Source: Burkholderiales bacterium (GTDB lineage Bacteria > Pseudomonadota > Gammaproteobacteria > Burkholderiales > Burkholderiaceae_A). From it: DNA of 33,889 nt. Where the stretch lies: NCBI GenBank assembly GCA_030834045.1, contig JAURFZ010000001.1:1-33889 (forward strand), read 5' to 3'. A program made the translations under genes and the position numbers. This document shows, piece by piece, positions 1-33,889 of this stretch. The stretch's first letter is position 1. Every line of letters begins with the position of its first letter. The notes under the pieces were generated by a model that was not told the origin of the DNA, ran no database searches, and saw nothing but the letters and a program-made list of their open reading frames with translations.

Positions 1-940
1 CATTGCCAGGATCTGCCCGGTACTGTCGGCTCTGGGGGAAGGCAAGCTCGACATCCGGATAGGGCCAGGGCCATGACGTGCTCATTGCGCCAACCGAAGA
101 CATGTTGCCAATCTTGTTGTAGATGGTCTGGTGGACATGGCCATGGAAAGAGAACGTGTTCTCGAACCTGGCAAGCATGGCACGAATCTCTGCTCCATCT
201 GACGTTCCGAAGCCCCAACGTGGGTAGTAGTCCCACAGAGGTGCGTGACTGAAGAGAACGATAGGCGTGTCGGTGGACTGCTTAGCGAGGTCTTTCTTGA
301 GCCAAGCAAGCTGCTCAGCATGAATGCCCCACAGGCCTCCCCATGGTCCCTCAAGCATGGACATATGAGTCTGGCGCTCGACACCCGTCATTTTCTGGGC
401 AGTCCAGAAGTCGTCAACAAGAATGTTATTTAGGCCGACAAAATGCACGCCCTTGTGATCAAACGACCAGTACTCTTTACGGCCCTTGCGCTGACCGGAC
501 TCGGGGTTGTTCGCACCGTAAAGACCGTTCCAGCCTGTACCCATGTCAACGTACCAGTCATGCTCACCGGGGATGATGACCATCTTGGACTTGATGTTTG
601 AGAGGATCTTCTTGCCTTTTTCAAGCTGGTCCATCGTGCCGTCTTGGGCAATGTCGCCGCCGTAGAGCACGAAGTCAGGCTTAACAGGCAGGTTGTTCAC
701 CTGCTCAATGGCATCCATCAACTGGGTGTCAAACTTGTGGTCTTTGAAGCTGTAAAGATGTGAATCGCTGATAACTGCAAAACGGAAAGGGGTAACCTTC
801 TTTCCGGGCTGCGCATGCACTAAGTCAACAAGACCCAGGTTAACGCCGGCCGCGGTTGCCACCATCGTTGAAAGACCTGCCTTACCTGAGAACTGTAAAA
901 ACTCACGCTTACTACTGTTTTCAATTTTGCTGTCTGCCAT
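1..940 (-). CDS. Calcineurin-like metallophosphoesterase with Tat-like signal (3' end truncated by window edge)
   Basis: Not in the ORF track because it has no stop in the window. Manual translation from ATG 940 (SD AAGGAG) gives MADSKIENSSKREFLQFSGKAG...FAVISDSH...YGGDIAQ...IPGEHDWY...FSHAPL...FHGHVHQ, matching the DxH, GD, G[N/E]HD, H and GHxH metallophosphoesterase motifs. The frame is open to base 2. Confidence 0.9.
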   Translation of the reverse strand, partial: MADSKIENSSKREFLQFSGKAGLSTMVATAAGVNLGLVDLVHAQPGKKVTPFRFAVISDSHLYSFKDHKFDTQLMDAIEQVNNLPVKPDFVLYGGDIAQDGTMDQLEKGKKILSNIKSKMVIIPGEHDWYVDMGTGWNGLYGANNPESGQRKGRKEYWSFDHKGVHFVGLNNILVDDFWTAQKMTGVERQTHMSMLEGPWGGLWGIHAEQLAWLKKDLAKQSTDTPIVLFSHAPLWDYYPRWGFGTSDGAEIRAMLARFENTFSFHGHVHQTIYNKIGNMSSVGAMSTSWPWPYPDVELAFPQSRQYRADPGN

Positions 941-1003
941 TTGGAACTCCTTTAATTAAAGACAACTCCCTCGGTTAAAATACTAAAACCATGTACTAAT
1001 TTC

Positions 1004-1086
1004 GTCTAGGACAAAAACATTAAGATTTGCTTAACAGCCAATATATAAGCCAATCCGCATACATACAAATTGTTTTTGTCCCAGAC
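1004..1086. repeat. 16-bp inverted repeat with 51-bp spacer
   Basis: GTCTAGGACAAAAACA (1004-1019) and TGTTTTTGTCCCAGAC (1071-1086), 15/16 complementary. Confidence 0.8.
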
Positions 1087-1205
1087 AGAAACATGAACGG
1101 AATCTAAGTTCCTTGAAATTTGTTCGAAACCGGGTTTTCCCGTACGCGCAAGGGGTGCTTTGAAAGGAGTTTCTTATGAGTGCCAAAAAGCATCGCTTAT
1201 GAATA

Positions 1206-1249
1206 CGCGGGCGCCCCTCTGGCTGGGCAAATGAGGGGTCGCAACCGCG
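1206..1249 (-). terminator. GC-rich hairpin downstream of pufC (possible terminator or stability stem)
   Basis: CGCGG-GCG-CCCCTC...GAGGGG-TCGC-AA-CCGCG about 40 nt after the pufC stop; no clear U-tract. Confidence 0.35.
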
Positions 1250-1290
1250 GTAAAAGACGTTCGTTTCCTGCCTCGAATAACCCTTAGCGG

Positions 1291-2454
1291 TTATTGAGAT
1301 TCAAGACTTTTGGGATCCTTGCCCTTGTTTTCGATCTTGAACGGGTTGACTTCTGCGACCTGGTCATAGGTTTTGGGGCCGCCCGCGTACGGCAGACGTG
1401 CCTCGACAGCAAGTGCAGGGTAGTCGTTGAGCATGCTTATGCCATTAAGTGGCTTACCGACCCCCTTGTGGCAGGTTGCGCAGGCCACCTTCGGATAGTC
1501 GCCTGAGGCGTTCATTCGATACAGGGGCAGCAAGCTTCCTACCGAATGCAGATAGGTGCTGTTGATATCTCTGACCATCCGAATGCCATACCAGGCCGTG
1601 ACGCGTTGTGGGGAACTCTGCTCCCAGTTGGCGGCAGCCCGGGTGTTATGGCAGAAGGTGCAGTTCACGCCTAAGGATTGACTCATGTAGATCATGAGCC
1701 CATAGGTGTGTTCGCTTTGTTTGACAGAGCGCCGGTTCTCCCCCGCCAGCGCCCTTTCGCCCTGAACTCGAATACTGGGAGAGTCTTTATCTTTTAGAAA
1801 AATAGTGAGAGGGTCGTAGGGCAGGGATGTATTGCCAACGGTCTCAATACCTGGATGGTTCTGCCCGAATCGATGCCCAAGCATGGCAAGCTGATCTTTC
1901 TCATTGCCAATAAACTCGAACCAATCGCCTGAGGGCACAGGCTGCCCACGATGGCAGGTGTAGCAGGTTACGCCTGTGTTGCCCACATGCTTCTTCCAAC
2001 CCTCGTTGATGTTGCGAGTCATCTGCAACATATGCCTTGCGACAACCTTAGGGTATTTTTCATCGGAGGCAAGGTACTTTGGATTGTGGCAATAGGCACA
2101 GCCCTCTTCGGGCGAAACCCAGACAGTGAGGGCCTGCATAAGCCTAGAAAACTCTTGGGTGTTGAGGTCGGTGAGCACCTGAATGTTGAGGTACTTGTCT
2201 TTGGCGAGGATCGGCGGGTTGGCTGGGTCGATCTCAGGGGGTGGCTCAGGCTCAGGAATGGCGTGAAGAGGTGCCTGGGCTCGCTGGGTTTTAGGGTCGT
2301 GGTTGAGCACCATACCTACGCCTCGGTAGCCCAGTTGCTCGGGCTTTGTAGCCTCAATTTTGGAGCCACCAGAGGCCGACAAAAGCGTAACAAGGGCAAT
2401 GCCGACAATGCTCGCCAGCGCGGCGATTACGGGGATAAGAAACAAACGCTTCAT
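1291..2454 (-). CDS. pufC: Photosynthetic reaction centre tetraheme cytochrome c subunit
   Basis: Four CxxCH motifs (CAYCH, CYTCH, CTFCH, CATCH). N-terminal QLGYRGVGM motif. Axial-ligand contexts FSRLM, ARHMLQM, WKKHV and TYGLM as in known PufC. SD AGGAGG. Confidence 0.93.
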   Translation of the reverse strand: MKRLFLIPVIAALASIVGIALVTLLSASGGSKIEATKPEQLGYRGVGMVLNHDPKTQRAQAPLHAIPEPEPPPEIDPANPPILAKDKYLNIQVLTDLNTQEFSRLMQALTVWVSPEEGCAYCHNPKYLASDEKYPKVVARHMLQMTRNINEGWKKHVGNTGVTCYTCHRGQPVPSGDWFEFIGNEKDQLAMLGHRFGQNHPGIETVGNTSLPYDPLTIFLKDKDSPSIRVQGERALAGENRRSVKQSEHTYGLMIYMSQSLGVNCTFCHNTRAAANWEQSSPQRVTAWYGIRMVRDINSTYLHSVGSLLPLYRMNASGDYPKVACATCHKGVGKPLNGISMLNDYPALAVEARLPYAGGPKTYDQVAEVNPFKIENKGKDPKSLESQ

Positions 2455-2571
2455 CCTGCCCTCCTGTCTACCTAGAGTATCGGGTTTGGGGCGCCTTTAA
2501 AGCCTACCGGGGCCTTGATTGGTGACTAGAGACCCCAGTTTGTCCCAGTTCGATTGTGCAAACGGCCTTAC

Positions 2572-2615
2572 TGTAATAATAAATTGACACAGGAAAATGT
2601 CAATGAATCTATACA
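2572..2615 (-). promoter_or_regulatory. Tandem PpsR/CrtJ palindromes overlapping a sigma70-type promoter for pufC
   Basis: Perfect TGT-N12-ACA at 2572-2589 and 2598-2615, 8 bp apart. Minus strand TTGACA (2603-2598)-N16-TATTAT (2581-2576). Confidence 0.88.
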
Positions 2616-2672
2616 TAAGAGATCTTGATGAAAGCAGGGCTCGAGTGAAAAGAGAAGCAAAACGATGGGCGG

Positions 2673-3176
2673 TTAGACAAAGGGAGCGTTCAGCACAACC
2701 GTGGCAAGGTTCAACATTGCAGCAAAGCTCACCCAGGCAAGATAGGGCCAGAGGATAAGGGCGGCGCGTTTGTTGTAGCGCATGGTGTGACGAATGAGAA
2801 AAACAATGGAGAGCCAAAGCAAGACCACCTCGGCAAGTGCCCAGTCGGGCCGCTGCAGGTAGAAATAAAGCAGGCTCCAGCCCATGTTGGCAAGGCCATT
2901 CAGCGCCCAAAGCAAGAGCAGTTGTGCACGACGGGCGCTAAGGCTTATTTCATCTTCGGCCGCAGTGCGCCAGGCCAACACGCCCGACCAGGCCATCAAA
3001 ATAAAAAGAATGGTCCAGGCTGGGCCGAATAGAAGATCGGGCGGCTTGAACCAGGGCTGCTCAAGGCTGTAGTACCAGTCATCGAGCACGGTAAGACCGC
3101 CGCCAATGGCTGCTACGCCGAAGGCAAGGCCTAGGGCCACCAACCAATCGGTGGCCGTACCGCGAGGGGCCATCAT
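2673..3176 (-). CDS. tspO: Tryptophan-rich sensory protein TspO (CrtK)
   Basis: WYYSLEQPWFKPPDLLFGPAWT, N..WS.LYF and PYLAWVSFA..LN motifs; ATGA overlap with the bchP stop. Confidence 0.95.
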   Translation of the reverse strand: MMAPRGTATDWLVALGLAFGVAAIGGGLTVLDDWYYSLEQPWFKPPDLLFGPAWTILFILMAWSGVLAWRTAAEDEISLSARRAQLLLLWALNGLANMGWSLLYFYLQRPDWALAEVVLLWLSIVFLIRHTMRYNKRAALILWPYLAWVSFAAMLNLATVVLNAPFV

Positions 3177-4390
3177 GCTCGGGCAAAGCCGAGCAGGTGA
3201 GCCAGATCTTTGATGAAAATTCGAAGATGTGCCATGGGCTTGCGTCGGACGAGTCTTTTGTTCATGTAGGATTCAAAGGTAATTTGTTGCACGTCTTTGT
3301 CTCTGCAAATCTTAACGAACTGTTCGCGACGTTTGTCATTGCCGTACCAGAATTTTTGCAATAACCCCAAAACCCAAAAGACCCGGCCATGCTCTCTCAT
3401 GAACCGCTTGCGTGCACTGGCAAGCGCGCGAGGTGAGTCGGTGGCGAGCTTTTCTATGCAGGCCTCTGCCGCAAGCCGCCCGCCAAGCATGGCGTAATAA
3501 ATACCCTCACCCGATGCCGGGGCGACAACCCCCGAGGCATCGCCTGCCAGAACCACATTGCGGCCGTTATCCCAGCGTGGCAGGGGCTTCAAAGGAATAG
3601 GGGCGCCTTCATGGCGAATGGTCTCTAGGTTGCTTAGGCCTGCCTGCTCGCGCAGACGGGCGGTGGCAGCTCTTAAAGAAAACCCTTTGTCCATGCTGCC
3701 TGTGCCCACACTTAAATGCGGCCCATGGGGAAAGACCCAGCCGTAGAAGTCGGGTGAAATGGTGCCGTTGTAAATGACATCGCAGCGGTCCGCATCGTAG
3801 TCGGGATGGCTGCTCTGGAGGGTTTCGGGCGCAGGCGATTTTAAAATCTCGTGATAGGCAAACACGAAGACGCCCTTGTCGGCATCGGCAATGGCCTGGG
3901 CCGCGACCTTTGATTTAGCACCATCGGCACCAATAAGCAGCGCACAGGTGACCGTCATGTGGCGCTCGGCCGTGTCGTCGGCATGATCGCGCACCATGAG
4001 CTTGACCTTAAGCCCATCGTCAGTCTCGTGGAGGCTCTCAAACCGACCGATGAGTCGCTTGGCACCATTGGACTGGGCGCGGCTGCGCAGCCATTCGTCA
4101 AAGGGGCCGCGATCCACCATTCCAACAAAGCCATTTTCAATGGGAATGTCCACCTTCTTGTCGCTTGGAGAGACCATGCGCGCGCAACGAATCTGCGCCA
4201 CAAGCATCTCTTGCGGAATCTCAAAATCTTGAATGGCCCGAGGGGGAATGGCGCCCCCGCAGGGCTTGATGCGCCCTGCCTTGTCAACAAGCAGAACGCG
4301 ACGGCCTGAAAGGGCAAGATCGTTTGCGGCAGTGGCGCCTGCGGGGCCTCCACCAATGACAACCACTTCGTAGTCAAGCATCGTCTGCAT
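3173..4390 (-). CDS. bchP: Geranylgeranyl reductase
   Basis: GGGPAG FAD motif, KPCGGAIPP, GDASGVVAPASGEGIYYA. Start reassigned to ATG 4390 (SD AGGAG). Confidence 0.96.
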   Translation of the reverse strand: MQTMLDYEVVVIGGGPAGATAANDLALSGRRVLLVDKAGRIKPCGGAIPPRAIQDFEIPQEMLVAQIRCARMVSPSDKKVDIPIENGFVGMVDRGPFDEWLRSRAQSNGAKRLIGRFESLHETDDGLKVKLMVRDHADDTAERHMTVTCALLIGADGAKSKVAAQAIADADKGVFVFAYHEILKSPAPETLQSSHPDYDADRCDVIYNGTISPDFYGWVFPHGPHLSVGTGSMDKGFSLRAATARLREQAGLSNLETIRHEGAPIPLKPLPRWDNGRNVVLAGDASGVVAPASGEGIYYAMLGGRLAAEACIEKLATDSPRALASARKRFMREHGRVFWVLGLLQKFWYGNDKRREQFVKICRDKDVQQITFESYMNKRLVRRKPMAHLRIFIKDLAHLLGFARA

Positions 4391-4400
4391 GGTGCTACTC

Positions 4401-5834
4401 CTAATTCGCAAGCCCGCTGGGGGCCGTTTGTACAGGGGAGAGGGCTGTACGAGCCCCTTGAGGGGTGTGCGCGGATGGCACCAGCGGCGCTGGTGGTGCG
4501 GATGCCGGGGTGACCTTATTGCCTGGGCTGGTGGGCGTTTCCCGGATCTGACTTGCAAGCCTTGCTGCAACAACGAAGAGCAGGGCCTCAAGGCCAAAGA
4601 CGGTTGCATAAGCCAGGGCAGTGTCATTAATAAGGGCGCGGCTTATGTCTGAAAGACCCGTACCCAAGAGCCCGCCCGCCCCGAAGGCAAGGGCCTGGGC
4701 CGCACCCCAAAGGCCCATGCGTGTCCCTTCACGGCGCGCGCGGCCCTCGTTGGCAAGCCGCATCATGGAGGCAATGGCTGCGATGGAGAAGGCGCCGTTG
4801 GCGACACCAAGCAGCATCACATTCCAATTAAGCGGCCAGCCCGGACCGTAAAGACCAGCCGCAACAAGACCCGCCAGTGCAAACCCGGAGGCAATGCATC
4901 CAGAGATCGTCCAGAACTTTAATGAGCCAAGCCTGCGACCAAAGAGTCGCCCACTGCCTGCCGCCGCGACCACCAGCATTCCAATAAGAATGCCCGAGTG
5001 CTGCAGGCCGGAGAGCTTGGTGGTCTCTCCGGGTGTGTAGCCAAAGACGCTTCCTGCGAACGGCTCAAGAATGAGGTCTTGGGCACTAAAGGCCAGCATG
5101 GAGACAAAAACGAAGATTGTGAAGTGACGGGCCTCGGGCTCGTTCCAGACCTGGCGCAAGGCAAGTCGAAAATTTAGCTCGGGCTCGGGCCTTTGTGAGG
5201 CGGCGTGGGGCTCGGCCTGCCGCTCAAGTCCGGCAAGTAGAAGTGCGGTTGCAACAATGGCAAGGCCCGTAACGGTTGCGGCAACGGCAAGCAGCCGAGC
5301 CTCGGAATACGGGTCGAGGAAGTGGCCTGCGGTGCCAGCCGTAATGGCAAAGCCAGCAATCATGAGCAGCCAGACCAGGGTGGCAGCCCCCGCGCGCCGG
5401 GTGTCGTCAACCCGCTTGGCAAGAAGAACCAGCACCGAGGTGCCGCAGGCGCTCACCCCCAGGCCAATGAGGAAAAAGGCAACGAAGGAAAGGGCGATGC
5501 CAAGACTCAAGGCCGTGGACATGAGCACCACAGCGTAGGCACCCAAAAGCCCGCCCAGGGCAAGTATGACCATGCCACCCAAGATGAAGGGGCTGCAACG
5601 GCCAGCGATGTCGGAGCCAAAGCCCATGCGGGGCCGCAGAATTTGAACCAGGTAATGCATGGCGACAAGCACACCGGGAAGTAGGGCAGGCAGAGCAAGT
5701 TCCACAACCATTATTCGGTTTAAGGTGCTGGTCGCTAGCACCACTACACAACCCAGACAGGCCTGAATAAGGCCAAGCCGTGCGATGGCAAACCAGCTGA
5801 ATCCCCGTGCGCCTTGCCGATGTCCCTGGCTCAT
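4401..5834 (-). CDS. pucC: PucC/BCD-family MFS protein
   Basis: RLGLIQACLG..VVL.TSTLNRIMVVEL, QDLILEPFAG, GTRMGLWGAAQA; lies between bchG and bchP. Start taken at ATG 5834. Confidence 0.88.
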   Translation of the reverse strand: MSQGHRQGARGFSWFAIARLGLIQACLGCVVVLATSTLNRIMVVELALPALLPGVLVAMHYLVQILRPRMGFGSDIAGRCSPFILGGMVILALGGLLGAYAVVLMSTALSLGIALSFVAFFLIGLGVSACGTSVLVLLAKRVDDTRRAGAATLVWLLMIAGFAITAGTAGHFLDPYSEARLLAVAATVTGLAIVATALLLAGLERQAEPHAASQRPEPELNFRLALRQVWNEPEARHFTIFVFVSMLAFSAQDLILEPFAGSVFGYTPGETTKLSGLQHSGILIGMLVVAAAGSGRLFGRRLGSLKFWTISGCIASGFALAGLVAAGLYGPGWPLNWNVMLLGVANGAFSIAAIASMMRLANEGRARREGTRMGLWGAAQALAFGAGGLLGTGLSDISRALINDTALAYATVFGLEALLFVVAARLASQIRETPTSPGNKVTPASAPPAPLVPSAHTPQGARTALSPVQTAPSGLAN

Positions 5835-5895
5835 GGACGCACCTTGGGGTTTGAATGCAGATAAGCCGTTGAAATATCCGCGCCCATGAATCGAC

Positions 5896-6825
5896 TTAGC
5901 CTCCCAGCCCCGCAGTCGCTTGTAACGACCGCAGCCCAAAGGCCGAGACCATCATGCCAAGCACAAACAAAGGCACCCCAAAGCCGCTGTAATAGAGCGC
6001 GCGGTCAACGGGCTTTTTCAGAAACCAGGCCATAAGCCCAAACTGGGCAAGCAGCAGACCGAAAACGCCAAGGGCGTGAAGGGGCAGCTGCCAAAGGCCA
6101 AGAAGTGAAAGAACTGCGAACTGTGGAAGTGCCATGACAAGACAGGCTGTGAAGGCTGCACGCTGCGGGCCAAGCTGCACGGGCAGAGACCTTACGCCCA
6201 TGACCGAGTCGCCCTTAATGGACTTGAAGTCGTTGAGGGTCATGATGCCGTGGGCACCGAGACTGTAGAGCAGGGCAAGCACCACCGAGCGGGTCTCGGG
6301 GAAGGCGCCGCCCGCCATGACAGCCGCACCGGTTATCCATGCGAGGCCTTCGTAGGACAGGCCGCAGGCGGCGTTTCCTAGCCAGCCGTTTTGCTTGAGC
6401 CGAATAGGCGGCATGCTGTAGGCCCAGGCCAATAGAAGCCCCAAGGCGGCGGCACCAAAGCCCCAGGGACCAAGGGCTGTGGCCACCAGCAACGAGACAA
6501 GGGTCCAGCCAAGGGCTATGTAGAGCCCCCATCTGCCAGGAATTCGACCCGAGGGGATGGGCCGGTTGGGCTCGTTGATGGCGTCAACATGCCGGTCAAA
6601 CCAGTCGTTGACGGCCTGGCTGGTGGCGCAGACCATTGGCCCAGCAAGGGCAATACCAATAACCGCCAGGAGCCAGTGATCGGAGACGCTAACCCCCGAG
6701 GCCACAACGCCGCAGGCGAAGGCCCACATGGGTGGAAACCAGGTAATGGGCTTAAAGAGCTCGAGAACGGCAGAAAAAGAGGGCTGGCCGAGGTCTGCCG
6801 AGCTGGTCGGATTAATAATTCCCAT
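5896..6825 (-). CDS. bchG: Bacteriochlorophyll synthase
   Basis: KPITWFPPMWAF, NDWFDRHVDAINEPNRPIPSGR, GAHGIMTLNDFKS. Start reassigned to ATG 6825. Confidence 0.96.
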   Translation of the reverse strand: MGIINPTSSADLGQPSFSAVLELFKPITWFPPMWAFACGVVASGVSVSDHWLLAVIGIALAGPMVCATSQAVNDWFDRHVDAINEPNRPIPSGRIPGRWGLYIALGWTLVSLLVATALGPWGFGAAALGLLLAWAYSMPPIRLKQNGWLGNAACGLSYEGLAWITGAAVMAGGAFPETRSVVLALLYSLGAHGIMTLNDFKSIKGDSVMGVRSLPVQLGPQRAAFTACLVMALPQFAVLSLLGLWQLPLHALGVFGLLLAQFGLMAWFLKKPVDRALYYSGFGVPLFVLGMMVSAFGLRSLQATAGLGG

Positions 6826-6829
6826 AAAC

Positions 6830-6873
6830 TGCATTTTGTACTTGACAAATAGAACCGTCAATTGCAATTTACA
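6830..6873. promoter_or_regulatory. Tandem degenerate PpsR sites over divergent bchG / crtIB promoters
   Basis: TGc-N12-ACA (6830-6847) and cGT-N12-ACA (6856-6873), 8 bp apart. Plus strand TTGACA-N17-CAATTT; minus strand TTGACG-N17-CAAAAT. Confidence 0.72.
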
Positions 6874-6897
6874 GTTTCTGACTAAAGGAAAACGCTT

Positions 6898-9495
6898 ATG
6901 CACGCCGTAGTGATTGGATCGGGCTTTGGAGGCCTGGCGGCCGCCCTTCGTCTTTGTTGCAAGGGCTACCGTGTAACCGTGCTCGAGCGGCTTGAGGGCC
7001 CAGGGGGCAGGGCCTTTGTTTATAAACAGGACGGCTTCACCTATGACGCTGGGCCCACCATTATTACGGCCCCCTTTCTGTTTGAAGAACTCTGGGCCCT
7101 TTGTGGAAAGCGGTTCTCAGACGATGTTGACCTCCGGCCCATGTGGCCGTTCTACCGCATTCGGTTCGATGACGGCAGCCACTTTGACTATTTCGGCGAG
7201 ACCGAGGCCATGCGCCGGGAAATTACAAGGCTTGCCGGGGCCTCTGAAGTGGCAGGCTACGACGCCTTCATGCGCGAGGCCATGGTCTGTCTAAAGCTTG
7301 GCTATGAAGAACTCGGTACAACGTCTTTTGTAAGCCTGGTGGACCTTATTGCAGCTATGCCTTCTATGGTGCGTATGCAGGCCTGGAACACCATCTACAG
7401 CATGGCTCAGCGTCATTTTAAGAACGACAAACTGCGCCAGGTTTTTAGCTTTCATCCGCTTCTTATTGGCGGCAACCCGTTTGCGGTCACCCAGGTCTAC
7501 AGCCTTATCCCAGCTCTTGAGCGGGAGTACGGGGTGCATTCGGCTATGGGCGGTACGGGCGCCATTGTGCAGGCCCTTGCCCGCCTGGTTGAAGACCAGG
7601 GCGCGGCCATTCGCTATCAGGCCGAGGTGAGTCGCATTCTTCTAGAAGGCCGGCGTGCCGTGGGTGTGGAATTGGCCGATGGCGAGCAGATTCGCGCCGA
7701 TATTGTGGTCTCGAATGCCGACGCGGCCAACACCTACCGTAAGCTTTTACCCAATGCCGCGCGTCGTGTCTGGACGGACGCCAAGGTAGAGCGGGCCGCC
7801 TATTCCATGGGTCTTTTTGTCTGGTACTTCGGCACGCGTCGCCGATACGAAGACATACCGCATCACATGATTCTTCTGGGGCCTCGCTACAAGGGGCTGC
7901 TGCAAGATATCTTCAAGCGAAAGGTGCTCAGTAAAGACTTCAGCCTTTATCTGCATCGGCCAACGGCCACCGACCCTGCGCTCGCGCCCGAGGGCTGTGA
8001 CACCTTTTATGTATTGTCGCCCGTGCCGCATCTTGATGCCGATGTCGACTGGGTGCAGACCGCCGAGCCCTACAGGCAGGCCATTTCTGCCTACCTTGAG
8101 CAGTCGGTGTTGCCAGGGCTTTCGGCCGAGGTCTGCAGTTCAAAGATCATGACCCCACTCGATTTTGAGTCAAGGCTCTGGGCCTATAAAGGTGCGGCCT
8201 TTGGAATGGAGCCAAGGCTGACGCAAAGCGCATGGTTTCGGCCGCACAACCAGAATGAAGACATTGAGGCTCTCTACATGGTGGGGGCAGGCACCCATCC
8301 AGGCGCAGGAGTGCCGGGCGTTCTTAGCTCGGCCAAGGCCTTTGACAGCCTTATTAAGCCCGTGGGTCGGCCGAGCAACGGCAGGCGTCATTCAACGCCC
8401 TGGGTCTTGCCCACTTCCACCCCCACTGCAGCGGCGCAGCCTCAGGGCCAGGCGCACCACGCACGGGTATCGGAAGAGGAATTAATGCGTGGCGGGTCGA
8501 AGTCTTTCTTTGCGGCCTCAAGGCTTTTGCCTAAAACAGTTCGCAATGCCGCGGTCGATCTTTATGCCTACTGCCGCGTAGCCGACGATCGGGTGGATGA
8601 GTCCATGGCAAGTCCTCAGGTTATGCACGAGCTGCATAGCCGGCTAAACACCATTTATAAGGCCCAGTCGCCAGAAGGTCTGCCTATGGTGGACAAGGCG
8701 TTCTGGCGTGTGGTGAGTTGCTACAAAATTCCCAAGGCTGTTCCTCTGGCACTGCTTGAGGGCTTTGAATGGGACGCCCAGGGCCGCGTCTACGAGACCC
8801 TTGAGGATGTCTTTGACTACAGCGCACGGGTGGCAGGCGCCGTAGGCGCCATGATGGCCCTTGTGATGGGCGTGCGGGAGGCGCGGCCAATGGCCCGAGC
8901 CTGCGAGCTGGGTGTGGCCATGCAGCTCACCAACATTGCACGCGATGTTGGCGAAGATGCACGCATGGGACGGCTCTACCTTCCGCGTCAATGGATGCGC
9001 GAAGAGGGCATGGATCCGCAGGACTGGCTGGCTGCGCCTTCCTTTAACCCGGCACTAGCCCGCGTGGTCGAAAGGCTTTTGCAAGAGGCCGATGGCTTGT
9101 ATAAGCGCGCTGAAGAGGGCGTGGGCTTTTTGCCCCGGGCATGCAGGCCCGCCATTATGGCTGCCCGCCATATTTATTCCGACATAGGCCGCGAAATTGG
9201 CAAGGCCCGTTTCAACTCCATCGATCAGCGTGCTGTTGTAAGTTCCTCAAGAAAAATTCAACACCTCTTTCACTGCCTTCCCGCGGCCCTTATGGCGCCA
9301 CGCATGCCGCGCGGTCATAAGCCTCTTGCTGCAATTGCCTTTCTTGTCGAGGCCTCGGGCATTTCGATGCGCAGCCGACCGCCACGCACGGTGGCCGAGA
9401 AGGCAGGCTGGATGGTGGATTTATTCCTTACCCTTGCCGAGCGTGAGCGCCAGGAGAGACACGAACGCAGTCAACCACTTACTGGAGGACGATGA
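6898..9495 (+). CDS. crtIB: Fused phytoene desaturase (CrtI) - phytoene synthase (CrtB)
   Basis: First ~490 aa: GSGFGG, DAGPT, FHPLLIGGNP, GAGTHPGAGVPGV (CrtI). After a ~40-aa linker: GSKSF, YCRVADDRVD, MQLTNIARDVGED, GRLYLP (CrtB). No intervening stop. SD AAGGA. Confidence 0.92.
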   Translation: MHAVVIGSGFGGLAAALRLCCKGYRVTVLERLEGPGGRAFVYKQDGFTYDAGPTIITAPFLFEELWALCGKRFSDDVDLRPMWPFYRIRFDDGSHFDYFGETEAMRREITRLAGASEVAGYDAFMREAMVCLKLGYEELGTTSFVSLVDLIAAMPSMVRMQAWNTIYSMAQRHFKNDKLRQVFSFHPLLIGGNPFAVTQVYSLIPALEREYGVHSAMGGTGAIVQALARLVEDQGAAIRYQAEVSRILLEGRRAVGVELADGEQIRADIVVSNADAANTYRKLLPNAARRVWTDAKVERAAYSMGLFVWYFGTRRRYEDIPHHMILLGPRYKGLLQDIFKRKVLSKDFSLYLHRPTATDPALAPEGCDTFYVLSPVPHLDADVDWVQTAEPYRQAISAYLEQSVLPGLSAEVCSSKIMTPLDFESRLWAYKGAAFGMEPRLTQSAWFRPHNQNEDIEALYMVGAGTHPGAGVPGVLSSAKAFDSLIKPVGRPSNGRRHSTPWVLPTSTPTAAAQPQGQAHHARVSEEELMRGGSKSFFAASRLLPKTVRNAAVDLYAYCRVADDRVDESMASPQVMHELHSRLNTIYKAQSPEGLPMVDKAFWRVVSCYKIPKAVPLALLEGFEWDAQGRVYETLEDVFDYSARVAGAVGAMMALVMGVREARPMARACELGVAMQLTNIARDVGEDARMGRLYLPRQWMREEGMDPQDWLAAPSFNPALARVVERLLQEADGLYKRAEEGVGFLPRACRPAIMAARHIYSDIGREIGKARFNSIDQRAVVSSSRKIQHLFHCLPAALMAPRMPRGHKPLAAIAFLVEASGISMRSRPPRTVAEKAGWMVDLFLTLAERERQERHERSQPLTGGR

Positions 9496-9881
9496 TGAAA
9501 ACGCTTCTTATTTTTTCCCCCGCAAGAATGGGTCCTGAGTTTTTAAATTTGCTCTGCAGGCCACAGCCTGAGTTAAGGCGCATCATCACGTCCTTGGGCT
9601 TTTTTGTTGGCCTGGCTCTTGCGGGCAGTGCCCTTGCAGGTCCAAAGGCAGCCCATTGCAATGCCATTGAAGAAGATGACCAGCGGGCCCTTTGCAAGGC
9701 CTTGGCCACGAAGAGCGGCTTCTTTTGTTCGGCCATTGAAGATGAAAACCTCAAGGCAAACTGCTGGTCGCAGGCAAGTCGCGGAGCCTCGCACTGCAAG
9801 ATGGCGGTCTACGACACCGACTACCCGGTGATTGACCAGGTTCTTATGACCCAGTGCAAGGAACTCTCGCGCAAGTATTGA
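9492..9881 (+). CDS. Small exported cysteine-repeat hypothetical protein
   Basis: SD GGAGG (9484-9488) and ATGA overlap with the crtIB stop. Hydrophobic segment ending in SALA. Repeats CNAIEEDDQRALC and CSAIEDENLKANC plus a third degenerate Cys pair. Confidence 0.75.
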   Translation: MMKTLLIFSPARMGPEFLNLLCRPQPELRRIITSLGFFVGLALAGSALAGPKAAHCNAIEEDDQRALCKALATKSGFFCSAIEDENLKANCWSQASRGASHCKMAVYDTDYPVIDQVLMTQCKELSRKY

Positions 9882-9883
9882 CC

Positions 9884-11167
9884 TTAGGTTCGTCGGGGCA
9901 TACGCCAGGGAAGCATCAGCCGAACAAGTTTTGATCGAACCCGTGGCAAGAAAAGTGTCTCGTGCATGGCCTTCACCTCTTGCCCTAAAAGCGTCTGACG
10001 CACCACCGAGCGCATGTAAAACGGTGTGTCCTCAAGGGTCTGCAGAAGTCCTGCTGCCGGGGCCTTCGGGTCCGACCGTATTGAACGGCCAACTCCCCAG
10101 ATTCCCTTTGTTAAGGGCTGGCGCGGGCCAAGCTCAAAGGGCTCAACCTCCCCATTTGTTTTGAACCTTGCAGTAATGAGCCGAGAGCTCTGGTCGTTGG
10201 AATAGTGCACGGTACGGTCGTGCAACTGGTTGAACTCAGCGGCTCGCGCCGAGGGCTTGCCCTGTCGGTCGCGGACATCGTAAATAACGGCTGTACTGCC
10301 ATCGCGCAAAAGCGCGCGCGACCAGTCCCATTCGTGAAAGGGCGCCTCGATGGGCTCATCGCCCTCGTTGGAGTCCAGATAGGCATGGCCCGACCATTTA
10401 AGACCCGGCAGGGGGAAGTCCACCTCGATACGCGCCGAGGGCGCAAGCGGCCCCCAGCGGTGCCTGCCTTGGGCATCGATGACCTGCTGGTAATGAAAGA
10501 ACTGATCGGCGCGAATACGCATCTGGCCCTTGACCTTCATAGGCACGGGTACCGACCATTCGTTAATGTCAATGACCAGTTCATCACCCGTCCAGCGCAA
10601 CTGGCTTGGGCCCACGGTGAACTCGGTGCTTGAGCGGTGCAGAAAACGCCGGCCGCGCTCGGTCATGGTCCAGCGTTTTTTTCCTTTGGAATAAAGCGCC
10701 AGGTTAATGCAGACATGGTTTTCGGGGTCACTGGTCTGAGGCCGCGCCCTTGCCCAGTGGTAGTAGCTTGAAAAGACACTGCCTACAAAGGCAATCATGG
10801 TGATGCCATGTTCACCGTCGTCGCTTAGCCCATCGACATACCACCAGAGATAACCACCCGCTGGGACTTTCTGGTCGAATCGAGGTGTGCCATCAGGGCT
10901 GCGGCCGCCAGTCGGCCCGAGAGGCTCGCCATGGGAACCCCCGCTCCCGGGTGCACGCTGCCCCCCGCCAGGAAGAGCCCCGGCACTGGTGTTCGGTTCG
11001 TGGGCCTCTGAAAGGAGGACATCCATCCGTGGGGGGCCATTCCATAGAGAGCCCCCGCGGAGGCAGGAAACATCTGGTGAAAGTCTTGCGGCCGGCCAAC
11101 CTGCACGGCCTGGGGCTCCACCGTAAGACCCACCTGTTGCAGCTGGGCCAAGACGCGTTTCTGACAT
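9884..11167 (-). CDS. crtC: Carotenoid 1,2-hydratase (hydroxyneurosporene synthase)
   Basis: PRFDQKVPAGGYLWWYVDGLSDDG, WTMTERG, HRWGPLAP, YLDSNEGDEP, WDWSRA, LEDTPFY. The start is uncertain; ATG 11167 has SD GAGGA. Confidence 0.92.
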   Translation of the reverse strand: MSETRLGPAATGGSYGGAPGRAGWPAARLSPDVSCLRGGSLWNGPPRMDVLLSEAHEPNTSAGALPGGGQRAPGSGGSHGEPLGPTGGRSPDGTPRFDQKVPAGGYLWWYVDGLSDDGEHGITMIAFVGSVFSSYYHWARARPQTSDPENHVCINLALYSKGKKRWTMTERGRRFLHRSSTEFTVGPSQLRWTGDELVIDINEWSVPVPMKVKGQMRIRADQFFHYQQVIDAQGRHRWGPLAPSARIEVDFPLPGLKWSGHAYLDSNEGDEPIEAPFHEWDWSRALLRDGSTAVIYDVRDRQGKPSARAAEFNQLHDRTVHYSNDQSSRLITARFKTNGEVEPFELGPRQPLTKGIWGVGRSIRSDPKAPAAGLLQTLEDTPFYMRSVVRQTLLGQEVKAMHETLFLPRVRSKLVRLMLPWRMPRRT

Positions 11168-12426
11168 ACGCTGATTTCCTCTTCGAGAAGGGTCTGACGG
11201 TCTGCGCGTGCGGGCGCGTTAATAAGCATAAAGAGTCGCTCTGGCTCGGGCTCCGCCCCATGCACAGGCCTGTCTTCATGGTGTTGTGTCTGTGGCTGTT
11301 CGGCCGCGCTGGAGCGGGTTGGACCAAAAGGCCCACGGTCGTGGGCGCAGATGTAGACCGTGGGCCTTGCCGGCAGCCTGCCTTCGGAAAAGACAGACTG
11401 GAACTCGTCTTCGTAGGGTGTCTTCTGAAAGACAACATTGTGGAGGTCCAAGGCCATGCCCTGGGTGCGGGCCACCATGGAAAAGGTAAGGGCGGACAAG
11501 GACCTTGGGTAGAGTCCTCCGGTACTTGGCACAGCCGCCTTCGCTGGACTTCCCAGTAAACCCTGATGCAAGGCGGCCGCCTCGCCGTTAAAAATCACGG
11601 CATCGGCCAAGAGCCTTTGGCCGTTGCTAAGCTCCACGCCATTCGCGCGTCCTTGCTCGATAAGAATTTCGTTTACCTTTGCATTGCATTGAATGTCCAC
11701 ACCAAGCTTTTGCGCCGCCCGGGCAAGCCCCAGGGCCAGGGCCTTGATGCCGCCGCGTGCGGCCCAGACGCCACGCTGCTCGACATAGGCAATAAGCATA
11801 AGCGTGGCCGGTGCCTGCCATGGTGAACCCCCGCAGTAGGTGGCATAGCGGGCAAAGAGTTGTCGAAGCCGCGGGTCGTGGAAGTATCGGCCCAGACTTT
11901 TCCAAAGGCTTGCAAAAGGCCCAAGCCCCGCCAAGAGGCTTAGGCCGCGAAGACCAATGTCTTGGCTCATTGAGCTCATGGTTGGTCGCTCGGCGCGAAT
12001 GTAGGCCGCCTCAAGGGCATGGTAGACACGCCGGGCCTCTTGGCTAAAGGCCCGAAAACGAACGGCCTCTGCGGGCCCTGAAAACTCCGCAATGGCATCG
12101 GCCGATGCGGCCTCGTCGGCAAAAAGGTCGAGCCGCTCCTTGCCTGACCAGGCATGGCGGGCGATGACGGGCAGGGGCTTGAGTTCAACAAAATCCTCAA
12201 GTCTTAAGCCTACGCCGCCAAGCAGGTCTTCAAAGACCCAGCGCATTGTGATGACGGTGGGGCCGGAATCCATGGCCTGGCCGGCAACAATTTTCTGATG
12301 GTTTTTACCGCCAACCTGCGCATCTTTCTCAAGCAGGGTGACGCGCACTCCTTGGCCGGCGAGGTCGATTGCAGCAGCAAGGCCAGCCATACCTGCCCCT
12401 ACAATAACAACCCGGCGTTCAGCCAC
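10825..12426 (-). CDS. crtD: 1-hydroxycarotenoid 3,4-desaturase
   Basis: GAGMAG, DSGPTVITMRWVF, LFARYATYCG.SP, GGSVHPGAGVPMA.LSG, C-terminal GGMSMG. Start reassigned to GTG 12426, overlapping the crtA stop. Confidence 0.93.
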   Translation of the reverse strand: MAERRVVIVGAGMAGLAAAIDLAGQGVRVTLLEKDAQVGGKNHQKIVAGQAMDSGPTVITMRWVFEDLLGGVGLRLEDFVELKPLPVIARHAWSGKERLDLFADEAASADAIAEFSGPAEAVRFRAFSQEARRVYHALEAAYIRAERPTMSSMSQDIGLRGLSLLAGLGPFASLWKSLGRYFHDPRLRQLFARYATYCGGSPWQAPATLMLIAYVEQRGVWAARGGIKALALGLARAAQKLGVDIQCNAKVNEILIEQGRANGVELSNGQRLLADAVIFNGEAAALHQGLLGSPAKAAVPSTGGLYPRSLSALTFSMVARTQGMALDLHNVVFQKTPYEDEFQSVFSEGRLPARPTVYICAHDRGPFGPTRSSAAEQPQTQHHEDRPVHGAEPEPERLFMLINAPARADRQTLLEEEISVCQKRVLAQLQQVGLTVEPQAVQVGRPQDFHQMFPASAGALYGMAPHGWMSSFQRPTNRTPVPGLFLAGGSVHPGAGVPMASLSGRLAAAALMAHLDSTRKSQRVVISGGMSMG

Positions 12427-13216
12427 TGTGGGGTGCCTGCTGAAGGTAGGCCTGACCCAGGCCAGGCTGCCTGAGAAAGCGCTGACCCTGCCACTGGCCT
12501 TCGAGCCGCAGAGGATGAAATCGAACGAACATAGACTCGGAGAAAAACTTCTGGCCATAGGCCGCCTGAATGGCGCGCTGATGGGCGCCACTGTGGGCAT
12601 AGGCGTCCATGGCGGCCTGGTCTTTCCAAAGGCTGAATGTGGCCTGTCGCAAAAGCGGGGCCTCGCCAAGACCTACAGCAAGAAGGCAGCCCTGAGCCTT
12701 CGCAAGGTCGTCTTCGGCATCGGGGGATTGGGCCCAGAACCTGCGCGCTTTCAGGGGTCGAATACTTGCTCGGGTAAGGGACGCAACGGAGCATTCAAGG
12801 CCTGGCTTTGAAGGAAGTTGTGGTGCTTTTTCCAATGTCTGCGACTGCTCAACGGTATCGACAGCCTTGTGCTGCTCGGGCGGCTCGAGCTGAAAGCCCG
12901 ACCACTGGCCGCGGCAGGAGACTGGACTGAGCAGAGCAGCGAAGAACTCCTCGGAGCGATCCTGATAAGCCTTGACCTGCGGCGCATTTTCTAAAAAGTT
13001 ATTGGCCGCCTCAGGATTATTGAAAGCGGTAAAGAGGCCTTGATGGTCAAGACCGGGCTTGAGCCCAAAGCCCCCGTGCTCGCCGCTTCCCAAGACCTTC
13101 TGAAAGACCAGCCCAGGCCAGGCGGCGGGCCCAAAGGCAGACATAACCAGTCGAGAGACTGCCCAGCCCACAGCGGAGGGCTGAAGCCGTGATAAAACAA
13201 CCACCACCGTGTGCAC
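12419..13216 (-). CDS. crtA: Spheroidene monooxygenase
   Basis: KVLGSG..GGF, ASLTRASIRP, GLGEAPLLRQATFSLW, AHQRAI, ESMFVRF. GTG start with SD GAGGA. Confidence 0.9.
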   Translation of the reverse strand: MHTVVVVLSRLQPSAVGWAVSRLVMSAFGPAAWPGLVFQKVLGSGEHGGFGLKPGLDHQGLFTAFNNPEAANNFLENAPQVKAYQDRSEEFFAALLSPVSCRGQWSGFQLEPPEQHKAVDTVEQSQTLEKAPQLPSKPGLECSVASLTRASIRPLKARRFWAQSPDAEDDLAKAQGCLLAVGLGEAPLLRQATFSLWKDQAAMDAYAHSGAHQRAIQAAYGQKFFSESMFVRFHPLRLEGQWQGQRFLRQPGLGQAYLQQAPHSG

Positions 13217-13221
13217 GGGGC

Positions 13222-14622
13222 TTAATCCTCGTCGGAGTCGGGCCCCTCGATGCCGTAACGACGCAGCTTGACGTAGAGGCTCTGTCGAGAAAGACCAAGC
13301 ATGTCAGCAGCCGAGGCTCGGTTGTTTTTGGTGATTTTCAATGCGGCTTCGATGCAGAGTTTTTCAATGAGGTCGACCGTTTCGCCCACAATTTCGCGCA
13401 GCGGCATACGGCCCACAAGGCCGGTGAGGTCCTGGTTCGAGCGCGGCCGCGAGGCCTGGTCGAGCCTGCCCTCAAGCCGTCGGCCCACGTCGCGAATGAC
13501 AAAGGCCAGAAAGGGCTGGTCGTCGCTTTCAACAGAGATGCCTGAAATTTCAACCGGCACCACAAGCCCGGCATGGCCGATGAGCTGGGTTGAGAAAAGC
13601 CTTACGGGACCACCCTGTGAGAGGCTGTTAGTCATAACAAGAAGGTCGGTATTGGCGCGTCCTAGCCAATGGTTCAGAGGCTCGCCAATGACCTGGCCTG
13701 CGTGGACCATTTGAATCATTTCAACAAAGGCAGGGTTGGCACTTCGAATAATGCCTTTGGTGTCGGTTAAGACCAGTCCATCACTAAACTGACGCACGGC
13801 CTCAAGCAGCGCTGTGTCCTCCCCGGGATGCGGCTTTTCGGAATCGATACGCACCATGAAGACCGTGTCGGACTCTTGCCGAAGGTAGCTTACGAGAACC
13901 CTGGCCGAGCCCTCGTGCTTAACAAACCGCAGGCTGACCTCGGCGGGTCTGCCTGAACTTGCTACCTGTTGAAGGGTGCTGTGCAAGGCCGAGGTTGCGC
14001 GGTCGGACAAGAAGGCCTCAATGGCCTCGCCAATAATGGACTGACGGTCTTTCTGAAGGTACTGTCCGCCGGCACGGTTGGCTTCGATAATTTGATGAGA
14101 ACGCGCGCTAATAAGCAACACCGGATCGTGGACGAGATCGAAGAGCATTCGAAACTGCCCCTCCACACCGCGAAGTCGCAGATAGTCGCGCTCCATAAGC
14201 TGCTGGGCTTCCACCAGCCTTGCCTGCAGCGAGGCAACAGGCCGAAGGTCGCGACCAATGGCCACCATCTGCCCCTCTTTGCCGATGCGAACAAGGGAAA
14301 AGAGGATAGGTATTTCTTCGTCTTGTTCGCTGAGTTGGTTAATGTGCCGCCAGCGGGCATCAGGCTTTCCAGCCTGTGCTTCGCGCAGCATTTCTTCAAT
14401 TTTGGGGCGGCTCTCCGAGGTAACTACATTCGCCCAGGCCTTGCCTACCCAGCCTTGCGCGCGACTGGGCTGCCAGTCGGTGCTGCCTGTAATGGCCTGG
14501 CGAATCACGCCCTGGGCGTCGATGACCAAGGTAATGTCGGCCGCGGCTGTAACAAGTGCAGCACTCTCGTCAGCATCAAGACCCGCAAGTCCCTTGCCTT
14601 TAGATTGTTCGTTGTAGCCCAA
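13222..14622 (-). CDS. ppsR: Photosynthesis repressor PpsR (PAS domains plus Fis-type HTH)
   Basis: AAADITLVID, VTSESRPKI, LVEAQQLMERDY, IEKLCIEAAL..NNRASAADMLGLSRQSLYVKLRRYG. TTG start uncertain. Confidence 0.95.
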   Translation of the reverse strand: MGYNEQSKGKGLAGLDADESAALVTAAADITLVIDAQGVIRQAITGSTDWQPSRAQGWVGKAWANVVTSESRPKIEEMLREAQAGKPDARWRHINQLSEQDEEIPILFSLVRIGKEGQMVAIGRDLRPVASLQARLVEAQQLMERDYLRLRGVEGQFRMLFDLVHDPVLLISARSHQIIEANRAGGQYLQKDRQSIIGEAIEAFLSDRATSALHSTLQQVASSGRPAEVSLRFVKHEGSARVLVSYLRQESDTVFMVRIDSEKPHPGEDTALLEAVRQFSDGLVLTDTKGIIRSANPAFVEMIQMVHAGQVIGEPLNHWLGRANTDLLVMTNSLSQGGPVRLFSTQLIGHAGLVVPVEISGISVESDDQPFLAFVIRDVGRRLEGRLDQASRPRSNQDLTGLVGRMPLREIVGETVDLIEKLCIEAALKITKNNRASAADMLGLSRQSLYVKLRRYGIEGPDSDED

Positions 14623-14637
14623 GGCTTGTTGTCTTTG

Positions 14638-15672
14638 CTAGGAGTTGGTAATTGTTTTGGAGGGGCCGTTTGGGTTTAAACGGCTACGAAGCATTGAGAC
14701 GGCTTTTTCAACGGCGAGATCGGCGTCACCGACAAGTAGGTCGGCCTTGGCCTGATCGGCGAGCTCTGGGAAAGCAACAAGGGCCGGGCCTCCGAGCATG
14801 ACGAGAGGGGCTTGTTTGAGTTTGATGGCTCGTACCCTTTGTATGAAGCGTGCCACCTGCTTGATGTCTGCCTCGCTGGCAACCGAGAGCCCTACGACAT
14901 CGGGTGAAAGCCGGTGAATTTCGCCAAGCAGGTCGATGTCCGATTTCGATTCGAGCATGAAGCAGTCCCAGCCGCCCCGTGCGAAAAAACTGTTCACCAT
15001 TTGCAGCCCAAGTCGATGCTGGGAGCCGGGCAGGGTGGCTAACGCAATGCTTGGAATGGGCTGGCCGGGCTCAAAAACGCGGGACTCGTTCTGCGGTACA
15101 GTTTGCTGAACCTCAAGCCGTAGGTCGTTCAGAATTTGCTGAAGCCGCCACAGCCCAATGGTGACCCCTGCAAAATCGCAGCGATCGGTCATCCACCCCT
15201 CGCCCATGCATCGCGCTGCGGGCTGAATGAGACCAAGCATCACGGCCTCTGGTGAAAGGTCTTCTTCGCGCCGTAGGTCGTGAATAAGCTGCCAACAGCC
15301 GCCAGCATTGTTGTCCATGGCCATCTCAGCCAAGGCCTTAGCCGCAGTCTGCAGGTCAGGAAAGCGAGCGTCAGCCTCGGGTGCTTGGGCACCAAGACTG
15401 CAGCCTTGTCTGGGTTTTACTCGGGCCGATGGCGCCGGGGTAGGGGTTTCCGATAAGACCAATTGGGGAATGACCTGATGGGTCAACACCTCAAGTACCG
15501 CATTGGCTTCGAGTTCGATGGTCGCTGTCTCCTGACCACGGAGGTACGACCGACGTAAGTACGGCTCGTTCATGGCGACTCTCCCTGCAGCATTTGCACG
15601 GTATGCGGCCTGGCCCGATGCGGGTGGTTCGCTTCCTTGCTTGTTGATGGCTGCGTCTATTTGTGAATTCAT
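14638..15672 (-). CDS. ppaA: Cobalamin-binding antirepressor PpaA/AerR
   Basis: PAAR.MG..W..D..DFA.VTIGL.RLQ, PGSQHRLG, VVGLSV, VMLGG; immediately upstream of ppsR. Confidence 0.9.
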   Translation of the reverse strand: MNSQIDAAINKQGSEPPASGQAAYRANAAGRVAMNEPYLRRSYLRGQETATIELEANAVLEVLTHQVIPQLVLSETPTPAPSARVKPRQGCSLGAQAPEADARFPDLQTAAKALAEMAMDNNAGGCWQLIHDLRREEDLSPEAVMLGLIQPAARCMGEGWMTDRCDFAGVTIGLWRLQQILNDLRLEVQQTVPQNESRVFEPGQPIPSIALATLPGSQHRLGLQMVNSFFARGGWDCFMLESKSDIDLLGEIHRLSPDVVGLSVASEADIKQVARFIQRVRAIKLKQAPLVMLGGPALVAFPELADQAKADLLVGDADLAVEKAVSMLRSRLNPNGPSKTITNS

Positions 15673-15764
15673 GATCCTCCTGACTATCGCCTTTGTCGAG
15701 AAGTTTTATCGAGGTTTTGTCTAGGACTATCCGTGACATTGTCAGAGATGTCAATTAAATTTGA

Positions 15765-15805
15765 TGTCTCGTTTGGTTGACATTCTAAGGACCCGAGCCT
15801 AGAGT
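15765..15805 (+). promoter_or_regulatory. PpsR site overlapping the -35 of the bchF promoter
   Basis: Perfect TGT-N12-ACA at 15765-15782; TTGACA (15777-15782)-N17-TAGAGT (15800-15805). Confidence 0.85.
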
Positions 15806-15843
15806 AAGAAAACGAAAAAGTTATATGGGAGTGACGCTGCGCA

Positions 15844-25277
<9,434 letters not shown>

Positions 25278-25281
<4 letters not shown>

Positions 25282-26729
25282 AGAGCGGGCTTGGGCCTTT
25301 CGGTCTTCTCACGCTATTAAATCCGCGGCGCTGGTCGCAGATCGACCCACGGCTTTTGCCCTTTGCAGATCTCGCAACAGCAGACCTTCCGCTCTCACGA
25401 CTCTTTCGGCTTTCGCTCTTTCAGGTCTCGGTGGGCATGGCCACAGCCCTGCTGGTGGGAACCCTTAATCGCGTGCTCATTGTTGAGCTTGGCGTAGCGG
25501 CCTGGCTTGTGGCCATGATGGTCGCATTGCCTCTGCTCATTGCCCCGTTTCGCGCCCTTGTTGGTTTTCGCTCCGACACGCATAAGTCGGTGCTGGGCTG
25601 GCGTCGAGTGCCGTATATATGGATGGGCACCATGCTGCAGTTCGGCGGCCTGGCCATCATGCCGTTTTCGCTCATCCTGCTCTCGGGTGACACCCACTGG
25701 CATCCGGCCATTGGGCCTCTTAGCGCAGGCCTTGCCTTCCTAATGGTTGGGGCAGGTATTCAAACCGTGCAGACCACAGGCCTCGCGCTTGCAACCGATC
25801 TCGCCTCGCACGAGAACCGCCCTCGCGTGGTGGCCTTGATGTACACCATGCTCTTGGTGGGCATGTTGGTCTCGGGTCTGGTCTTTAGTTTTTTGCTTGC
25901 CGACTTCTCCAAGTTCCGGCTTATTCAGGTGGTCCAGGGCTGCGCCTTTGTGGCCTTCTTTTTTAATGTTGTTGCCCTCTGGAAGCAAGAGGTACGAAAC
26001 CCGGCGCTTACCGCGCCCAAACTGCAACGGCCAAGCTTTCGAGCCACCTGGGACGTGTTCTTGCAGCAACCAGGCAACAAACGTTTTCTTGTTGCGCTTT
26101 TCATGGGCACTGCCGCCTTTAGCATGCAGGACATTATTCTTGAGCCCTACGGTGGCGAGATTCTTGGGCTTTCGGTCTCTGCCACAAGCCTCTTGACGGC
26201 CATCATGGCAGTTGGCGCACTTCTGGCCTTTGGCCTTTCGGCTCGATGGCTGCAAAGGGGTATCAACCCGCACCGGCTTGCCGCGGCAGGCGCCTTGGTG
26301 GGCGCGCTGGCCTTTTCGCTGGTTATTTTTGCCGAGCCCCTGGGCTCTGCCAACGTCTTTCGTGCGGGCACCTTCTTAATTGGATTTGGTGGTGGGCTCT
26401 TTTCGGTGGCCACGCTTACTGCCGCGATGGGCCTTGATAGCCAGGGCTTCACAGGCCTTGCGCTTGGGGCCTGGGGTGCCGTGCAGGCCACCGCAGCAGG
26501 CCTGGCTGTTTTTGCAGGTGGCGCCCTTCGCGATGTCTTTAGTGCTTTGGCCGTGCACGGTCAGCTCGGCGAGGTTCTGAACTTTGCGGGTGTGGGCTAC
26601 AGCCTGGTTTATCACCTTGAGCTCATTCTTTTGTTTGCAACCCTGGTGGCCGTCGGTCCGCTTGTTCGACTCTCAAGGATTAAGGCCCCTTCATCGCAGA
26701 AATTTGGTCTGGCCGAATTCCCCGGCTAG
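25278..26729 (+). CDS. lhaA: LH1 assembly protein LhaA (BCD-family MFS)
   Basis: LPFAD.AT.DLPLSRL.RLSLFQVSVGM, SDTHKSVLGWRRVPY, QDIILEPYGG, C-terminal FGLAEFPG. GTG start at 25278 (GTGA overlap). Confidence 0.93.
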
Positions 26730-26752
26730 GCCTTTTTTAAAGGAGAACGAAA

Positions 26753-27547
26753 ATGGGAACAGGAGCAATTACCGGCTACGTTGACGTAGCTCAGCTGGTC
26801 TTGTATTTATTCTGGATTTTCTTCGCAGGGTTGGTGATCTACCTCACGCTCGAGGGTAAGCGAGAGGGCTTTCCAGTTGAAACCGACCGGCGGGATGGCT
26901 CGGTTAGACGTGAGACGGGCTTACTGCCTATGCCCGATGTTAAGGTCTACAAGACCAAGTTTCACGGAGACTTCGCTGCGCCTCACGAGCGTGATTTTGA
27001 AGATCCAAGGCCTCCGGGTGCGGCCATTGGTCCGTTCCCAGGCATGCCCTTGGAGCCAACCGGCGACCCAATGAAAGCAGGTGGCATTGGCATTGGGCCA
27101 GGGGCTTACACTCGCCGAGCGGACGTCACCGACAAAACCTGGGAGGGCGAAGACAAGATCGTTCCTCTGCGTGTTGCCCATGGCTTTGAGATGGCCAAGC
27201 AAGACCTCGACCCCAGGGGCCTTACCGTCTTTGGTGCCGACAATCAGGCCTGTGGCACAGTAACTGAAGTCTGGGTGGACCGATCAGAGCACCTAATTCG
27301 CTACCTGGAAATTAAGACCCATGGCGGCCGTCAGGTGCTTCTACCCATGAACTTCTCGCGTGTGCGACGCGACCGTATTCGCGGTAATCGTGTGACGGTG
27401 GAGTCCATTCTGGGTGGACAGTTCGAGGGTGTTCCAGCCATTGCCAGTTCCGAAAAGATCACCTTGCTTGAGGAAGAAAAGGTGATGGCCTATTACGGCG
27501 CGGGCACCTTGTTTGCGGAAGCCCAACGGAGGGAGCCCCTGTTTTGA
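26753..27547 (+). CDS. puhA: Reaction centre H subunit
   Basis: MGTGAITGYVDVAQLVLYLFWIFFAGL, PLEPTGDPM, DPRG, WVDRSE, ITLLEEEKV.AYYGAG. SD AAGGAG. Confidence 0.96.
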   Translation: MGTGAITGYVDVAQLVLYLFWIFFAGLVIYLTLEGKREGFPVETDRRDGSVRRETGLLPMPDVKVYKTKFHGDFAAPHERDFEDPRPPGAAIGPFPGMPLEPTGDPMKAGGIGIGPGAYTRRADVTDKTWEGEDKIVPLRVAHGFEMAKQDLDPRGLTVFGADNQACGTVTEVWVDRSEHLIRYLEIKTHGGRQVLLPMNFSRVRRDRIRGNRVTVESILGGQFEGVPAIASSEKITLLEEEKVMAYYGAGTLFAEAQRREPLF

Positions 27548-28281
27548 AGGCGCATCACAACGGCCACGAGCACGAGTTTGAGCCTGAATACGGGCTGCCA
27601 GAAAAGTTGCCACAGGATGAGCGCATTCTGTGGCAAGGCAGCCCCGAGACAGGGCTTGTCTTTCGACATGTCTTTCATGCCCGTGGGCTTGCCATTTATT
27701 TTCTGCTCATCCTTATAGCGCGTGCTGGGCAGCAGTATTCCGAATCGGGTAGCGCTGCTCAGGCAGTGGCCGCAGCCTTATGGCTTGTGCCAGTTTTTGC
27801 GCTGGGACTGCTGCTTTTTTGGGCAATGGCCTACCTTGTGGCTAAGACCACGGTCTACACGCTTACCAGTCGTCGAGTGGCCATGCGTATTGGCGTTGTT
27901 CTTAATCTCACGCTTAACCTGCCCTTGTCACGCATGCAGGCAGCACAGGTTCGACCGTTGTCACAGAGGCCTGCTGATGAGGAGGGGCCCGGTGAAATTG
28001 CTCTGATCTTGCACTCGGACGACAAGGTGGCTTACCCCCACCTCTGGCCGCATGCACGTCCCTGGCATTTCGCCCAGCCCCAGCCCATGCTTCGCGCCTT
28101 GCCTGCCGTAAAGGGCCTTGGCCAGCTCTTAACCCAGGCCTGGCAGGCCAACCAGTCGCCCAGTCTTACTGCAGAGCAGGCAAGTCGTCCAGCCATTGAA
28201 ACGGCCCCTGCCCGTGGCCATCAGCCCCTAACGGGTGCAAGCGCAGAACGGGCCGGTGTCAACACTATGGAGCCCGCCTAA
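27544..28281 (+). CDS. puhB: Photosynthetic complex assembly protein PuhB
   Basis: EHEFEP..GLPE.LP..ERILWQGSP, TTVYTLT.RRV.MRIG, LWPHARPW...PQPMLR. Confidence 0.92.
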   Translation: MKAHHNGHEHEFEPEYGLPEKLPQDERILWQGSPETGLVFRHVFHARGLAIYFLLILIARAGQQYSESGSAAQAVAAALWLVPVFALGLLLFWAMAYLVAKTTVYTLTSRRVAMRIGVVLNLTLNLPLSRMQAAQVRPLSQRPADEEGPGEIALILHSDDKVAYPHLWPHARPWHFAQPQPMLRALPAVKGLGQLLTQAWQANQSPSLTAEQASRPAIETAPARGHQPLTGASAERAGVNTMEPA

Positions 28282-28796
28282 TGGCCCATGAGATTTCAGA
28301 TCGGCTTGTCTCGAGGCCCAAGGTCGAGGGGCTTCCCCTTATTGGGCTTGCCATTCTTATTCTCGGAAGCCTTCTGCTTGCGGGCTACGCGCAGTGGCAA
28401 AAAGCGCAACAACCCGAAACGCAGGTAGTGGGGCAGCTCGAGCGGCGTGCCCTGCTGTTTTCCGATGGCTCCGATGGCAGCGTCTGGGTCACCGATGCTC
28501 AATCGGGCCAGAGGCTGGCCTCCATTGAGGGGGAGGCAGGCTTTGCCCGCGGTGTCTTACGAAGCCTTGCCCAGGCGCGCATGCGTGCGGGTGGCTCGCC
28601 AGCCGAGCCGTTCTGGCTGTCAGTCAACACTCAGGGTGGACTGACGCTTGCCGACCCTGTCTCAGGCCGCCAAATTGAACTTACAAGTTTTGGGCCCTCA
28701 AACCTAGCAGTCTTTGCAAGCTACCTTGAGCGACGCGAGCCCGTTGCCAAGTCCAGTGCCCATGAGGCAATCGGCCAAGAGCCAACACCAAGGTAA
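28281..28796 (+). CDS. puhC: Photosynthetic complex assembly protein PuhC
   Basis: One N-terminal TM helix; L.F.D..DGSV.V.D, GF.RGVLRSL...R, L.DP.SG..IEL.SFG.SN...F. TAATG overlap. Confidence 0.88.
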
Positions 28797-28812
28797 GAAG
28801 GAGAACCTCACC

Positions 28813-29961
28813 ATGAACCCGCCCGATGAACAGACACGCGAGGCTGCACGCGCTGCGCTTGCTGACAGCCAGCCCGCAGGCTATGCCGAGCTGCATGAGG
28901 CCTTTAAAGGCCAGGCCCCTAACTCGGCCACCGAGATAGCCCTCGAGGACGGCCTGCTTACACCGCGGTTCTACACCACCGACTTTGATGCCCTTGATAA
29001 GGTTGATGTCGGACCAATCCGCAAAGAGTGGGATGCACTCATGGCGGAGTTTGAGGCCGACATCAATACCGATCACTTTCAACGGCCTGAGGAGATGAAG
29101 GGCAAGGACTATTCCTCGAGTCTGCCCGAAGGGCTATATAAAGAGTTCAGTGAATTTCTTATTAGCTCATGCACCTCCGAGTTTTCCGGCTGTGTGCTTT
29201 ATGCAGAAATTAAAAAGCGGGTAAAGAACCCCGATATGCGCGCCTTGTTTGGTTACATGGCGCGCGACGAATCGCGCCATGCGGGCTTCATTAACCAGTG
29301 GCTGAAAGACTTTGGCATTGGCGTTGACCTTGGCTTTCTTACCAAGGCAAAGAAGGTCACCTACTTCAAGCCCAAGTACATTTACTACGCCACGTACTTG
29401 TCAGAAAAAATTGGCTACGCCCGCTACATTGCAATTTACAGGCAGGTTGAGAAACATCCCGAACTGCGCTTTCATCCCATTTTTCTCTGGTTCGAAAAAT
29501 GGTGCAACGACGAGTTTCGTCATGGCGAGGCCTTTGCCCTCATCATGCGCGCGAACCCAGGCTTATTAACGGGCGTGAATGTCTACTGGATTCGCTTCTT
29601 CCAGCTCGCCGTCTTTGCCACTATGTTCGTGCGTGATCATGCCCGGCCCGAGATGCACAAGGCACTGGGGCTCAATCCCACAGACTACGACATGCGTGTC
29701 TTTGAGATTACCTCTGAAATCTGCAAGCAGGTCTTCCCGGTCACCCTGCAGTACGACCATCCTGTTTTTCTTCGTTCCATGAAGAGGCTTTGCGAGATTC
29801 AAGACGCCGTGAACCAGGCCAAGGCCCAGGGTGGGCCTCTTAGTTGGGCGCGTCGCGGTCTGCTTGGGGCCGAGGCCGCGGTCAGGCTTACGCGCCTTTA
29901 CTTCTTGCCTGTGAATCGCCGAGCCTTGCCCGATGACATGCGTCTTGCACCGAGCTGGTAG
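28813..29961 (+). CDS. acsF: O2-dependent Mg-protoporphyrin monomethyl ester cyclase
   Basis: [45 protein letters not shown] (di-iron DExxH motifs). Start reassigned to ATG 28813 (SD AAGGAG). Confidence 0.97.
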
Positions 29962-30732
29962 ATGAACGCTGAGCCATCAAGCCTGCATCTATGGATGCCT
30001 TTGGTCTTCTCCATCGCGGTCTGGTGGCTCTCAACAGGACTTATCCTTCGCCTGGTCGATGGCAATGGCCCAGGCCGGCAGACGCGTGCGCTTTTGGCTG
30101 CAAGCCTTGCCCTTGCATTGGGTCTTGCCGGGGTCGTGCTGACCCGCGACATGACAACCCCTCTGGGCGCCTACCTGGCATTTACGTCGGCCTTGTTGGT
30201 CTGGTCATGGCAGGAGATCACCTTCTTGGCAGGCATTGTCACCGGCCCCAATCGCCAGCCCTGTCCACAGGTCAAGGGCTGGGTGCGTGCCTGGCACGCC
30301 TTTCGAACCATTGCCCATCATGAAGCCGCTCTGGTGCTCCTTGGGGCAGCCGTGATTGTGCCAACCTGGGATGCCGCAAACCCTGTTGCCTATCAGATCT
30401 TTTTGGTGCTCTGGGCCATGCGCTTATCGGCAAAGCTCAACCTTTTTCTGGGGGTGAAGAATTTCTACGAGAGTTTTCTTCCCCCATCCCTGCACTACCT
30501 TCTTACCTATTTCTCGCGACGGTCGTTCAACCCGTTCTTTCCTGTAAGCCTCTGCCTTTCAACCCTGGTGGCCGTCTTTCTGTGGGAGCAGGTCTTACTT
30601 GGGGAGTCTGCCCACGAGGTTGCCGCGTCAAGCCTGGTAGCAAGCTTGTTGGCGCTTGCCATTCTGGAGCACCTTCTTCTTGTTTTGCCCATCCACCCTG
30701 AGAGGCTTTGGCGGTGGGCTTGGGCCCGTTAA
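29962..30732 (+). CDS. puhE: Photosynthetic complex assembly protein PuhE
   Basis: WWLSTGLIL, W.W.E..FL.G.VTGP...CP, R.SAKLNLFLGV, LA.LEH..LVLP.....LWRW; follows acsF. Confidence 0.9.
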   Translation: MNAEPSSLHLWMPLVFSIAVWWLSTGLILRLVDGNGPGRQTRALLAASLALALGLAGVVLTRDMTTPLGAYLAFTSALLVWSWQEITFLAGIVTGPNRQPCPQVKGWVRAWHAFRTIAHHEAALVLLGAAVIVPTWDAANPVAYQIFLVLWAMRLSAKLNLFLGVKNFYESFLPPSLHYLLTYFSRRSFNPFFPVSLCLSTLVAVFLWEQVLLGESAHEVAASSLVASLLALAILEHLLLVLPIHPERLWRWAWAR

Positions 30733-30760
30733 GCTGCTTTAAGTCTTCTTGCGAAAGGCG

Positions 30761-30798
30761 AAAAAGGGTGATCTTTGGATCAGGTTTTTTTCTTTTTT
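30761..30798 (+). terminator. Possible terminator after the bch/puh superoperon
   Basis: Weak TGATC/GATCA stem flanked by an A-run and long T-runs, nested inside a larger inverted repeat. Confidence 0.3.
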
Positions 30799-30897
30799 AA
30801 GCACCTTTCGCGCGGGTTTATAGCCTAAGAGATTGTTTTATCAGTATTCTAGGCTATAGTACATGCTGCTTGTACTTAAACTATGGGAGATTTTTGA

Positions 30898-31422
30898 ATG
30901 AAATTATTTGTCGCTGCCATCTCTCTGGCCGTTCTTGCCGGTTGTGCCACAAAGCCTGAACAAAAGGCGAGTTCGTCTGGCGCAGCATCTGCTGCTGCAC
31001 CATCCACGGCTCCGTCTGCCAGTAGCGCTTCTGTTGCGACCCCCAAATCCGCCGATGCGAATGCACGTGATCTTGCCCGTAAGCGCATCAGCAGCGTTGA
31101 ACCCGCGGTTTACTTCGACTTCAACAGGTTCGATATCAAGCCACAGTTTCACAATACTGTGTCTGCCTATGGCAACTACCTTGCGGTCATGAAAGAGTCC
31201 AAAATTCTGGTTGAGGGCAACGCCGATGAGCGTGGAACGGTTGAGTACAACCTAGCGCTAGGACAAAAGCGGGCCGAGGCCGTAAGTATTGCGCTTCAGG
31301 CCATTGGTGCTAACGCTAACAATATTGAGGCCATTAGTAATGGCGAAGAAAAGCCACGCAACAAGGCAAAGTCAGAAGCGGCCTTCGCCGAGAACCGTCG
31401 CGCCGATTTAATCGTGCGCTAG
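30898..31422 (+). CDS. Pal-like OmpA-domain lipoprotein
   Basis: Lipobox LAGC, Ala/Ser linker, VYFDF, EGNADERGTVEYNLALGQKRA, ENRRAD. Confidence 0.9.
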   Translation: MKLFVAAISLAVLAGCATKPEQKASSSGAASAAAPSTAPSASSASVATPKSADANARDLARKRISSVEPAVYFDFNRFDIKPQFHNTVSAYGNYLAVMKESKILVEGNADERGTVEYNLALGQKRAEAVSIALQAIGANANNIEAISNGEEKPRNKAKSEAAFAENRRADLIVR

Positions 31423-31442
31423 TTTTGGTTGTAAAAACACAA

Positions 31443-31472
31443 GGCCCACCTTGGTTATGGTGGGCTTTTTTT
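31443..31472 (+). terminator. Rho-independent terminator
   Basis: GCCCACC-ttggttat-GGTGGGC followed by T7, 20 nt after the stop. Confidence 0.88.
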
Positions 31473-31564
31473 CGACCGGTGTCGGGTCAACAGGCACAAC
31501 CAAGAGTCCTGGCTAACTAAAGCCGTGTTTTGTTTCTTGCATTTTTCAAGGTAGAGCGTCAGTC

Positions 31565-32800
31565 GTGAATCATTCGCAACTCGTTCTCGATCAGGTAAGG
31601 GCCATGGGCCTAATACTGCGTGACGCGCGGCTTGCTCGCGACATTAACCCACGTGACCTTGAGACCGACCTGCGAACGACCCATCGACACCTTCTGGCCA
31701 TTGAAGAGGGTCAGATGCGGCTGTTCTATTCCGACTCATTCTTCTGTGACCTGTTCACGCGTTACGCGGTGCAGCTTGGTTTTTCCTCTGAGCAGGCCCA
31801 AGACATGCGGCTTGCTCTTCATGGCGAGGGCCCTCTTTTAGAGCCCGCCCCCATGCAAGCAGAGCCCGAGCCCGTGCTCGAACCTGCCGCCGAGCCAACC
31901 CCCGAGCCTGCCACCGAACCCGAACCCGGCCCCGAAGAGGCCTTTAAGCTCGAGGCTCAATCCCAGTCTGGCCACGAGCCTGAGCCGTCATCGCCATCAC
32001 CACCGCCTTCCAACCAAGAGCCTGAAGCGCAATCGCCATCGCAGTCGGGCCAAGAGCCCGCGCCCGAGCTTTCCTCGTCTGCCGATGGCTCGATGACGGT
32101 ATCGACGCCCGAGCTCGATCGACCGGAGCCCACCTCAGACCCTAAGCCACTGCCGGCCCGCTCTCCAGACACCTCGCAGTCCTTGGGCTCGCTCTGGTTC
32201 TGGGGGGCGATTGCCATTGGTCTGGTGCTGGCGGTTGTTATTCTCACTCTTGAGTCCGGTCCCGGGTCGGCTACGCCTCCGACGGCTGGAACATCGAGAG
32301 AACTGGCCAAGCCACAGGACAAGTCAAAGCCAACCGCGCCGCCAGAGCCACCCCCCGCGTCAGTGGGACCAGCGAGCTCAGCGGGTTCATCCGGTGCAAT
32401 GAGCGCTGTCTCGTCACCCGCAGCCCCTGAAGCGCAGCAAGAGCCCGTCGCAGCGCTACCCACAGAACCGCCAAAGGAACAACGCATCTCGGAGTCCATC
32501 CTTATAAGCGCACCCGATGCCCCTACCAGCTTCACCAATGCCTCTGCCCTGGCCATTCGATTCAATGTGAAGGGCTGGATTTGGGTGCGTGATTTTGATG
32601 AAACGGTTAAAGAATTTGTTGTTCAGTCTGGACAAACTGTTCGTTTCAACGACCTACCTATCTTTATCGTTGTTCCCTTCCCCGATCAGCTAATGGTGAC
32701 GGTTAACAACAAGCCCGTTACCTTGCGCCGAAACGACGACGAGAAGAATCATGCGCGCTACTCGCGCTCGATGCTAAGAGGGCTGGTTAACAACCCTTGA
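31565..32800 (+). CDS. RodZ-like protein (HTH, Pro/Glu linker, TM helix, DUF4115-like domain)
   Basis: N-terminal G..LRDAR....LLAIEEG.......RYA..LG HTH; single TM helix (LWFWGAIAIGLVLAVVILTL); C-terminal beta domain WIWVRD...V.VNNKPV.L. Confidence 0.72.
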   Translation: MNHSQLVLDQVRAMGLILRDARLARDINPRDLETDLRTTHRHLLAIEEGQMRLFYSDSFFCDLFTRYAVQLGFSSEQAQDMRLALHGEGPLLEPAPMQAEPEPVLEPAAEPTPEPATEPEPGPEEAFKLEAQSQSGHEPEPSSPSPPPSNQEPEAQSPSQSGQEPAPELSSSADGSMTVSTPELDRPEPTSDPKPLPARSPDTSQSLGSLWFWGAIAIGLVLAVVILTLESGPGSATPPTAGTSRELAKPQDKSKPTAPPEPPPASVGPASSAGSSGAMSAVSSPAAPEAQQEPVAALPTEPPKEQRISESILISAPDAPTSFTNASALAIRFNVKGWIWVRDFDETVKEFVVQSGQTVRFNDLPIFIVVPFPDQLMVTVNNKPVTLRRNDDEKNHARYSRSMLRGLVNNP

Positions 32801-33693
32801 TCACCGGCCTTGCCTTTGTTGCGTTGGCGGCGATCTGGGGCTCCTCGTTTTTATTCATCCGTATCGCAGCACCCGAGTTCGGTGCCATTCTCTCTGCGGA
32901 GCTTCGGGTGGCCATCGCATGGGCCTGCCTCTGGATTGTCTCCATTTTTACGCTTGGCCCCAGCCAGTGTTTTCAACGCCCACGATTTGAGCCACGCCTT
33001 TTGGTGCTTGGCCTCATTAACAGTGCAATTCCTTTCGCCCTTTACGGGGCCGCCTCGTTTTATTTGTCTGCGGGCTACCTCGCTATTCTGAATGCCCTGG
33101 TTCCCCTCTGGGGGGGTCTCATTGCAAGCGTCTGGCTTGGGCAGCCCTTTCGTTGGTCGTTGGTGATGGCTGTTCTCATTGCAGCCACAGGCATCACCAT
33201 GCTGGTCAACCTAGGCCCCGTCGAGGCCAATATGCAGACGGTACTTGGGGGGTTGGCCTGCGCTGGTGCAACCTTCTGCTACGCCCTGGCCGCACAATGC
33301 ACTCGTCGGTGGTTTGCCGAGGTCTCGCCCTTGCGTGTCGCGCGATCCACACTTGGCTACGCCACGCTTGCCCTGCTGCCGTTTTCGATTCCTGATATTG
33401 CAGTGGCGACACCCTCTGCGGCGGGCTGGTTCTCTATTTTTATGCTCGGTATGTTGGGCTCGGGACTTGCCTACCTTTTGTATTTCTGGCTTTTGCGTGA
33501 GCTTGGTGCTGTACGGGCCAGCAGTGTCACCTTTCTTATTCCCGGCTTTGGACTCATCTGGGGAGCCATCTTTCTCGATGAAGTCATTACCCTGACGGTT
33601 CTTGCCGGGCTGGGCCTGGTTGTCTTATCAAGCCTTCTGGTTCAGCGCTCGGCCGCTCCGGTATTACCAAAGGCGAATGCCTCGAGCCCTTGA
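32797..33693 (+). CDS. EamA/DMT-family transporter
   Basis: LAAIWGSSFLFIRIA, NSAIPF.LY, AILNALVPLWG, VTFLIPGFG.IWG.IFLDE; about 10 TM helices. Confidence 0.92.
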   Translation: MITGLAFVALAAIWGSSFLFIRIAAPEFGAILSAELRVAIAWACLWIVSIFTLGPSQCFQRPRFEPRLLVLGLINSAIPFALYGAASFYLSAGYLAILNALVPLWGGLIASVWLGQPFRWSLVMAVLIAATGITMLVNLGPVEANMQTVLGGLACAGATFCYALAAQCTRRWFAEVSPLRVARSTLGYATLALLPFSIPDIAVATPSAAGWFSIFMLGMLGSGLAYLLYFWLLRELGAVRASSVTFLIPGFGLIWGAIFLDEVITLTVLAGLGLVVLSSLLVQRSAAPVLPKANASSP

Positions 33694-33889
33694 AGAGCCT
33701 CATGAATAGACGGTGTGACAAGCAGGCGATTTTTCTGAGAAGGGGTTAAGAAGCCCTCATGGGTAGCTTTGTTAACGAAGTTCAGCAAGGGGTCGTAGTA
33801 GCCCTTTAGGTTGGCAAGCACCACAGGCTTTTCGTGCGCATGGGTTTGAAGCCCCGTCCAGACTTCAAATAACTCCTCCAGTGTGCCGA
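33642..33889 (-). CDS. LOG family (TIGR00730-like) protein, 5' end truncated
   Basis: Reading in from the window edge: GTLEELFEVWTGLQTHAHEKPVVLANLKGYYDPLL...GFL, the second half of the PGGxGTxEE motif and the LOG C-terminus. Confidence 0.88.
   Translation of the reverse strand, partial: GTLEELFEVWTGLQTHAHEKPVVLANLKGYYDPLLNFVNKATHEGFLTPSQKNRLLVTPSIHEALQGLEAFAFGNTGAAER

What the first reader, a model, noticed from the sequence alone, without database searches (positions are those of the whole stretch)
1291..2615. pufC detached from pufLM, with its own PpsR-controlled promoter
Established: pufC normally follows pufM in pufBALMC. Seen: an intact tetraheme pufC follows tspO with no pufL/M nearby. 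It has a near-consensus promoter (TTGACA-N16-TATTAT) covered by two perfect TGT-N12-ACA boxes 8 bp apart, the geometry of CrtJ/PpsR sites at the Rhodobacter capsulatus bchC promoter, and a ~110-nt leader. Inference: the RC cytochrome is regulated separately from the RC core, either as a relocated sole copy or as a second, exchangeable donor-side subunit. This is the best candidate for a new system here.
Basis: partly seen in the sequence, partly recalled or inferred. Interest (0 to 1): 0.8.

Follow-up and report, generated by a model that had tools for sequence, protein, structure and literature searches.

The report
Second reaction-centre cytochrome with donor module
This photosynthetic bacterium carries a second, distinct copy of the reaction-centre cytochrome gene at the head of a conserved cassette found in many purple bacteria, which likely gives the photosystem a dedicated entry port for electrons from an undescribed, probably sulfur-oxidising, enzyme.

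Summary
The window gene is a second tetraheme (PufC2) from a separate clade (34 vs 52 rows, support 100/100). It heads a cassette: pufC2, a twin-arginine metallophosphoesterase, a SoxA/TsdA-like single-heme cytochrome, an Lcl protein and HiPIP, often with soxYZ. I found the cassette in 21 genomes of three Burkholderiales families and the Chromatiaceae; all 21 keep a second pufC. All heme ligands are kept, while the HiPIP-docking face is remodelled. A model supports binding of the phosphoesterase to the cytochrome (0.78, best control 0.00). In non-phototrophs the same pair sits beside peroxidases or oxidases. Best reading: a new periplasmic oxidation module, likely for an inorganic sulfur compound, wired to the reaction centre through its own HiPIP and PufC2. 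Reaction-centre binding and substrate are untested. Seven literature searches found no description. The scan noted this cassette twice before on other DNA (e1-5175287, e1-2376985).

The parts
1291..2454 (-). pufC2: second tetraheme reaction-centre-type cytochrome, 387 aa
   Evidence: NF040706 420 bits; PF02276; separate clade; model matches RC cytochrome chains, best 7xxf_C E 4e-25
2389..2445 (-). N-terminal hydrophobic helix (aa 4-22) with no lipobox Cys; predicted uncleaved membrane anchor
   Evidence: mean hydropathy 2.8 and no Cys before aa 119; helix 2-30 in the model
2218..2259 (-). acidic proline-rich loop (aa 66-79) typical of PufC2, beside the heme-1 docking face
   Evidence: diagnostic columns; mean D+E in aa 64-86 is 6.2 in PufC2 against 2.2 in canonical PufC
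2086..2100 (-). heme-binding motif 1 (CxxCH); the other three are at 1951-1965, 1648-1662 and 1468-1482
   Evidence: axial ligands M106, M142, H156 and M254 invariant in 137 of 137 PufC2 and 99 of 99 canonical rows
2572..2589 (.). PpsR/CrtJ-type palindrome TGT-N12-ACA, covering the -10 hexamer (2576-2581)
2598..2615 (.). second TGT-N12-ACA palindrome, 8 bp from the first, covering the -35 hexamer (2598-2603)
2..940 (-). metallophosphoesterase-fold protein with a twin-arginine-like leader and GEHD motif; second gene of the cassette, cut by the contig end (313 of 351 aa)
   Evidence: PF00149; 99.7% identical to the G011/G024 copies; fold closest to GpdQ, Z 21.9
1003..1087 (.). two TGTC-N3-GAC(A/G) palindromes (1003-1013, 1077-1087) upstream of the phosphoesterase; possible separate regulator site, unidentified
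   Evidence: sequence; found upstream of the gene in G011, G018, G028 and G073
2673..3176 (-). tspO, upstream neighbour; the cassette sits between tspO and the canonical pufC
   Evidence: tspO faces the canonical pufC directly in G004, G006, G007, G010, G017 and G018
13222..14622 (-). ppsR, the likely regulator of the pufC2 promoter
   Evidence: TIGR02040 450 bits
14638..15672 (-). B12-binding AerR/PpaA-type antirepressor gene next to ppsR (name recalled from the domain and position)
   Evidence: PF02310

Best explanation
The window gene is a second reaction-centre-type tetraheme cytochrome (PufC2) that heads a conserved cassette, and it likely serves as an alternative reaction-centre subunit receiving electrons, through the cassette's own HiPIP, from a predicted periplasmic phosphoesterase-cytochrome complex that probably oxidises an inorganic sulfur compound. 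Shown: second copy, separate clade, intact heme ligands, conserved cassette, conserved promoter boxes. Predicted: the phosphoesterase binds the single-heme cytochrome. Inferred: the heme's distal Cys takes up a sulfur oxyanion as in TsdA/SoxA, the two-metal site hydrolyses it as SoxB does, SoxYZ carries the sulfur where it is present, and electrons pass to HiPIP, then heme 1 of PufC2, then the oxidised special pair. In this lineage PpsR boxes would tie PufC2 synthesis to photosystem synthesis.
For: (1) Co-occurrence: among 58 family relatives, the same 6 have a second pufC and the SoxA-like cytochrome; kin are not independent. (2) The cassette is present in 21 genomes of four families (split over two contigs in G017, cut by contig ends in G000 and G296), and all 21 have two pufC matches. 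(3) Only 1 of 27 genomes with the phosphoesterase-cytochrome pair but no pufC2 in the fetched stretch has pufLM. (4) In 24 of 29 such loci the pair lies beside another heme protein: peroxidase/MauG family 16, cbb3-like oxidase 4, c554-like multiheme 2, small cytochromes 1, P460 1. PufC2 plus HiPIP thus takes the place of an electron sink. (5) Three of the five HiPIP-contact positions of Tch. tepidum (PMC7889895, passages) differ systematically: T91 is S in 125 of 137, V95 is Q in 113 of 137, T98 is S in 99 of 137. (6) Complex model: score 0.78, best of 3 controls 0.00; the mark was reached by 116 of 157 solved and 2 of 215 mismatched pairs; runs agree in at least 63% of contacts; partner pLDDT at least 89; own alignments were used. 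Invariant W242, W290, W292 and P293 pack on the CxxCH region. (7) The cytochrome's invariant C105 aligns with TsdA Cys96 and with a Cys of SoxA. (8) soxYZ lie inside or beside the cassette in 10 of 21 genomes, with the GGC arm kept in those printed. Family f3 has this soxYZ but no SoxA or SoxB over cut-off (0 of 5 each). (9) SoxB is found in 21 of 37 class genomes with the cytochrome against 100 of 362 without.
Against: No experiment shows PufC2 on a reaction centre, and I did not model PufC2 with L and M. Four of 5 near-complete non-phototroph genomes with the phosphoesterase-cytochrome-Lcl triplet have no SoxY, and 16 of 37 carriers lack SoxB, so SoxYZ is not obligatory and the substrate may not be sulfur. 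The Arg residues that bind substrate in TsdA (Arg109, Arg119; PMC6879331, passages) are not seen in the single-heme cytochrome. The phosphoesterase fails TIGR04486 and is structurally closer to GpdQ (Z 21.9) than to SoxB (Z 10.8). Close relatives already have a full soxCDYZAXB cluster, so plain thiosulfate oxidation would be redundant. No PpsR box lies upstream of pufC2 in 4 loci where it is the last gene, and only 1 of 6 further Chromatiaceae has one. The MauG-family neighbours could be maturases rather than electron sinks.
Confidence: 0.52

Rival explanations
1. The wiring is as described (module to HiPIP to PufC2 to reaction centre), but the donor is not sulfur: a reduced metal, a nitrogen compound or a phospho-ester-derived substrate.
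For: 4 of 5 non-phototroph triplet carriers lack SoxY; 16 of 37 carriers lack SoxB; the TsdA arginines are missing; the fold is closest to a phosphodiesterase.
Against: soxYZ with an intact Cys arm lie in or beside 10 of 21 cassettes; in f3 they have no canonical SoxA or SoxB partner; SoxB is enriched among carriers.
Confidence: 0.17
2. PufC2 no longer docks on the reaction centre. It is a membrane- or wall-anchored tetraheme relay that links the module to the shared HiPIP/cytochrome pool or to oxidases.
For: Clade-wide changes outside the donor face (Y256 in 137 of 137 against H in 95 of 99; Q231, K330). Several Chromatiaceae copies carry a long extension, with an OmpA domain confirmed in one. 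The canonical copy is always kept.
Against: PufC2 was found only in genomes that keep the canonical copy. All four axial ligands and R284 are invariant. Photosystem-type promoter boxes are conserved in 11 of 16 loci. G018 has an intact second pufM beside the cassette.
Confidence: 0.2
3. PufC2 is simply an alternative housekeeping subunit for other light or oxygen conditions, and the neighbouring genes only travel with it.
For: It has its own promoter boxes, while the phosphoesterase has different upstream palindromes; gene order varies.
Against: No fetched pufC2 locus lacked the other genes except G017, where both halves sit at contig ends. Linkage persists across four families despite reshuffling. 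The HiPIP-contact positions are remodelled.
Confidence: 0.08
4. The gene is a relocated sole pufC, or the layout is a misassembly.
For: No pufLM lies in the window.
Against: A canonical pufC follows pufM on C20; both junctions are bridged by contigs of run X6; G011 and G024 have the same layout.
Confidence: 0.01

Closest known systems
Canonical RC-bound tetraheme PufC of the pufBALMC operon (Tch. tepidum 5Y5S/7C52, Rhodopila globiformis 7XXF)
   Same: Same fold, four CxxCH motifs and all axial ligands; about 50% identity. A Cys-less transmembrane N-terminus is known from Rhodopila (PMC9640540, passages).
   Different: It is not behind pufM, is always a second copy, forms its own clade, and has an acidic loop and changed HiPIP-contact residues; some copies have a long extension ending in OmpA.
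TsdA to HiPIP to RC route of Allochromatium vinosum
   Same: A periplasmic His/Cys-heme cytochrome with HiPIP as natural redox partner (PMC6879331, passages); HiPIP docks at heme 1 of PufC (PMC7889895, passages).
   Different: The cytochrome here has one heme and lacks the TsdA arginines, is paired with a metallophosphoesterase, and comes with its own HiPIP and its own PufC.
Sox system (SoxXA, SoxYZ, SoxB, SoxCD)
   Same: A SoxA-like heme domain, a metallophosphoesterase-fold hydrolase and, in 10 of 21 genomes, SoxYZ.
   Different: No SoxX or SoxCD in the cassette; both proteins miss the SoxA and SoxB cut-offs; the hydrolase is a 351-aa single domain with GEHD; an Lcl protein is added.
TsdA plus SoxB-like pathway of Erythrobacter flavus 21-3 (PMC7608252, passages)
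   Same: A carrier-free pairing of a His/Cys cytochrome with a metallophosphatase that hydrolyses a polythionate.
   Different: There TsdA is 36 kDa and the hydrolase is a 5'-nucleotidase-type SoxB homologue; the passages read show no link to a reaction centre.

Membership tests
PufC (RC tetraheme cytochrome) | Family model over cut-off and four CxxCH motifs | tested here: met
   NF040706 420 vs 150
PufC (RC tetraheme cytochrome) | Three His/Met hemes and one bis-His heme | tested here: met
   M106, M142, M254 and H156 invariant; ligation pattern from PMC7889895; the assignment of positions rests on alignment and recalled Blastochloris numbering
PufC (RC tetraheme cytochrome) | Membrane anchor (lipobox Cys or N-terminal helix) | tested here: met
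   Hydrophobic helix with no Cys in the window copy; Cys present in 92 of 101 scorable homologues
PufC (RC tetraheme cytochrome) | Encoded directly after pufM | tested here: not met
   0 of 99 after-pufM sequences fall in the PufC2 clade
PufC (RC tetraheme cytochrome) | Bound to the L/M core and reduces the special pair | not testable with these tools
PpsR/CrtJ regulon | Paired TGT-N12-ACA overlapping a promoter, with ppsR present | tested here: met
PpsR/CrtJ regulon | PpsR binds and controls transcription | not testable with these tools
   needs EMSA and 5'-end mapping; only contigs, no raw reads, were served
Sox system | SoxB-family hydrolase | tested here: not met
   No TIGR04486 hit; SoxB 2wdc Z 10.8, rmsd 4.3, 203 aligned, against GpdQ Z 21.9
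Sox system | SoxA over cut-off with a SoxX partner | tested here: not met
   TIGR04484 about 40 bits vs 110; no SoxX match in the cassette loci
Sox system | SoxYZ carrier with C-terminal Cys arm | tested here: inconclusive
   In or beside 10 of 21 cassettes; not in the window lineage's cassette; absent from 4 of 5 non-phototroph carriers
TsdA thiosulfate dehydrogenase | Two hemes and substrate-binding arginines | tested here: not met
   One CxxCH and 171 aa; no invariant Arg
TsdA thiosulfate dehydrogenase | Distal Cys ligand at the Cys96 position | tested here: met
   C105 invariant in 79 of 79 and aligned with TsdA Cys96; the ligation itself is inferred
HiPIP | PF01355 over cut-off | tested here: met
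   4 of 4 tested

The most novel reading that the evidence does not exclude
Purple bacteria build a second kind of reaction centre whose cytochrome subunit (and in one genome also the M subunit) is swapped to plug in a dedicated linear electron-donor chain. The donor enzyme is a new two-component sulfur oxidase/hydrolase, independent of SoxAX and SoxB, which non-phototrophs couple to peroxidases or oxidases instead. This would be a new route of photolithotrophy in abundant estuarine and freshwater bacteria.
Probability: 0.35. Interest if true: 0.92.

Novelty: new variant of a known kind. Interest (0 to 1): 0.8.

Why it matters
PufC is treated as a single fixed subunit encoded behind pufM, or lost (PMC6920907, passages). 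A widespread second clade that travels with its own HiPIP and an uncharacterised enzyme suggests that the reaction centre's donor side is modular. It makes two questions testable: how aerobic-type phototrophs with RuBisCO obtain external electrons for light-driven carbon fixation, and what a phosphoesterase-cytochrome pair found in 38 of 401 sampled genomes of the class does (one of the 38, G488, is an unpublished genome). A named non-MAG record (Thiohalocapsa sp. ML1) carries the full cassette, so experiments look feasible.

Tried and rejected
Literature: seven searches found no description of a second pufC clade or of this cassette; three of them returned no paper at all. The library lacks most subscription papers, and I read no supplements. 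One paper mentions multiple pufC copies in Thiocapsa sp. LSW in passing (PMC8767323, one passage). PMC13500833 (passages) covers Sox evolution and has no hit for 'phosphoesterase'. A further search on RuBisCO/Sox/pufM in freshwater Burkholderiales (listing only) did not identify the host lineage. Atlas: one look-up was answered and gave only automatic SoxA-TsdA names; no Atlas result exists for the phosphoesterase. Plasmids: only 7 distant PufC hits at under 60% identity, so a plasmid vehicle is not shown. GC3 of pufC2 (0.63) equals that of host genes: no sign of recent foreign origin. RNA: contigs of 4 of 4 RNA runs (3 studies) cover parts of pufC2 and the phosphoesterase, but contigs cannot show starts, strand or level. 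One RNA contig spans tspO-pufC2 and one spans pufC2-phosphoesterase, so exclusive use of the own promoter is not shown. A search for ammonia/methane monooxygenase in 5 non-phototroph carriers rang nowhere, controls included, and is uninformative. Rows left out: L054 and L055 were first labelled 'cassette' because a HiPIP is adjacent; they lack the other genes, fall among canonical PufC and were not counted as PufC2. Those two and the two Ferrovum rows were in no group in the tree counts. Four loci with the pair (L255, L257, L370, L375) were not in the neighbour scan. G488 (unpublished) and G696 (not scored) were left out of the SoxB comparison. The 119 homologues were chosen by similarity to the query and their gene context was not seen, so their clustering is expected; the 34-versus-52 tree includes 10 of them.

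Full report
Observation. The window is a photosynthesis gene cluster (bch, crt, ppsR, puh) on contig C111 of a 1.57-Mb, 76%-complete genome. The closest titled records are Burkholderiaceae/Burkholderiales MAGs, and the runs that hold the DNA are mostly estuarine. The ORF 1291-2454 (-) is an intact PufC. The pair is unlikely by chance and is the only closely spaced pair in the genome. Contigs of an independent DNA run bridge both junctions.

It is a second copy. The genome has bchZ-pufB-ORF-pufA-pufL-pufM-pufC on contig C20, the last gene with a lipobox and cut by the contig end. In G024, C20 and the window are collinear with 2,455 bp between them. In G011 and G024 that stretch reads: canonical pufC facing HiPIP, Lcl, SoxA-like cytochrome, phosphoesterase and pufC2, followed upstream by tspO. 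In relatives without the cassette at this site, tspO faces the canonical pufC directly, so the cassette likely entered that gap (inferred; no rooted test was made).

The cassette is conserved and reshuffled. Among 58 family relatives, exactly the 6 with two pufC genes have the SoxA-like cytochrome; a seventh weak hit (G012, E 2e-4) lies beside soxY and is probably true SoxA. The cassette also occurs in 5 genomes of family f3, in G235, in two Thiohalocapsa genomes and in 6 further Chromatiaceae; 7 of 46 pufC-bearing genomes sampled from that family have a PufC2-type copy. That makes 21 genomes with the window's own, all with two pufC matches. For 15 of them I saw the other copy behind pufM; for 6 Chromatiaceae I did not fetch it. 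Gene order varies (pufC2 first, last or divergent), and soxYZ lie inside or beside the cassette in 10 of 21.

PufC2 is its own clade. In a 240-row FastTree, 18 cassette copies and all 119 top homologues lie on one side of a branch with support 1.0, with none of 99 after-pufM copies. An IQ-TREE of 90 rows that includes canonical Chromatiaceae copies separates 34 PufC2 from 52 canonical rows at 100/100; the tree is unrooted. All axial ligands are kept, and the model matches RC cytochrome structures. Diagnostic changes include an acidic proline-rich loop, E132, Q231, Y256 and K330. Aligned to Tch. tepidum, three of the five residues that line the HiPIP path (Tyr76, Thr91, Val95, Thr98, Trp116; PMC7889895, passages) are clade-specific. 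The cassette HiPIPs are net positive, but so are the housekeeping ones, so charge alone does not show specificity. Most PufC2 keep a lipobox Cys (92 of 101); the window lineage and f3 lack it and likely use a membrane helix, as Rhodopila does (PMC9640540, passages).

Regulation. At least one perfect box lies upstream of pufC2 in 11 of 16 loci, with a perfect pair spaced 8 bp in 7. There is none in 4 loci where pufC2 follows soxYZ-HiPIP and none in one locus cut short. In Rubrivivax an engineered perfect 8-bp pair bound PpsR tightly without redox dependence (PMC4452267, passages). The phosphoesterase has different upstream palindromes. RNA contigs from 4 of 4 metatranscriptomes cover both genes in part, which shows presence in RNA libraries, not starts or levels.

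The partner enzyme. The phosphoesterase has invariant D59, H61, D96, E126, H127, H232, H268 and H270 in 54 of 54 rows, with Glu where GpdQ has Asn. It is not SoxB. The cytochrome has one CxxCH and an invariant C105 at the TsdA Cys96 position, the residue needed for TsdA catalysis (PMC6879331, passages), but no conserved Arg. A complex model supports binding: 0.78 against 0.00 for the best control, 116 of 157 solved and 2 of 215 mismatched pairs reaching the mark, at least 63% contact agreement, partner pLDDT at least 89; invariant tryptophans pack on the heme-binding motif. This is model confidence, not a measurement. The pair is common outside phototrophs (38 of 401 class genomes; 1 of 27 tested has pufLM). 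There it lies beside a peroxidase/MauG-family protein, a cbb3-like oxidase or other cytochromes in 24 of 29 loci scanned. I read this as a donor module that is linked to whichever electron sink the host uses (inferred).

Which donor. For sulfur: linked soxYZ with the Cys arm; f3 genomes with this soxYZ but no canonical SoxA or SoxB; SoxB in 21 of 37 carriers against 100 of 362 others (kin are not independent). Against an obligate Sox role: 4 of 5 non-phototroph carriers of the triplet lack SoxY, and the window's relatives already have soxCDYZAXB. A substrate that canonical Sox handles poorly, such as a polythionate, would fit both, by analogy with E. flavus 21-3 (PMC7608252, passages); this is a guess. 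The window's genome and all 6 cassette-bearing family relatives have RuBisCO, but so do many relatives without the cassette, and 0 of 4 f3 genomes have it, so carbon fixation is not required.

Verdict. It works like the TsdA-HiPIP-RC route or a minimal Sox system but is a member of neither, and I found no description in print (no supplements read). Two earlier notes of this scan describe the same cassette in other genomes. I had reached this reading before seeing them (notes), and they are not independent evidence.

Noticed in passing
L037:13628-14611 (G018): An intact second pufM (88% identical to that genome's own pufM) faces the cassette, outside the photosynthesis cluster, with its own pair of TGT-N12-ACA boxes; only 1 of 5 cassette genomes checked has three PF00124 matches.
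   Followed up: partly
L052:9815-13372; L443-L447: Chromatiaceae PufC2 proteins often carry a long C-terminal extension (frames of 725-1358 aa); an OmpA domain is confirmed in Thiohalocapsa sp. ML1.
   Followed up: partly
window 6898-9495: crtI and crtB are fused in one 865-aa frame; also fused in G011, separate in G006 and G007.
   Followed up: no
window 9492-9881: A 129-aa Cys-containing ORF with no Pfam or NCBIfam hit; a 70%-identical homologue sits just upstream of pufC2 in G018.
   Followed up: partly
L054, L055, L058: Other detached pufC copies outside the PufC2 clade: one with a facing HiPIP in two Burkholderiales MAGs, and a second pufC about 4.4 kb behind the canonical one in a Ferrovum MAG.
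   Followed up: partly
L448 (G881): Two pufLMC operons about 15 kb apart in one Chromatiaceae genome.
   Followed up: no
L166 and L333 (G073): The cassette lies just upstream of cbbR-cbbLS and about 12 kb from a full sox cluster.
   Followed up: no
G000:C103; L330: A second SoxY-like gene ending in AACAG lies beside a molybdopterin oxidoreductase-like gene pair in the window's genome and in G024 (the oxidoreductase label is from sequence likeness, not a family scan).
   Followed up: no
window 1-940 against 1291-2454: RNA contigs over the phosphoesterase are much deeper than those over pufC2 in 3 of 4 runs and end near 956-1080; the tool says contig depth cannot rank genes, so this is only a hint of a separate promoter.
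   Followed up: no
window 393-2614: One contig of DNA run X2 joins 393 to 2614 (shorter side 30 letters); a strain lacking pufC2 or a chance match.
   Followed up: no
window 15765-15782: A single perfect TGT-N12-ACA box between the aerR-type gene and bchF.
   Followed up: no
L380, L381, L199, L226: The phosphoesterase-cytochrome pair is followed by a COX1 gene and a FixO-cytochrome c fusion, an unusual cbb3-like oxidase pair.
   Followed up: no
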